IMG/VR virus record: IMGVR_UViG_3300027736_000047
Span: 1 to 62,193 of that record
Length of the DNA: 62,193 nucleotides
DNA from: a virus
Taxonomy: Duplodnaviria > Caudoviricetes
Strand: one strand, 5' to 3'
This document shows positions 1-62,193 of the stretch, in pieces. Every line of letters starts with the position of its first letter. Position 1 is the stretch's first letter. Position numbers and translations under genes: made by a program. The notes under the pieces were generated by a model. It saw nothing but the letters and a program-made list of their open reading frames with translations, was not told the DNA's origin and searched no databases.

Positions 1-1002
1 GACGCACACGACATCATCACTATAAACCGTGCATACAACGAAATTAGCACTGATGTTGCAGACATCATTAACTACCACGCATCACCAGTAACGGTAATCG
101 TGGGTGCTAAAGCCTCTAACTTAGAAAAGGGCGCAAAGAAGGTTTGGGGCGGTCTTCCAAAAGACGCCCAAGTCTTCAACTTAGAAGGCGGTGCTCAAGG
201 TATAGACGGAGCCTTGAAGTATCTTGAACTTCTAAAAAGATCTATGCATGAACTTATGAACATTCCAGAAACTGCGCTTGGACAAGTTCAGCCCATTTCA
301 AATACTTCTGGTGTAGCACTTTCTATTCAGTATCAACCATTAATGAATCGTTATTCACAGAAGGTAGCCCAATACGGAAAGGGCTTAGAAAATATAAATG
401 CGTTAGTAATAAAGACTCTTGCAGTAAAAGAACCACAAACATTTATTTATAATCCAGATGTAGATGGACCAATTAAAGAGGGTCAATATCCACAACTAGA
501 CCCAAATGATTCAGTTACTTATATTAACTATGCACAATTTCCACAACCTTTACCACTTGATAAATTGATCGTGCTCAACGAGATCCAGACCAAGTTGGGT
601 ATGGGATTAGAGTCCAAAGAGGGTGCATTGCGTCAACTTGGCGAAGAATTTCCAGAAGAAAAATTGCTTGAAATTCGTGAGGAACTCATGGCCGATGCCC
701 AGGCTGATGGCGCTCTACAACTTGTTAAGATTCAAATTCAAAAACAGATTATGGATATGACAGGCATGATGCCTGGTCCTGATGGTAGTAGTGCAATTCC
801 AATGCAACCAACAGTCTTGGGAGATGGGGATGTAATGGGAGATGGAATGGAAGGCCCACAAGACCCAGATAATCCAATGAACCCTGCAAGTCAAGAGGCT
901 AAAGGCATGGAAGTTCAAGCCGAAGCAGAGATTAGAAACAAACTCGTCACTGATGCCTATGGAACAAAAATTCCACAAAGAAGGACAGTAGACAGAGATT
1001 AA
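1..1002 (+). CDS. Portal protein (SPP1-like), 5' truncated by window start
   Basis: Frame open from base 1; SNTSGVAL motif typical of SPP1-type portals; directly upstream of scaffold and capsid. Confidence 0.85.
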   Translation, partial: DAHDIITINRAYNEISTDVADIINYHASPVTVIVGAKASNLEKGAKKVWGGLPKDAQVFNLEGGAQGIDGALKYLELLKRSMHELMNIPETALGQVQPISNTSGVALSIQYQPLMNRYSQKVAQYGKGLENINALVIKTLAVKEPQTFIYNPDVDGPIKEGQYPQLDPNDSVTYINYAQFPQPLPLDKLIVLNEIQTKLGMGLESKEGALRQLGEEFPEEKLLEIREELMADAQADGALQLVKIQIQKQIMDMTGMMPGPDGSSAIPMQPTVLGDGDVMGDGMEGPQDPDNPMNPASQEAKGMEVQAEAEIRNKLVTDAYGTKIPQRRTVDRD

Positions 1003-1135
1003 TTAGAATTCTGATATAAAATTCAGAGTACAGCGAGACATACTTACTTTAATAGAGTGAAGTTGTATCGTTATAAATTAACGTGATACGCCGCAAGGCA
1101 TTCGGACAATGACCCAAGAAATATAGGTGATTACT

Positions 1136-1894
1136 ATGGAAAATGCAACACAAGATATGCAAGTAATGCAAGAAATTGCTGTTGCGGAAGCAGCAGCCGT
1201 AGTAGAAGCGAGTGGTGAGACCTCAGTGTACACAGTCGACGATCTTGCAAAAGCACGAGAGCAAGAGAAGTCTAAGTTGTACCCACAACTTGAAAAGATG
1301 AGAGAAGAACTTTCATCTCTACGAAAAGAAAAAGAAGAAGAAGCAGCACGTAGAGTTCAACTCGAATCAGCAAAACAAGTAGAAGAGTTGGCTATACAAA
1401 AAGCAAAGGAAGAAGAAGAACTTTCTTTTAAAGATCTCCTAAAAAAGAAGGAGCAAGAATTTCAGTCTCAAATAGAGGCTGAGCGTCTTGAAAGAGAACG
1501 TGCTTTTGCTCTTCTAGATCAGGAACGTAAGTTCCAAGAAGTAACAAACTATCGTTCATCACGGATCGAACAAGAACGGGACAATATTGTTCCTGAATTA
1601 ATTGATTTAGTTGATGGTAACAATTCCGATGAGATTGAACAGAGCATCGCAATGTTGAAAGAAAAATCTGTTCGAATTTTGTCATCCGCCCAACAGGCAA
1701 TGCAAAATGCAAGACAACAAATGGCAGGAACTAGGATTACTAATCCTGCCGCAGGACCCCTCGATAATGACTCGGACCAAAAAACGTACTCACCTGATTC
1801 GATCAGGGAAATGTCATTGGCGGATTATGCGAAACAAAGAGCCAAATTACTTGGCGCTGCAGCAAGCAATCGTGGTCAGGGACTGTTCGGTTAA
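1136..1894 (+). CDS. Capsid scaffolding protein
   Basis: E/K/Q-rich coiled coil, between portal and capsid, C-terminal MSLADYAKQRAKLLG helix; ATG at 1136 follows AGGTGA. Confidence 0.8.
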   Translation: MENATQDMQVMQEIAVAEAAAVVEASGETSVYTVDDLAKAREQEKSKLYPQLEKMREELSSLRKEKEEEAARRVQLESAKQVEELAIQKAKEEEELSFKDLLKKKEQEFQSQIEAERLERERAFALLDQERKFQEVTNYRSSRIEQERDNIVPELIDLVDGNNSDEIEQSIAMLKEKSVRILSSAQQAMQNARQQMAGTRITNPAAGPLDNDSDQKTYSPDSIREMSLADYAKQRAKLLGAAASNRGQGLFG

Positions 1895-1928
1895 TCCCAA
1901 ACAACTACTAGGAAAGGACTTGACCTAA

Positions 1929-3059
1929 ATGGCAAGTGCAATTACAGGTACAGGCTCTCTCGCAGGAAGCCCAACCGCTTATTCAGGCAGCAACAGCAGC
2001 CTGAACCAAGCAATTCAAACAATCTGGTCGAAAGAAATTTTGTTCCAGGCAATGCCAATTCTTCGTTTCGAACAATTCGCAGTTAAGAAGACTGAACTAG
2101 GTGTAGCACCTGGTCTTCGTGTGAACTTCCTTCGTTACAAGAACTTCGCAATTGATCCAACTCCTCTTACAGAAGGCGTTCGTATGACAACAAACGCACT
2201 TACTGCAGAGCAAATCGCAATTACAGTTGCAGAGCACGGTTATGCCGTTGCTGTTTCTGAATTGCTTCTTAATGCATCATTTGATGATGTAATGGCTTCG
2301 GCATCTCGTCTTCTAGGTCGCCACATGGCACAGTACCTAGATGTACAAGCACGCAACACTCTCTCTGCTGCAACTTCAGCAGTCTTTGGATACAACCGTT
2401 CAGCACTACAAGGTGTTAACGATTGGTACAACGAAGGCACAGCAGCAACAGCAGTTGCAGAACTTGATGGTGGGTTTAACCTATCAACAGGTGCTGTAAA
2501 AGATGCCGCTCTTACCCTTGCTGGTAAGAACATCCCTCGTTTAGGCGAGACATACGTAATGTTCGTTCATCCAAAGCAGTCACGAGATATTCGTTCGAAC
2601 CCAGAGTTCATCGAAGTAACTAAGTACGCTGCTCCAGGTAACTTCATGTTAGGTGAAATCGGACGTCTGTATGACGTAGTATTTATCGAAACCACACAGG
2701 TTAGAAAAGTACTTGCTGCAGAAAGTTACGGAAACTACACCGCTAACGTTGGTGCTCCAGCAAATCAGTATGAAGTTCCTGTAAAGGCTAACACAGCCCC
2801 AGGACAAGGTGGTAACCCAGTATCTGCAGATTACACAGCAGAAAAAGGTTATTTCACTTCTGAGTCTGGTTGGACTGCAGACATCTATGAAGCAATCATG
2901 ATTGGTGACAATGCATTTGGTCACGCAATCTCACTCCCTGTTGAACTACGTGATGGTGGCGTTCTTGACTTCGGTCGTGAGCACGCTCTTGCTTGGTACG
3001 CAATTTGGGGTCTTGGCGTAATCACAGATCAAGCGATCTGTAAGGTTTACACCAACTAA
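1929..3059 (+). CDS. Major capsid protein (HK97 fold, N4-gp56-like)
   Basis: LTEGV, FVHP, GEIGRLYDVVFIET and DFGRE...AWY motifs; strong RBS; position. Confidence 0.92.
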   Translation: MASAITGTGSLAGSPTAYSGSNSSLNQAIQTIWSKEILFQAMPILRFEQFAVKKTELGVAPGLRVNFLRYKNFAIDPTPLTEGVRMTTNALTAEQIAITVAEHGYAVAVSELLLNASFDDVMASASRLLGRHMAQYLDVQARNTLSAATSAVFGYNRSALQGVNDWYNEGTAATAVAELDGGFNLSTGAVKDAALTLAGKNIPRLGETYVMFVHPKQSRDIRSNPEFIEVTKYAAPGNFMLGEIGRLYDVVFIETTQVRKVLAAESYGNYTANVGAPANQYEVPVKANTAPGQGGNPVSADYTAEKGYFTSESGWTADIYEAIMIGDNAFGHAISLPVELRDGGVLDFGREHALAWYAIWGLGVITDQAICKVYTN

Positions 3060-3070
3060 TTGATTTACCC

Positions 3071-3113
3071 TGATGTCTGGGAGCCATACTCCTTCTTTGG
3101 CTCCCAGCCATCA
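3071..3113 (+). promoter_or_regulatory. Stem-loop with anti-Shine-Dalgarno loop after capsid gene
   Basis: Stem CTGGGAGCCA/TGGCTCCCAG (3077-3107), loop TACTCCTTCTT; no U-tract. Confidence 0.6.
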
Positions 3114-3139
3114 ACAACTAACTTAGGAGAATAAATATC

Positions 3140-3511
3140 GTGGCAAATACACAAACAAGTCCGCTTGATGCAACAGGCAGAGCAGCGGAACAAGCAACAA
3201 AAAAGAATGCGTCAGAACTAAAGAAGCGTAAAGAAGAACTTTCTATCGCTACTCAAATTGAGGCGGAGAGTTTGGAAAAGGATGTATTCGATCCTAAAAA
3301 ACCAGACGTTCCTCTTGTTTTAGATGATATTGAAAATGTCGGAGTATCAACTGCTGGAGACTATGTAGTCATCCGCACAATTACTGACGTTGACGAGATG
3401 ACCTATGGAGTGGGTAATGTTTACACCTTTAAAGCAGGTGTTAAATATAGAGTTCCATCAAGTCTTGCAAATTATTTAGAACAACTTGGCTATATTTGGC
3501 GGCCTAACTAA
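3140..3511 (+). CDS. Hypothetical head-associated protein
   Basis: AGGAG RBS, GTG start, immediately after capsid. Confidence 0.6.
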   Translation: MANTQTSPLDATGRAAEQATKKNASELKKRKEELSIATQIEAESLEKDVFDPKKPDVPLVLDDIENVGVSTAGDYVVIRTITDVDEMTYGVGNVYTFKAGVKYRVPSSLANYLEQLGYIWRPN

Positions 3512-3530
3512 ATTTAGCCCGTCGTTAATA

Positions 3531-3586
3531 GTCCGACTCTCAACTGGTTCCCGCCCTCCTCCCAGTTGGGAGTTGGACCTTTTTTT
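3531..3586 (+). terminator. Intrinsic terminator with 17-bp stem and C-rich loop
   Basis: GTCCGACTCTCAACTGG/CCAGTTGGGAGTTGGAC followed by T7. Confidence 0.8.
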
Positions 3587-3644
3587 GCGCTGAATAAATT
3601 CTTAATACACGAGATGATTGGCATAGAATTTTAATGGAGGTTAT

Positions 3645-4700
3645 GTGGCTACGATTGCAAGCCTTGCGGATCGCTTAAGGTCTGAAATTGGGGATACCCC
3701 TAAATCTTTTGTCTACACCTTTACTACAGATGGCACTACTAATAGGTTTTTAGTCCCCTATTCTCCTCTTGATGGAGCAAACCTAATAGTAAATAAAAAT
3801 GGCATCGAGATCTCTGCGGATGTTGAAGTTGAAGAGGCAACTGGCTATCTTGTTTTTGATGATGTACCTGCTAATGGTGACGATATAATTGTTGCTGGAA
3901 ACTACTTTAGATACTTTACAACAAACGAAGTTCAATCTTACATAAACATAGCGTTTTTAGAACACTCAGCCTTCCACACCGATGCCTATGGTCGCAGTGT
4001 TAGTCTGCAGAATATTCCTACACTTGAAGAGTATCCCGTAGTTGTTTACGCATCAACTCTTGCTTTGTATGCTTTAGCAAATGATGCCGCTTTTGATATT
4101 AACGTCTTTGCTCCAGATGGGGTGACAATACCACGATCTGAAAGATACCAACAATTGATGCAAATGATTCAAACTAGAAAAGAACAATACAAAGAACTTT
4201 GTTCTCAACTTGGTATTGGTATGTTTAAGATTGATGTCTTTAGTTTTCGCAGAATTTCAAAGACTACTAATCACTACGTGCCAATTTTTCAACCACAAGA
4301 AATCGACGACCGTTCAGCCGCTACTCGTGTCCACCTGCCTACTCCTACCTACGGCAATGTGGAGACTCCAGTATCAGTTGTTACTCAGGATCTCTTTGTC
4401 TATGAGGGAGATGCCTACGAATTTACAATTGTTCTTGACTTTGAGGTAGATACCTATACTGCAAAATCCGAGATTCTTGGCGTAGGAATTCCTGGAGTTA
4501 TAGCAACTTTTACAATTACATTTCCAAATGTTGGTACAGCAGATGGAGCAGGTCTTCGTACTCTAAAATTAGCACTCACTGGAACACAGACACGTATGTT
4601 GCCTAGTACCTCTTATTATGATGTTCAGTTAACTAAAGACGGAGTTACCCACACATACGTTAGAGGAAAGATATTTAAGACTGAAGAGGTAACAGAATGA
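3645..4700 (+). CDS. Head-tail adaptor/neck protein with extra beta domains
   Basis: N-terminal LRSEIGD motif, central YFTTNEV helix, C-terminal YYDVQL..G...TYVRGKI (BppU-like); position. Confidence 0.65.
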   Translation: MATIASLADRLRSEIGDTPKSFVYTFTTDGTTNRFLVPYSPLDGANLIVNKNGIEISADVEVEEATGYLVFDDVPANGDDIIVAGNYFRYFTTNEVQSYINIAFLEHSAFHTDAYGRSVSLQNIPTLEEYPVVVYASTLALYALANDAAFDINVFAPDGVTIPRSERYQQLMQMIQTRKEQYKELCSQLGIGMFKIDVFSFRRISKTTNHYVPIFQPQEIDDRSAATRVHLPTPTYGNVETPVSVVTQDLFVYEGDAYEFTIVLDFEVDTYTAKSEILGVGIPGVIATFTITFPNVGTADGAGLRTLKLALTGTQTRMLPSTSYYDVQLTKDGVTHTYVRGKIFKTEEVTE

Positions 4701-5011
4701 GTCAGTACGTAAGACCAGGAACTACTGTTCCAATTGTAGTAAATGACGTAATCTTAATAACTACACCCTCTAGTACTCAGGACTTTGGAACAACTAGCGG
4801 TACCCTAGAGCCCCAGGCTCTAGCCTACGAACATACCCAAGGAGCAGTTAGTTCCTCTTGGATAATTACTCATAATTTAGGATTTAAACCTAACGTTACA
4901 GTTGTAGACTCTGGGGGTACAATATATGAAGGTGAAATAACTTATACTAATTCGAACTCACTTACGGTCTCGTTCTCCCAAGCCTTTTCAGGAAAAGCAT
5001 ATTTATCTTAA
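4697..5011 (+). CDS. Virion fibre-associated small protein
   Basis: W.ITHNLG..P.VTV.D motif, also seen at the C-terminus of the next gene. Confidence 0.6.
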   Translation: MSQYVRPGTTVPIVVNDVILITTPSSTQDFGTTSGTLEPQALAYEHTQGAVSSSWIITHNLGFKPNVTVVDSGGTIYEGEITYTNSNSLTVSFSQAFSGKAYLS

Positions 5012-5024
5012 GGAGATAATGTAA

Positions 5025-7859
5025 ATGGCCCGTAAGTTTTTAACCCCGATTGATTTAAACAAATTAGAATTACAAAATGCAAGAATACAAAACTTAGCGA
5101 CCGCTCCAGCATCTCCCGTAGTTGGTCAAGTTTATTTTGACACAGTATTATTATATCTACGTACATGGAATGGCACTGCATGGATTAATGCAAGTCAAGG
5201 TTCTCAAGGAACTACTGGAGCACAAGGTACACAAGGTACCCTTGGTGCACAGGGAACTCTTGGAACACAAGGTGCGGTAGGTAGTCAAGGTACTGTTGGT
5301 TCACAAGGAGCAGTTGGCTCACAAGGTACAGTAGGTTCCCAAGGAACTGCTGGTGCACAAGGTTTAAACGGTTCTAATGGTGCTCAAGGTACACAAGGTA
5401 CCTTAGGTGCACAAGGTGCTGTAGGTTCTCAAGGAACTCAGGGAACTCTAGGTTCACAAGGTACTCAAGGAACTTTAGGTTCACAAGGTACACAAGGAAC
5501 TTTAGGCGCACAAGGTACTCAAGGAACATTAGGTGCTCAAGGTCTTGACGGAACTCAAGGTACTCAAGGTACTGAAGGTTCATTTGGTGGTATTACAGTT
5601 GAATATACCTTCAGTACTAGCACAACTATGTCAGACCCAGGCGATAATTTTGCTCGTTTCAATAATGCTGCATTAACCGCAGCGACCAGTCTTGCATTAG
5701 ACATTAACCCTTCTGATGGTAACTACGATGTCTCTAACTTCTTACAAACTATTGATGATTCAACATCTACTATTAAGGGTCACGTAAAAGTATCTAAGAA
5801 AAATAATACTTCTGTTTTTGCTCTTTATACAATTGCTAGTGTTGCTGATCAAACAGGTTGGTTTACTGTTGGCGTTGCTTATGTTTCTGGTAACGGAACC
5901 TTTAGCAATAACGATGAACTTCTATTTACATTTGCTCGTACTGGTGATGTCGGTGCTCAAGGAACCCAGGGAACAACTGGTTCTCAAGGCGTACAAGGAA
6001 CATTAGGTTCACAAGGAACTCAAGGTACCCTTGGATCTCAAGGTACTGTTGGATCTCAAGGAACTCAAGGTACTGTTGGTTCTCAAGGTACAGTTGGCTC
6101 ACAAGGAACTGTTGGTAGCCAAGGTACTCTTGGTGCACAAGGTGCAGTTGGTTCACAAGGAACTGTAGGTGCACAGGGAACTCAAGGTACTGATGGAACT
6201 CAAGGTGTACAAGGAAGTGTTGGTACTCAAGGAACCCAAGGTACTGTTGGATCTCAAGGCGTACAGGGAACTGTAGGTTCACAGGGAACCCAAGGAACTC
6301 TTGGAGCACAGGGAACTGTTGGTAGCCAAGGTACACAAGGAACTCTAGGTACTCAAGGTTTACAAGGTAAAGAAGGTAACTTTGGCGGTGTAACTGTTGA
6401 ATATGCATACAGTACAACCACCGCAATGTCAGACCCAGGTTCAACAAATATACGATTTAATAATGCATTTTTAGCATCTGCAACTCATCTTGTAATTGAT
6501 GATGAAGATGTAAATGCAACAAACATCTCTTCATATTTAGCAACTATTGATGACTCTACATCAACAATTAAGGGTCACGTAAAAGTATCTAAGAAATCTA
6601 ATGCGGCTGTATTTGCAATGTATGCAATCAACTCAATGGTTGATGACACAGGTTTCTTTAATTTAGATATTACATACTTATCTGGTGCTGGTTCTTTATC
6701 AAATACCGATGCAGTTCTTGTAACTTTTGCTCGTACTGGTGACGTTGGAGCCCAAGGTACTCAAGGTACACTCGGAGCCCAAGGCGTACAAGGTACAGTC
6801 GGATCTCAAGGAACCCAAGGAACTCTAGGAGCCCAAGGTACAACAGGCGCTCAAGGTACACAGGGCACAACAGGTACTCAGGGAACTGTTGGATCTCAGG
6901 GAACTCAAGGCGTACAAGGAACACTAGGAGCGCAGGGTACTCAAGGTACCCTTGGATCTCAAGGTACTGGTGGAATCCAAGGAACTGTCGGTTCACAGGG
7001 TACTGGTGGTACTCAAGGCGTACAAGGTACTTTAGGTACTCAAGGTGCTACTGGTGCTCAAGGCACACAGGGAACTCTTGGTGCACAGGGCGTACAAGGA
7101 ACTCTTGGAGCCCAAGGTACAACTGGTGCTCAAGGCACACAGGGAACTCTTGGTGCTCAAGGTGTTCAAGGAACACTAGGTGCTCAAGGTGTTCAAGGAC
7201 AATCTGATCGCTACAAGACAACCTCTACAACTACACGTTCAATTGCAGTAGCAAACAACGTAAGTTTTGTACTGGTTGATCCAAATCTTTCATACTCAGT
7301 AGGTCAAGACGTAGTAGTTGCTTACGATGTAAACAACAACATGTCTGCAACTGTAGTAAGTTACACAGCAAACACTGACACACTCGTCGTAAACGTTAAT
7401 GACGTTAGAGGTTCAGGAACATACTCTGCATGGTCAATTAACCTAGACGGTGCTACTGGTGTACAGGGTACAACTGGTGCACAAGGTACTCAAGGTACAT
7501 TAGGTACTCAAGGAACCCAGGGAACTCTTGGTGCTCAAGGTACACAAGGAACTGTAGGTTCACAAGGAACCCAAGGAACTCTTGGTGCTCAAGGTACACA
7601 AGGAACTCTTGGAACTCAAGGTACCTCTGGTCAACTTGGAACTTACGCAGAGACTATTACTCCAGTATCTCCATATTCAGCAACAACCTTTACAATTACA
7701 CACAGTCTTGGAACACGAGATGTGTTAGTAACTGTTCAAGACGCTACCTACAACGAAGTAGTTACTGATGTAGTTGCATCAACTACATCTGCTGTAACTA
7801 TCGGATTTGCAGTTGCTCCTGTTTCAGGTGAAACATACAGGGTAGTAGTTAAGGCTTAA
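5025..7859 (+). CDS. Collagen-like fibre protein
   Basis: Four Gly-X-Y blocks ([15 protein letters not shown]) separated by globular domains, two of which are duplicates. Confidence 0.85.
5190..7630 (+). repeat. Collagen-coding degenerate 9/18-bp tandem repeats
   Basis: Recurrent GGWACWCAA-type units in four blocks. Confidence 0.85.
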
Positions 7860-7862
7860 TAC

Positions 7863-8285
7863 GTGAGTAAAAAAGCACTCGTACCATTAAACCTGTTTGC
7901 AGGAGGTTCAACACCTACTGGTAGATATGTTGGAGATGCTTATTTTGATACATCTTTAGGACGTCTAAAGATTTATAACGGCTCTGTTTGGCTTGAATTT
8001 CTTCCTACAAGTCAAACAGAGGAAATTCTGTATATTGATGGTGGCTTATATAGCACAGCATCTTATGGAGCAACCTCTGACGGGGGTTATCCAGACTCAG
8101 ATTACACCTCTGAATATGATGGTGGTGGAGTATGGAGCACTGCTTTATATCCAGATGGTCCACCAATTGATTTTTATGATGGTGGAATTTTTTCTACAGT
8201 TTATACCGCAAGTTTAGATGCTGGAGCCTACAATACTGTTTATACTGAAACAGGAATTGATGCAGGAGTTGTACAACAACCGTAA
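7863..8285 (+). CDS. Virion structural protein with DGG repeats
   Basis: GDAYFDT...LKIYNGSVW motif and six DGG/DAG repeats; between fibre genes. Confidence 0.6.
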   Translation: MSKKALVPLNLFAGGSTPTGRYVGDAYFDTSLGRLKIYNGSVWLEFLPTSQTEEILYIDGGLYSTASYGATSDGGYPDSDYTSEYDGGGVWSTALYPDGPPIDFYDGGIFSTVYTASLDAGAYNTVYTETGIDAGVVQQP

Positions 8286-8318
8286 AAAGTTGCAAGTTAA
8301 AGATCTAGGAGATCATCA

Positions 8319-8897
8319 ATGTCAACACTAAGAATTCAATCTCGCAGAGGCACAGCAGCACAGTGGACTTCTGCAAATCCAATCCTGTTTTCTGGTGAAT
8401 CTGGATTTGAAACTGACACAGGTAAATTTAAAATTGGTGATGGTACAACTGCTTGGACTTCTCTTAATTATCAAAATATTAGTGGTGCTCAAGGAACCGC
8501 TGGTACACAAGGAACTTTAGGTACAACTGGTAGCCAGGGAACCCAGGGAACACAGGGTACTCAAGGTACTCAAGGTACTCAAGGTACTCAAGGTTCTCAA
8601 GGCATTGTTGGTAGCCAAGGAACAACTGGTACTCAAGGAACTTTAGGTACTCAAGGAACTGTTGGTGCTCAAGGTGCTGTTGGTAGCCAAGGAACTACTG
8701 GTACTCAAGGAACTTTAGGTACTCAAGGTACACTCGGTTCTCAAGGTACTACAGGTGCTGGTACACAGGGTACACAAGGTACTCAAGGAACTTTAGGTTC
8801 TCAAGGTGTACAAGGATCTGCAATTCAAGGTACGGCAGGAACTTCTCCTTCAGGAACAGCCTCAGTTTCAGATGTACTAATGCTTGGTGGAATGTAA
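8319..8897 (+). CDS. Fibre protein, Mtd/hyaluronidase-like N-terminus plus collagen repeats
   Basis: RRGTAAQW..ANP.L..GE.GFETDTGKFKIGDG motif; Gly-X-Q repeats. Confidence 0.85.
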   Translation: MSTLRIQSRRGTAAQWTSANPILFSGESGFETDTGKFKIGDGTTAWTSLNYQNISGAQGTAGTQGTLGTTGSQGTQGTQGTQGTQGTQGTQGSQGIVGSQGTTGTQGTLGTQGTVGAQGAVGSQGTTGTQGTLGTQGTLGSQGTTGAGTQGTQGTQGTLGSQGVQGSAIQGTAGTSPSGTASVSDVLMLGGM

Positions 8898-9629
8898 CTA
8901 AAGTAATTCTGTACTACCGTTATGAATTTGACTGTATTGCGCTGCCTCTAATAAAAACTTTATAGGTTTATACACCTGTGGTTTTACTGTATAGGTATTA
9001 AATTTTATTTGATTCTCTTCTTGTTTTATTCGAAAATTAAATATATACCAATCTATAGGGCAGTTAATTCCTTTAAATTCAACATCAGCAATAGTCTTTT
9101 CTGCACCCCGTCTACTAATTGCGTACCCAGCGCAAGACCACTGTTGATATGATTTACAAATATACTTTTCATTTAAGTCATGCTCAGATTCATTATAAGC
9201 AAACAAAGAATCATCAGGAACAAAAAGTGAAAAGAAATCCCATATAGGCATAAGTTCATTCATGTACATCTTAGCAATAACTTTAAAATTCTTACTAATA
9301 ACTATGTCGTCTTCAAAAATTATTAACACATCTTTATCAGATTCTAAAAACTTTTTATAAGCCAAGTAAGTACTTGCCCAAACTCCCACAACCCCAGAAC
9401 TTGGTGGAAAAGTTTCCCCTGGCTTACAAAAGTCAGTAACTGTATTTACTTTAAATTTAGGTGTTTGATTAACAAATGCTTCAGCCTTATCAGCGGTATT
9501 TAAGTATATAGTAGGGGAGCCAAGACGAGGCAAAAAAGACATAGATTTTAAAATGCCCTCATAAGATTTGTTTCTTAATCTATTTCCAGTATCAATATGA
9601 AAGACTTCAAAGCAGGCGTTATCTAACAC
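8898..9629 (-). CDS. Glycosyltransferase, family 25-like
   Basis: GVVGVWASTY, LIIFEDD, YAISRRGAEK and CPIDW motifs match the GT25 pattern. Confidence 0.8.
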   Translation of the reverse strand: MLDNACFEVFHIDTGNRLRNKSYEGILKSMSFLPRLGSPTIYLNTADKAEAFVNQTPKFKVNTVTDFCKPGETFPPSSGVVGVWASTYLAYKKFLESDKDVLIIFEDDIVISKNFKVIAKMYMNELMPIWDFFSLFVPDDSLFAYNESEHDLNEKYICKSYQQWSCAGYAISRRGAEKTIADVEFKGINCPIDWYIFNFRIKQEENQIKFNTYTVKPQVYKPIKFLLEAAQYSQIHNGSTELL

Positions 9630-10156
9630 TTTTCAATCCATACCTGATAGCCAGATTCAATGATGTTATATTCACCCTTACAGACATTGAGGAAGCAGTC
9701 AACGCCCCTTTTAGGCTCTAGGTACTCCTTACCGCCGTAGTTCCATAGATAGTCATCAAATGCCATCACCCCACCTGATTCCAGGTGCCTGAAGCCATTT
9801 AAACCATCCATAGCGGTCTGTAGGGCGGTGTGGTCGCCATCTATGTATATGAAGTTATATGAACTAGCGTTACGAATAAAGAACTCATCACTGGTCATCT
9901 TGTGCTTTAAGATTCTTCCATCCTTTGGGAATCTTGAATCATAGTAAGCCTCTACTGAAACAAAATCCAAAGATTCATGGGCGGTCTCTTTACTGCCCTC
10001 CCACGTATCTACATCATCTAGGTATTCGATCTCTCGATTATTAAGGAGCCACTCGGTGGCGTCTCCTGTGTAGGTTCCAATTTGCAGTGCACGAAGTGGA
10101 ACACTTGGCACATGTCTAAAGTACTTTTCTACATCTTTAAACCAATTAGGAAACAT
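9623..10156 (-). CDS. Class I SAM-dependent methyltransferase (Methyltransf_24-like)
   Basis: LQIGTYTGD, FIYIDGDH, GGVMAFDDY motifs. Confidence 0.88.
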   Translation of the reverse strand: MFPNWFKDVEKYFRHVPSVPLRALQIGTYTGDATEWLLNNREIEYLDDVDTWEGSKETAHESLDFVSVEAYYDSRFPKDGRILKHKMTSDEFFIRNASSYNFIYIDGDHTALQTAMDGLNGFRHLESGGVMAFDDYLWNYGGKEYLEPKRGVDCFLNVCKGEYNIIESGYQVWIEKC

Positions 10157-10719
10157 TAGTTAAACAACTTTAGGTTATTAAGACATCCATTTATGTACTC
10201 TTCAGTCATAGAGTAATCATCTAGTAGGTGCTGGAATAAGGCTTTACTTTCATCTCTGCGTCCAACCCACCAACTAGCAACAGCCTTTTCAAACAGTAAG
10301 CAGTATGTGCCGTTGTATTCAACGTACCCTGGAAGTGGTTGATTGTGAGCATTAGTTGCAAATAATAAACCTAACTCTGCATATGTAAAGCACTCTTGAT
10401 ACTCTCTGTTGCGCTCTTTAATTCTAGACAATAAAAAGTAAGCCTCTGGTCTATTTGGTAAATAGGCAATGGCCTGCATAATGTTGTTGTATACAGTTTT
10501 ATTTCTGTCTCCTTGGGCACCCCAACACAGGGCCATCTTTAATAACGAGGTATATGTAATTAGTGGTTGAGTCTTGTACCCGTATTCAGCCGCTCTTAAA
10601 TAAAACCCTGCAGCAGATGCATACTGCAACTGCTCTTCATAAGCAGCAGCCAGGTTAAAGTTAATCTCGGCATCAAAAGGATTTTCAGCCAGTTTTAAGG
10701 CTACATCTTTAATTTCCAT
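10156..10719 (-). CDS. TPR-repeat protein (glycosyltransferase-associated)
   Basis: Helical repeats; AIAYLPNRPEAYFLL. Confidence 0.7.
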   Translation of the reverse strand: MEIKDVALKLAENPFDAEINFNLAAAYEEQLQYASAAGFYLRAAEYGYKTQPLITYTSLLKMALCWGAQGDRNKTVYNNIMQAIAYLPNRPEAYFLLSRIKERNREYQECFTYAELGLLFATNAHNQPLPGYVEYNGTYCLLFEKAVASWWVGRRDESKALFQHLLDDYSMTEEYINGCLNNLKLFN

Positions 10720-11710
10720 AAGACATGGACTCCGTAATCATTTCATTAATAACCTTCTTAGGAACTTCAAGAAGGAAAGCACAATTATCTTGAACTCCAA
10801 AAGTTAATACTAACTTTCCTTTTATAAGAGTAGCCCCTACACAGAACTCAATTGGTGTATCTAAAAAAGAAAAGGGGGATGTAATACCTACAAAGTTAAA
10901 TTCTTTATCCCAGACAATCATGCGATGTCTGTATACGGAATCTTTTTGATTTAAATAATTTTTCCAAAGTGCAACCTCATGAGTAAAGGCAATGTAGTAA
11001 TCTCCCCAAGCAATTACATTTGTACCACCACGTTGATCAGGAGAAATCGGCGGAGTTTCTTTTACCAGTACCTGCTCACACTCAGACTTATCAGGATTAG
11101 CCTTAACAATCTCAGTAGGCATAGCCCATTTAACAAAGTGATAAGGCATGTCAAGGATAGGCATCCAATTCTTTTCACAGTAGGAGTTAACATCCACAGG
11201 AGGCGGGATACGAACTCTTTGTACCTCTGTGGCTGTCCAATTCTCTTTATCTAATTCGATCTTGGAGTACTCCATGCGACCCTGCCCATTGGTCGTGGTA
11301 TCTCGACGCACACCAATCAGGTAGTAGTTACCATCCCACTGCGTGATGCGTACATCCTCCTCGCCAACAAACTCCCAGATAGATGGAACATCTAACTTTG
11401 AGTAATCAACTTTTGTAAAATTAATTAGATTGTAATCCTTGTCAAGACGGCCTAGGTAGTTGGTCGTAACTAGCCGTTGGTCTTTTTCAGGATGTAGATA
11501 GGAGAGTGGTCCCCAAGGACTAAAAAAACGTTGATCTTTTTCTGAATGATATAGGGTGTAATTTACATGACGAATATTTACTAAGATATCGCCATCATCA
11601 TCAACAAAAATAGATGGATTCATTAAGCCCATACCAGCGGTGGTTGAGTGGGGTAAAATTAGAGGCATTAATTTGCCCCCTTGGAAAACCGATTTTTGCA
11701 CCAAATTCAT
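10709..11710 (-). CDS. Beta-propeller glycoside hydrolase/phosphorylase-like protein (GH130/GH43-like)
   Basis: NPSI, GEEDVR, EKNWMP, RGG, IEFCVG, FGVQD motifs. Confidence 0.7.
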   Translation of the reverse strand: MNLVQKSVFQGGKLMPLILPHSTTAGMGLMNPSIFVDDDGDILVNIRHVNYTLYHSEKDQRFFSPWGPLSYLHPEKDQRLVTTNYLGRLDKDYNLINFTKVDYSKLDVPSIWEFVGEEDVRITQWDGNYYLIGVRRDTTTNGQGRMEYSKIELDKENWTATEVQRVRIPPPVDVNSYCEKNWMPILDMPYHFVKWAMPTEIVKANPDKSECEQVLVKETPPISPDQRGGTNVIAWGDYYIAFTHEVALWKNYLNQKDSVYRHRMIVWDKEFNFVGITSPFSFLDTPIEFCVGATLIKGKLVLTFGVQDNCAFLLEVPKKVINEMITESMSYGN

Positions 11711-11716
11711 AGGGAC

Positions 11717-11722
11717 ACTTTA
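11717..11722 (-). promoter_or_regulatory. -10 box (TAAAGT) of a probable leaderless transcript
   Basis: TANNNT 6 nt upstream of the ATG at 11710; no SD sequence. Confidence 0.55.
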
Positions 11723-11821
11723 GCCCACATAAGCAGCCCGTACCAATTAACCTTTACTTGTTTACCAGTACAAGTAAAATTTTATTAGGTACCTTACTAG
11801 TACCTTTACTTAAGGAGTCAC

Positions 11822-12151
11822 ATGGCAACAACATATAAGGTATTAGGGCAATCTAATCCCTCAGCAACAACAGCAACAACTCTATATACAGTACCCTCCG
11901 CTACTTCAACGGTAGTATCCACAATCACGGTATGTAATCAAGCAGCCTCTGCTGCTACTTTTCGGGTTGCTGTAAGACCTGCTGGTGCAACACTTGCAGC
12001 ACAGCACTACGTTTCTTATGATGCAACTGTGGCTGCAAATGATACGACAGCCCTTACATTAGGTATTACTCTTGCTACTACCGACGTAGTAACCGTGTAT
12101 GCATCAACTGCAACTGTTTCATTTTCAGCATTTGGAAGCGAGATTGCATAA
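11822..12151 (+). CDS. Virion fibre adaptor-like protein
   Basis: MATTYKVLGQ...TLYTVP...FSAFGSEI all-beta A/T/V-rich protein; AAGGAG RBS. Confidence 0.6.
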   Translation: MATTYKVLGQSNPSATTATTLYTVPSATSTVVSTITVCNQAASAATFRVAVRPAGATLAAQHYVSYDATVAANDTTALTLGITLATTDVVTVYASTATVSFSAFGSEIA

Positions 12152-13014
12152 TGGCTATATCTAAACTTAATGTTGTTACTGCAGGACCCAACGCAAGTTC
12201 TGTTACAGTACCTGCGGCAAACACAAACTATTCCGCAACAGTGGCTTTAACTGCTGCTGTTTATACTGTTACTTGCGCTACTACGGTACTAGCAAGAGTT
12301 GCATTTATGTCAAGTGAAACAACAGTAGTTGCTACAGCAGAAACTGCTTCTGGAACTGTAGCCGTAAATATTCCTTCTGCTGTAAACCGTATAAAACTAT
12401 GGACTGATGCTGGTACAAGTATTGTTGTTACAATTACATTAGTAGCGTCTGCTGTAGCACCCGTTGCTGTTAGTGGGACTCTGGATACAATTACATCTTC
12501 AACAACATATACAACAACATCAACCTCTGGTTACGCCTATGTTATGGCTGCTGGCGGTGGCGGTGGCGGTGGCGGTGGTGGTAACGGTGGCGGTGCTGGT
12601 GGCGGTAGCGGCGGTGCTGGAGCGTCACACATAGCACTTACAGGTTCCCTTCCAGTTACTATTGGTGCTAATGGTACTGGTGGACCTGGTGGAACAAATG
12701 GAACTGACGGAGGAACAACCACCTTTGGTGGAATTACTGCTACTGGTGGAAAATCCCCAACTAATGGCTCACTTGGTTATGGCGGTGGCGGTGCAGGTGG
12801 AACAGCAACTGGCGGTACTTGGAATGTTCCAGGAAATGCGGCGGCTTCATCACCTGGTTCAGTAAGTGGCACGTCTGGTGGCAGTAGTGTTACTGCTAAC
12901 TCTGCAATCATTGCAGCAGGATATGCTCGTTCTAATGGTGGCACTGGTGGTTATTACCAGAGTGGATCTGGTAGTGCTGGACAAGGTGGAGTGGTCTATG
13001 TGTTACGTTATTAA
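12151..13014 (+). CDS. Glycine-rich tail fibre/receptor-binding protein
   Basis: GGGGGGG...GGGSGG glycine-rich C-terminal domain ending G.GGVVYVLRY. Confidence 0.7.
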   Translation: MAISKLNVVTAGPNASSVTVPAANTNYSATVALTAAVYTVTCATTVLARVAFMSSETTVVATAETASGTVAVNIPSAVNRIKLWTDAGTSIVVTITLVASAVAPVAVSGTLDTITSSTTYTTTSTSGYAYVMAAGGGGGGGGGGNGGGAGGGSGGAGASHIALTGSLPVTIGANGTGGPGGTNGTDGGTTTFGGITATGGKSPTNGSLGYGGGGAGGTATGGTWNVPGNAAASSPGSVSGTSGGSSVTANSAIIAAGYARSNGGTGGYYQSGSGSAGQGGVVYVLRY

Positions 13015-13071
13015 TTTTGATAAAATTAAAATAATTAATTTTTTTGTTCCTCATATGAAAGGGTATAAATA

Positions 13072-13374
13072 ATGGCAACTTTTGCAGTAATTGAAAATGA
13101 CGTTGTTACTAATACACTTGTTGCTGCATCTTTGACTATTGCTGAGACAATTACTGGTAAAACCTGTGTAGAATACACAGACGAACCAGCAGAACCTGGT
13201 GGTAAATATGTAGGTGGAGTCTTTATCCAACGTAAACCTTATCCTAGTTGGATAAGTCACAACGTATCTTATTGGAAGGCTCCAGTTGATTTACCAACTT
13301 TTGACCCAGAAAACCCAAAAAACTATGTTTGGGATGAGTCTGTTACAAATTGGGTAGAATCTCCTATAGTATAG
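13072..13374 (+). CDS. Tail fibre-associated protein
   Basis: FAVIEN..VTN..VA and PYPSW...WKAPV...WDE motifs; follows glycine-rich fibre. Confidence 0.6.
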   Translation: MATFAVIENDVVTNTLVAASLTIAETITGKTCVEYTDEPAEPGGKYVGGVFIQRKPYPSWISHNVSYWKAPVDLPTFDPENPKNYVWDESVTNWVESPIV

Positions 13375-13396
13375 ATTACTAAAAAGGGGGAGCGTA

Positions 13397-14095
13397 ATAA
13401 ATACTAAGTCTAAAGAAAAAGTAGTTATTGGTTGGTGTGATAACGGTTTAGTAGATGGAACATTTGCTGCAGGATTAATCCAGGTAATACTTAATGCTAA
13501 AAATAACGGTATTAATATATTTGCTGCAATGAATGTTCAAGGCAATCAAATTGGTAAACAAAGACAGATATTATTTGATAATTGGGCAGATTCTACCGAT
13601 ATAGATTGGCTTTTGTGGATAGATTCAGATGTTTCATTATCTATAGATATAGTAAAAAAGTTATGGGATACAGCAGATAAAGATCTTAGACCTATAGTAA
13701 GTGGAATTTATTTTATTTCTAAGAGTACAGGTGACGTACTTATGCAACCTTTTCCAGCCATATTTAAAAACATTGACGAACACACCTTACAATACATACA
13801 CCCTTTACCTGAAAATCAAGTAATAGAAGTTGATTCTGCAGGAATGGGGTTAGTACTTATGCATAGATCTATTGTGTCAAAATTAAGAACAAAATTTCCA
13901 AATCAATCAGTCTTTGCTGAAAAACCTGGTATTGGTAAAGACTTTGTTGGTGAAGACATTGCTTTTTTTAGAAAAGTAAAAGAGGCTGGAATACCAATAC
14001 ACGCTCATACTGGAGCCATAGCAAAACACATAAAACGGTTTCCATTAGATATGAATTATTATGTATCTTACTGGAATTCTTTAAAACCAGAATAA
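13397..14095 (+). CDS. Glycosyltransferase GT-A/GT2-like (non-canonical ATA start inferred)
   Basis: WLLWIDSD (DxD), AGMGLVLMHR, GEDIAF; frame open upstream of ATG 13529 encoding VVIGWCDNGLVDGTF; AGGGGGAG RBS before ATA. Confidence 0.75.
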   Translation: MNTKSKEKVVIGWCDNGLVDGTFAAGLIQVILNAKNNGINIFAAMNVQGNQIGKQRQILFDNWADSTDIDWLLWIDSDVSLSIDIVKKLWDTADKDLRPIVSGIYFISKSTGDVLMQPFPAIFKNIDEHTLQYIHPLPENQVIEVDSAGMGLVLMHRSIVSKLRTKFPNQSVFAEKPGIGKDFVGEDIAFFRKVKEAGIPIHAHTGAIAKHIKRFPLDMNYYVSYWNSLKPE

Positions 14096-14136
14096 TTAAG
14101 GCTGTAACTAATCGTACTTACCCTCACAATTAACCT

Positions 14137-14670
14137 ATGCGTGGTTCTAAAGTCCAAGGACGATTTAAGATTGACTATGAAAACCTTTCTATTAATGAAG
14201 GCATAGTTGATGATCTTCGTGATCCTGTAGGCACAAAAGTTGACTGGTGGGTTTGGGATCAGGCGTATCTAGATGCAAATCCAACTGAAGTCTACGATGA
14301 TATTTACGATACATCTAGTCAAGTAACTGGCAAGGGCCGTCGCTGGAAAGAACCTTTTGATATGCCAGTAATTATGGCGCAACAACTTCGTGGTACTAAC
14401 ATAATGAATGAACGAGGTTTTTACGTAGTAGATACTTTGCGCCTCGTAATTTCTGTTGCAGATATAAATCGTCTACTTCCAGCAATGGTAGGAGACCCAA
14501 GTACGCATATCAAGGACCGTGTTGTATTCCAGAATGAAGTATTTGTACCTACTCGTGTACTTCCTCGTGGACGTTATAAAGATAACTATGCAGTTGTTAC
14601 AATTGATTGCAACTTAGTAAATGCAGAAGAACTTGTCAACGATCCTCAGTTTCAAGCCTACGCCAACTAG
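14137..14670 (+). CDS. Head closure/neck protein
   Basis: Position in structural module; HIKDRVVF beta-barrel-like motif; CACAAT 6 nt upstream. Confidence 0.5.
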   Translation: MRGSKVQGRFKIDYENLSINEGIVDDLRDPVGTKVDWWVWDQAYLDANPTEVYDDIYDTSSQVTGKGRRWKEPFDMPVIMAQQLRGTNIMNERGFYVVDTLRLVISVADINRLLPAMVGDPSTHIKDRVVFQNEVFVPTRVLPRGRYKDNYAVVTIDCNLVNAEELVNDPQFQAYAN

Positions 14671-14678
14671 GAATACAT

Positions 14679-14810
14679 ATGGGAAATTTTGAAGAAAAAT
14701 TAAACCCTTCGCTCTTTGAGTTTGATGATGTAGAATTAGAGGACTTCGACGAAGACCTGTTCGACGAAGACCTAGAAGAAGAGGACGACGATGGCAGCGA
14801 AGAAATCTAA
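14679..14810 (+). CDS. Small highly acidic protein (43 aa)
   Basis: MGNFEEKLNPSLFEFDDVELEDFDEDLFDEDLEEEDDDGSEEI; AGGA RBS. Confidence 0.6.
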   Translation: MGNFEEKLNPSLFEFDDVELEDFDEDLFDEDLEEEDDDGSEEI

Positions 14811-14958
14811 GGGCAAGGTAGAGAAGGTAATGAAGGAGTACAAAGAAGGCAAACTTCATAGCGGATCTAAAAAGGGCCCAGTAGTTAAATCAAAGAAGCA
14901 AGCGGTTGCTATTGCAATGAGTGAATCAGGAATGTCTAAGAAGAGTAAGAAGAAGTAA
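14791..14958 (+). CDS. Small basic protein, DUF6496-like (55 aa; not in ORF track)
   Basis: MAAKKSKGKVEKVMKEYKEGKLHSGSKKGPVVKSKKQAVAIAMSESG...; GAGGA RBS; stop overlaps next start. Confidence 0.8.
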   Translation: MAAKKSKGKVEKVMKEYKEGKLHSGSKKGPVVKSKKQAVAIAMSESGMSKKSKKK

Positions 14959-15140
14959 TGAAAGCACATCACTCAAAAATTGGAGCACGGGCTGGTAAAT
15001 CGCCCCAGAAAAATATTCAAACTGGTCTTACCGAGAGTAAGTATGAGTCTGGTGGGGCAAAATTAAAAAAGAAAAAGGGCTCAATAATAAGGAGACCTAA
15101 AGCCAAAATCCGTTATCCACACAAGAAGTCGGTGGCCTAA
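14958..15140 (+). CDS. Small lysine-rich protein
   Basis: TAATG coupling at both ends. Confidence 0.7.
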   Translation: MKAHHSKIGARAGKSPQKNIQTGLTESKYESGGAKLKKKKGSIIRRPKAKIRYPHKKSVA

Positions 15141-15388
15141 TGGCAGATAAAAAACCAGAGAAGCCAGTAACTCTTGGTATTAAAACTCCTGGAAAAAAGG
15201 CAAAAGTTACTCATAAAGTTTCCAAAAATAAAAAGGGCGACGTAGTTGTAGAACACACCAATACCAATCAAGGTAAGTGGGACAAGATTAACCTTACAAA
15301 AAAGGGTGGATCCACTACTGTAAAGCAGGGTGTCAAGGCTGTAAAGAGTTGGCACAAAAACAATCCTCATAGAAGTCAAGGACGATAA
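15140..15388 (+). CDS. Small lysine-rich protein
   Basis: TAATG coupling at both ends. Confidence 0.7.
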   Translation: MADKKPEKPVTLGIKTPGKKAKVTHKVSKNKKGDVVVEHTNTNQGKWDKINLTKKGGSTTVKQGVKAVKSWHKNNPHRSQGR

Positions 15389-15648
15389 TGGCAAAGACCG
15401 CAGCGTGGCAACGCAAAGAAGGTAAAAATCCAGAGGGTGGATTAAATGCAAAAGGTCGTGCATCATACAAGCGTGAAACTGGCGGAACATTAAAACCTCC
15501 AGTGTCTTCAAAAGAAGCCAAGAAGTCTCCTAAGAAAGCAGCACGTCGTAAATCATTTTGTGCAAGAATGGGCGGTATGCCTGGAGCAATGGAAAAGAAC
15601 GGTAAGCCAACTCGTAAGGCACTAGCATTAAGAAAATGGGATTGCTGA
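15388..15648 (+). CDS. Basic protein, DUF6321-like
   Basis: GGLNAKGRASY...LKPPV...RRKSFCARM...ALRKWDC. Confidence 0.75.
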   Translation: MAKTAAWQRKEGKNPEGGLNAKGRASYKRETGGTLKPPVSSKEAKKSPKKAARRKSFCARMGGMPGAMEKNGKPTRKALALRKWDC

Positions 15649-15788
15649 TGGCAAAATCAGATCCATGTTGGACAGGTTATACTCAGGTAGGAATGAAGAT
15701 GAAGAACGGAAGAAAAGTTCCAAACTGCGTTCCTGAAAAAGGTGTTCCAAAATCAAAAAAACAAACTAAGCAGAAAGCGAGCAAGTAA
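15648..15788 (+). CDS. Small basic protein with CW.GY...VPNCVP motif (46 aa; not in ORF track)
   Basis: MAKSDPCWTGYTQVGMKMKNGRKVPNCVPEK...; coupled start and stop. Confidence 0.75.
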   Translation: MAKSDPCWTGYTQVGMKMKNGRKVPNCVPEKGVPKSKKQTKQKASK

Positions 15789-15853
15789 TGTGTAAATCAT
15801 GTGGCGGGTGTAAGTGCAAATGCTCTGCTTGTACAGGAAAGAAAGGTAAATAA
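15788..15853 (+). CDS. Cys/Lys-rich micropeptide (21 aa)
   Basis: MCKSCGGCKCKCSACTGKKGK; start overlaps previous stop. Confidence 0.6.
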   Translation: MCKSCGGCKCKCSACTGKKGK

Positions 15854-15855
15854 TT

Positions 15856-15933
15856 ATGTGCGTTGGATGCGGATGTTCTAAAGCAAAATGTAAAGGCAAG
15901 GCTTGTAAGTGCAAATGCAAGAAGTGTAAGTAA
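15856..15933 (+). CDS. Cys/Lys-rich metallothionein-like micropeptide (25 aa)
   Basis: MCVGCGCSKAKCKGKACKCKCKKCK; AAAGGT RBS. Confidence 0.6.
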   Translation: MCVGCGCSKAKCKGKACKCKCKKCK

Positions 15934-15935
15934 CC

Positions 15936-16055
15936 ATGTGTGCTACCTGTGGCTGTGGTCAACCAAAGAATAAGCATGGCATGAAGACTCTTGCTGCTGC
16001 TAATAAGAAGTTTGACAAGAAGAAGTCCCCTAAGAAGAAAAAGGATAAAAAGTGA
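15936..16055 (+). CDS. Small basic protein with MCxxCGC start (39 aa)
   Basis: MCATCGCGQPKNKHGMKTLAAANKKFDKKKSPKKKKDKK. Confidence 0.65.
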   Translation: MCATCGCGQPKNKHGMKTLAAANKKFDKKKSPKKKKDKK

Positions 16056-16168
16056 AGAAATCATTAACCCCTAAGCAGAAGAAGATTGCTGGTGCTGCAA
16101 AGCCTGCTGACAAAATTACTGGCGCAGATTTTAAAGCGCTTAAGAAAAAGAAAAAAAAAGTAATTTAA
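16052..16168 (+). CDS. Small basic protein (38 aa)
   Basis: GTGA overlap; MKKSLTPKQKKIAGAAKPADKITGADFKALKKKKKKVI. Confidence 0.65.
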   Translation: MKKSLTPKQKKIAGAAKPADKITGADFKALKKKKKKVI

Positions 16169-16338
16169 TGGCAAAGGTGTCAGATAAGAAGCAGGATGCA
16201 AAGGTCATGAAAGGTATGACTGCAGCAGAAAAGAAGAAGTTTGCCAAGGCTGATAAGGCTATGGATAAGAAGAAGCCATCTCGAACAGAAGATGAAAAGT
16301 TAGATAAGGCTTTAGCCAAAAAGATTAAAAAGAACTAG
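16168..16338 (+). CDS. Small K/D-rich helical protein (56 aa)
   Basis: TAATG overlap; ends just before terminator. Confidence 0.65.
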   Translation: MAKVSDKKQDAKVMKGMTAAEKKKFAKADKAMDKKKPSRTEDEKLDKALAKKIKKN

Positions 16339-16344
16339 AGAGTT

Positions 16345-16371
16345 AGGCCCCGAAAGGGGCCTTTCTTCTTT
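16345..16371 (+). terminator. Intrinsic terminator
   Basis: AGGCCCC-GAAA-GGGGCCT followed by TTCTTCTTT. Confidence 0.85.
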
Positions 16372-16442
16372 ATCATTGCTATATCAGAACACCGCTGCGG
16401 TGCCTGACTACAGTTCCCACTGGTTGCGATAAAGGGGTCTAT

Positions 16443-16649
16443 ATGGCATGGAAGCCTTGGTACATGGAAGTTGCTGAGATGAACAATCAGCATGAACGTG
16501 AAGAGTTTATAAAGGGTGTGTTTGGATTCCGCCCTAAAGAAAAACGTCCCGCTATCGCATCGCTTATTGCAGGTACAGCCGTAGCCTATTTGGCTGGTGC
16601 TGCTTACGTTGGAACAAAAGCGAAAGCGAAAGCGAAGAAAAAGAAGTGA
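16443..16649 (+). CDS. Small membrane protein
   Basis: One hydrophobic segment followed by a lysine-rich tail; AAGGGG RBS. Confidence 0.6.
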   Translation: MAWKPWYMEVAEMNNQHEREEFIKGVFGFRPKEKRPAIASLIAGTAVAYLAGAAYVGTKAKAKAKKKK

Positions 16650-16966
16650 CTTACCTTTCTAAAATAAGGACTTCTTTAAACAAATCTAGTCTTGAAACTA
16701 CACGCATGATGTCTGCACATCTTCGGGCTGAAACCCGTGCCTCTGGATGGCCTGAGCACATTGTTCGTGGGATGCACGTCTCTTATGATGACGGCGCCTT
16801 TTCAGTTCGTTCTCACCCAGATCATCGTGCTGAAGTTTTAAATTTAGAGTACGGCACTCCAGGTACTCAACCAACCGCTGCAATTCGTAGATATAGCAAT
16901 AGAACAGCCGAAGCAGAAAAGTTTTTATTGGGTAGAACAGCGCAGCATTTAAAGGCTTCCTCATGA
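16646..16966 (+). CDS. Tail completion/neck protein (HK97 gp10-like)
   Basis: LEYGT motif; position before tail terminator. Confidence 0.55.
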   Translation: MTYLSKIRTSLNKSSLETTRMMSAHLRAETRASGWPEHIVRGMHVSYDDGAFSVRSHPDHRAEVLNLEYGTPGTQPTAAIRRYSNRTAEAEKFLLGRTAQHLKASS

Positions 16967-17859
16967 GTTTTTTATTAGAAGAGGATGAAGCACTTCGTAA
17001 TCTCCTTAAAGAGATGACGGTTACAGATCAAAAGGCATCCTCTGCTGCTGCAAAAACAGTAACAAGGAAGGCACTTACTACGAACGTTGTAACTTTAACA
17101 ACCTCTACTAACCATGAGTTTGAAGTGGGTGACACCATAACAGTTTCTGGTATAGGTACTCCTTTTAATGGTTCTTACTTAGTTACTGCGATTCCATCAG
17201 TAACTACCTTTAAGTATGCAAAGGTCAATGCAAACATTGTTAGTGTTGCTTCAGGTGGCACAGTAACTCCAGGTACTACTAGAAAAGTGGGAGTCTGGTT
17301 TGGACAACCTGATCAAGAAATTCGTAGTCAAAGTTATCCTTATATAACTATTGACATGATAGACATGGCTGAAGATTTTCAACGGTCAATGCGTGGTAAA
17401 GTAAAACCAGCCTACTTATCAAACCCAGATACAATTGATGGTACAACTGCCTTTAATACAACCACTAATAATTGGGAAATTGATTTTCCTGTTCCAGTAA
17501 ATATTGACTATCAAATAACTACTTATGCTCGTCAACCCCGTCATGACCGAGAAATTTTGGCGCAGTTATTATTCACAAAGATTCCATTACGATTTGCTGT
17601 TTTAGAAACTGGTCCAAATACCAGTGCTGGAACAACACGTCGTTTGGATGTTTTAGATGTCGCTAAAAGAGACATTACAGAACAAGGAAAACGCTTATTT
17701 GTAAATGCAATAACGGTGCGTGTCTCTAGCGAGATTGCACCAGTACTTTATAATAAGTTCTACAAGGTTAGTACACTAAACGTAACAGGCACAACTGGCA
17801 GCGCCAAAATTGGTCGTGGTCAATTTACGCCAATCTCGTACACAACACAGGCACCATAA
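16963..17859 (+). CDS. Tail terminator/sheath-stabilising protein with inserted beta domain
   Basis: YPYITIDM and PVNIDYQITTY motifs; directly before sheath. Confidence 0.65.
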   Translation: MSFLLEEDEALRNLLKEMTVTDQKASSAAAKTVTRKALTTNVVTLTTSTNHEFEVGDTITVSGIGTPFNGSYLVTAIPSVTTFKYAKVNANIVSVASGGTVTPGTTRKVGVWFGQPDQEIRSQSYPYITIDMIDMAEDFQRSMRGKVKPAYLSNPDTIDGTTAFNTTTNNWEIDFPVPVNIDYQITTYARQPRHDREILAQLLFTKIPLRFAVLETGPNTSAGTTRRLDVLDVAKRDITEQGKRLFVNAITVRVSSEIAPVLYNKFYKVSTLNVTGTTGSAKIGRGQFTPISYTTQAP

Positions 17860-17891
17860 GGAAACCCCTACCCAACTAGCAAGGAGAAATC

Positions 17892-19403
17892 ATGGCTTAT
17901 AGCCGTCCAGGTGTTTACATTAGTGAACGCCTATTACCACCAGTAATTCCTAATGGAGTTACTGCAGATGCTGCTGGCGCAGTTGTTGCACCTTTTGCAC
18001 AAGGCCCAGAAACAGTAACGCTTGTTTCATCTTGGTATGAATTTACCAAGTACTTTGGAGGTTACAACGCCTCTTATCCAGCCACCTTCCAGGTTGGCTC
18101 ATTCTTTGCTAATGGTGGACGTGAACTTTATGTTCAACGTCTACTTGCGGCCAACGCTGTTGCTGCATCTAGAAGTTTAGTAGATTCAGGTAGCGTTGCA
18201 CGAGTAACTGTTACATCTAAAAATGCTGGAACAGATGGAAATAATCTTCGTGTTGTTGTTACTGCTGGTGAAGTTGCTAGTACCTACACCCTAACTCTTT
18301 ACAAAGAGTCTGGTGTAGCAAATGATATAACTGATGACATCCTTCTTGAACAATATTCAAATGTTGTTTTTAATGATGCTACATCTAGTGATTACGCTCC
18401 AACAGTAATTAACTTATTATCATCAAATATTACAGTTGCTGTTATCGCTGGGTATGCTGGTCAAGGTATTACAAGTGCTACCTATCCACTAACAGGTGGA
18501 TCAAATGGTTCAGCAACAGCATCTACTGATTACACCAATTATAAGGCTGGTGGTTCTTCAGTCTTTGAACGGTTTACATCTTTTGATCGTCCATTAGTTG
18601 TTTTCATTCCTGACGCAAATGCATTAGCATCTGGAACAGTTGGGGTATTTGATGCCGCAACTTCTTGGGCAGAAAGCAATAATGGATTTGTAGTTCTTGG
18701 AACTGATCCTGATTTAACAGTAGCAAATGCGGTTACTTTTGCAGCAAGTCTTACTGATACAAGCAATGCTGCTGTTTACTATCCAAACGTTTATATATCT
18801 GATCCACTTGGACGTGGCACAGGATCTCTTCGTAAGATAGAGCCAGCAGGTGCTGTAGTTGGTTTATACCTATCCACTGATGCAAGCCGTGGCGTATTCA
18901 AAGCCCCAGCAGGTATTGGTTCAGCAATTCAAGGAATTGTTGCTGTAGAAAAAACATTTACGTCTACAGAACTTGACACAATGAATGCAAGCACATCTCC
19001 TGTAAATCCAATTCGTCAAATTCCTGGCGCTGGACTTTCAGTTATGGGTGCCCGCACATTGAAGCAAGATGGGACAGCAAACAAGTATGTAAACATGCGT
19101 CGTTCTTTAATTTACATTCGTAAGAATTTAAAAAATCTTACTGAGTTTGCAATATTTGAAAATAATGATGAACAATTGTGGTCACGTATTAATACTGCTC
19201 TTGGTTCATTCTTAAATGAATATCGTAACCAAGGCGGTCTTCGTGGTGCAATTGCTTCACAGGCTTACTTTGTTAAGTGTGATGCTGAAAACAACACAGC
19301 ACAAACAATTGCAAATGGTGAAGTACACATTCAAGTTGGTGTTGCTCTTCAGTATCCAGCAGAGTTCATCGTCATCGACCTCAGCCAAAAGACGCTGAAT
19401 TAA
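17892..19403 (+). CDS. Tail sheath protein
   Basis: YSRPGVYISE, AVYYP, RGVFKAPAG, GARTL, YVNMRR, FENND, PAEFIVI. Confidence 0.95.
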   Translation: MAYSRPGVYISERLLPPVIPNGVTADAAGAVVAPFAQGPETVTLVSSWYEFTKYFGGYNASYPATFQVGSFFANGGRELYVQRLLAANAVAASRSLVDSGSVARVTVTSKNAGTDGNNLRVVVTAGEVASTYTLTLYKESGVANDITDDILLEQYSNVVFNDATSSDYAPTVINLLSSNITVAVIAGYAGQGITSATYPLTGGSNGSATASTDYTNYKAGGSSVFERFTSFDRPLVVFIPDANALASGTVGVFDAATSWAESNNGFVVLGTDPDLTVANAVTFAASLTDTSNAAVYYPNVYISDPLGRGTGSLRKIEPAGAVVGLYLSTDASRGVFKAPAGIGSAIQGIVAVEKTFTSTELDTMNASTSPVNPIRQIPGAGLSVMGARTLKQDGTANKYVNMRRSLIYIRKNLKNLTEFAIFENNDEQLWSRINTALGSFLNEYRNQGGLRGAIASQAYFVKCDAENNTAQTIANGEVHIQVGVALQYPAEFIVIDLSQKTLN

Positions 19404-19423
19404 TCCAAAGGAGAAATAAATAA

Positions 19424-20029
19424 ATGCCTACAATCATTAATAATCGGTCATCATTAATTACCGATCCAATACGTAACTTTAGATTCTTAGTTACATTTAA
19501 AGCACTACCAACAGCAAGTACTGCCACAACCGCTGTGCAAACAGCCACTTTTGGTTTTACATCTGTATCAGGTATGGCTGTGACTACAGACTCTATCCCT
19601 TACCGTGAAGGCGGATACAACACCACCGTTCACCAAATTCCAGGACAAACTACATTTGCGCCAATTACTTTGCAACGTGGTGTGGTCCTAAACTCAAGTC
19701 AAAACTATGACTGGATGCGAAATATGTTTGCAACCGTTCAAGGTGGAGGCACTCGTTCTGCAACTCAGAACTTCCGCTGTGATCTAGAGATTGCAGTACT
19801 ATCACATCCAATTCCTGGTTCTAATCCGTCGGATACAACTGCGGCACAAACAGACCATGTAGCAATGCGCTTTAATGTGTATAACTGCTGGCCAACTGCT
19901 GTGGCATACTCAGACTTAAACGCTGGTGATAACGCTCTATTTGTTGAGCAGATGACTCTAGTCCATGAGGGCTTTGATGTTAACTGGGCAGCAAACCTAA
20001 CAACTTCAGCAGCAGCATTCCCAGCATAA
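19424..20029 (+). CDS. Tail tube protein (T4 gp19-like)
   Basis: DPIRNFRF, YREGG, PGQT, ITLQRG, NCWP, LVHEG. Confidence 0.92.
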   Translation: MPTIINNRSSLITDPIRNFRFLVTFKALPTASTATTAVQTATFGFTSVSGMAVTTDSIPYREGGYNTTVHQIPGQTTFAPITLQRGVVLNSSQNYDWMRNMFATVQGGGTRSATQNFRCDLEIAVLSHPIPGSNPSDTTAAQTDHVAMRFNVYNCWPTAVAYSDLNAGDNALFVEQMTLVHEGFDVNWAANLTTSAAAFPA

Positions 20030-20047
20030 TCTAACAAAAGGATAACA

Positions 20048-20851
20048 ATGACGAACACAATTAATGCAGCGGTTAATCCCGCATTAGCAAACAATCTGTT
20101 AAACAAGGCGCTAAATGAAACGCCAAAAGAAGTACTGCCTGAAATCAATTCACCTTTGGATACAACTGTAGATCTTCCTGGTGGCTTTATTACAGCCACT
20201 GGGGAGGTCATCAGAACTGCTGAAGTTCGTGAACTTACAGGTAGAGATGAAGAGGCTATTGCAAAAACAAGTAATATTGGAAAAGCCTTAATGATTATTT
20301 TGCAACGTGGAACAGTAAAAATTGGTGATGAAAAAGCAGATGAAAAGATGCTTGATCAATTATTAATTGGAGATCGAGATGCTCTCTTGCTTGGGATTTT
20401 AAGAGTTACTTTTGGTAACAAAGTTAAAATTCCAGTATTTGTAGATAATGAAGAAAAATTAGTAGAGGTTGATATAACTGCCGATATTAAAAATAAGATT
20501 CTTACTGATCCATTAAATGATCGTATGTTTACTGTCAAAGGTAAAAAGAGTCAATTTACTGTCCGTCTTCCAGATGGAATTGTTCAAAAGAAAATGATTG
20601 ATAATATGGACAAAACATCTGCAGAATTAAGCACCATTGTACTAGAAGGAACAGTTACTCAAATTGATTCTGCTCCAGTGTATAGCGCCGCACAAGTTCA
20701 AGCACTCAGCGTTATTGATCGCAGAACAATTATTGAAGCAATTAATAAAAGAGCACCTGGTCCTCAATTTGAGGACGTGGTCGTTAAAGACCCAGAAACA
20801 GGAAGTGAGGTACTGGTTCCTATTAATTTAGGATCCTTATTTCAGTTCTAG
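20048..20851 (+). CDS. Tail assembly chaperone (T4 gp26-like)
   Basis: LPGG, VRELTGRDEE, LLIGDRD.LLL motifs; between tube and tape measure. Confidence 0.75.
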   Translation: MTNTINAAVNPALANNLLNKALNETPKEVLPEINSPLDTTVDLPGGFITATGEVIRTAEVRELTGRDEEAIAKTSNIGKALMIILQRGTVKIGDEKADEKMLDQLLIGDRDALLLGILRVTFGNKVKIPVFVDNEEKLVEVDITADIKNKILTDPLNDRMFTVKGKKSQFTVRLPDGIVQKKMIDNMDKTSAELSTIVLEGTVTQIDSAPVYSAAQVQALSVIDRRTIIEAINKRAPGPQFEDVVVKDPETGSEVLVPINLGSLFQF

Positions 20852-21008
20852 TAATACGAGTTATGAACAACTATTCTATGAATGGTCGGCATTAACTCAA
20901 ACGTATAAGGGATGGTCTCTAGAAGATATTAAAAAAATGTCTAAAAGAGAAAGATTTAATTGGTTAGAAGTTGCTAAGGCGAGAGTTGGAAGGAATTTAA
21001 ATGGCTAG
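20841..21008 (+). CDS. Frameshifted extension of tail assembly chaperone (+1 frame, no own start)
   Basis: +1 frame reads SSNTSYEQLFYEWSALTQTYKGWSLEDIKKMSKRERFNWLE...; the GW...I..M...ER..W pattern is typical of chaperone second halves. Confidence 0.65.
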   Translation, partial: FSSSNTSYEQLFYEWSALTQTYKGWSLEDIKKMSKRERFNWLEVAKARVGRNLNG

Positions 21009-23043
21009 TAATGATCCATTGAAAGACCTTTCGGGTGCCACAAAAGGACTTAAATCAATAAACAAAGAGATAGATCATCTTGAACAAGCCTTAAAACGTG
21101 TAAAGGGTTTAGTTGGAGGAACTCTTTCAGGCGTTAAAAATGTTTTATCTTCTGGTGTTGGTCAAGGCACCAGTATGGGACTAGGCGTATCCAATGCCCA
21201 ATTTAGTAATGGTGCTGGTGGTTCTGGTGGCAGTAACGTACAAATGCCGTGGCTGGTCTCCAAGATAGGATTATCAGGAACAGTTGGAGTACAGGCTGGT
21301 TTAGGAGTTGCATCTGCTGCATATGCTGGTCTTCCAGATATGTCAGCCGTCATGCCTCGTGCTGCTGGTTTTTACAATGCAACACGGCGTATGCCAGGAA
21401 TGACTAGAAGTGCTTTAACTGCTGCATCCTTTAGTGCTATTGGTGGTGGTATTTCAGGACCTGGTGAAGATGTTGCAGCAGCCAACGTCCTTAGTCTTGG
21501 CTATGGATTAAGTGGTGGAGCAAATTTCTTGCAATCAATGCGAGAGGTAAAGGGTGCCGCACTTGGTTATAACATGCCAAACGCAACTGCAGCAATGGCT
21601 ATTGGTGGATTGCACACAGGCGATATGAGTGCAAACCTTTATCAATACGGAATTAGTACTCTTGATGTAAAAACTGGTAAAGCCAAAACAATGGATGATA
21701 TTGCAACACAGGTTTATCGTAAGGTATACGGAACCAAAAAGTTAACAGTGGCACAACAAGAGTTTTCTTTGCGTGAGGGTTCTTTAAATAGAGTTATGAA
21801 TGATCTTGGGTTTAGTCAAGAAACTCAATCGTTAATGCGTCCTATGCTTTCACAAATTAGTCAAGGACAAAAACCAAGTTTATTAAATGAAACTGGAAAA
21901 AATAATCCAGCAGCAGATTTTTATAGACAACAAACAGCAAATGCAAAACTTACAGATACAGTAACAGATGACATGCTTGCGGGTTATAAAAAAGCAACTG
22001 ATGCTGTTGTTATTTTTAATGCGGCATTAGAAAAAACTCCAAGTTACATTCTTCAACTTAAGGGTGCTATTGATGGTGTATCGGGTACACCCCTTGCTAG
22101 TTCAACAAACGAATTAGTTAATACTGCAAAAACCGTAGGCTTAACTGTCTTAGGTTATAAGGGACTTCAAAAATTAGGAATAGTTGGTAAAAGTGGAGGT
22201 GCAGCGGTAACTGCAACTGCTAAATCAGGCGCTGCAGCCCTTGCTAAAAAAGCAGGTCTTGCTGGGTTAACTTACTCTGGTCTTGAAGCAGCACAAAACC
22301 TTTTAAATAAATTACCAGTTTCAGATACAGTTCGTAAAGTTGGTAATCAGGCGTTTGATATAGGAGAGGGCGCTGCAACTGGTTTTGCTGGTGCTGGACC
22401 TGGAGGTGCAGTAGCAGGTGCTATTGCAGGCGCTACTATGGGTGCAGTAAATCCTGTAAAAGTTGGAAGTAAAGTTATAGATCAAAATAAATTACCATCT
22501 CCTATAGAGGGTAATGCTGGTGAAAAACAATTTGCAACCGATCTTCTTAAAAGAGTTGGTGCTCCATTAACCGCAGAAAATATTGCGGCACTTACAACCT
22601 GGATGAAGTTTGAAGGAGGAGGCGGAGGTAAAGCAACTGGTCTTGGAAAAAACTCTGCTAATTATAATCCATTAAACACAACTCAAAGAGCCCCTGGTTC
22701 TACTGCAATGAACTCTGTTGGAGTGCAGTCATACCTTTCAAAAGATCAAGGATTAGATGCAACAGTTAAGACACTTCAAAACGGTAACTACGGTGGAGTA
22801 CTTTCGGCATTAAAAGAAGGAAAGAGTTCAACCGCTGTTTTAGCCGCTGTTGCTGCCTCTCCTTGGGGAACTTTCCAAGGCGCAAGAGATACTTCTGTAG
22901 CAAGTACGGGTGGTGGATCAAAGACTGTAAATATTAATCTTACAATTGCCAAAGCCTCTGAGGCTGAAGCCACTGCCTTTGCTAAAAGAATTAAAGAATT
23001 ATTAATGCAAGATAAAGACCTAGCAGCGATGGGAAGTAAATAA
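21001..23043 (+). CDS. Tape measure protein with C-terminal lysozyme-like domain
   Basis: A/G-rich helical body; WMKFEGG...YNPLNTT...GVQSY...SPWG domain. Confidence 0.8.
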   Translation: MASNDPLKDLSGATKGLKSINKEIDHLEQALKRVKGLVGGTLSGVKNVLSSGVGQGTSMGLGVSNAQFSNGAGGSGGSNVQMPWLVSKIGLSGTVGVQAGLGVASAAYAGLPDMSAVMPRAAGFYNATRRMPGMTRSALTAASFSAIGGGISGPGEDVAAANVLSLGYGLSGGANFLQSMREVKGAALGYNMPNATAAMAIGGLHTGDMSANLYQYGISTLDVKTGKAKTMDDIATQVYRKVYGTKKLTVAQQEFSLREGSLNRVMNDLGFSQETQSLMRPMLSQISQGQKPSLLNETGKNNPAADFYRQQTANAKLTDTVTDDMLAGYKKATDAVVIFNAALEKTPSYILQLKGAIDGVSGTPLASSTNELVNTAKTVGLTVLGYKGLQKLGIVGKSGGAAVTATAKSGAAALAKKAGLAGLTYSGLEAAQNLLNKLPVSDTVRKVGNQAFDIGEGAATGFAGAGPGGAVAGAIAGATMGAVNPVKVGSKVIDQNKLPSPIEGNAGEKQFATDLLKRVGAPLTAENIAALTTWMKFEGGGGGKATGLGKNSANYNPLNTTQRAPGSTAMNSVGVQSYLSKDQGLDATVKTLQNGNYGGVLSALKEGKSSTAVLAAVAASPWGTFQGARDTSVASTGGGSKTVNINLTIAKASEAEATAFAKRIKELLMQDKDLAAMGSK

Positions 23044-24113
23044 TGGCTGAAAATAGTGGACCAGGAAAATACTCAAGACCAGGATCTATATCTCTTGCGT
23101 TACCGTCTTTATATAAGACAGACAACGCAAAAAGTTTAGCATTAGCAAAAGAACAAGCCGCTGCTGCTGCATTAAAAGTTTCAACTCAACAAAAAATTTC
23201 TCAACAAATAGCACAGGCTAAAAAACAAGCAGCCAAAATAGTTAGTGATGCAAAAGCAAACGCTGCAACAATTAAAGCAAAAGCAAGTGCTGCAAGTGTA
23301 AATGGAAATGATGGACCACCACCTGCAAAGGGGGGGTACTATTACAATGCTCCGATGGTTAAGTATGCTTATTTCAATGCACTTAGTCCTCAAGAACAAA
23401 CTGCAGGCGTAGCAGATGCTCCTGGAAACTTTGGTCAAGGAGAAGATGCCTGGTCAAATAACTTTGGTGCTAAAGGTGTTATTCAAATGGACAGAGCAAC
23501 CGTTTCTAATTATGCAAATAATATTATTCAAGGGAATACCTACGATCCAAATCTTTATGGTTTTAAATTTTTATATAACCCCACAGAAGTTGCTATGGGT
23601 TGGGGAGTTGCAGAGGGGATGAACTGGGAAGGTATCAGAGCGGGCCTTGATGCTGGTGGTAATGCCTTTACTCAAGCACTACAAAATAGTCGTATATCGT
23701 TTTCTTTACTATTAAACAGAACATTAGATATGAATTATTTAGATTCAAATGGGTTAGTTCCAGGATTAACCAGTCCTTATCCAACTTGGGATATAGCACC
23801 AGGTCGAACTGCAAATGATGAATTAGCAGAAATTTATAAAAAAGGAACCATGTACGACATGGAGTATTTATTTAGAACAATTATGGGAGTAAACTCAACC
23901 TTTAACAGTGTGCTTTTACCTGGACGTACAGCAGACTTTGGTTGGTTACAGGGTATTGCAGTTCAATTGCATTTAGGTAGCAGCCTTAGATATCTAGTTC
24001 GTATAAGTTCCTTAGATGTAACTCATGCATTATTTAATGATCGAATGGTTCCTACTCTTTCTTATTTGAATGTTACTTGTGCTCGATTCAACGACGATTC
24101 TATGTCTAGATAA
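23043..24113 (+). CDS. Baseplate tube-initiator-like protein
   Basis: GFKFLYNPTE and FNDRMVP motifs; position. Confidence 0.6.
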   Translation: MAENSGPGKYSRPGSISLALPSLYKTDNAKSLALAKEQAAAAALKVSTQQKISQQIAQAKKQAAKIVSDAKANAATIKAKASAASVNGNDGPPPAKGGYYYNAPMVKYAYFNALSPQEQTAGVADAPGNFGQGEDAWSNNFGAKGVIQMDRATVSNYANNIIQGNTYDPNLYGFKFLYNPTEVAMGWGVAEGMNWEGIRAGLDAGGNAFTQALQNSRISFSLLLNRTLDMNYLDSNGLVPGLTSPYPTWDIAPGRTANDELAEIYKKGTMYDMEYLFRTIMGVNSTFNSVLLPGRTADFGWLQGIAVQLHLGSSLRYLVRISSLDVTHALFNDRMVPTLSYLNVTCARFNDDSMSR

Positions 24114-24121
24114 GGATACCA

Positions 24122-24397
24122 ATGATCTTTTTAGATAGCAGATACGTAGACGGTACTCTTACCAAGACTTGGAATCCAAGAAAAGAACAATACGACCTTG
24201 TTGTTTTAAGAAACTGGTCTACCTATGTTCAGTCTTACTTCTATTACAACTGGGTAGAGACAGATCGTTTAGATAATTTAGCACTTAAATATTTAGGAAA
24301 CCCATCTATGTGGTGGGAAATTATGGATATTAATCCTGAAATTTTAGATCCCTTTAGCATAACTCCAGGAACTCAATTAAGGATTCCAAATGCGTGA
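24122..24397 (+). CDS. Baseplate LysM-like protein (P2 gpX/T4 gp53-like)
   Basis: DRLDNLALKYLGNPSMWWEIMDINP...GTQLRIP. Confidence 0.85.
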   Translation: MIFLDSRYVDGTLTKTWNPRKEQYDLVVLRNWSTYVQSYFYYNWVETDRLDNLALKYLGNPSMWWEIMDINPEILDPFSITPGTQLRIPNA

Positions 24398-25646
24398 CCC
24401 ACATCTACAGGACAGACTTCGTAACTCTTTTAAAGTTTCATACCCAGACTTTCCTAGTTTAACTGGAGCGGTAAGGGCTGTAACTATTTATCAAGAAATG
24501 GGAAAGCACGATATCGTAGAACTACGGTATCCCTTATTTAACAGTGCTTATTTTGATGCAATAAAAACAGGTGTGCCAGTAGAGGTGACTTGGAAAAATG
24601 ATAAAGTATCTGGAAGATTTACTGGCTATACCGTAAATGTGTCACACGTTGTTTCTCAACAATTTGATAGAAGTGTAAAAATTTTATGTGTAGGTGCTTC
24701 GTATCCTTTAAAAGAAGGTGCATCTAAAATTTGGGTAAATAAAACCGCCAGTGAAATTGCAACTGATATTGCTACAAAATTTAAATTAAATCCAAAAGTT
24801 ACTCCAAGTGCGGTTAGGTTTACTCAACAGTCTCTGGCTGGCCAGTCTTACTGGGAAAAATTAAATGAACTTGCAGCACGTATTGGTTACGGCATACAAG
24901 TAGTTGGAACAGAACTTCATTTTCATCCCATAGATAAAATGATTGATCAGTTTATGACAACTATTCCAAGTATGGCATTTGCAGGTCCTTTAGAACATCC
25001 TTCAAGCAAGATGGTTGGCCCAACACTAGAATTCTTTGAACCAAAAATTGGTGATTTTTTAGAATCAAATGATTACGCAAGAACAGCCCCTGTGGTAAGC
25101 GGTGTAGATCCAGTAACTGGAAAAACGTATTCAGTTAAATCTTCGGCAAATACGGTTGGAAAAAAATTAAGGAAGATAACAAAAGACCCACTTTTTTCTA
25201 ATATAGAAACACGTACTGTTATTGAAAGCGGTGCTATGGCTAAATCGTTAGCCGATGCAAGAGCCCAACTTGGACGTTTTGGAATTTCAGCCACTGGTGT
25301 TGGGCAAGGTGACCCACGAATTGCTCCTTGGAGAACTATAGAAGTTTCTGGAACTGGAGCACAAAGTGACGGCTTTTGGGTTGTAGCAAAAGTTCAACAC
25401 GTTATGGTGGGAGATGGACGATATGAGGTGGAATTTACTTGTTTAGCAGATGGCACAGGTAGTAATAAATCAACTGCCTTTAGACCTTCCTCTGCAGGAA
25501 CGGTTCCTACAAGAAATATAAAACATGAGGTATCTACGAACAACACAGGAAAGCCAACATCTACTAAACTAAGTTCCGCTACAAAAATGATCAAACAAAC
25601 AGGTGCTGGTTATAAGGTAACGCCTAGAAGATGGAGCGGTAAATAA
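24390..25646 (+). CDS. Baseplate hub protein (P2 gpD/VgrG-like)
   Basis: Q.SYWEKL..LA and GDPRI.P...I...G....SDGFW.V..VQH motifs. Confidence 0.8.
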   Translation: MRDPHLQDRLRNSFKVSYPDFPSLTGAVRAVTIYQEMGKHDIVELRYPLFNSAYFDAIKTGVPVEVTWKNDKVSGRFTGYTVNVSHVVSQQFDRSVKILCVGASYPLKEGASKIWVNKTASEIATDIATKFKLNPKVTPSAVRFTQQSLAGQSYWEKLNELAARIGYGIQVVGTELHFHPIDKMIDQFMTTIPSMAFAGPLEHPSSKMVGPTLEFFEPKIGDFLESNDYARTAPVVSGVDPVTGKTYSVKSSANTVGKKLRKITKDPLFSNIETRTVIESGAMAKSLADARAQLGRFGISATGVGQGDPRIAPWRTIEVSGTGAQSDGFWVVAKVQHVMVGDGRYEVEFTCLADGTGSNKSTAFRPSSAGTVPTRNIKHEVSTNNTGKPTSTKLSSATKMIKQTGAGYKVTPRRWSGK

Positions 25647-26047
25647 TGGCTGAAAAAGCATTGTCTCTTCCATTCTCAATTGATTCTTACGGGAACGTAT
25701 CTTCAACATCAGATCAATCTAAAATATGGGCAGATAGGGTTAGGTCTGTTTTAGGAACGACTGTGCGTGAACGGGTAATGCGTTCAGGATTTGGAACCCT
25801 TATTCCTTTTTCTTTGTTTGATACAGAATCATCAGCAATGTCTCAAGTTAAAACTGAGGTAAATAAAGCGTTTATTACACAACTTGCTTTATTAAGACTT
25901 GATAAAACAACTGTAACTGTAGATGAATATACAAGAGTGTTAACAATTGAAGTTATATACGCATTGCCAAACAACGAAGTAGTAAGCACCGTCGTTGGTG
26001 TGGCCCTTATTGATGGTGCTAACCCAATCTATGAGGAGTTGCTATGA
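25646..26047 (+). CDS. Baseplate wedge protein gp25/gpW-like
   Basis: LGT..RERVMR..FGT motif. Confidence 0.85.
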   Translation: MAEKALSLPFSIDSYGNVSSTSDQSKIWADRVRSVLGTTVRERVMRSGFGTLIPFSLFDTESSAMSQVKTEVNKAFITQLALLRLDKTTVTVDEYTRVLTIEVIYALPNNEVVSTVVGVALIDGANPIYEELL

Positions 26048-27603
26048 GCATAACCCCAGTATCAAGTATCCCAGTATCAATTGATTACACAGGAAGAGAC
26101 TACTACTCCTTAAGAGAAGCATTGATTGCTAGAATTCAAGAACGAGTACCCGACTGGACAGCGGCTGATCCTGCTGATTTTGGTGTTGCCTTAGTTGAGG
26201 CTTTTGCTTATCTTGGTGATGTTGTTTCATATTATATTGATAGAACTGCCAATGAAGCCTTCTTACAGACAGCGGTTCAAAGAAATAGTCTTTTAAATAT
26301 TGCTCAAACATTTGGGTATATACCCGCTGGTTACAGGCAAGCATCTTTAACACTAGTCTTTAGTAACTCGTCTGATGTTCAAGTAACAATTCCTGTTGGG
26401 TCAGTTATATCGGGAGACATTACAGTTGGAGACACAGTAGTAACGGTTTATTTTACAACTACTGAAGCAGCAGTTATTAATGCTATTTCTGGAGAGTCTC
26501 CAGGAACTGATTCTGTAACAGCAACTGAGGGTAGATCAGTGATACTTGTTGCAGAAGATGTAAACACCTATGGTGAATTAATTGGTACATCCAGCGGGAC
26601 TCCAGATGCGTCATTTGAACTTGGGCAAACTCCTGTAGTTGATAACTCTATTGAAATTTATGTTCAAGATGGAGACGTGTATTCTAAATGGACACAGGTA
26701 CAACATCTAATTGATTATGGTCCAACAGATCTTGTATACACCACCTTTACTGATGATAATGATGTTGTGTCTATTAGTTTTGGAGACGGGGTTTCTGGAG
26801 TAATACCAACAGCATATTCTGAAATTAGAGCAAAGTACACCATTGGTAGTGGAGCACTTGGAAATGTTTCTACAAATACAATAACAACTATTAATTCTGT
26901 TACTGGGTTATCTGAGGCTCAAGTTACTGCACTTCAAGCAGATGTAACTGTTACTAATTCAACCGTTGGTGTAGGAGGCGCAGATCCAGAAAGTAATGAT
27001 CAAATACGGTTATCTGCACCAACAGCCTTAAAATCTGGAAATAGAGCGGTAACATTAAAAGATTTTGCGGATATAGCAGTTGCAGTATCTGGGGTTGGAA
27101 AAGCGAATGCTACTGCTAGTGTGTGGACATCTGTTACCTTGTATATAGCACCAAGTAGAACTGCGATTGATACTGACACTGCTCCTGGTTTAGATTCTAA
27201 TGGGGCTGTAACAGCAGAGTTTGAAACTATAAAGGCACTTGTAGAAACAGCATTAACAGACAAGGTGTTAATTGGAACAAGTGTAACTGTTACAGAACCT
27301 ACTTACGTTGATGTTATTCTTAATTTTCAATATGCAAAATTAACTCAATATACAACTGCTGAAGTACAGGCTAATCTTAAAAACGCATTATTAACTGGGT
27401 TTGGTTATAATGGGGTTAAATTTCAAGACACTATCTATCCACAAGATATTGAATTTGTTCTTCAACAGGCTTCTGGTGTTAAAACTGCAAAAGTTATATC
27501 CCTATATCGGTATGGTGCAGGTAGTGCTTTAACAACCTTGTCGGGTACTGCTGGTGAGATATTTAGATTTAGCGAAGCAAATTTAAGTATTAGTGAGGTC
27601 TAA
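26044..27603 (+). CDS. Baseplate J/gp6-like wedge protein
   Basis: IDYTGRDY, DFGVALVE.FAY.GD, FGDGVSG.IP, GGADPES, RAVTLKDF. Confidence 0.92.
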   Translation: MSITPVSSIPVSIDYTGRDYYSLREALIARIQERVPDWTAADPADFGVALVEAFAYLGDVVSYYIDRTANEAFLQTAVQRNSLLNIAQTFGYIPAGYRQASLTLVFSNSSDVQVTIPVGSVISGDITVGDTVVTVYFTTTEAAVINAISGESPGTDSVTATEGRSVILVAEDVNTYGELIGTSSGTPDASFELGQTPVVDNSIEIYVQDGDVYSKWTQVQHLIDYGPTDLVYTTFTDDNDVVSISFGDGVSGVIPTAYSEIRAKYTIGSGALGNVSTNTITTINSVTGLSEAQVTALQADVTVTNSTVGVGGADPESNDQIRLSAPTALKSGNRAVTLKDFADIAVAVSGVGKANATASVWTSVTLYIAPSRTAIDTDTAPGLDSNGAVTAEFETIKALVETALTDKVLIGTSVTVTEPTYVDVILNFQYAKLTQYTTAEVQANLKNALLTGFGYNGVKFQDTIYPQDIEFVLQQASGVKTAKVISLYRYGAGSALTTLSGTAGEIFRFSEANLSISEV

Positions 27604-28151
27604 TGGATCCCGTAACACGTTATTACGGAATTTATCGTGGCGTTGTAAAAGATAATAACGATTCTAAAAAACAACGACGATTAAAAATATTAATTACTCA
27701 AATAACGGGTAATGAAGTAACTGATTGGGCTTGGCCTGTAGAACCTTCTAGTATAAGTACAGACGTCCCAGCAATTGGGCAGGGTGTCTGGGTTTTTTTT
27801 ATAGGTGGCGATCTTGGGTATCCAGTTTGGTCTGGGGCATTTGGAAAAAACCAAGGTAAAAATAAAAAAATCTTTATTAAGTCATTGGCTAACACGGTAT
27901 CTTTGACTGGATTAACTACACATGTAATTACAGTAAAGCAGTCTGATGGAACTACTGAAGTAGATTTAATATCTACTGTTGTTGCATTGGCTAACAAAGT
28001 TAAAAGTTTAGAAACTAGAATGACTACCGCTGAAGGAAAGATAACCACACTAGAAGGAAAAGTCTCTACTTTAGAAAGCACAGTAAGTACTTTAAAGTCT
28101 ACTTTAGCAACAAGAACTACTGGTGGGCATACCCATACAACCAATGGGTAG
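27603..28151 (+). CDS. Baseplate spike (gpV/gp5 OB-fold)
   Basis: YRGVV..NND...RRLK, P.IG..VWV.F.GGD..YPVW.G; coiled coil; C-terminal HTH metal-binding motif. Confidence 0.85.
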   Translation: MDPVTRYYGIYRGVVKDNNDSKKQRRLKILITQITGNEVTDWAWPVEPSSISTDVPAIGQGVWVFFIGGDLGYPVWSGAFGKNQGKNKKIFIKSLANTVSLTGLTTHVITVKQSDGTTEVDLISTVVALANKVKSLETRMTTAEGKITTLEGKVSTLESTVSTLKSTLATRTTGGHTHTTNG

Positions 28152-28217
28152 GTAGTTAAGACAGTAAATAGGGAACAAACAAGAGAAAATAGACCGTTAG
28201 GTCTGAGAGGAAGTTAA

Positions 28218-28787
28218 GTGACAGCAGCATATCCAGCAACGGTAAAGTCCTTTGTTACAAAGGTAGACTTTACTGACACCGTGCTTGCCGAGCACGTTAA
28301 TACCCTTCAAGAAGAAGTTAACTCTTTACAAGCCAATCTGGGAACTTATATTAAAACAGGTTCTGGTTGGGTTGGGGATGTTGATTTTGTAACTACCTCT
28401 TGGAACACCTTAAAAGATCGTCTTGCAAATATTGAATACGGTATTAAAGATGTGTATGACGATTACGTTTCTAAAGTTGGCGGAACTGTAATTGTTTCGG
28501 CAGCCAATGCAACTAAGAGCCTTGTTATAAGATCAAAGGCCAGTCAAACTGCAAATTTAATTGAATTTCAAACTTCAGCCTCTGCAGTTGTAACTAAAGT
28601 TCTTCCAGACGGAACCATACAAACAAGGGGCAAAGAATTAGTACCAGTAATATACGCAGCAACTCAACCAACTGGATCAGATTTTGCCGCTGGCACTATA
28701 TGGGTTGATTCATCTGCTGACGTAGACGCAACAATTATTACAACTGGTGGATCATTAGTTGACACCCTAATGTTAATGGGAGGCTGA
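28218..28787 (+). CDS. Tail/baseplate fibre protein
   Basis: A.HVN.LQEEV..LQ..LG anchor motif; ends LMLMGG. Confidence 0.65.
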   Translation: MTAAYPATVKSFVTKVDFTDTVLAEHVNTLQEEVNSLQANLGTYIKTGSGWVGDVDFVTTSWNTLKDRLANIEYGIKDVYDDYVSKVGGTVIVSAANATKSLVIRSKASQTANLIEFQTSASAVVTKVLPDGTIQTRGKELVPVIYAATQPTGSDFAAGTIWVDSSADVDATIITTGGSLVDTLMLMGG

Positions 28788-28788
28788 T

Positions 28789-29172
28789 ATGGCAAAGGCT
28801 TCGTATATCTGGACTGGAAGTGAATGGCTTCCTATTGCATCCGCATTTCCTACAGCACATCAAAGATCTATAAAAGATAGCGCTGCAACAACCTATACTC
28901 TTGGTGTAGATGACATTAGTAAAGCCATAGTATTTAGTAGTAGCAGTAGCATAACTTTAACAATACCACCAGAATCAACTTATCCTTTTGTTAATGGACA
29001 AACTTTTATTGTAATTCAAAAAGGAAGTGGTGCGGTAACGGTGGCTGCTGGTAGTGGTGTTACGCTTAGATCAAAATCTAGTTATGTTAAAACTGCTGGT
29101 CAGTATTCTGAGGTTAGATTAATAAAAATTGCAACAAATGAATGGTTGTTATCTGGCGATTTAAGTTCGTAA
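28789..29172 (+). CDS. Tail fibre-associated protein
   Basis: TYTL...D, Q.GSG.VT...GVTL, W.L.GDL. Confidence 0.65.
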   Translation: MAKASYIWTGSEWLPIASAFPTAHQRSIKDSAATTYTLGVDDISKAIVFSSSSSITLTIPPESTYPFVNGQTFIVIQKGSGAVTVAAGSGVTLRSKSSYVKTAGQYSEVRLIKIATNEWLLSGDLSS

Positions 29173-29184
29173 GGACGGTAACTT

Positions 29185-31125
29185 GTGGCTAAATATGGCG
29201 TAAATTTTTATGGAGCATCTACATACGGTGCTCTTGCAAAACTTGCTTACTCTGTTGAACCGATGTCTGCTTTGGCATTGGACTTTTCAAGAATATTAGT
29301 TGCTTGGCAAACTCCTCGTGGAACATTTACTCAGGTTCGGTTAGTAAGAAATCAAGCGGGTTACCCCGAGACATCTGAAGATGGGGTAATAATTTTTGAC
29401 GAAAAAGCAACTGAGGGAAATGTTTCCCGTGCTTATTTTGTTGATGGAGAAACTAATCCTACAGATATACCTTTAGTTACAGGAAGACAAACGTACTACC
29501 GTTTTTTTATATTTACAGGTGAAAAAGTATGGAGAACTGCTGGTTCAATATCAACAGTTCTTCCAAAAAATCATGATGCTCAAAAAACTTTTATAAATAC
29601 TTTACCTCGTGTATACACAAGTGCAGAACAGAGTCCGTTTGGAGCAGTAAATACTGCGTCTACTTTATATGACTTTCTAGACGGAATGTTATTTACTCAA
29701 GAAGAGTTCTTAACTAAATTAGATCTATTAAGGCCAAAGCATACTGGATTAGAAACTCCTATTGAATTAGTACCACTAGAAACTGCAAACTACGGCTTAA
29801 CACAAGAACCCACACTTCCAACTAAAAATCAAAAAAGACTTGTGCGTGAAGCACTGTATATGTATTATAGAAAAGGAACTAAACTTGGTTTAGAAACTTA
29901 CTGTGAATCTTTAACTGGATTTGCACCAACAGTAGTGGTGTCTCAAAATCGATTATTAACTGTTCAAGACTCGACCTTTTATAAAGGAATTGGAAATTGG
30001 GTAGCAAGCAATGCAACATTAACCTCAAGTACTGAACAGGTTCCTGATACTAATACTAATCAAATTGATACTGTTTATACTGGAAAAATTGTTGCAAGTA
30101 ATTCTGGAAGTATGGTGCTTGGTGCTTCCAACATTATTACTAAAGGAGTACCTGTTAGCCCATCTACTCAATACACCGTGTCTTGTAAATTAAAGTGCCC
30201 AGCAAGTTCTGGTAATATAACTTTATCTGTCAGGTATTACGATAAATATGGAACTGCAACATCGTCTGCAAAGACTGCGTCAGCGGTTGCAGCAAACAAC
30301 ACTTGGAAATCATCAAGCATCACTTCTACATCAGATGCTACTTCAGTATATGCAATTATAACAATTGCGTACAGTGCTGCTGGAACATATTACATTGATC
30401 AGGTATGTATGCAGACAGGAGCATCCGCAGTTTATGATGAGGCTCGTAGTATTGATATCTTTTTAAATCCAAAAAAATCTAACTTAATTAAAAATCCATC
30501 TTTTGAAACTAACGTAACAGACAGTTGGACAGCAACTGGTTCACCAACCATAACACAGGATGCTAATGTTTCTGATTTAGCATACTCTGGAATAAAGAGC
30601 GCTAAGGTAGTTGCTACGGGTGCTTGGACACTAAAGTCCAACACAATGCCAATTACAAGAGGTCTCTTTTATACAGCCTCTGGATTATTTAAGGCTACAA
30701 CAAGTTTAACTGTAAGTTTAGTAGCAAGAAATAGCGGGGGAACTATAGTGGGGGTTAGTACTACGTCTGTTTTAGGAACTGCGGTTAACTGGTCAGAGTT
30801 TACATCCACAATTTTAACGGATGCAACCACATCCACAGCAAGCACTTATGAAATTGTTTTTTCAGGAGGTTCTGGCACATTTTATTTAGATTGCATACAG
30901 TTTGAAAAGAGTCCAACAGCAACAGATTACTTTGATGGTTCCTTGCCTTCAGATTTTGGAGCGGTATGGGAAGGCACCGCACACAACTCCTACTCTCATC
31001 TATACCCAACAAAACCACAGAAGATTCAACGTCTAGGTAAGACTTTAGTTGACTGGGTTCCTCAGAATACCTTTTGGCGCCTACGCACATACGGCGGAGT
31101 GGAGTACACGACCACGACGGTGTAG
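29185..31125 (+). CDS. Baseplate wedge/tail protein (P2 gpI-like) with carbohydrate-binding-like domains
   Basis: LPRVY, Y.RKGT..GL motif; NLIKNPSFE CBM-like domains; YFDG. Confidence 0.75.
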   Translation: MAKYGVNFYGASTYGALAKLAYSVEPMSALALDFSRILVAWQTPRGTFTQVRLVRNQAGYPETSEDGVIIFDEKATEGNVSRAYFVDGETNPTDIPLVTGRQTYYRFFIFTGEKVWRTAGSISTVLPKNHDAQKTFINTLPRVYTSAEQSPFGAVNTASTLYDFLDGMLFTQEEFLTKLDLLRPKHTGLETPIELVPLETANYGLTQEPTLPTKNQKRLVREALYMYYRKGTKLGLETYCESLTGFAPTVVVSQNRLLTVQDSTFYKGIGNWVASNATLTSSTEQVPDTNTNQIDTVYTGKIVASNSGSMVLGASNIITKGVPVSPSTQYTVSCKLKCPASSGNITLSVRYYDKYGTATSSAKTASAVAANNTWKSSSITSTSDATSVYAIITIAYSAAGTYYIDQVCMQTGASAVYDEARSIDIFLNPKKSNLIKNPSFETNVTDSWTATGSPTITQDANVSDLAYSGIKSAKVVATGAWTLKSNTMPITRGLFYTASGLFKATTSLTVSLVARNSGGTIVGVSTTSVLGTAVNWSEFTSTILTDATTSTASTYEIVFSGGSGTFYLDCIQFEKSPTATDYFDGSLPSDFGAVWEGTAHNSYSHLYPTKPQKIQRLGKTLVDWVPQNTFWRLRTYGGVEYTTTTV

Positions 31126-31128
31126 GAT
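31123..31128 (+). promoter_or_regulatory. -10 box (TAGGAT) of a probable leaderless transcript
   Basis: 7 nt upstream of ATG 31136; no SD. Confidence 0.55.
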
Positions 31129-31135
31129 CCTGTCT

Positions 31136-31417
31136 ATGACTATAGACATGGTTATATCCGTACTACTCACAGGAATGGCAGTTACTTATGTAATTGAATT
31201 CCTAGATTTATTTATTTCTGGCTTTATTACTAAGCCAACATTAAACAAATACTTTGCACTTCCTCTTAGTTTCTTGGGGCTTTGGTCACACTTAAGTGTG
31301 GAGACTGATTTTATAGTGCTAGTTCCGTCAGCAACATTTGTTTCATTAGCCATTGGCATGTATCTTAATCGTCCAGTAGTTGTAAAGGCACCTACTAGAT
31401 TATCTCAAACTCTATAG
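31136..31417 (+). CDS. Small membrane protein, holin-like
   Basis: Three hydrophobic segments in 93 aa; follows tail module. Confidence 0.5.
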   Translation: MTIDMVISVLLTGMAVTYVIEFLDLFISGFITKPTLNKYFALPLSFLGLWSHLSVETDFIVLVPSATFVSLAIGMYLNRPVVVKAPTRLSQTL

Positions 31418-31425
31418 GGGGCTAA

Positions 31426-32004
31426 GTGAATATTGCTGTTGTTTCTTTTGAAGACGTATGTGTTGATGATGGAGTAACTGCTCTTCTAAATAAATACGGC
31501 AAAGAAGTTACTGTATTTATTCCAGTAACGGGAAATGAAAATCATTTTGCAGAGAGTGTTATAAGCATATGTAAAGAGCATGGGGTAAAGACCACATGCT
31601 TTATAGCCAATGCAACAGACCTTGATCACATACTGGTCGATGCTGACGACATTGTTATAACCGATAATCCTGTAAAGGAAATGATTCGTCAAATAACTCT
31701 CAATGATGTCTTAGGCATTGTTTGGGATAACTCTCCCATGTCCCACTTTATCTTGAGCGCCGTGGAAGATTTCGGTATCGAGACGTGGGACATAACCGAT
31801 GGACTTGATAAGATAGAAGTTGATTACACAGATGAACCAGTTGATATTATTCGGGAACGAATGATTGAGAGCATGAATGTCTTTGTGGAAAACATGGCTG
31901 ACTACGTCATGACATCTGTTCTCGACGTACTATCTGATGAAGTGGCCAAACGCCTTTTGGAAGATGGGAAGGAAATAGATCCGTTTAAGGATAACGACCT
32001 GTGA
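31426..32004 (+). CDS. Hypothetical acidic alpha/beta protein
   Basis: AGGGGG RBS, GTG start; no motif recognised. Confidence 0.6.
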   Translation: MNIAVVSFEDVCVDDGVTALLNKYGKEVTVFIPVTGNENHFAESVISICKEHGVKTTCFIANATDLDHILVDADDIVITDNPVKEMIRQITLNDVLGIVWDNSPMSHFILSAVEDFGIETWDITDGLDKIEVDYTDEPVDIIRERMIESMNVFVENMADYVMTSVLDVLSDEVAKRLLEDGKEIDPFKDNDL

Positions 32005-32957
32005 AAATCCCTTCAGAGGCTTTTTTAGCCCCACTGACCGATTATCAGTTCCGACTGATGGTTGTAATCTGCCAGTTAGCAGGCTCCAAAGGTCGTTTTA
32101 AGACCTCCGTAGCGGAGTTGTGTAGACAGACTAACAAAAGTTCAGACCGAACCGTTAGAACAGCCCTCAAAGCCCTAGAGAAGCATGGGCTTATACTTCG
32201 AACACCGAACAAAAGGGCTAACGGATTTAAAGGAATGGACACTTACGAGGTGGTGTATAAAAATTACCGCACTGAGAATTACCGCACCTCACATGACTAT
32301 AAGTCAGATAGCCAATCTACCATTAAGCCATTAGTACCTAATAGACAAATAAGTAATAAATTAAAAGATATTGAAACCAAAGGTTTCATGAGAGAGATAC
32401 GAGTACCTATGAGAAAATGGGAAGATGATGGAAATGATCTGGCAGGCTTTGGACTCGTCGAACCGAAAGATGCGACACAGCCTAAGATCCGCAAATCCGA
32501 TCCTAAGACTAGGGGACGACGACCAGAGCATGAGTGGACCCCGATGGATGTCGCTGCAGAGTTTTCTTTTTGTGTCGGCAGGAAATACCCCTTACTCCCT
32601 GGAACAGTTAGCGTCAAGCAACTCTCAGGAGCAATTGCCAAATTTAGAAAGCAGTACGACACCAACGCCCTAATTGAGTTAGAGTTGCTACGACTCTTCA
32701 TGGCAGATGAACGAAACTTTAAAGACATTGGCAGTGAGGCTCCGCTTCTGTATAAGATGTACCTATCTTCATTTGGCAAGAAGATGAATCAAGCCAGAGA
32801 AAATCTTGGCTTAAATAAAATTAACGCCCCCATCAATACATCAGTTAAGATGGGGACACTACAAGCAAGTGATGGAAGAACTTTCCAGAATTCACTTTCT
32901 GGTAGAGCACAACTAGTAAGATACGAACAACGACTAAAGGAGAATGCAAATGGCTAA
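32001..32957 (+). CDS. Replication initiator-like protein with N-terminal winged HTH
   Basis: SVAELCRQT...SDRTVRTALKALEKHGLI HTH; internal direct repeats; upstream of DnaC-like ATPase and DnaB. Confidence 0.65.
   Translation: MKIPSEAFLAPLTDYQFRLMVVICQLAGSKGRFKTSVAELCRQTNKSSDRTVRTALKALEKHGLILRTPNKRANGFKGMDTYEVVYKNYRTENYRTSHDYKSDSQSTIKPLVPNRQISNKLKDIETKGFMREIRVPMRKWEDDGNDLAGFGLVEPKDATQPKIRKSDPKTRGRRPEHEWTPMDVAAEFSFCVGRKYPLLPGTVSVKQLSGAIAKFRKQYDTNALIELELLRLFMADERNFKDIGSEAPLLYKMYLSSFGKKMNQARENLGLNKINAPINTSVKMGTLQASDGRTFQNSLSGRAQLVRYEQRLKENANG
32262..32287 (+). repeat. Iteron-like direct repeat AATTACCGCAC x2
   Basis: 32262-32272 and 32277-32287, followed by an AT-rich tract at ~32340-32375. Confidence 0.6.
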
Positions 32958-33234
32958 AAAGGTAGTAAAGACATTTACTGCAAATTTAAATAAGAACATT
33001 GAAAAGGGTGGCGCATGGATGGGCACTGTTAGCGTTACAACTAACGGCATTGATGGAACAGATGTATTAAATCTGGCGGCATGGTCAAATGCATCAGCAG
33101 GTAAGCGATGGGTCAAGAGCCAAGTGCAAGCACTTACATCCCGCAAGAGCGTAAAGATGATTGCAGGCGAAGGCAAAGACGCAAAGGGCAAGCCAACTTC
33201 ATTTGTTGGTGTTGTAACTTTTAAATCTGAATAA
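32950..33234 (+). CDS. Hypothetical basic protein
   Basis: AAGGAG RBS; coupled to neighbours. Confidence 0.65.
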   Translation: MAKKVVKTFTANLNKNIEKGGAWMGTVSVTTNGIDGTDVLNLAAWSNASAGKRWVKSQVQALTSRKSVKMIAGEGKDAKGKPTSFVGVVTFKSE

Positions 33235-33383
33235 TGCTCGAGTTCAGTTTCTTCTGCCCAAGTTGTAAAGAGAAAGTTCAAGGAGTTGCAACTGAACGAG
33301 ATAGTATGAGTTTGGATTTAAGGTGTTACTCTTGTAATACCGATTGGGAAAAAGTTGTAGTAGATAGAGGGGCAGATGAATAA
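33234..33383 (+). CDS. Small zinc-ribbon protein (49 aa; not in ORF track)
   Basis: CPSC...CYSC; TAATG overlap. Confidence 0.65.
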   Translation: MLEFSFFCPSCKEKVQGVATERDSMSLDLRCYSCNTDWEKVVVDRGADE

Positions 33384-33522
33384 CAGATTAATTTATCCAA
33401 CTAATAATAAAGCGCTTCGATTTTTTGGCGATGTAATGATAATGATTGGTTCCTGGATTCTGCATATAGGTATGCGATACGGCGGTATGTACGAGTACGA
33501 GTTTGAAGACGACGATGTATGA
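33376..33522 (+). CDS. Small membrane protein (48 aa; not in ORF track)
   Basis: GAGGGG RBS; MNNRLIYPTNNKALRFFGDVMIMIGSWILHIGMRYGG... Confidence 0.55.
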   Translation: MNNRLIYPTNNKALRFFGDVMIMIGSWILHIGMRYGGMYEYEFEDDDV

Positions 33523-34237
33523 CATTAATACGCTATCTGCTTTAAAGAAGCACTGGCTACTTCGTAACTCCAATATCCCACGTCGCTTCCTCGGCCTTGA
33601 GCCACAAGACCTTGTGGACAGAGCAGGATCATTCCCTGACGAGGTGACTACGTGGATAGATGACTGCGTGAGCGGTCAGGTCATAAAGCAGATTGGCAAC
33701 ATAGGAGTCAATGGCGTTGGCCTCCTGTTTGATGGCGGACCTGGAATTGGGAAGACAACCCATGCAGTAGTTGCTGCTATGGAGTTTGTACGTAGGCTTC
33801 CTAACAATGATGCCGATGCTGCAAAAGTTTTGGGCATGAGCGCTTCTGACTTTGGTATTGGTGCTAGACCGATTTACTACATGACATACCCAGAATTTTT
33901 ATCAAAGAAAAAATCTACCTTTGATGCAGACTTTGATGATAAGAAACAGGCTGTGTATGAAATTGATGGATTTCACGGCAGATCTAAGTTTGATTGGTTA
34001 AATGTTCGCATTCTTGTAATTGATGACTTAGGAAAAGAATACGGTTCAAAGTACGATGACACCTCATTTGATGAGATACTCCGTCTTAGATACGACAAGG
34101 CTCTACCAACTATCGTTACCACGAATGTTGGGTTAGAGAATTGGGAAGCAGTGTACAAAGAAGCGATGGCAAGTTTTGCTCACGAAGCCTTTGTTAGAGT
34201 CCCAATAGTTGGAGCAGATTTACGAGCCGCACAATGA
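33515..34237 (+). CDS. DnaC/IstB-like AAA+ helicase loader
   Basis: Walker A GGPGIGKT, Walker B LVIDDLGKE, PTIVTTN. Confidence 0.88.
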   Translation: MYDINTLSALKKHWLLRNSNIPRRFLGLEPQDLVDRAGSFPDEVTTWIDDCVSGQVIKQIGNIGVNGVGLLFDGGPGIGKTTHAVVAAMEFVRRLPNNDADAAKVLGMSASDFGIGARPIYYMTYPEFLSKKKSTFDADFDDKKQAVYEIDGFHGRSKFDWLNVRILVIDDLGKEYGSKYDDTSFDEILRLRYDKALPTIVTTNVGLENWEAVYKEAMASFAHEAFVRVPIVGADLRAAQ

Positions 34238-34542
34238 AGGGAATGAGCATGGAGAGCCCATGGAGGACTGTTCAACTGTTTATCTCTTCGCAGGCTGCAG
34301 GTGTCTTTGAAGTTGAAGTAGATACTAAGACTAAGCGCATCAGATGTAATTGCCCCGTCTGGAAAAAGACGCTTAACTGCAAACACATTAACTTTATAAA
34401 TAACAAGATGCGTATGAACAATGGCAACTACTCGATCTTAGTTCCAAGTGAAGTGCCAGAGGAGTTGGCAATAGAAGCAAACGACGATCCAGCAAAATTT
34501 CGTGAGTTTGTTCTTAAGTATGCTAAAGTCGAGGTACTATGA
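34234..34542 (+). CDS. SWIM-type zinc finger protein
   Basis: CNCP.......CKHI. Confidence 0.75.
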   Translation: MKGMSMESPWRTVQLFISSQAAGVFEVEVDTKTKRIRCNCPVWKKTLNCKHINFINNKMRMNNGNYSILVPSEVPEELAIEANDDPAKFREFVLKYAKVEVL

Positions 34543-34955
34543 AAAATGGAGACATATCAAACGTCTCCTCTCCGCAAGTCATTTGTGTAACAGATGTAGT
34601 AATTAACTTAGTCGAAGAAGTAACTGGAAAATTTTTTACAACAAAAGTTAAATATAAATTAGGAGACATACAGTTAGAGGGGGCGCATAGACTTTGGAAG
34701 TTATCTAATGACTACGGCATCTCCCTTGAGTTGGCTGGTTACGCAGACTTAGGTTGGAGTGACGAGTTACTAGAAAAAGCCTTTGAAAAATTAGAACGAG
34801 AAGTTGTTAATCCATTTAACTATTGGCAGTTATACGCTGATCCATCTGAGTTAGTAAGGAAACTTCCATACCGTGCTAATCTTCGAGGCATAGTAGATAT
34901 ACCAGGCAGGGTAGCAAGATACGGATCAGCAGGAGTAGAACTAAAGAACTTGTAA
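34539..34955 (+). CDS. Hypothetical protein (possible degenerate HAD-like fold)
   Basis: M..GDISN start; coupled; no catalytic DxD. Confidence 0.55.
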   Translation: MKNGDISNVSSPQVICVTDVVINLVEEVTGKFFTTKVKYKLGDIQLEGAHRLWKLSNDYGISLELAGYADLGWSDELLEKAFEKLEREVVNPFNYWQLYADPSELVRKLPYRANLRGIVDIPGRVARYGSAGVELKNL

Positions 34956-34967
34956 GAGGGGAGCAAA

Positions 34968-36218
34968 ATGGCGGCGGATAACGAACACCGTTTAGTAAGT
35001 AAAGTAATACGAGACCGAGACATTATCCCTGCATTACAGCGGGGTGTAAATGATGCTTGGTTCTTAGATGATGATAATAAAAGAGTCTGGGCTTTTGTTC
35101 GCAAACATTACACAGATTACAACGAAGTTCCTACAGCAGTAACTGTTAAAGATCATTATCCAAACTTTAAAGTATTAGATGTAGAAGATACTGTTGATTA
35201 CCTCTTAGACACAATGGTGGATTTCCGTCGTCGGTTACTTACTCGTCAAGGATTAGAAGCAGCCATTGGACAACTGCAAGACAATAACCATGACGCTGCT
35301 CTTCTTGCAATGGAAGCAACAATTGCAAGAGTTAATGAACAAGGCATTCTTGGAATTCACGAACTGGATTTAAGTAAGAATACAGAGGAGCGTTACAAAG
35401 AATATAAAGCATTACAAAACCAAGAGTTCTTAGGAATACCTACTGGCTTTACAAAGATTGATGAAGCAACTGCTGGGTTACAAGGCGGACAATTAATTAC
35501 AATAATTGCTCCACCTAAAACAGGTAAATCTCAGATTGCTTTAAAGATGGCAATCAATGTTCATCAACAAGGGTACGTTCCAATGTTTCAATCCTTTGAA
35601 ATGAATAATCACGAACAACAACAACGCCACGATGCTATGAGAGCAAACATATCTCATGGCCGTTTACGTAGGGGAAAATTATTACCACCAGAAGAAGATC
35701 GTTATGTAGATATATTAAACGCTATGGAAAAAGAACGCTCATTCCATTTAATTGACGCAGTCAATGGAATTACGGTCTCAGCATTAGCGGCAAAGATTGA
35801 GCAAACAAAACCAGACATAGTATTTGTTGATGGTGTTTATTTAATGCTTGATGAAATTAGTGGTGAGATGAATACTCCACAGGCTATTACAAACGTAACC
35901 CGTGCTTTAAAACGATTGGCACAAAAGATTAATAAACCAGTAATTATTACTACACAAACTTTGCTTTGGAAGATGCGTGCTGGAAAAGTTACCGCAGATT
36001 CTATTGGTTACTCCTCTTCATTCTTCCAAGATTCAGATGTAATCTTAGGTCTTGAACCAGTAGAAGAAGACGAAGACATTAGATTATTAAAAATTGTTGC
36101 AAGCCGTAACTGTGGCCCAAGTGAAACTGCTTTAACTTGGCGTTGGGAAACAGGTTGTTTTCACGATGAAGAACAGATGTTGAAATGTAGATTCTGCACC
36201 GATTGGAGCAGGGTGTGA
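34968..36218 (+). CDS. dnaB: Replicative DnaB-like helicase
   Basis: GIPTGF, APPKTGKS, SFEM, VFVDGVYL, QDSDVILGL. Confidence 0.92.
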   Translation: MAADNEHRLVSKVIRDRDIIPALQRGVNDAWFLDDDNKRVWAFVRKHYTDYNEVPTAVTVKDHYPNFKVLDVEDTVDYLLDTMVDFRRRLLTRQGLEAAIGQLQDNNHDAALLAMEATIARVNEQGILGIHELDLSKNTEERYKEYKALQNQEFLGIPTGFTKIDEATAGLQGGQLITIIAPPKTGKSQIALKMAINVHQQGYVPMFQSFEMNNHEQQQRHDAMRANISHGRLRRGKLLPPEEDRYVDILNAMEKERSFHLIDAVNGITVSALAAKIEQTKPDIVFVDGVYLMLDEISGEMNTPQAITNVTRALKRLAQKINKPVIITTQTLLWKMRAGKVTADSIGYSSSFFQDSDVILGLEPVEEDEDIRLLKIVASRNCGPSETALTWRWETGCFHDEEQMLKCRFCTDWSRV

Positions 36219-37150
36219 TAGATGTAGAACGTGTCTTACTGTCTTTAGAATTACAACTGTTTGCTCAACGTGGAGCAGAAGTAAATGGTCTCTGTCCTAT
36301 GCATAAAGCCAGAACAGGAAAAGAAGATCACCACCCATCTTGGTGGATTAATTCCGAATCTGGTGCACACATATGTTTTTCTTGTGGGTATAAAGGAAAT
36401 ATTTATACATTAGTTTCTGACATAAAAGGAATTAATTATCATGATGCTCGTGATTATGTAAATGATAAAGAAGATATGCCAATAGATTCTTTAATGAAAA
36501 GAATTCAAGAACTTCCTCAATACGTGCAAGCAGATCCAGAACAAATACCTATGTCGGAGGCTCGACTTGCCGTGTATACCGACGCACCAGATATAGAATT
36601 AAAGAAAAGATTTTTAAAAAGAGAATCAGTAAATACTCACGGTGTTCGTTGGGATACAAAAAATGAATCTTGGATTTTACCAATTAGAGATCCAGATAAT
36701 GCCTCTCTTTGGGGTTGGCAAGAAAAAGGGGCTCGTGGCAGGTTCTTCAAGAACCAACCAGCGGGAGTAAAAAAATCTAAAACTGTATTTGGAGTTCATA
36801 TTATGGATTTGTCTAATGCTTTAATGATTGTTGAATCCCCATTAGATGCAGTCCGTCTTACAGGGTTGGGTCACAATGCCATCTCTACTTTTGGTGCAAT
36901 CATAGGTGAAGATCAGGCAAAAATTATGAGACGTGTTTCTAAAGTTATAGCAGCATTTGATAATGATAAGGCTGGTCATACTGCCAATGAACAAATGCGA
37001 AGTTTTTCTCGAAAATATGGAATGGAACTTTCTTATTTTAATTACACGGGAATTGATGTTAAAGATGTTGGAGATATGGCCGAAGAAGAAATTGAACGAG
37101 GCATACAAACAGCACGAACATCTGTGTTAGGTAAAGCAGCATATCTATGA
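36203..37150 (+). CDS. dnaG: DNA primase (CHC2 zinc finger + TOPRIM)
   Basis: CPMH...CFSC; VESPLD; AFDNDKAG; KDVGD. Confidence 0.9.
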   Translation: MEQGVIDVERVLLSLELQLFAQRGAEVNGLCPMHKARTGKEDHHPSWWINSESGAHICFSCGYKGNIYTLVSDIKGINYHDARDYVNDKEDMPIDSLMKRIQELPQYVQADPEQIPMSEARLAVYTDAPDIELKKRFLKRESVNTHGVRWDTKNESWILPIRDPDNASLWGWQEKGARGRFFKNQPAGVKKSKTVFGVHIMDLSNALMIVESPLDAVRLTGLGHNAISTFGAIIGEDQAKIMRRVSKVIAAFDNDKAGHTANEQMRSFSRKYGMELSYFNYTGIDVKDVGDMAEEEIERGIQTARTSVLGKAAYL

Positions 37151-37320
37151 TGGATCTGCGGGATAAAGATACGCCTTTAGAAGTGTGCATCTGCGGATCT
37201 ACTTTGTGGAATGTAAAAGCAATGTTTGAAGATGGCGAAATTTCTTTATACATGTTAGATATGGAGTGTGCTTTGTGCGGTTCATTAGCAATCGCCCCAA
37301 CGCCAATAGATAATGTTTAA
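37147..37320 (+). CDS. Small zinc-finger protein (57 aa; not in ORF track)
   Basis: VCICGS...MECALCGSLAIAPTPID, a pattern common in actinophages. Confidence 0.7.
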   Translation: MMDLRDKDTPLEVCICGSTLWNVKAMFEDGEISLYMLDMECALCGSLAIAPTPIDNV

Positions 37321-38884
37321 AGGAATTTTAAAACCTTATCAGCCAGAGGCAGTAGACAAAATGATTGCTAGTAAACAGATGTTGGTTGCTTATGAAATGG
37401 GGTTAGGAAAAACTTGCATGACTATTGCAGCCTTAGAAAAATTAAAAGAAAATGGAGAATTAACAAAACCTATTTTAATAATTGCTTTATCTAGTTTAAA
37501 ATATCAATGGGAAAAAGAAATTCAAAAGTTTTCTGACGCAAGAACAGTAGTTATAGACGGTTCAAAAAGTACTCGGTTAATTCGTTGGGATAGAGAACTT
37601 AGTGGAGTACGATCTGCAGATTATATTATTTGTAATTATGAAACAGTTGTTAATGATTGGGACTCTATTAAAGACGAAGACTGGGGAGCGGTTGTGTGCG
37701 ATGAAGCCACAGCCATTAAAGGTTTTAGATCTAAACGTTCAAAGGCTGTTAAAAAATTATCAACAGATGTTCCTATTAGATTTGCCCTTACAGGTACTCC
37801 TATTGAGAATGGTAAGCCCGAAGAGTTATACAGCATTATGCAATTTGTAAATCCAAAATTACTTGGAAGATTTGATTTATTTGATCAAACTTTTATTGTA
37901 AGAAATCATTTTGGTGGTGTTCAAAGATACAGAAATCTACCTATATTTCATGAAAAAATGAAAACAATTTCCGTTAGGAAAGTACAGACAGACCCAGATG
38001 TGGCTCCTTACTTACCCGACACCATTCATTTAGATCCAATAAAAATCTTATTAGATACTAAAACATCATTACTTTATAACTTTATTGCTGATGAATTGAG
38101 TCAAGAATTATATGAGGCACAACAATTACTCGGTGCTAATTTTTCTTTGGTTGCTCATTACGGTCACGATAGTAAGGCTGGAAGTCAAGCAGACATGTTA
38201 CGTGGATCTATTATGTCTAAAATAACTGCACTAAGAATGTTGTGCGATCACCCAGACTTGTTATTAAGTAGTGCTGCAAAATTTCAAAAACAAGAAGGAG
38301 ATGGGAGTGCCTACATATACGGATTAAAAGAAAGAAATTTATTAAACGATTTAACTAAACACCCAAAGTTAGATATACTAAAAACGTATGTATTAGATCA
38401 TTTAGAGACAGATCCAGATGCAAAGGTTGTTATTTTTACTTCCTATGTTGGTATGTTGTCTAAGATTCAGGACGCAGTTAGTGGAACTTTATATACTGGA
38501 AAGATGAATGCTAAAGAAAAAGAAGCAAGTAAAACAAAGTTTTTAACTGATCCAGAGTGTAGAGTATTTATTTCATCGGATGCTGGAGGTTATGGAGTTG
38601 ATTTACCAGTAGCAAACTTATTAGTAAACTATGACTTACCTTGGTCCGCAGGATTAGCGGTACAAAGAAACGGTAGAATAAAACGTGCCTCCAGTAGGTG
38701 GCCTAGTATTGTAATTCAAGATTTAGTGGTAGAGAACTCCATTGAGGAACGTCAACACGAAATGCTACAACAAAAAAATGCTGTTGCAGACGCTGTAATG
38801 GATGGTACAGGCATCAATTCCAAGGGTGGAATTGACCTAACCGTAGGAAGCCTGATAGGTTTCCTACAGAAACAGAGACCTTGA
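37313..38884 (+). CDS. SNF2-family helicase
   Basis: EMGLGKT, CDEA, LTGTPIEN, AGGYGVDL, NYDLPW, QRNGRI. Confidence 0.92.
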   Translation: MFKGILKPYQPEAVDKMIASKQMLVAYEMGLGKTCMTIAALEKLKENGELTKPILIIALSSLKYQWEKEIQKFSDARTVVIDGSKSTRLIRWDRELSGVRSADYIICNYETVVNDWDSIKDEDWGAVVCDEATAIKGFRSKRSKAVKKLSTDVPIRFALTGTPIENGKPEELYSIMQFVNPKLLGRFDLFDQTFIVRNHFGGVQRYRNLPIFHEKMKTISVRKVQTDPDVAPYLPDTIHLDPIKILLDTKTSLLYNFIADELSQELYEAQQLLGANFSLVAHYGHDSKAGSQADMLRGSIMSKITALRMLCDHPDLLLSSAAKFQKQEGDGSAYIYGLKERNLLNDLTKHPKLDILKTYVLDHLETDPDAKVVIFTSYVGMLSKIQDAVSGTLYTGKMNAKEKEASKTKFLTDPECRVFISSDAGGYGVDLPVANLLVNYDLPWSAGLAVQRNGRIKRASSRWPSIVIQDLVVENSIEERQHEMLQQKNAVADAVMDGTGINSKGGIDLTVGSLIGFLQKQRP

Positions 38885-38894
38885 GGGGGTTAAC

Positions 38895-39335
38895 ATGGCA
38901 AGAGTAAAAGAAGAACAATCACGAGTTGCTGGTCAAGACGATTTTGAGACACAGGCTCGCCAATATATATTTGTAAAAAAACAAGTAGACTTTTTTGAAT
39001 CTGAATTAAAAAAATTAAAAGAACAAATATTTGAACACGTAGATACTTCTGGAGAAGTTGATGGCAGCGGTAATTTATTTGTTGAACTTCCTTCTGAAAT
39101 TGAAGGGGTTAAAACAATTCAAAAGCAACGCCGAGTATCTCGTAAGATAAACCCAGAAATGGCAGACAACGTGATTATGTCTAAGGGTCTTGAAAGTGAG
39201 TTGTATAAAACTATTCAGATTATTGATGAAGATGCTTTGATGGCTGCTCTATATGAAGGAAAATTAACTGAAGAAGAAATAGAATTAATGTATCCAGAAA
39301 AAGTTGTTTGGGCTTTAATACTAAATAAGAACTAA
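38895..39335 (+). CDS. Hypothetical replication-module protein
   Basis: N-terminal coiled coil; GAGGGGG RBS. Confidence 0.6.
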   Translation: MARVKEEQSRVAGQDDFETQARQYIFVKKQVDFFESELKKLKEQIFEHVDTSGEVDGSGNLFVELPSEIEGVKTIQKQRRVSRKINPEMADNVIMSKGLESELYKTIQIIDEDALMAALYEGKLTEEEIELMYPEKVVWALILNKN

Positions 39336-39337
39336 CT

Positions 39338-39814
39338 ATGGCTGGATTACGTGGAAATGATGAGATAGAGGCAGCATTTGCTGACCTTGAATACATCCCT
39401 GGTTCTAAGAAGAAACGCAGAGAAATAGATCCAAAGGTTTCTCGCCGTAAAAGCGGTGAGAATAATGGTTGGGATTCAAACCCCATCATTAAAACATTAG
39501 CGGGTAAAGAAACTCAGGTATTCACTATCGGTGCATTAGCACAAGCGTTAGAGAAAACCATTGTCACAATCCGTTTATGGGAACGCAAGGGGTTTATTCC
39601 CCGTGCACCGTATAGGCTTAGGGCTAAGACTGTAAAAGGTCAAAAGACTGGTGGCAATAGGGTGTATACAAGAGAGTTAATTGAGTCTGCTGTTGAAGAA
39701 TTCAACAAGCGTGGCTTGATAGGAACTGCTCGTGTAGAGTGGAACCAACACGAAGATCTAACCGATGCTTTAATAAAGCGTTGGAAAGAAACAATAAACC
39801 AAGAGAGCCAGTAG
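39338..39814 (+). CDS. MerR-like HTH DNA-binding protein
   Basis: FTIGALAQALEKTIVTIRLWERKGFIP...NRVYT. Confidence 0.78.
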   Translation: MAGLRGNDEIEAAFADLEYIPGSKKKRREIDPKVSRRKSGENNGWDSNPIIKTLAGKETQVFTIGALAQALEKTIVTIRLWERKGFIPRAPYRLRAKTVKGQKTGGNRVYTRELIESAVEEFNKRGLIGTARVEWNQHEDLTDALIKRWKETINQESQ

Positions 39815-39876
39815 CGATTAATTTTGTACAGTGATACAAAGATCGTTCCGTGCCTCACTACCGAAAGAAGAAATAA

Positions 39877-40539
39877 ATGCCAATAACAAAACCAACAGAG
39901 GCACATTCATCTACGGCTTCATCTATGTTAGATGAAGACAACGAGAATGCAATGCCTAAAGTAGGCACCACAGTTCAACAAGGCTGGGATGCTTTTGATT
40001 CACTTTTAAAGTCAGATAATCAAGGTGATTATCCAATTGACTTTAAATTCTCTGAGGAGCCAGTGCTTGTTAAGTTCCTTGAAGATCAACCATTTGCTTC
40101 ATATGAACAACACTGGATTGAACGCCCAAAGGGTAAAAAATCTTTTGTTTGTCTAGGAACCAACTGTCCACTGTGCGATGTCTTAGGTGACAAACCTCGT
40201 GGAAAGTTTGCTTTTAATGTAGTTGTATTGACTGGTGAAGCACAAGGATTACAAATCTTAACTGCACCACCAACACTTGCTCGTTTGATTCGTAAGGCTC
40301 ATGAAGATGAGCGCAAAGGACCTCTTTCAAAAGAGTTCTGGGAAGTTTCTCGCATGGGAACAGGACCTACAACGAACTTTACCCTCAACTTCGTTCGTGG
40401 TCGTGACCTTGTAGAGGAATGGAAGTTGAACGATGAACTCGTTCAAGAACTTGTAGCAGCCGCTGTTCCTTATACAGCAGAAGTAGTTCGAGAGACCCCT
40501 CGCTCCGAAATGCTAGAAGTTGCTCGTTCTGTAGCGTAA
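39877..40539 (+). CDS. Single-stranded DNA-binding protein (T4 gp32-like)
   Basis: VKFL, QHW, FVC....CPLC, FNVV, VSR.GTG..T; directly before DNA polymerase. Confidence 0.75.
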   Translation: MPITKPTEAHSSTASSMLDEDNENAMPKVGTTVQQGWDAFDSLLKSDNQGDYPIDFKFSEEPVLVKFLEDQPFASYEQHWIERPKGKKSFVCLGTNCPLCDVLGDKPRGKFAFNVVVLTGEAQGLQILTAPPTLARLIRKAHEDERKGPLSKEFWEVSRMGTGPTTNFTLNFVRGRDLVEEWKLNDELVQELVAAAVPYTAEVVRETPRSEMLEVARSVA

Positions 40540-40551
40540 TACGCTTCCACT

Positions 40552-40591
40552 GAGTAGGGGCCTGTTTATTTCCGTTTTCAGGTCCCTATTC
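40552..40591 (+). promoter_or_regulatory. 13-bp stem-loop between SSB and DNA polymerase genes
   Basis: GAGTAGGGGCCTG/CAGGTCCCTATTC with pyrimidine-rich loop. Confidence 0.55.
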
Positions 40592-40611
40592 TCTAACCGA
40601 AAAGAGGGATA

Positions 40612-42612
40612 ATGAACATAGTTACAACAAAAGAACAACTAGAAGAATTAGTTGAGTTTTATTCAAACGTAAATGCATTTGCATTTGACGTTGAAACTGT
40701 GGGTGAAAATAGAATTCAACCCGTAGTTAATGATGTACTTTGGATTTCATTAGCAACTGAGGGTCGTAGTGATGTGATTCCTATGGGACATCCTAATGGA
40801 GAATTTTTACATTGGGATAAAGAGATGCTTCTTAGTGGTCAAAGAAAGTTTGCTGCAGGTAAGACATTAAAAGATGAAGACTATTCAAAAAATCAAGCCA
40901 AATGGAAACCAGTATTTAATTTACCACCAGAGCAGTTACTTCCTGGAGATGTTTTTAAAGCATTAAAACCGTTATTCTTTAGTGACAAATTAAAAATTGG
41001 TCACAATGTTAAGTTTGATTTAAAATCTATAGCAAAGTATTACAGAGGGGTAGTTCCATCTAAGCCTTTCTTTGACACACTTATGGCTGCATTTGTTATA
41101 GACAGTCGTAACCGTATAAGTTTAAATCTTGCTGCTTGTGCTGAAAGAGAACTAAGTGTTAAAGTTGAAAAAGGAGTTGGTGCAGAGGTTGAAGCCCACG
41201 CCTTTAGTGTTGTAGCAAAGTATGCTGGTATTGATGCAGAGGTTACCTGGAATCTTTATAAAACTTTTTATCCAAAATTACAAAATGGATTAAAAAAAGT
41301 TTGGGATTTAGAAATGGATGTGATTGCTGCTTTATGTGATATGGAATTAACTGGAACAACAATAGACGTTGCAGAACTTACTGATTTAAAGATAAGGTTA
41401 GAAAAAGATATAGATGATGCTAAAGCACGAGCATGGAAAATAACTGGCAAACCCTTTGCTATGAACTCTGTAAAAGAAAAACAAGAAGTATTGTTTTCTC
41501 CAAAACCAGAGGGTCGTGGAATTAAACCTAACTTAAAAGTAAAGATTGCTCTTACAGCAAGAGGCCAAGCCGTTGCAGCAACAGACCCCATTAATTTAAC
41601 TATGTATCACTACTCTGTTTCCTCTGATGCTCTTGAATTTTATAGAGCAAAAGATGAATTAGTAGATGCAATTTTAGAATATCAAGACTTAAATAAGTTA
41701 ATGACTACCTATGTAATGCCTTATCTAGGTGGAGAAGTTACCCGTACTACTATGGGTAAGGAAAAAGTTTTTGATAAAAAGAGTTTTTTAATTAATGGAA
41801 GAGTTCATACTAATTTTAAACCTCATGGAGCAGAGACTGGGAGATTTTCTAGTAGCGATCCAAACTTACAAAACATTCCCAGCGAAGGTGAGTATGGAAA
41901 GTTAATACGTAATTTGTTTATTGCACCCAAAGGTCACAAGTTAGTTGTTGCTGATTACTCTCAGATTGAACCTCGTATTATTGCTTCTTTTTCTAACGAT
42001 CCTATTATGGTTAAAAACTATCTAGATGGAGAAGATATATACACCACTATTGGAAACACAATGGGAGTAGATAGAAAGGCTGGCAAAATTCTTGTTCTAT
42101 CTATCGCATATGGTGTTGGTCCTGAAAAAATTGCTCAAAGTATTGGGTGTTCTGTCCCAGATGCTAAAGATTTACTAAATAGATTTTCTGAACAATTTAA
42201 TACTATTGGGAAGTACAGAGCAAGAGTTATTAGACAATGCTTAGCAAAACGTCCAACCCCATACGTTACCACCCTTTATGGCAGAAAACGGTATCTTCCA
42301 GACCTTAAGAGCACAGATAAGGGGTTAAAGGCTAGAGCAGAAAGACAGGCTTTTAATACAATTATTCAAGGATCTGCTGCAGATTTAATGAAATATGCAA
42401 TGGTAAGAGCACACTCCTGTTTTGTTAATGAACCAGGGGCTCAAGTAATTTTGACTGTACACGATGAATTGGTTACAGTTGCTCGTGAAGACATCGCAGA
42501 AGAGGTAGCCGAAGCAATTCGGGAATCAATGGAAGGTATAAAAGTTCCAGAGATTACAGTTCCTCTTATTGCAGATGTAAAAATTGTTAATAAGTGGGGA
42601 GAAGCAAAATGA
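40612..42612 (+). CDS. polA: DNA polymerase family A with 3'-5' exonuclease
   Basis: FDVET, HNVKFD, YAGID exonuclease motifs; TGRFSS.DPNLQNIP, ADYSQIEPR, IQGSAAD, VHDEL. Confidence 0.96.
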   Translation: MNIVTTKEQLEELVEFYSNVNAFAFDVETVGENRIQPVVNDVLWISLATEGRSDVIPMGHPNGEFLHWDKEMLLSGQRKFAAGKTLKDEDYSKNQAKWKPVFNLPPEQLLPGDVFKALKPLFFSDKLKIGHNVKFDLKSIAKYYRGVVPSKPFFDTLMAAFVIDSRNRISLNLAACAERELSVKVEKGVGAEVEAHAFSVVAKYAGIDAEVTWNLYKTFYPKLQNGLKKVWDLEMDVIAALCDMELTGTTIDVAELTDLKIRLEKDIDDAKARAWKITGKPFAMNSVKEKQEVLFSPKPEGRGIKPNLKVKIALTARGQAVAATDPINLTMYHYSVSSDALEFYRAKDELVDAILEYQDLNKLMTTYVMPYLGGEVTRTTMGKEKVFDKKSFLINGRVHTNFKPHGAETGRFSSSDPNLQNIPSEGEYGKLIRNLFIAPKGHKLVVADYSQIEPRIIASFSNDPIMVKNYLDGEDIYTTIGNTMGVDRKAGKILVLSIAYGVGPEKIAQSIGCSVPDAKDLLNRFSEQFNTIGKYRARVIRQCLAKRPTPYVTTLYGRKRYLPDLKSTDKGLKARAERQAFNTIIQGSAADLMKYAMVRAHSCFVNEPGAQVILTVHDELVTVAREDIAEEVAEAIRESMEGIKVPEITVPLIADVKIVNKWGEAK

Positions 42613-42986
42613 GTACTGCAGATTGGTGGGCTAAACAACTTGGAGCACAACCGCAACCCTCACAACAAAGACCTGCTGATATTACAATGCCAGCATCACA
42701 ACAGCCTATGACAAAATTTGAAACATCAGCACCACAACAACCTGTTACAAAAGCACAGAGCGTTAAACAAACGCAGTCTTGTCCAGATTGTGGTTCAACA
42801 AACTATATGTCTCCATCACAGAACGTTGGTCTTAGATGTTATGACTGTGGGTATCCCTTACAACAATCAGGAAGTAAATTTGGTTCTTTAACTGGTGCAA
42901 AAGTTGAGGGGTCTGTTAAACCATCACTTGGTAACGATACCAAAAGCAATTGGAATCCACAGGGAATTATTGGGAGAATTGATTAG
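42609..42986 (+). CDS. Zinc-ribbon protein
   Basis: MSTADWWAK start; CPDC...CYDCGYP. Confidence 0.7.
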   Translation: MSTADWWAKQLGAQPQPSQQRPADITMPASQQPMTKFETSAPQQPVTKAQSVKQTQSCPDCGSTNYMSPSQNVGLRCYDCGYPLQQSGSKFGSLTGAKVEGSVKPSLGNDTKSNWNPQGIIGRID

Positions 42987-44035
42987 TGAATGATGAAGCA
43001 AAAAAGATTGTCGCACAACTCAACAAGAAATTCGGCAATAATGTGGTTGTCCTTGCTTCTGATATTAGGAGCGACCTTATTCCTCGTATTACCTCTGGCA
43101 GCACTACGTTGGATTATGTCCTTGGAGGAGGATTCCCAGGAAACCAATGGAACGAATTAATTGGAGAGCCATCTCACGGTAAAACCGCCGTTGCTTTAAA
43201 AACTATTGCTGCAAATCAAGCCATCAATCCAGAGTATACAACTGTGTGGGTTGCTGCAGAACAATGGGTTCCAGATTATGCAGAGATGTGTGGAGTAGAT
43301 ACTAGCCGTGTTATTGTTATTGAAACCTCTACTATGGAAGAGGCTTATCAATCCGTAATTGAATTTGCTGAATCAAAGTCTGTGGATGCAATTGTTATTG
43401 ATTCACTGCCAGCCCTGTCTCCCGCTCCAGAAATGGAAAAAGATATGAACGAGATGACTATTGGTAAAGGTGCATTACTTACAAATAAATTTTTTAGAGT
43501 AGTTGGTACCGCAATGAAACGAAGTCTTATTGAAGATGAAAGACCTGTTTTAGGTTTAATTATTAATCAGTATCGCATGAAGATCGGTGTCATGCATGGC
43601 GACCCAAGGACTACACCAGGTGGTGAAGGAAAGAACTACGCCTTCTTTACTCGGTGTGAAATTCGTAGAGATGAATGGATTGAAGTAGGTAGCGGCACTA
43701 ACAAAGTACGTATAGGACAAAGAATTAAAGTAAGAACATTAAAAAATAAAACTGCACCACCACAAAGAGTTGCTTATTTTGATTTTTATTTTGCTAATGG
43801 TGGACTTTGTTTACCTGGCGAGTACGATTTTGCAAAAGAGATTGCCTCTCTTGCAGTTGTAAAAGATATTATTCAACGTAAAGGTGGGTGGTATTATTAT
43901 GGAGAAAGAAAATGGCAAGGAATTGAACCAGTCATTGATAGTATCCGTGCAGAAATTGATCTCAAGGAAGAACTACAAAAGATTGTCCTTAATTCCTCCG
44001 ATGTACCGATGGCTGGAGATTCTAACAATGATTGA
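42986..44035 (+). CDS. recA: RecA/UvsX recombinase
   Basis: GEPSHGKT, IVIDSL, INQYRMKIGVMHGDP.TTPGG, KNKTAPP. Confidence 0.95.
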   Translation: MNDEAKKIVAQLNKKFGNNVVVLASDIRSDLIPRITSGSTTLDYVLGGGFPGNQWNELIGEPSHGKTAVALKTIAANQAINPEYTTVWVAAEQWVPDYAEMCGVDTSRVIVIETSTMEEAYQSVIEFAESKSVDAIVIDSLPALSPAPEMEKDMNEMTIGKGALLTNKFFRVVGTAMKRSLIEDERPVLGLIINQYRMKIGVMHGDPRTTPGGEGKNYAFFTRCEIRRDEWIEVGSGTNKVRIGQRIKVRTLKNKTAPPQRVAYFDFYFANGGLCLPGEYDFAKEIASLAVVKDIIQRKGGWYYYGERKWQGIEPVIDSIRAEIDLKEELQKIVLNSSDVPMAGDSNND

Positions 44036-44276
44036 AAATAAAAAGTTTATAGTTAATGATACTGATTGGGCACACACACTTGAAAAAGGTGTAGAAGATT
44101 ACACCGACATGTTGTTTGAAGCCGTGTGGGAAGGAAGTGATGATGTAGTTCCAGAAACACTTTCTGGAGAATTATTCTGCGGTTGTAGTCAGTGCTTCTG
44201 GCGTGAAACATTTTTCTATCTTGTTCCTCATTTGCTGGAGGGCTATGAGAACGGCAAGATAGAACTTGAAGACTAA
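44028..44276 (+). CDS. Hypothetical protein with CGC..C motif
   Basis: GGAG RBS; FCGCSQCFWRE. Confidence 0.6.
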   Translation: MIENKKFIVNDTDWAHTLEKGVEDYTDMLFEAVWEGSDDVVPETLSGELFCGCSQCFWRETFFYLVPHLLEGYENGKIELED

Positions 44277-44583
44277 AGGACAAAAAGAATCTCAGAAGCA
44301 CGAGAAAAGACTCGCTAAAAAAATTGGCGGTTCTCGTAACGCAGCATCTGGGGCTCTTTGGTCAAGAAAGGGTGATGTACGATCAGCCGACCTGCTGATT
44401 GAACATAAGTGGACTGGTAAAAAACAGACTACAATAAAATCCGATGTCTTAAAGAAAATAGTAAGAGAGGCAATACTTGATGGAAGAATGCCAGTACTCG
44501 GTATCCATCTTGATGGGAAGAATTACGTGATTCTTCTTGAAGACGACTTCATGGAAATGCGAGACAAGATCAAGGATGCCTAA
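44266..44583 (+). CDS. PD-(D/E)xK nuclease, Holliday junction resolvase-like
   Basis: HEKR.A, SGA, KGDV, LIEHK. Confidence 0.75.
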   Translation: MKTKGQKESQKHEKRLAKKIGGSRNAASGALWSRKGDVRSADLLIEHKWTGKKQTTIKSDVLKKIVREAILDGRMPVLGIHLDGKNYVILLEDDFMEMRDKIKDA

Positions 44584-44586
44584 CAC

Positions 44587-44910
44587 ATGGACGAACCAGA
44601 ATACTCCTGGAGATATAAAGCAAGATGCTCAGGTCAAGATACCGACATCTTCTACCCTCCTCGTGATAAAGAACAGTACAAAACAATTGCTGATCAAGCC
44701 AAGTCATTCTGTCTTGGTGATACAGGAAAGAACCACTGTCCAGTACGTGCCGAATGTTTATGGGACGCAGTCAAAAGAGATGAGCCACACGGGATCTGGG
44801 GTGGGTTAAGCCACAGAGAACGTAATGCCTTAATGCGAAAGTGGCAAAAGAGTTACAAAAAGAAACTGTCCCTAAAAGAATTTATTTTCAGTAAAGACAA
44901 GGAATACTAA
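44587..44910 (+). CDS. whiB: WhiB-family transcription factor
   Basis: W...A.C, AKSFC, CPVRAECL, GIWGGLS..ER. Confidence 0.93.
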   Translation: MDEPEYSWRYKARCSGQDTDIFYPPRDKEQYKTIADQAKSFCLGDTGKNHCPVRAECLWDAVKRDEPHGIWGGLSHRERNALMRKWQKSYKKKLSLKEFIFSKDKEY

Positions 44911-45738
44911 ATGGTACAGAAGACAGAGTTACAGAAGTTCTTAGATACCAAGAAGGCTGATACACGTCTTATAGGTGAGATAGAGCGTCACCTAATGAGA
45001 CAACCAGAGTCAGACCGACGCACCGATGTACTGCACCCCTCAGAGATGATTAAGGGTGATTGGTGTCATAAGTATTCCTATTACCTATTAAAGGGTGGTA
45101 AATCAAAGAAAGAAAAACCTAACCTTCGTCTTCAGAATATCTTTGATGAGGGTCATTACATCCATGCCAAGTGGCAGAATCGATTATCAGATATGGGTGT
45201 GCTTTTTGGCCGTTGGGAGGGTCTAACTGGAAGTGGTTGGGATGTCTCTTCTAATGTAGATACAGATATACATGACTATCAAGAGGTACCCCTCGTTCAT
45301 GAGCCACTTCGTATTCATGGTCACGCAGATGGTTGGGTTAAGGGATTGGGAGATGACTGCTTGATAGAAATTAAATCAATTGGTGCTGGCACTCTGCGGT
45401 TTGAGTCTCCAGAACTTTTGTACGAGGCCGATGGTGATGTAACTAAGGCGTGGAAGAATATCCGTCGTCCATTTCGTAGCCACTTACTTCAAGGGCAGAT
45501 GTATTTGGAATTGGCTAAACGGCAATTTGGAGAAGAAGCCCCTGATGAAATAGTTTTTATTTATGAATTAAAAGCAGATCAAGATTACAAAGAGTTCACA
45601 GTTAAAGCGGACTATGAAATTGTTGAAAGAATCTTTTTGGCTGCTAAAAAAGTTGTTGATGCTGTTGAAGCAGGTGCAATGCCAGAGTGTAATATTTCAC
45701 CTAAAGGATGTAAGTCCTGTTTTTCAGTAGGAGAGTAA
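44911..45738 (+). CDS. Cas4-like/RecB-family exonuclease
   Basis: HPSE...WC, G..IH, GHADG, IEIKS, Q...Y, C-terminal C......C..C. Confidence 0.85.
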   Translation: MVQKTELQKFLDTKKADTRLIGEIERHLMRQPESDRRTDVLHPSEMIKGDWCHKYSYYLLKGGKSKKEKPNLRLQNIFDEGHYIHAKWQNRLSDMGVLFGRWEGLTGSGWDVSSNVDTDIHDYQEVPLVHEPLRIHGHADGWVKGLGDDCLIEIKSIGAGTLRFESPELLYEADGDVTKAWKNIRRPFRSHLLQGQMYLELAKRQFGEEAPDEIVFIYELKADQDYKEFTVKADYEIVERIFLAAKKVVDAVEAGAMPECNISPKGCKSCFSVGE

Positions 45739-46202
45739 TGAACGAGATAGATGTGTTAATGAATAGGGGTCTTGCCCTTCCTAAACCACAGTACGAACAA
45801 GCAGTGCTACCCCCAGATATCACCGACCTTAGTAGCGAAGATTTGGCTGTGATGTTTACCACACTTACTGGATGGGCCGATTACTTTGCTTCACAGTTAG
45901 TGCAGGCTCAACTGCGTGAGCGTGAGGCTCAGAGAGCCTTAGACCTGGCTGAGAATAAGTTACTTATAACTAAAATGGGAACAGCCTCTAAAGGCTCAAC
46001 GGTAAGTTTAGCCAAGGCTCAAATTGCAACCGATCCAGAAATTCTTAAATTAGGAGATACCAATGAGGAACGGTATGCTTATCGTAAGATCTTAGAGATG
46101 ATGCTTTCAAATCAAGAACGAGACATCACTTTAGTTTCGAGGGAAATAACACGGAGAACAAACGAGTCCCGAATGGGACGGAGGGATACATTCATAACAT
46201 GA
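45738..46202 (+). CDS. Helical protein, possible UvsY-like recombination mediator
   Basis: Coiled coil ending SREITRR; recombination context. Confidence 0.45.
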   Translation: MNEIDVLMNRGLALPKPQYEQAVLPPDITDLSSEDLAVMFTTLTGWADYFASQLVQAQLREREAQRALDLAENKLLITKMGTASKGSTVSLAKAQIATDPEILKLGDTNEERYAYRKILEMMLSNQERDITLVSREITRRTNESRMGRRDTFIT

Positions 46203-46894
46203 AAAAAATAATCAATATCTTATTAGCCACACTTTTAGTAACTGGTGTGTCAACAATATCTGCACATGCAGATGAAAATCAAGCAACTTATGCTGTTGTT
46301 AATTCTGCTGGAGTTGTAACAAATATTATTGTTTGTGGTCCTGCAGTATGTGGACCTAATGGTTCTTGGAATGGGACAATGCCAAGTGATACACCTTGGG
46401 CTGGTCAAAAACTAGTACTTCAAGTTCCTGTAAATACAGTTACTGGACAAAGTCAGGGCGGTTATCTTGGTACTCCAAGTAATCCAGTTACCTATAATTC
46501 ACAAACGCAGGTGTTTGCTCAAGGTTCCGCAAGTACACCCATGACAGTAACAAAAATTGAAACTGTTGATAATGCAACTGTTTTAGCAACAATTCAATCT
46601 AACACAGTTACATTTGGTCCTAATAACGTTGTAAATAATCAAATGCAATTTACTCCTGTAGTAACGCCAACTACTGGAGCAATCATCTCTGCAACTCAAA
46701 CAACTGGTGAAACTCGTACAGTTACGAGTGAAACTGGGGTTGTAACAACTGAACTTGTTGTAACTACTGAAAACCAATCTTTTACAGCACCGCAAACTCG
46801 TGACCAAATTGCAGTGGCTGTACAAGAGAAGTCTTTACTGCAACGACGCTTAGACAGAATATACGTAATGCTTAGAGGTTGGGTTCTTGACTAA
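46199..46894 (+). CDS. Secreted protein with signal peptide
   Basis: MKK + hydrophobic core + AHA cleavage site; T/V-rich beta body. Confidence 0.7.
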   Translation: MKKIINILLATLLVTGVSTISAHADENQATYAVVNSAGVVTNIIVCGPAVCGPNGSWNGTMPSDTPWAGQKLVLQVPVNTVTGQSQGGYLGTPSNPVTYNSQTQVFAQGSASTPMTVTKIETVDNATVLATIQSNTVTFGPNNVVNNQMQFTPVVTPTTGAIISATQTTGETRTVTSETGVVTTELVVTTENQSFTAPQTRDQIAVAVQEKSLLQRRLDRIYVMLRGWVLD

Positions 46895-46898
46895 TAAT

Positions 46899-47183
46899 AT
46901 GGATGAATCTGTTCTTGAAGAAGCACAGAGACTGATAACGGGTGATCGTAATAAGTCTTACGACCACCCGTTAGACAATTTTAATCGCATTGCTAAAGGT
47001 TGGGAAGTTATTTTTGGTACAGATGTAACAGAGGAACAAGTTGGATTAGCAATGGCTTGGGTAAAAATTTGTCGTGAAGTTTATCAACAAAAAAGAGACA
47101 ACCTAGTTGATGGGGCGGGTTATCTAGGGACTGTGCAAATGGTCATAGATGAAAGAGAACGCCGTGCCAACAAAAGCGATTGA
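46899..47183 (+). CDS. DUF6378-like protein
   Basis: VLEEA..LI.GDR...Y..P..NF.RIA..W...K..R......DN.VD.AGY. Confidence 0.85.
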   Translation: MDESVLEEAQRLITGDRNKSYDHPLDNFNRIAKGWEVIFGTDVTEEQVGLAMAWVKICREVYQQKRDNLVDGAGYLGTVQMVIDERERRANKSD

Positions 47184-47751
47184 TGGAAAGTTACCACAAA
47201 ACTGTAGCGTAACAATAGGAATAGATCAATCACTGACTGGATTTGCTTTAACTGCACTTCAGTTTGATGATCCAACAAAATATATGACTTGGGTTTATAA
47301 ATCCCCTTACTTTGGTATTGAAAGATTGGCTGATATTAGGCAATGGTTAATTGATCATTTTAATTATTTAAAAGAAAACAAAAACATAATTTTAGATTTG
47401 GCAATGGAAGGAACCGTACTCGCTAGTCATGCAGCCCTTGTTTTAGGAGAGTTATCGGCTGCAGTTAGATTAACTATCTTTGATTATTTTGAAGAAGGTG
47501 ATCCTAGAAGATACCCCTTAAAAGTTCCTCCTATGACCCTTAAAAAATTTGCAGCAGGCAAAGGAAACGCCAAAAAACAAGAGATGTTGCTACAAATATA
47601 CAAGCGATGGGGCATAGAGTTTAATGATGATAATGCTGCAGATTCTTACGCTCTTGCAAGGCTCTTAGGAAAAAACTTCTATAACGAGGTTGAGAAGGCA
47701 GTTGCCGAACAAATGAAAGATTCTAAATACAGAGACCAACCTCGTCTTTAG
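47149..47751 (+). CDS. RuvC-like Holliday junction resolvase
   Basis: IGIDQSLTG, AMEG, LKKFAAGKGNAKK, DNAADS. Confidence 0.85.
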   Translation: MKENAVPTKAIDGKLPQNCSVTIGIDQSLTGFALTALQFDDPTKYMTWVYKSPYFGIERLADIRQWLIDHFNYLKENKNIILDLAMEGTVLASHAALVLGELSAAVRLTIFDYFEEGDPRRYPLKVPPMTLKKFAAGKGNAKKQEMLLQIYKRWGIEFNDDNAADSYALARLLGKNFYNEVEKAVAEQMKDSKYRDQPRL

Positions 47752-47804
47752 CCTTACCCTTTATGCTAGGAGCGGCACATCAACTCGAACCAAAGGACTA
47801 ACAA

Positions 47805-48098
47805 TTGAATACAGAATCCGTAGCACTTCCTGCTGAAGAACCCTTTTTAAGAGTAAGCGCAAGTTCAAATCCTCAGAGCGTTGCATCAGCAATAGCCCAC
47901 GCAATTTATGATAAACACGAAGTTAAGTTACGTGCTGTCGGTGCTGGAGCGGTAAACCAAGCGGTTAAGGCAATTGCAATTTCTCGTGGCTATGTAGCCC
48001 CTAGAGGTTTAGATTTAACCTGTAAACCTGGATTTACAACCATTCAAAGCCGTGACGGAGAAATTTCCGCCATTGTATTCGCCATTACAGCAAGTTAA
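47805..48098 (+). CDS. spoVS: SpoVS-family (Alba-like) protein
   Basis: LRVSASSNPQSVASAIA...AVGAGAVNQAVKAIAISRGYVAP.G.DL...PGF. Confidence 0.9.
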   Translation: MNTESVALPAEEPFLRVSASSNPQSVASAIAHAIYDKHEVKLRAVGAGAVNQAVKAIAISRGYVAPRGLDLTCKPGFTTIQSRDGEISAIVFAITAS

Positions 48099-48135
48099 AA
48101 AAGACCTATCCTTAGACATACCGTAAGGAGTAACT

Positions 48136-48552
48136 ATGGCAACTTGGACATCATTAGGTCACGCAATGCGTCGTCGCATGGGTGCACCTTCAAACCATCT
48201 AGAGTCAGCAGGTAAAAAAATGAGTAAAGAATTATCACCAGAACAGGTAGTTGCATCTGGAGCCCGTGCTTACATGGGTAGCGATGCTTATAAGTTTAAC
48301 AATGCAAGTGGAACTCCTGCTGTTGGCAAACTAATGCCAAAAAAGAGTACACAAGCAGCAGATCCAACAATTAATAATAAAGCAAATCGTACAAACATTG
48401 AACGTGCTGGTGCTCAATATCGCATCACTGCAAAAATGCCAGCGCAAACTTCTCCAGAAGCAGGCGCAACAATGATGAATGCACGCACAATCCCCTCTGT
48501 TGTTGGACGTCAAAATCCTAACTTCCAAGGTGGAATGGGCGACTCTTACTAA
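48136..48552 (+). CDS. Hypothetical low-complexity basic protein
   Basis: AAGGAG RBS; TATCCT -10 upstream. Confidence 0.65.
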   Translation: MATWTSLGHAMRRRMGAPSNHLESAGKKMSKELSPEQVVASGARAYMGSDAYKFNNASGTPAVGKLMPKKSTQAADPTINNKANRTNIERAGAQYRITAKMPAQTSPEAGATMMNARTIPSVVGRQNPNFQGGMGDSY

Positions 48553-48553
48553 T

Positions 48554-48817
48554 ATGCCATTGTCGAATTCACAATTCGGCGGTAGCAGTACGTACTCTTC
48601 AATGGCAGATACGCCAGATGTAGAAGCGCCGCTTTCATTAAGTTCAAAGACAATGGGTTCTACTGCGGCTGCAACTGCATGGAGAAATAGATCATTAAAT
48701 AAAGGTAATCCATTATCTCTATCAAATAAAACAATGGGCACTACATTTAATTGGGATGATACTTCTGCTCCTTCATCAGTTCCTCAATCTGATAGAGGTG
48801 CTGGAAGAAATGCTTAG
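48554..48817 (+). CDS. Hypothetical S/T-rich protein (MPLSNSQF...)
   Basis: ATG 1 nt after previous stop. Confidence 0.6.
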   Translation: MPLSNSQFGGSSTYSSMADTPDVEAPLSLSSKTMGSTAAATAWRNRSLNKGNPLSLSNKTMGTTFNWDDTSAPSSVPQSDRGAGRNA

Positions 48818-49385
48818 CAATGAACAATTTGCTGAATTAGCCAATAAAGGCGGAGCCAGTCGTAGTTTTTCTACATTTGAAACGCCAAAGGGTCCAGGAG
48901 TTATGGTTTCTATTCCTGGAAAAGAAAAAATTACAGACGCACCATTAACTTCAGATCAAGCAAATAGATTTAGAAAAGACCACGAAATATCTGCAACCAG
49001 TGATACCTATCAGGGTGCGTGGAAAAGTGGTAATAAAATTTTTCAAGATGTAAGTAAAAAACACACAAATCTTCCAGAGGCTCGTGCTGCTGGAGAAAAA
49101 AATAAACAAATTGCTGGTTATGATTTAGGTGGAACAGATAAACGTCGTATGGGTGGAGGAGACGTTTATTTTGGTCGTAAAGTTCCTGGTGTTGAATCTA
49201 ATCCAGAGTTTGTAGCAAGTGCACATGCAACCAGTGAAGTAGAAAGAATGTCGCCAAAACCAAAGGCTCAAGAATTTGCAGAACAAGCACAGATAAGCCG
49301 TGGTGCTACATATAAAGGAAAAAAGATTTCGGTAAATGAAGTGTATGGAACAATTGCAAAAAACCGTAGAAACAGAGGCGTCTAA
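48810..49385 (+). CDS. Hypothetical protein (MLSNEQF...)
   Basis: GAW......DVS......A...G..NKQ.A.YDL, a pattern seen in other phage proteins. Confidence 0.65.
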   Translation: MLSNEQFAELANKGGASRSFSTFETPKGPGVMVSIPGKEKITDAPLTSDQANRFRKDHEISATSDTYQGAWKSGNKIFQDVSKKHTNLPEARAAGEKNKQIAGYDLGGTDKRRMGGGDVYFGRKVPGVESNPEFVASAHATSEVERMSPKPKAQEFAEQAQISRGATYKGKKISVNEVYGTIAKNRRNRGV

Positions 49386-49918
49386 TGGCTGGCGGTTATA
49401 ATAACTTTTCACCGTCACAAAACTGGCAATCACTTGGTGGCGGAGGTCTTTACGGCTATAACAACCAGAGTGGTGCAGGAACCCCTATAGCACGTAGTGC
49501 AATTGATGAATCCCGTATGGGTATAGGTCGCATTCCTTCTGCAGAATATCCTGATGGTTATTTAGGAACAATCCGTTCTCGTCGTGATGATCGACTATTA
49601 GATTCAATTAAGAACCGTGTAAATCAAAAAGCATATCAGCGTGGTGTTCACAAAGGTGAACGCATTGAACCCTCTATGTATTACTGGCCAGAGGGTATGG
49701 ATCCATTGATGGGCATTACTCGTCAAATGAAAGCCGTTCCAACAAACGATAATGGTGCAATAACTTATATGATTCCTAAAAACGCACCTCAGACTCAATT
49801 AACTCCTGCTCCACACCTAGTTAATGATGGTAAAGCAAATACTGTTGCTGATCAACCTGGACAAATTGATGCACGTCGTAAAGCAATGCTTGCTTACTTA
49901 AGACCAGCGTGGTCATAG
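49385..49918 (+). CDS. Hypothetical protein
   Basis: P.AEYPDGYLGTI.SRR.DRL...Y.RGVHKGERI; coupled. Confidence 0.7.
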   Translation: MAGGYNNFSPSQNWQSLGGGGLYGYNNQSGAGTPIARSAIDESRMGIGRIPSAEYPDGYLGTIRSRRDDRLLDSIKNRVNQKAYQRGVHKGERIEPSMYYWPEGMDPLMGITRQMKAVPTNDNGAITYMIPKNAPQTQLTPAPHLVNDGKANTVADQPGQIDARRKAMLAYLRPAWS

Positions 49919-49919
49919 A

Positions 49920-50591
49920 ATGGCAAAATTTGGTGTAGATCCACATGGTCGTTGGGATAAAAACATTGCAGAATCTCAATTTAAAAGTCATGTAGACAAT
50001 ATTATAAATAAATACCGTGAAGCAACTCCAGCATTGCTTGAAGGGGGTCATCAATGGTATGCAAAAGCGCATGAAGAAGCAACCAAACTTGGTAAAGGTG
50101 ATACAAAACGTGGCGCAGGAATTATTGCGGCATTATCCCCATTAAGTGATTGGGATAGAAATGTTAGAGAAGCAAAAGAGTTAGTAAAGACTGGCGATGT
50201 TAAGAGCGCTCTTCTTCCAGCAAATGTTGCAAAGGCTCAAAGAATTCATGCAGGAGAACCACCAGAAGAAGTACTTGGTGGTCACAAAGTAACTAACTTT
50301 TTTCAAAATATACATGACCCAAGTAACACCTCACCAGTTACAATTGATCGTCATGCTTATGATATTGCAATGGGTAGACCATTTGCTGGAACAGGAAGAT
50401 CAAAAACTGCAGAAGATTTAAAAGTTCCAAGACAAACAGGAGTAATGTCTCAAGATTTAGGGTTAAGTTCAATGGGTCGATATCAACACTTTGTACATGC
50501 ATATCAACATGCCGCTGGCGAATTAGGGGTTGATGTTCCAAATAAAGCACAAGCAACTTCTTGGGTAACTCATAGAGGGGCAATAGGATGA
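49920..50591 (+). CDS. HhH-GPD DNA glycosylase-like protein (DUF7178-like)
   Basis: WY..A, AALSP...W..N, LGGHKVTNF, VTIDRH (Lys...Asp pair). Confidence 0.7.
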   Translation: MAKFGVDPHGRWDKNIAESQFKSHVDNIINKYREATPALLEGGHQWYAKAHEEATKLGKGDTKRGAGIIAALSPLSDWDRNVREAKELVKTGDVKSALLPANVAKAQRIHAGEPPEEVLGGHKVTNFFQNIHDPSNTSPVTIDRHAYDIAMGRPFAGTGRSKTAEDLKVPRQTGVMSQDLGLSSMGRYQHFVHAYQHAAGELGVDVPNKAQATSWVTHRGAIG

Positions 50592-50950
50592 CACAATCAG
50601 TTGATGGCGTGTATGACCACACCAAACCTTGGCGTGCTCCACTAAAACCTGATCAAGTAGCAAAACGGTATTCTTACAATGGTCCATGGGCATCAAACAT
50701 GGAGAGATTAACTCAACAGGCTCTAATGGTTATGGCTATTCCTGGAAAAGATATTCAAGAGATGGTTAGACCACCACTACCTCAGATTCAATTATTTCCA
50801 GAAAGGTATGGCTACGGAGATCGCAGTCAACCTGGTATTGATGACATTGTAACTATCGACAGAAAGTATGCCGAACCAAGAGTATCCTGGTTCTCTGGCG
50901 GTGTTGCTGGTTATCAAGCAGCCGAACGAAACGCACTAGGGAGTAACTGA
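50588..50950 (+). CDS. Hypothetical protein
   Basis: Coupled ORF. Confidence 0.65.
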   Translation: MTQSVDGVYDHTKPWRAPLKPDQVAKRYSYNGPWASNMERLTQQALMVMAIPGKDIQEMVRPPLPQIQLFPERYGYGDRSQPGIDDIVTIDRKYAEPRVSWFSGGVAGYQAAERNALGSN

Positions 50951-51207
50951 TGCCAACTATAGTTCCTGATCGTGGTAATGATCCAAAACGTGTTCCTGGT
51001 TCATACATGAGTTTAGTTAATAAAGCAAAAAGTCAAACTCCACATACTCCTTTATATGGAAAAGCCTTAAAAACTTGGTCAAATGAAACTATTACTGGTG
51101 GAGAAAATCCAAAATGGAAATGCGACGCTTGTGGTAAAAAAGGCGCAAGTGATTACATGCCTGGTGGGCGTATGTGTAACGGCTGTGCAGATGAAAGAGG
51201 GTTTTAA
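50950..51207 (+). CDS. Small zinc-finger protein (MPTIVPDRGND...)
   Basis: CDAC...CNGC. Confidence 0.7.
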   Translation: MPTIVPDRGNDPKRVPGSYMSLVNKAKSQTPHTPLYGKALKTWSNETITGGENPKWKCDACGKKGASDYMPGGRMCNGCADERGF

Positions 51208-51407
51208 TGGACGACGGGGATGGAATGATAACAATGGAGTTACAAGCCAAACAGATTGCAGAGAATGTTATGAATTATAATGGTTCAGCACCATGCCCTA
51301 CTTGTGGCGTTATCCTGAATCCAGTAGAGTTTATAGCAAATCGGGGTCACTGCATGTCCTGCTTAACTGACAGTAATTTACGAAAGATTAAGGGGAAAAT
51401 GGCATGA
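51207..51407 (+). CDS. Small zinc-finger protein
   Basis: CPTC...CMSC. Confidence 0.7.
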   Translation: MDDGDGMITMELQAKQIAENVMNYNGSAPCPTCGVILNPVEFIANRGHCMSCLTDSNLRKIKGKMA

Positions 51408-51604
51408 TGTTATTTAATGATCGTAGAAGAACTCGCATTCAGAGTGCTAAAGAACGACAAAGGGTACATAATTTAGTCAGGGACACAGGTGAATATATTT
51501 CTTCTCCAGAAGGAAAATTTCCTGCATCTCGCAAAGAGCAGTACTCTCAATCTGCTCAAGCGGTAGATACCGTAATTGAGGCAAACAGAAAGAAGAAGAA
51601 ATAA
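51404..51604 (+). CDS. Small basic protein (MMLFNDRRR...)
   Basis: Coupled ORF. Confidence 0.65.
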   Translation: MMLFNDRRRTRIQSAKERQRVHNLVRDTGEYISSPEGKFPASRKEQYSQSAQAVDTVIEANRKKKK

Positions 51605-51804
51605 TGGCCGTTAACTCCTCTCGTTCAATGAATAAGTCACTTGATGAAGGTGCAACAGATGGAAAGTATCGTAAGGCTCGTCCTGATACTGAAGTAGGTC
51701 CAGAGTCATCTGGTACTGAAGCAAATCGTCAAACACTTCATCCCTTTTATGGTTATGGATTTCAAACCTCTGAATACCCAAATAAGGTAAACCCAGGTAA
51801 GTAA
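51604..51804 (+). CDS. Small hypothetical protein
   Basis: Coupled ORF. Confidence 0.65.
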   Translation: MAVNSSRSMNKSLDEGATDGKYRKARPDTEVGPESSGTEANRQTLHPFYGYGFQTSEYPNKVNPGK

Positions 51805-51806
51805 TC

Positions 51807-51974
51807 GTGGCTAACACTGTTCCAGATCGTGCTAATGATTCTAAAAGAAAACCAAATAAAAATACGTCATGTTGGAATTGTGGAACTGAAGTAAACGAAG
51901 AAGAAGGCTACCATTTAGTTGGTGGTTCTCCTGTTTGCCCATCTTGCATGGAAGAACACGAAAGAGGTAAGTAG
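51807..51974 (+). CDS. Small zinc-finger protein (55 aa; not in ORF track)
   Basis: MANTVPDRANDSKRK...CWNC...CPSC; paralogous N-terminus to the 50950 ORF. Confidence 0.7.
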   Translation: MANTVPDRANDSKRKPNKNTSCWNCGTEVNEEEGYHLVGGSPVCPSCMEEHERGK

Positions 51975-51976
51975 TA

Positions 51977-52189
51977 ATGGAATTTAATGATCGTCGCAAG
52001 TACGTTGCTACACAACGTGATAAAGGCGTTCATGTTGAAGCAACTAATGACCGTAACGATGTTGGCGGGGCTATTTACCAAACTGATTCTAAAGAAAAAG
52101 CAATTAAGTTACATGCTGATCGTATAAAAGGAATGGCCTTTGCTCCACGAAATAAAAAACGGAGATCAAAAGGAAGGAACTACCTGTAA
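51977..52189 (+). CDS. Small basic protein (MEFNDRRK...)
   Basis: GAGGT RBS. Confidence 0.65.
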   Translation: MEFNDRRKYVATQRDKGVHVEATNDRNDVGGAIYQTDSKEKAIKLHADRIKGMAFAPRNKKRRSKGRNYL

Positions 52190-52191
52190 TT

Positions 52192-52482
52192 ATGGGAAGC
52201 ACACAAGCAGAGGGCTACGCTGCACACGATAAACAGTTTAAACGCAATGGTAGTGCTGGTCTTCTTGCTCACTTGCAAGGTAATCATTATCCACCAGTTC
52301 CAGCGTCAATGCTTGGACCATCAAAACGTGCTATTAGTGCTGTAAATAAAGGTAAACATGATTCAAATATTAAACTTCCAGAAGGTATTTTGTATAAAGG
52401 TAAAAAATCTGCACCAGCATCTGCAATTGTTGAAGCACACCACCTACATGCGTGGTTAAACCCAGATCAATTTCAGGATTAG
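52192..52482 (+). CDS. Hypothetical His-rich protein
   Basis: HLQGNHYPPVP and IVEAHHL.AW motifs. Confidence 0.7.
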   Translation: MGSTQAEGYAAHDKQFKRNGSAGLLAHLQGNHYPPVPASMLGPSKRAISAVNKGKHDSNIKLPEGILYKGKKSAPASAIVEAHHLHAWLNPDQFQD

Positions 52483-52484
52483 TT

Positions 52485-52844
52485 ATGAATAAACCACAGA
52501 GACTTGATAAAACAACTAGAGCAAAAGCCCCAGACTTTATTTCAAGTAAAATGCCTTTTCAAGCATCAGCATTATCAGGTGTAGAAGGTACAACTGGTCC
52601 TGGTCTTATGTCAGATGATGAAACTCGTGAGTATCGCAAGTCAAATCCAACATACACAGTACGTTCTTATGGAACGCCAATCGCATGGCACGGAGATGCT
52701 GGTTGGCAGCAATCAACTACAAAGTATTCCTCTACCACTTCTCGCCATCAAAGCATTGTAAAGCGTGCATTAAATGATCATTTTCAAAGTGGTCATGACA
52801 ATGCAAAGAATCCAGACTACGGCCTACCTCTTGGCGAAAAGTAA
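52485..52844 (+). CDS. Hypothetical phage protein
   Basis: Y.V.SYGTPIAW...GW.....YS.TTSRHQ, a pattern common in phages. Confidence 0.7.
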   Translation: MNKPQRLDKTTRAKAPDFISSKMPFQASALSGVEGTTGPGLMSDDETREYRKSNPTYTVRSYGTPIAWHGDAGWQQSTTKYSSTTSRHQSIVKRALNDHFQSGHDNAKNPDYGLPLGEK

Positions 52845-53007
52845 AAGCGGTGGGGGTCGTAATGACTCTCGTAAATGCGGTAAAGCAAACAAAAAACGCC
52901 CAAAGTCAAATGTAAACAAGGGTAAATCCTGTTGCGGATATTCATTTAACCGTACAGATCGTTTAGATCATAATCAAAGTCATCGTAAAATAGCCACAGC
53001 AGCCTAA
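52831..53007 (+). CDS. Small basic protein (MAKSKSGGGRNDSRK...)
   Basis: TTG start overlapping previous gene; CC...H...H. Confidence 0.5.
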   Translation: MAKSKSGGGRNDSRKCGKANKKRPKSNVNKGKSCCGYSFNRTDRLDHNQSHRKIATAA

Positions 53008-53043
53008 ATAGGCTAGGCTACACGGACTACCACAAGGAGCACT

Positions 53044-53592
53044 ATGAGTAACATACCCATTCTTGGTGAAAAGAAAACAGATAATGAACCAATGTTTCGT
53101 TTGTTGTTTTGTCTTGTCTGTCAAACATTAGAAGAGTTACCACCATACGATGGTGTTCCAGAACAAGATTATTTATTGACTGTTGCTTGTGAGAACCACG
53201 TATTTCCTTCTGGTGAACCACACAAAGGTAAATTATTTGTATTACCTCTACGGGTTTGGGCTAAATCTGAATCTAAAAAAGAAATTATTCGCCAGATTAA
53301 AGGTGGAGGATCTGCTGGTTTAGCAGAGATTGATGATACCTTTTATGACTCACGTTCCATATTTATGGATGATGCAATGACTTGTTATAAACGTCATAAC
53401 AAACCTGCCGATGGCTGCACTGACTGGCATGCCAGAGATAAGATGCTAGTTCCAAAAACTGTAAAAGAACGTGAAGCAGAAGGCATGGAAAAGTATGAAG
53501 AATCTCCAGGAGCAAAGACTTACTTATGTGATTTTTGTCCAGTAGCCATAGGTGTAGCAAAACGTAAACAACAATTGATGGGATTAAAATAG
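53044..53592 (+). CDS. Cys-rich metal-binding protein
   Basis: CLVC, C..H, C...H...C, CDFCP; AAGGAG RBS. Confidence 0.7.
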   Translation: MSNIPILGEKKTDNEPMFRLLFCLVCQTLEELPPYDGVPEQDYLLTVACENHVFPSGEPHKGKLFVLPLRVWAKSESKKEIIRQIKGGGSAGLAEIDDTFYDSRSIFMDDAMTCYKRHNKPADGCTDWHARDKMLVPKTVKEREAEGMEKYEESPGAKTYLCDFCPVAIGVAKRKQQLMGLK

Positions 53593-53879
53593 TGACTGAT
53601 AATCAAATTAAAACAGCCTTTACTGTAGGAATTAGACTTGATGGAAGTATTTTTACCGAAATATTGGAAACAAATGATGTAATTACTCAAAAGGCAACTA
53701 CTTTTGATATTTATCAAAGTTGTAAAGAAATAGTTTCTGACATTGATAGTCAATTACTTGCTGAAAGAGTAGCACGTACTGTAGTTGCTAGCCTACAACC
53801 AAGGGATAGCGCTACAGAACTTAAAGAAAAGTTGCTAAATGCACTAAGTGATAGAGGCATAGATACCCCACAATCCTAA
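53592..53879 (+). CDS. Hypothetical protein
   Basis: Coupled ORF. Confidence 0.6.
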   Translation: MTDNQIKTAFTVGIRLDGSIFTEILETNDVITQKATTFDIYQSCKEIVSDIDSQLLAERVARTVVASLQPRDSATELKEKLLNALSDRGIDTPQS

Positions 53880-53892
53880 ATAGACATAGACT

Positions 53893-54837
53893 ATGTCTAT
53901 GAATCATTTAGGTGGATTAGAGAATTATGTGGGACCTCTCCAACTAGAGGGATTTGCCACATCCTATTTTTCTGCCCCAGAACAAGAGTTAGATCAACAA
54001 CTCTTTACTAATACAACTTTAAAGGGTTGGGTTCGTAATGGTTTATTACAAAAACTTTATGACTTTTTAAATGCAGTTTATCGTCATCCTGACACTTGGA
54101 CAGTTGTTTGGTTGGCTGGATCTGCAGTTTCTTTCCAATGGGCAGCAGACCGTGAGCCTGGTGACTTAGATGTTTTAATTGGAATTGATTATATACAGTT
54201 TAGAAAAGCCCACCCAGAATATTTAGGTTTATCGGATGTAGAAATTAGTAAAATGTTAAATGAAGATTTTAGAGAAAATCTTCAACCAGAAATGAAAGAT
54301 TGGAATGGGTTTGAAGTTACTTTTTATGTAAATCCTGGTGCAACAGATATTAGAACTATTCAACCTTATGCTGCTTATGATTTAACTCATAATGAATGGA
54401 CTGTTTTTCCAAAACATGAAGGAGCCCAAACTAATCCAGCATGGGAATCTGCAGCACAAAAAGATCGTTCAATGGCATCTGATATTGTAATGCGTTACTC
54501 ACAAGCCCTAACTGAGTTACAAAATTCTAAAAATGATGCTGCTCGTCGTAATGCGGAATCTAAGTTACAGAGTGCATTAACTCAGGGATCAGCCCTCTTT
54601 GAAGATATACATCACTCTCGTAAGTATGCCTTTAGTAAAGAAGGTAAAGGTTATGATGATTTTTATAATTATAGATGGCAGGCTGGTAAAAAATATGGAA
54701 CAGTTCCAACCCTACGAAAGATGGCAGAGTATTTGAAATCTTATAAAACAAAACAAGCAGATGAAACTTATGGAATTGACTTACCTGATACACAAACACT
54801 AATAAGAAGAGCGGCGACATACCGAGCAAAGGGATAA
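53893..54837 (+). CDS. Pol-beta-superfamily nucleotidyltransferase
   Basis: LAGS...GDLDVLIG...FEVTFY; true start may be the second ATG (53899), 6 nt after TAGACT. Confidence 0.8.
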   Translation: MSMNHLGGLENYVGPLQLEGFATSYFSAPEQELDQQLFTNTTLKGWVRNGLLQKLYDFLNAVYRHPDTWTVVWLAGSAVSFQWAADREPGDLDVLIGIDYIQFRKAHPEYLGLSDVEISKMLNEDFRENLQPEMKDWNGFEVTFYVNPGATDIRTIQPYAAYDLTHNEWTVFPKHEGAQTNPAWESAAQKDRSMASDIVMRYSQALTELQNSKNDAARRNAESKLQSALTQGSALFEDIHHSRKYAFSKEGKGYDDFYNYRWQAGKKYGTVPTLRKMAEYLKSYKTKQADETYGIDLPDTQTLIRRAATYRAKG

Positions 54838-55326
54838 ATGAATATACTTGTATCACTAGACGGCGTACTTAGTTCGGACACAGGAGAACCAATCCGAGCA
54901 GGAGTAATGCTTTATTATGCTTTAAATTTAAATAACAGAGTGGCTCTTGTGACCTCAAGGAAGACTGAGGATGCAGAGCATTGGCTTCAATCCCATGGAA
55001 TCATCAACTATGATGATTTAATTGATTATTCTTTTAACCTTGAAGGTGAAGATTTAAAGAAACGTCAGTTTGTTATGAGCCGCAGTCGTGCTCCTATTGA
55101 GATGTATGTAGATGCTGATCCTGCTATGTGTGCGTGGGTATTTGAACAACAGGGTATCCCAGCCATTGTGTTTATGAATCCAGGGTATTTGGCTGTAGAA
55201 CATCGTCCCGATGCTCCTAAAAAGGTAAGAACATGGAATCAAATTGAAGAATCAATAAATAGAGTTAATGTTGCTAGATCAAAGGACGCAGCCAACCCAA
55301 AGGAACTAGAGTTCTGGGATGACTAA
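54838..55326 (+). CDS. HAD-superfamily-like protein (first Asp absent)
   Basis: ILVSLDGVL, LVTSR, WL, K, YVDAD. Confidence 0.75.
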   Translation: MNILVSLDGVLSSDTGEPIRAGVMLYYALNLNNRVALVTSRKTEDAEHWLQSHGIINYDDLIDYSFNLEGEDLKKRQFVMSRSRAPIEMYVDADPAMCAWVFEQQGIPAIVFMNPGYLAVEHRPDAPKKVRTWNQIEESINRVNVARSKDAANPKELEFWDD

Positions 55327-56824
55327 ACTTATATTTTCAGGTACTGAAGTTGGTTCCAATCGTACTTTGTTAGAAGGTATGAAAGTTGAGTCAATGGGAC
55401 TCAACTATTGGGGTCTTAGAAAACGTGGATTACCAAAGACAAAGTTATGGCTTATAAGCGAACACTTTACTCCAGAGACTCAAGTGTATGTTGAATCAGG
55501 CGCTGCCCAAGCAGACAAGGCTGGTTTATCAAAAGATGAGTTACTTGATTTAGCCGCAGACTATCAAGAGTTCCTAGTTAATAACGCAGACAGAGCCACA
55601 GCATTTCAAGAGTTTGATTCTTTAATTTTAGGCTTAGACTGGGTAGAAAAACAACGCCCCTTTTTCAGTAACGATCCAAAACTATGGGTAGTATGGCATC
55701 AAGAATACGGATTACCAACATTGAAAGAGATGTCACAGACGTATGGCAATGTCCTACTTCCTCACGCTGAGATTGAAGAGATAACTAACTTGGCGGCGGT
55801 CACCAGGAGTTACTCAAAGGAGTTTGGAACTAAGTACCATGCCCTTGGATGTGCTAAGCCAGACAATCTGAGACAGATACCATTTGTCACTGCCAGCACA
55901 TTGTCATGGCTATCGCCCATGAGAAGAGGAGAAACTATTATCTGGGATGGCACTAAGTTAGTGCGTTATCCAAAGAGAATGAAAGATCAAGCACGACCTA
56001 GATACAAGGCAATTGTGGAGAAGGCTGGACTAGACTATTTAGAGTTTGTACAAGATAGTGGAGTGGAATCAACTAAGGTTGCAGTCTGGTCATACAAGCG
56101 ATTAGAGGAATCAATGGACAAGAAAAGCCCTAATTTTCACATCATAAACGGTGGTAAGGGAGAGAAGTTATCTGATAATAGCGATGAGTTGTTAACAGGT
56201 CTTATGGGATTTGAAACCCCGTCATCTGATAACAGTGCTGTAGAAGTGCGGAAAGTTTCTGCCAGTGAAGTTGTGCAAAGAGATCCATCAGAGATTCAAA
56301 ACTTACCTGTCTTTGGGTATAAGATGAAGACAATAGTTGAAACTGATGAAGAAGGAAAGGATGTTCTTAAAGATGTTCCAATTATTAATAACCAGCACTC
56401 GTCACTTCGTCAATGCAATACCTGCTTTGTTGCCTCGAATTGTCCTGCTTTCAAACCTGACAATAGTTGTGCTTTCAACTTACCCGTTGAAGTAAAGACT
56501 AAAGATCAACTAAAGGCTTTACTTAACGCAATTATTGAAATGCAGGGCCAAAGAGTTGCTTTCATGCGTTTTGCAGAAGAAATGAATGGCGGATATGCTG
56601 ATCCCAATGTATCTCAAGAAATTGATCGTTTGTTTAAACTTGTTGGTAATTTAAAAGAATTAGAAGAAAATCGAGAGTTTGTTCGTATTACCGCAGAGCG
56701 TCAAAGTTCTGGCGGAGTTCTTTCTGCCATCTTTGGAGATCGAGCACAAGCACTTCGTGAACTACCCGATACTCTTAAAGAAGATACAGTAACAAAAATT
56801 ATTCAGCAATCAATAGAAGATTAG
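55319..56824 (+). CDS. TGT/DpdA-like TIM-barrel protein fused to a Cys4 plus helical C-terminal domain
   Basis: VESGA, VWH, HALG, F.TASTLSW resemble DSGA/HxLG/DSSSW; CNTC.....CP.......C. Confidence 0.6.
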   Translation: MTKLIFSGTEVGSNRTLLEGMKVESMGLNYWGLRKRGLPKTKLWLISEHFTPETQVYVESGAAQADKAGLSKDELLDLAADYQEFLVNNADRATAFQEFDSLILGLDWVEKQRPFFSNDPKLWVVWHQEYGLPTLKEMSQTYGNVLLPHAEIEEITNLAAVTRSYSKEFGTKYHALGCAKPDNLRQIPFVTASTLSWLSPMRRGETIIWDGTKLVRYPKRMKDQARPRYKAIVEKAGLDYLEFVQDSGVESTKVAVWSYKRLEESMDKKSPNFHIINGGKGEKLSDNSDELLTGLMGFETPSSDNSAVEVRKVSASEVVQRDPSEIQNLPVFGYKMKTIVETDEEGKDVLKDVPIINNQHSSLRQCNTCFVASNCPAFKPDNSCAFNLPVEVKTKDQLKALLNAIIEMQGQRVAFMRFAEEMNGGYADPNVSQEIDRLFKLVGNLKELEENREFVRITAERQSSGGVLSAIFGDRAQALRELPDTLKEDTVTKIIQQSIED

Positions 56825-56836
56825 TTATCTGATAAC
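56167..56836. repeat. Three copies of palindrome GT(T/C)ATCTGATAA(C/T)
   Basis: 56167-56179, 56221-56233, 56824-56836, each followed by AG. Confidence 0.7.
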
Positions 56837-56995
56837 AGCAGGTGGAGAGTAGTGGATCATAGTGGAGGCAACTTTACCCTTTATCCTTTCTATAAGTAGT
56901 AAAGAAAGTTAACACATATGTGATAGGTTAACACCCGTCACAATACGCATTCCCATTGAGGGGTATTTGCATTCAATCAAAGATGGTAGGGGTTT

Positions 56996-59035
56996 ATGAG
57001 TCTTTTTTCTTTTAAGTTAGCCGAAGAATTTGTTACACCGTATAGAGCAAAGAAAGCGCCATTTGGTTATCAAGATGCAGCGGGAAATTCGGTAGGTGAA
57101 ATTACTTTTCTTAGAACCTATTCACGACTTAAGCCAGATGGTACTAAAGAGACATGGGTAGACGTCTGCGAGAGAGTCATCAATGGAATGTACTCACTAC
57201 AAAAAGATCACGCTAAAACTAATCGTCTTCCATGGTCAGATGCCAAGGCAGCCTCATCTGCTAAAGAGGCATTTGATCGTCTATGGAACTTGAAATGGTC
57301 ACCACCTGGCCGTGGTCTATGGGTAATGGGAACTTCAATCGTTAACTCTCAGCGTAACTCAGCAGCCCTACAGAACTGTGCCTTTGTATCTACCGCATCC
57401 ATGACTAAGACTGATCCAGCCAAGCCTTTTGCGTTTTTAATGGAGGCGAGTATGCTTGGGGTTGGAGTTGGATTCGACGATAGGGGCGCCGATAAAGACT
57501 TTACAATCTACGAACCGCAAGAGGGGGAACCATATGTCATTCCAGATACCAGAGAAGGCTGGGTCGAATCAACAGCAATCTTACTTAACGCTTACCTACG
57601 CCCAGATTCTAAGTCTCCTACCTTCGACTATTCGCTTATCCGTAATGCGGGCGAACCAATTAAAACTTTCGGAGGAACAGCAGCAGGTCCAGAACCGCTC
57701 ATTAAGTTACATCATTACATCGATGGAATCTTCAAGCAACGTGCTGGTGAGAAACTTACCCGCACTGATATCGCTGATATTGGGAATCTCATTGGGGTTT
57801 GTGTTGTTTCTGGTAATGTTCGGCGGTCTGCTGAATTACTTATTGGTCGAATTGATGATCCTAATTTCTTAAATTTAAAAAATCCTGAAGCATTTCCAGA
57901 GCGTAACTCTTATGATCCAACAAAACCTGGTTGGGCATGGATGTCAAACAACTCTGTATCAGTTAATGTGGGAGATAACTTAGACACAATAATTGATGGT
58001 ATTGCTCGTAATGGTGAGCCAGGAGTTGTCTGGATGGATATCTCTAGGAAGTATGGCCGACTGGCTGATCCTGAGAATAATAAAGACTGGCGCATTATGG
58101 GGTACAACCCGTGTGCTGAACAATCTTTAGAGTCATATGAATGCTGTACTTTGGTTGAAACCTATCTTAATCGTCACGAAGATATTGATGACTTTAAGAG
58201 AACTTTAAAGTTTGCTTACCTATATGCAAAGACTGTGACTCTGCTTCCTACTCACTGGGAAGAAACTAACGCAATTATGCAAAGAAATCGTCGCATTGGA
58301 ACCTCTGTATCTGGTGTAGCAAACTTTGCCGATAACAAGGGTCTTCCAACTCTTCGTCTATGGATGGATGAAGGATATAAAGTTATTAAGAGTTACGACA
58401 ATACTTACTCAGAGTGGCTAGGTATTCGTGAGTCTATAAAGATGACTACAGTTAAACCAAGTGGAACAGTTAGCATCTTGGCAGGTGAATCACCTGGAGT
58501 TCACTGGACTGTTGGTGGTGCCTACTTTAATCGTGCTATTCGTTTTGCTAACTCTGATCCAATGCTTCCTTTGTTTAAGTTGGCTAACTATCGAGTAGAA
58601 CCAGCAAGTGAATCTCCTGATACAACTTCTGTTGTTTTCTTTCCAATTAAATCAAAGGCTAAACGTTCTGAAAAAGATGTAAGTATTTATGAAAAGATGG
58701 CACTTGCTGCTACTGCACAAAGATACTGGTCAGATAATTCTGTGTCTGTAACTATTTCTTTTGATCCAGAAACAGAGTCCTCGGCTATTGGTACGGCTTT
58801 GCATATGTACGATGGACAACTTAAAACTGTGTCTTTTTTACCTTCTGGTAATGCTACCTATCCTCAGATGCCTTACACTCAAATTACTGCTGAAGAGTAT
58901 GAAGCAGAAGGAACTATGAAATTATTTCCTATTGATCTGTCTGGTGTTTACGCTGGTATGGCTGCTGATGCTATTGGTGAGGCTTACTGCACAACTGATG
59001 CTTGCGAAGTTAGGTTAATTAAAGACAATCAATAA
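56996..59035 (+). CDS. nrdJ: Class II (B12-dependent) ribonucleotide reductase, monomeric RTPR type
   Basis: RTYSR, PPGRGLW, LQNC, GNVRRSA, NPCAEQ.L...CCTL, TTVKPSGT, C-terminal CTTDAC. Confidence 0.95.
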   Translation: MSLFSFKLAEEFVTPYRAKKAPFGYQDAAGNSVGEITFLRTYSRLKPDGTKETWVDVCERVINGMYSLQKDHAKTNRLPWSDAKAASSAKEAFDRLWNLKWSPPGRGLWVMGTSIVNSQRNSAALQNCAFVSTASMTKTDPAKPFAFLMEASMLGVGVGFDDRGADKDFTIYEPQEGEPYVIPDTREGWVESTAILLNAYLRPDSKSPTFDYSLIRNAGEPIKTFGGTAAGPEPLIKLHHYIDGIFKQRAGEKLTRTDIADIGNLIGVCVVSGNVRRSAELLIGRIDDPNFLNLKNPEAFPERNSYDPTKPGWAWMSNNSVSVNVGDNLDTIIDGIARNGEPGVVWMDISRKYGRLADPENNKDWRIMGYNPCAEQSLESYECCTLVETYLNRHEDIDDFKRTLKFAYLYAKTVTLLPTHWEETNAIMQRNRRIGTSVSGVANFADNKGLPTLRLWMDEGYKVIKSYDNTYSEWLGIRESIKMTTVKPSGTVSILAGESPGVHWTVGGAYFNRAIRFANSDPMLPLFKLANYRVEPASESPDTTSVVFFPIKSKAKRSEKDVSIYEKMALAATAQRYWSDNSVSVTISFDPETESSAIGTALHMYDGQLKTVSFLPSGNATYPQMPYTQITAEEYEAEGTMKLFPIDLSGVYAGMAADAIGEAYCTTDACEVRLIKDNQ

Positions 59036-59054
59036 CCTTTTGGTATTGCTTTGC

Positions 59055-59207
59055 TTAAGCCTCACCTTTTGGTGGGGCTTCTGCTTTTACTTCTAGTTTG
59101 TCTACATAACTACCAATAGGTTCTGCGTGGCTATCGCAACAAACTGACCCATCTACCCATACATACCATTCAACTTTATTAGCACAGTCTTCTACATAAC
59201 ACTTCAC
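59055..59207 (-). CDS. Small Cys/His protein (50 aa)
   Basis: GTG start with GAGGTGG RBS overlapping upstream stop; C....C...CC..H. Confidence 0.6.
   Translation of the reverse strand: MKCYVEDCANKVEWYVWVDGSVCCDSHAEPIGSYVDKLEVKAEAPPKGEA
59058..59088 (+). terminator. Intrinsic terminator after nrdJ at the strand convergence
   Basis: AGCCTCACC-TTTT-GGTGGGGCT then TCTGCTTTT. Confidence 0.65.
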
Positions 59208-59560
59208 TTTTCCACCTCTTTTGGTATGGCTTTGCTTTGCTTGGCTATGACTTTGCAATACGCTGTCTTGTGAATCTTTACTTTGTCTTCAATTTTTAAT
59301 AGAGGTCTAATGTCTATATTGTGTTTAAGAACTACCTTTGTTATGGCTTGTTCACATGCAGGACAGACTAATACCAAACATTCTGTTGTTGTATAGTCTT
59401 TCCGCCAGCCTAAATGGATTAACTTATTCCAAAACAATTCTTCGGTATATGGAATAAAACTTAATTCTTCTTGATAATAATGTTTATACTGAGTTTGCTT
59501 GTGCTTTATATACCCCTGATTTAAGTCGTCATAGCGATCTACAAATTGTTTCCCATTCAT
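59204..59560 (-). CDS. Hypothetical protein with CxxC...H...C
   Basis: AGGAG RBS; CPAC. Confidence 0.65.
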   Translation of the reverse strand: MNGKQFVDRYDDLNQGYIKHKQTQYKHYYQEELSFIPYTEELFWNKLIHLGWRKDYTTTECLVLVCPACEQAITKVVLKHNIDIRPLLKIEDKVKIHKTAYCKVIAKQSKAIPKEVEK

Positions 59561-59578
59561 ATCCGCTCCTAACTAACT

Positions 59579-59612
59579 GACTAACTTCTCCTGGTTGCCA
59601 GGTAAGTTAGTT
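59579..59612. repeat. Imperfect palindrome site A
   Basis: GACTAACT-N18-AGTTAGTT with inner CCTGG/CCAGG. Confidence 0.75.
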
Positions 59613-59619
59613 CTGAGAT

Positions 59620-59643
59620 AGCCCCACCATTTCTGATGGGGCT
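59620..59643. terminator. GC-rich stem-loop (possible terminator)
   Basis: AGCCCCA/TGGGGCT. Confidence 0.45.
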
Positions 59644-59686
59644 TCTCCTATTGCTTTGCTTTACTACGCTTCTGCTATGGCTTTTG

Positions 59687-60316
59687 CTATTGCTTTGCTT
59701 TTACTACAAGGAACTGTTCCATTAACTGTTCAGTCTTTGGGGTAATTCCATGCCAAGCATTCCAATTTTTACCACCATTACTCATGTAATAAGTAATGGT
59801 CGCATTGACCACAGGGTTGAGCAGTTCGGCATTAGATTTTAATCCAAACTTATCTCTACGATCTTGACCTAACTCTCCAAGCATATTTATTTGAAACATG
59901 CCCCACGAGTTATCGCCTGTGTCTGTATTTCCATTGTGAGCGAGAGGTCGCCCATTACTTTCTTTCTTAGCGACTGCCCATGCTTCTTGAAGGTCTTGAC
60001 CTTTGAAGCCTACGGCTTGTAGCAACTCGACCAATTCTATATCGGTCAAAGTATTAGCGTTCTGATACTTTTTCAAAGTTGCTTCTCTCTTTGTTTGTTG
60101 AACTAACTGGGCTTCGGCTTTAGTTGGCGCAAAGGCTATGGAAGTTCCAAATGCCATTAAACCAGTTGCTAGGATCAAAACGATCCCACCTACTCCTAGT
60201 GCTTTTAGTTTTGCTTTGGCTCGGCGGTTTTGCTCTGCCATTACCTTTGCTGATGCTTTTGCTATTGCTTTGGCATCTGCTTCGGCTCTGTTGATTATCT
60301 TGTTATTCATCATCAC
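59687..60316 (-). CDS. Membrane-anchored/secreted lytic transglycosylase (SLT/lysozyme-like)
   Basis: TM segment; A..ESNG, GMFQIN, LLNP..NA, W.AW. Confidence 0.85.
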   Translation of the reverse strand: MMMNNKIINRAEADAKAIAKASAKVMAEQNRRAKAKLKALGVGGIVLILATGLMAFGTSIAFAPTKAEAQLVQQTKREATLKKYQNANTLTDIELVELLQAVGFKGQDLQEAWAVAKKESNGRPLAHNGNTDTGDNSWGMFQINMLGELGQDRRDKFGLKSNAELLNPVVNATITYYMSNGGKNWNAWHGITPKTEQLMEQFLVVKAKQ

Positions 60317-61650
60317 TCCAAATAGCCATTGGCACTTTCAGATGCCTTTGACTGGTGTGAACGAAGGCGGTGTAAATACCGCTCTGTCGTCTTGATCGAT
60401 TGATGACCTAATCGCTCTTTTACTTCATGGACATCTACGCCGTTCTTTAATAACTGCGTAGCGTTGGCATGTCGTAAATCGTGAGTTCTAGGAAACCAGC
60501 CGATTGCGGACTTGGCTATTGCTTTGTTCCATGTTGTTCTCCATACATCACGAGGCATGTGGCTCATATTGTTGATGAAACTCCCTTGCTCTTGCTTCTG
60601 CTGATGCTTCTGCTTTGCCTTACGGCTTCGGCTTCCTACCTGCTTTGCTTCTGCTAGTGCTTCTGCTTGGGCTTTGGCTTTGCGGTAGTTTCCTACTGCT
60701 TGCCTACACCCTTCGCATCTACAACCCCCATGTGTATAGGAGTAGAGAGTTCCATGCTGGAACTGTTTTCCGCCCTTCTCGAATGGTCGAGGGGGCTTTG
60801 CGCCTTGTGAACCTTTAAGTTTACTCTCCGTTAATAGTATTGTTCTTGGGAACATCAGATCATCTTTTGCTATGCCTTTTGCTAGGACATACGCTTTTAA
60901 TTGCTGTAATAGGGCTTTGCTTACTACTAAACTTCGCTTTTGCCCCGACTTCGTGGCATCTACCACTAGAAATCTCTCACCTTTGTTATACGCCTTGCCT
61001 AGATCACTAACTCGCCTTTGAATAAATATCTCGCCAGTTTTGAAATTAATGTCTTTTGCTCTTACTTCTGTGGCTTCCCCATAGCGACACCCACTTGCTA
61101 CTAGGAACTGGGCAAATAGTTTAGTTCCGTTAGTTGGTAGGTGCTTCACTATCTCTTTGAACTCGTCAGGCTCTAATACATTGGAAATATCGGCATGATT
61201 AATTTTGATCTTAATTCCATGAGTAGGATTAATTTCCATTTTTCCAGCACTAACTAACTTAGAAAACATAGAGCCAAGAGAAGCCTTAACTTGATTGAGC
61301 GTTGCGGGCTTAACGCCACTTAATTTGAGATCATCAATTAACTTAACTAACTCTGAAGGCTTCAGGGAAGTTAGTTCCCGATCTCCTATAACTGGAATTA
61401 CAAATCTAGTTAAGACCGATTTATAGCCCTTCTTTGTAATCGGCATGAGGTCAGATACCGCCAGCCATTGATCTACATAATCGCCTACCTTCAAATTAGC
61501 CCTTAAAGGGGGCATAGAGCCACACTTCTCCCCCTGTATGGCGTGATACATGGCTTCGGTTTCATTAGCCCATGTGCCAGCCGATACACGCCGATTTCCA
61601 AGCCTGTAATAGCCAGTAAATCTGCCGTTGCGCTCAATCACATACGCCAT
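60313..61650 (-). CDS. Tyrosine recombinase/integrase with ~90 aa Cys/His insertion
   Basis: GCRYGE (R), TKS (K), HDLRH, LGH, TERY (Y); N-terminal arm-binding-like and core-binding domains. Confidence 0.92.
   Translation of the reverse strand: MAYVIERNGRFTGYYRLGNRRVSAGTWANETEAMYHAIQGEKCGSMPPLRANLKVGDYVDQWLAVSDLMPITKKGYKSVLTRFVIPVIGDRELTSLKPSELVKLIDDLKLSGVKPATLNQVKASLGSMFSKLVSAGKMEINPTHGIKIKINHADISNVLEPDEFKEIVKHLPTNGTKLFAQFLVASGCRYGEATEVRAKDINFKTGEIFIQRRVSDLGKAYNKGERFLVVDATKSGQKRSLVVSKALLQQLKAYVLAKGIAKDDLMFPRTILLTESKLKGSQGAKPPRPFEKGGKQFQHGTLYSYTHGGCRCEGCRQAVGNYRKAKAQAEALAEAKQVGSRSRKAKQKHQQKQEQGSFINNMSHMPRDVWRTTWNKAIAKSAIGWFPRTHDLRHANATQLLKNGVDVHEVKERLGHQSIKTTERYLHRLRSHQSKASESANGYLE
61345..61376. 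repeat. Imperfect palindrome site B (inside recombinase ORF)
   Basis: AACTAACT-N16-AGTTAGTT with inner CTGAAG/CTTCAG. Confidence 0.7.
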
Positions 61651-61664
61651 AATTCCCCCACGCT

Positions 61665-61709
61665 CTACTGGCGAGTAACCTACTGGTGGGTAATGTTACT
61701 CACCAGTAG
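61665..61709. repeat. Three abutting 15-mers CTACTGGYGRGTAAY (two direct, one inverted)
   Basis: 61665-61679, 61680-61694, inverted 61695-61709. Confidence 0.85.
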
Positions 61710-61721
61710 GTTCTTAGTCAA
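61693..61721 (-). promoter_or_regulatory. SigA-type promoter of the recombinase
   Basis: TTGACT-N17-TAACAT on minus strand, ~40 nt upstream of ATG. Confidence 0.7.
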
Positions 61722-61758
61722 AAAATAGCCCCTAGCCCAATTCGGATTAGGGGATTAT
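61720..61758 (-). terminator. Intrinsic terminator
   Basis: ATAATCCCCTAATCCG...GGGCTAGGGGCTAT followed by T-run on minus strand. Confidence 0.75.
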
Positions 61759-61795
61759 CTATTAACTACATAAAGAATTAGGCGGTCAGGATTTG

Positions 61796-61881
61796 AACTA
61801 ACTCGGTGGAACACCTGAGAAGTTAGTCAATGGGAAAGTCTGGGCGTGAACTAACTTTTCTGGATTTGAATAAAGTTAGTT
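61796..61881. repeat. Imperfect palindrome sites C and D
   Basis: AACTAACT-N17-AGTTAGTC (61796-61828) and AACTAACT-N17-AGTTAGTT (61849-61881). Confidence 0.75.
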
Positions 61882-61882
61882 C

Positions 61883-62191
61883 CTACCAACTGGCTCGGTA
61901 TAAAAACTCTAACTGATCAGATTGTTCCAGCAAGGTAGTAATTAAATCAACTGTGTATTCCAGTTGGGAGTAGTAGTAATCACCAAGATCATCACTACCA
62001 AAGAAAAATCCAGCAGAAGGTTTAAGTGGATTTTCATAATTATCAACTGTAATTTTTTGATCTAAAGTATTTAAGTAATCACACAATAAATAAAAAACTT
62101 TATTGTTTTCAATCTGATATTGGCGATCAGGATTTGCCAAAGCCTTAACACAATCATTACGCAAAGTTTCTAATTGCTCTCTGCTTAGGTG
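61883..62191 (-). CDS. Conserved phage protein (GFFFG...Y.ASW), 5' truncated by window end
   Basis: Frame stays open to the window edge (HLSREQLETLRNDC...). Confidence 0.75.
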   Translation of the reverse strand, partial: HLSREQLETLRNDCVKALANPDRQYQIENNKVFYLLCDYLNTLDQKITVDNYENPLKPSAGFFFGSDDLGDYYYSQLEYTVDLITTLLEQSDQLEFLYRASW

Positions 62192-62193
62192 TA

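Follow-up and report, generated by a model that had tools for sequence, protein, structure and literature searches.

A conserved His-Cys3 module inside the catalytic domain of a freshwater phage tyrosine integrase, and its probable role as an added DNA-binding part

Gene mobility is driven to a large extent by tyrosine recombinases, which are also major tools. There is essentially one case in which such an enzyme is known to have changed its choice of substrate by acquiring a whole domain, the I2 helix of integron integrases. The DNA analyzed here (the window, 62,193 nucleotides) is from an uncultured freshwater myovirus of ~100 kb whose host is most likely a low-GC member of the Actinomycetota; the stretch is represented in 16 studies. 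Its integrase has a much larger insertion in the catalytic domain, with one histidine and three cysteines. What is this insertion, where else does it occur, and what might it do for the recombinase?

The gene is on the minus strand, and on the ORF map its stop codon overlaps the start of the next gene. The gene and its parts, apart from the insertion, are:

60313..61650, minus strand: tyrosine integrase gene (P0001), an open reading frame of 445 aa
61516..61650, minus strand: predicted N-terminal arm-binding-type domain, aa 1-45, three strands and a helix (AF2 model)
61201..61488, minus strand: core-binding (SAM-like) domain, aa ~55-150 (PF14659)
60847..61173, minus strand: catalytic domain part 1, aa 160-268, ending in DDLMFP (aa 263-268)
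61084-61086, minus strand: catalytic R189
60937-60939, minus strand: catalytic K238
60316..60561, minus strand: catalytic domain part 2, aa 364-445 (column conservation 0.96)
60481-60483, minus strand: catalytic H390
60472-60474, minus strand: catalytic R393
60403-60405, minus strand: catalytic H416
60376-60378, minus strand: catalytic Y425

P0001 is best read as a tyrosine integrase of the lambda/Tn916 type, in which a predicted arm-binding N-domain is followed by core-binding and catalytic domains. It matches PF00589 with 80.1 bits (cut-off 27.1) in two stretches with the insertion between them, and it matches phrog_1 with an E-value of 5e-52. Full-length lambda Int (1z1b_A) leads the fold matches with an E-value of 2e-9, and the integron integrase IntI4 (2a3v) is among the top matches in both fold and sequence. 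The IntI models scored far under their cut-offs (TIGR02249, 85.2 bits vs 265; NF011946, 55.8 vs 435), as did the models for XerA (88.5 vs 220), XerC (75.5 vs 335) and XerD (73.8 vs 330). AF2 predicts strands at residues 3-7, 10-17 and 20-27 and a helix at 30-43 in the N-terminal domain (pLDDT 85-90); no arm-binding Pfam model was matched in the Pfam scan of P0001. PF14659 matches the core-binding domain at aa 56-108 (23.0 bits, cut-off 22.6), and PF22022 and PF24624 were under cut-off in this region. The full-length AF2 model is moderate (pLDDT 70.4). Relative to the archaeal Xer 4a8e there are ~17-21 extra residues at aa 212-232, and the model has pLDDT below 50 there.

Alignment with relatives that have no insertion places the limits of the insertion at aa 269-363 (~95 aa, 60562-60846), between DDLMFP and the helix preceding HDLRH, with the reading frame kept. 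The original prediction had placed it at 60565..60835, corresponding to codons ~273-362 and to in-frame limits of 60565-60837. Its parts are:

60796..60846, minus strand: leading linker, aa 269-285 (conservation 0.67; pLDDT below 50 at 278-285)
60676..60795, minus strand: His-Cys3 module core, aa 286-325 (conservation 0.79)
60754-60756, minus strand: H299, putative ligand
60721-60723, minus strand: C310, putative ligand
60715-60717, minus strand: C312, putative ligand
60706-60708, minus strand: C315, putative ligand
60562..60675, minus strand: K/A/Q-rich helix tail and low-complexity return linker, aa 326-363 (variable length, many gaps)

The module core runs from a beta-hairpin through the histidine, a short helix and CxCxxC to the first part of a basic helix, with Y322-R323. 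The stretch from H299 to C315 (60706-60756) reads HGTLYSYTHGGCRCEGC, giving a ligand spacing of H-x10-C-x-C-x2-C. The 25 residues past CxCxxC have a median net charge of +5 and a conserved Y-R-x-x-R-R. Modeled in isolation, the module is predicted to form a hairpin, a short helix and a long helix of ~27 residues, the most prominent feature of the model. With the alignments, this model (pLDDT 91.6) places four conserved candidate ligands in a short, independently folding unit, as expected of a zinc knuckle. The tail and return linker are different in kind: their DNA consists of degenerate copies of a hexamer-periodic word, and the AF2 model has pLDDT below 50 at aa 339-360.

The module is strongly conserved. 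In an alignment of 28 sequences (45-86% identity), H299, T301, Y305, G308, C310, R311, C312 and C315 are invariant, as are the catalytic-domain residues R189, K234, K238, H390, R393, H416 and Y425 (28 of 28), confirming the proposal of a conserved Cys/His module within an otherwise intact catalytic domain. The original prediction stood to fail if the insertion were unconserved or absent in close homologues; the motif is in all 120 close homologues among the matches listed, and the histidine and three cysteines are in all 80 related viral loci. In a set of diverse integrases with module regions 24-65% identical to that of P0001, the H, G, Y, C, C and C of the motif are again invariant (58 of 58), and even at 25% overall identity the four ligands and several further positions are retained. 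By region, conservation of the module core (0.79) is on a par with that of the other domains; the helix tail (aa 326-337) scores 0.17 and the return linker (aa 338-362) 0.42. Because the ligands are invariant across homologues and viral loci, and because three actinophage integrases (phiT46-1, Schmidt and Rabbitrun) have a short loop at this place, we conclude that the insertion is real, in frame and conserved and is not a chance pattern. Two of the 80 viral loci have a substitution at the G or T of the motif, and one has a frameshift past the module.

The module is widespread among integrases, and it comes and goes. The motif is in ~100 of the 150 nearest cluster representatives (25-67% identity), about two thirds. 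A search with a distant member, P0178, found 2,458 proteins, and 118 of its top 120 matches have the motif as well. Homologues of P0178 with the motif include those of Sporichthya polymorpha, two Kineosporia species, Phytohabitans and Dactylosporangium; the module is also carried by chromosomal integrases of cultured Actinomycetota. Among 122 relatives, however, it is cleanly absent in 30 and degenerate, with a ligand lost, in 8, and on a tree made with the insertion columns left out its presence switches at least 13-19 times. These numbers do not fit the suggestion that the insertion defines one recombinase subfamily; judged from the sequences compared, the module is no clade marker among recombinases. 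Given these clean absences and ligand losses, the recombinase fold does not require the module, and recombination perhaps does not either. Natural relatives without it, for example of the P0139 or P0145 type, have a loop of 9-26 residues instead. In the isolated-phage collection, no record covering at least 80% of either module-bearing query was found (0 of 250 and 0 of 153), and a search of the plasmid collection with P0178 gave one partial match, which is unrelated. An apparent module in Cluster-K-type mycobacteriophage integrases was a spurious tblastn extension; the JAWS protein has no Cys motif.

The same mini-domain occurs in proteins that are not recombinases. It follows the HNH domain on the C-terminal side in Felixounavirus endonucleases and in a protein of a Vibrio phage, is present twice at the N-terminus of a Microbacterium phage endonuclease VII, stands alone in a 75-aa Acinetobacter phage protein, and is found in actinophage proteins annotated as HTH DNA-binding. 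The best sequence matches on phage proteins have 47-55% identity over 29-36 residues (E 5e-4 to 3e-3), and the predicted fold matches several actinophage proteins with an rmsd of 0.4-0.9 Å over 30-37 residues. Matches of both kinds bear out the expectation that the HGT...Y...CRC..C motif occurs in small actinophage proteins. A motif scan of 401 Actinomycetota genomes, in which the reversed pattern used as a control had 0 matches, found non-integrase ORFs with the mini-domain in 9 genomes, often in tandem and once with HTH_3. A word-indexed search for short module-bearing proteins gave no candidates. Depositors annotate the non-integrase proteins by their other domain only, or as hypothetical. 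The best reading of these sequence matches is that actinobacteria and phages share an autonomous mini-domain that has been shuffled widely.

Scans of Pfam and NCBIfam gave no curated family for the module, which supports this side of the original prediction. No Pfam model was found for the module in 15 module-bearing proteins (P0001, four phage proteins, the excised insertion and nine genomic ORFs), and no NCBIfam model in the three scanned. Likewise, P0001, the four phage proteins and the excised insertion gave no NUMOD-type Pfam match at E up to 1. With NUMODs, the nuclease-associated modular DNA-binding domains of homing endonucleases, the module has in common only its co-occurrence with HNH and endonuclease-VII domains. 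The module sequence had no match in the PDB. Searches of the PDB with the isolated fold gave at best a helix-driven, coiled-coil-like match with VIA-align (Z 3.6) and an E-value of 5 with Foldseek, in both cases for a 57-residue model whose fold could still be a known one. The best score in the ESM Atlas (aa 286-335) was 0.83, to unnamed clusters that offered no lead. In the literature outside subscription journals, no tyrosine recombinase was found described as having a Cys/His or zinc module. The words "zinc" and "cysteine" occur 0 times in the searched text of the integrase classification of PMC8138268; its appendix figures and supplements could bear on this point.

We postulate that the insertion carries a zinc-stabilized, tethered accessory DNA-binding module, located in the segment where IntI has its I2 helix, and we put the probability of this reading at about 0.6. 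The insertion is in three parts: a flexible leader comes first, then the mini-domain of 40 residues, then a low-complexity tail of variable sequence through which the chain returns to the core. One histidine and three cysteines most likely hold a zinc ion, which would staple the beta-hairpin and short helix onto the start of the long basic helix. Elsewhere the module is attached, often in tandem, to HNH and endonuclease-VII nucleases and to HTH proteins. Nucleic acid is therefore its most likely ligand, and its presence on phage nucleases and DNA-binding proteins suggests that in the integrase, too, it is probably an extra DNA-gripping part. With no match to a solved structure or a curated family, the case for DNA binding comes from the co-occurring domains only. 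In the integrase, the module could provide a third, tethered DNA contact in addition to those of the arm-binding and core-binding domains. Contact with the partner duplex, or with DNA on either side of the core site, would tune site choice or synapsis.

The long helix could also be there to bind protein. Zinc-stapled, it might dock on a host protein, on a directionality factor or on another subunit of the integrase, and control the assembly or direction of recombination instead of contacting DNA. Its prominence in the predicted structure fits this idea, as do structure matches that are exclusively coiled-coil-like (Z 3.6 or less) and the repeated loss of the module, as of a regulatory accessory; in addition, from the IntI4 structure the subunit interface of integron integrases reportedly lies near the insertion point. 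However, conservation is concentrated in the knuckle plus the initial basic turns of the helix, and the remaining helix is the least conserved stretch of P0001 (0.17). The helix is also basic, not amphipathic or hydrophobic, and the module recurs in tandem and, beside unrelated partners, on nucleases and HTH proteins, as modules that bind nucleic acid typically do. We consider a docking role unlikely. The four ligands might instead hold an iron-sulfur cluster, or act as a redox switch, tying the activity of the integrase to the host's state, in the manner of WhiB-type actinobacterial proteins. The motif is Cys-rich, the setting is actinobacterial, the phage itself encodes a WhiB (44587-44907), and there are weak, non-significant fold matches to WhiB-like viral proteins. 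These matches (E 3.5-5.9) are far from significance, however, H-x10-C-x-C-x2-C in a hairpin-helix unit of ~40 residues is typical of structural zinc knuckles, and the module occurs on nucleases of Gram-negative phages, where there is no WhiB context. We regard a redox role as very improbable. We give still less credence to a functionless relic, for example the DNA-binding remnant of a homing endonuclease or intein that invaded int. Such an origin could explain why the module is common to HNH homing endonucleases, why it sits in a conserved gene adjoining low-complexity sequence and why it has been lost many times. But the ligands and other positions are kept in distant homologues, the module core is as conserved as the remaining protein, no intein splice motifs are read in the sequence flanking the insertion, and the Pfam scan detected no nuclease domain in P0001. 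On the conservation and the absent splice motifs, we reject a relic.

The repeats that cluster around int offer a more specific version of DNA binding:

59037..60880, plus strand: array of the 17-mer CTTTTGCTATTGCTTTG, 9 copies with at most 3 mismatches

The 9 copies compare with 0.41 expected, and all are on the plus strand, antisense to int. The sense word is CAAAGCAATAGCAAAAG, and the array extends from within int through the downstream genes, over ~1.8 kb of mostly coding DNA. An array of 3-13 copies, in the same orientation, is found in 80 of 80 module-bearing loci of the family, with one antisense match overall, and it clusters at conserved places of the int-SLT-c1 operon. In contigs of other strains there is a clean deletion between two copies of the word.

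Could the module specifically read this array, as the original prediction suggested? The excess of copies on one strand, their presence throughout the family, their clustering at conserved places and the deletion between two of them are all in favor. The original prediction had looked to co-occurrence of insertion and repeats, and the module-bearing side of that comparison stood; the count of 80 of 80 covers module-bearing loci only. Searches for loci of module-less relatives with P0139 and P0145 yielded no usable DNA, the latter giving one irrelevant fragment. Against this reading, high-GC integrases with the module number in the thousands, and unrelated proteins carry it too; an AT-rich word cannot be the target in these. 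The predicted arm-binding domain is a more ordinary candidate reader. Strict strand specificity across mostly coding DNA points equally to a signal at the level of RNA or transcription. We think it quite improbable that the knuckle reads these words. As a long shot beyond this, P0001 could be a "three-handed" integrase, with arm, core and tethered knuckle as its contacts, in an integron-like, word-guided rearrangement system of freshwater actinophages. The catalytic-domain loop would then be a general hot spot of innovation that gave integrons I2 and here captured a mobile zinc-knuckle DNA reader. The knuckle would read the 17-mer words, possibly as single-stranded or structured DNA, and recognition would drive deletions or exchanges between copies, such as the clean deletion in other strains. 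An integron-like cassette reading of the array was set aside and is kept only at low probability: int-SLT-c1 keep the same order in all 55 of 55 loci, so this is no variable cassette array.

A search for the attachment sites of P0001 found no tRNA in the window. The region upstream of int, compared with one Nanopelagicales-type genome and 301 genomes of its order, gave matches of 17-32 nt that are at chance level, none of them near a tRNA. Contigs from four runs contained no clear attL or attR junction, and neither attP nor attB was identified in the window or in the host-genome and contig searches.

The insertion in P0001 is a second and much larger one in the I2 segment, and it is common rather than rare: module-bearing integrases are found in abundant freshwater phages as well as on the chromosomes of cultured Actinomycetota. 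Natural sister integrases with and without the module, for example the pairs P0129/P0155, P0150/P0157 and P0206/P0232, provide a ready comparison of how an added DNA reader would affect site choice. Defining this uncatalogued mini-domain should also improve the annotation of many "hypothetical" actinophage proteins.

Large serine integrases have a small zinc-ribbon domain on a long helix that reads the outer attachment site. The module of P0001 is analogous as an add-on to a recombinase, but the superfamily and the zinc fold differ, and sequence and fold searches of the PDB gave no match between the module and this zinc ribbon. In HNH and endonuclease-VII nucleases and in small actinophage proteins, the HGT..Y..C.C..C unit is terminal, in tandem or free, whereas in P0001 it is within another domain. 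The closest annotated relatives of P0001, at 25-28% identity, are the integrases of Mycobacterium phages phiT46-1 and JAWS and Gordonia phages Schmidt and Rabbitrun. Their N-terminal and core-binding parts and catalytic residues are as in P0001, but in all four the insertion is absent and a short loop is in its place.

Integron integrases are not known to have an arm-binding domain; in P0001 one is predicted. The IntTn916/pSAM2-type subgroup of Smyshlyaev et al. 2021 is described as having extra residues between the second and third strands of the catalytic domain (PMC8138268), and the ~17-21 extra residues of P0001 at aa 212-232, in a part modeled at low confidence, may be their counterpart. 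In the available text of PMC7790495, I2 touches DNA bases and is said to occur in no other protein; in IntI1 numbering, the catalytic lysine is K174 and the I2 residues include K219/Y220. The insertion of P0001 had been thought to lie at a slightly different position. By alignment anchors and the same text (PMC7790495), the extra elements of IntI1, VchIntIA/IntI4 and P0001 all lie in the segment from the catalytic-Lys hairpin to the helix that carries HxxR. The elements themselves differ: on that description I2 is a plain helix of ~20 residues, whereas the insertion in P0001 has ~95 residues and carries a His-Cys3 knuckle common to many unrelated proteins.

The 445-residue tyrosine integrase of the phage heads a short operon and carries a small His-Cys3 module within its catalytic domain.

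60313-61650, minus strand: tyrosine integrase gene int (445 aa), at the head of a short operon at the right end of the window
60706-60756, minus strand, within int (aa 299-315): His-Cys3 motif HGTLYSYTHGGCRCEGC
59687-60316, minus strand: membrane-anchored SLT_3 lysozyme-like protein (Pfam E 8e-16)

The recombinase family of int is already known. In a Pfam scan the Phage_integrase match is split into two stretches (80.1 bits) and is accompanied by a SAM-like core-binding domain; the PHROGs match is phrog_1 integrase. An AlphaFold model built on a 28-sequence alignment (mean pLDDT 70.4) predicts an N-terminal three-stranded sheet and helix, a helical core-binding domain and a catalytic domain, with full-length lambda integrase, Tn1549 integrase and the integron integrase IntI4 as top fold matches. 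The catalytic residues, claimed to be intact, are invariant (R189, K238, H390, R393, H416 and Y425) among 28 homologues of 45-86% identity. Two homologues (P0053 and P0071) have a second, ~38-residue Ser/Thr/Lys-rich low-complexity insertion (alignment columns 262-300) in the loop that joins the first strands of their catalytic domain.

The original prediction placed an insertion ahead of the helix that precedes HDLRH, and the alignments bear this out. The insertion is in frame, between DDLMFP (aa 263-268) and HDLRH (beginning at aa 390), and aa 269-363 are without counterpart in three actinophage integrases. Residues 259-364 stand opposite only ~19 residues of the archaeal Xer structure 4a8e. 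The insertion point is the loop from the strand after helix 245-258 to the helix preceding HxxR. H299, T301, Y305, G308, C310, R311, C312 and C315 are also invariant among the 28 homologues. When 5.8 billion proteins were searched, 613 relatives were recovered, and the motif is in all 120 of the best listed, including eight length-truncated entries, so that conservation in close homologues was confirmed. Relatives are present on 260 IMG/VR contigs, and the His and three Cys are retained in all of the best 80 loci; two of these loci have a Gly or Thr substitution and one is frameshifted in the low-complexity tail, downstream of the module. Among 67 distinct family sequences, column conservation of the module core (aa 286-325) is 0.79, compared to 0.77 in the arm-binding part, 0.74 in the core-binding part and 0.81 in the first catalytic part, and it drops to 0.17 in the remainder of the helix and to 0.42 in the return linker. 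Thus, the insertion is a conserved mini-domain suspended on variable linkers, with a leader of 17 residues and a return linker that varies in length, predicted to be disordered.

The module was modeled in isolation (57 residues, 58-row alignment) with a pLDDT of 91.6, and is predicted to form strands at 7-9 and 12-14 and helices at 19-23 and 30-56. Its best match among predicted viral structures is 'Integrase [uncultured Caudovirales phage]' (E 1.6e-4, rmsd 0.5 A, 47 residues). The next are small proteins from Rhodococcus, Mycobacterium and Microbacterium phages, with an rmsd of 0.4-0.9 A across 30-37 residues, in agreement with the claim that the motif occurs in small actinophage proteins. 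No counterpart was found in Pfam, NCBIfam, PDB sequences or PDB folds, and as far as these and literature searches go the inserted module is undescribed; module-bearing sequences have long been present in databases under generic names.

The module also occurs outside integrases. A tblastn search with aa 283-326 matched 68 of 50,697 phage records, all weakly (E 5e-4 to 10). HNH homing endonucleases of Felixounavirus and a Vibrio phage recur, with the module C-terminal to the HNH domain. Other weak matches are a 75-residue protein of an Acinetobacter phage, actinophage 'HTH DNA-binding' proteins, and an endonuclease VII of a Microbacterium phage, whose Endonuclease_7 domain is preceded by two copies of the module. 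PHROG families annotated as HNH endonuclease, integrase and HTH protein match the module residues as well. When the motif was back-translated into a DNA pattern and run against 401 Actinomycetota genomes, it matched 11 times, in 9 of them (the reversed control gave no match). Every match lay in a non-integrase ORF of 147-559 residues; several of these ORFs have two copies and one has an HTH_3 domain. Four actinobacterial loci (L130, L133, L131 and L137) encode small proteins of 147-198 residues made up largely of two tandem HGT..Y..C.C..C units, each followed by a basic helix; by sequence, they seem to form an uncatalogued family of tandem putative zinc-knuckle proteins.

Among integrases the module is widespread. 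HMMER, run exhaustively against 1.84 billion cluster representatives, gave 30,818 integrase relatives at E <= 0.001 and 78 at E <= 1e-30. In the best 150 plus the query, CxCxxC is at the equivalent place in 104 of 151, down to 25% identity, 55-75 residues ahead of HxLRH. The consensus of 99 copies is G-R-x-Y-x-H-G-T-x-x-A-Y-x-x-G-x-C-R-C-x-x-C-R-x-A-x-x-x-Y-R-x-x-R-R, and the median net charge of these copies over the 25 residues past the last Cys is +5. For one high-GC representative, P0178, 2,458 relatives were found at E <= 1e-20; the motif is in 118 of the 120 best listed, and in each of the remaining two one Cys is replaced by Tyr. Among the P0178 relatives are proteins of Sporichthya polymorpha (two), Kineosporia babensis (two), Kineosporia mesophila, Phytohabitans aurantiacus and a Dactylosporangium, all named 'tyrosine-type recombinase/integrase' by NCBI and nothing further. 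In the isolated-phage collection, none of 250 and none of 153 records reached at least 80% coverage of either module-bearing query.

The original prediction of a recombinase subfamily defined by the insertion did not survive tree building. With insertion columns stripped, FastTree was run on 122 of the 151 sequences (29 were excluded for length <330 or >560). The motif, present in 84 and missing from 38, is not a clade marker: 19 changes are needed, 13 of them forced by well-supported branches, compared to a mean of 32.6 with shuffled labels. Thirty of the 38 are clean absences (only 2-38 residues in the region); the other eight retain a 68-111-residue insertion and have lost a ligand or the Tyr. 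Because of these changes, clean absences and degenerate copies, the module is judged old in this integrase group, with many losses and, more rarely, gains. It is an accessory, outside the essential recombinase fold.

The window, 62,193 bases long, is a linear virus record in IMG/VR with an estimated completeness of 62%. The phage is a myovirus, since a portal, major head protein, tail sheath, tail tube and baseplate are encoded. There are also a DNA polymerase, helicase-primase, RecA-like protein and ribonucleotide reductase, as well as two further genes.

44587-44907, plus strand: WhiB-type regulator
55319-56821, plus strand: queuine tRNA-ribosyltransferase-like protein (phrog_887, E 6e-55)

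The latter may serve 7-deazaguanine DNA modification by the phage. In Mycobacterium phage Scarlett, a queuine tRNA-ribosyltransferase is directly upstream of the integrase. The WhiB gene, the exclusively actinobacterial integrase relatives, a G+C content of 40% and the freshwater runs point to low-GC freshwater Actinomycetota as the probable host group; the stretch was detected in 20 runs from 16 studies (labels: 15 freshwater/lake water, one 'metagenome', one unlabelled). The integrase family is on 260 viral contigs, yet its best relatives among 185,579 species (one genome each) have at most 29% identity and are all Actinomycetota, and all 22 relative loci found there are without the motif. 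Either the hosts are poorly represented or the phage is rarely or never a prophage. No prophage copy, attB or phage-host junction was found in genome collections and metagenome contigs, and integration is putative.

Two repeat systems surround int.

59037-60880, plus strand only: 17-mer CTTTTGCTATTGCTTTG, nine copies (<=3 mismatches; 0.41 expected)
59605-61882, both intergenic regions: 9-mer GAACTAACT, six of eight exact copies, in direct and inverted pairs
59570-59613 and 61785-61882: 9-mer pair regions flanking the int operon

In the int orientation, all 80 of the related loci have the 17-mer, at 3-13 copies per locus and never upstream of int; the whole set has a single antisense match. The 17-mer clusters at fixed sites: two in int, one at each end of the SLT-type lysozyme gene, and one at the 3' end of the gene that follows (c1). 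The gene order int-SLT-c1 is kept in 55 of 55 loci; the SLT_3 gene, whose start overlaps the int stop codon, is an unusual integrase partner. Degenerate copies of this same hexamer-periodic 17-mer word encode the K/A/Q-rich linker of the insertion. The two kinds of repeat may be read by the module, the arm-binding domain or another factor; the module is widespread in high-GC proteins, which counts against the AT-rich 17-mer as its general target. The 9-mers may be arm-type or operator sites.

Contigs of two lake metagenome runs (X6, X1) have a clean 163-172-base deletion at 59054-59229 that ends at two copies of the 17-mer and removes ORF 59055-59258 (67 aa); several other, weaker contig joints likewise begin or finish near 17-mer copies. 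A 17-bp inverted repeat at 61677-61712, with 94% complementary arms spaced 2 bases apart, precedes the int start codon by 27 bases and is a candidate operator or terminator; one contig (X7) has three substitutions and a 1-base insertion there.

Since a single His and three Cys fall inside a 17-residue stretch of a self-folding unit, we infer a structural zinc site, and zinc as its metal. The conserved basic start of the next helix and the co-occurrence with nucleases, HTH proteins and tandem arrays point to probable nucleic-acid binding. The I2 helix, inserted in the catalytic domain of integron integrases, docks extrahelical bases of the substrate. We suspect, with a probability of roughly 0.6, that the module, tethered by a flexible leader and return linker, contacts DNA as an accessory to the integrase and that this contact would tune site choice or synapsis. 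The features of the module, and I2 in the same segment, make this the best-supported mechanism.

In IntI1, by the residue numbers in PMC7790495, I2 residues K219/Y220 are ~45 residues past the catalytic Lys, K174. A slightly different position had been proposed for the insertion in int; by this numbering it is in the same segment, 48 residues past K238 versus ~45 past K174. The insertion hot spot in the catalytic domain has one well-studied precedent.
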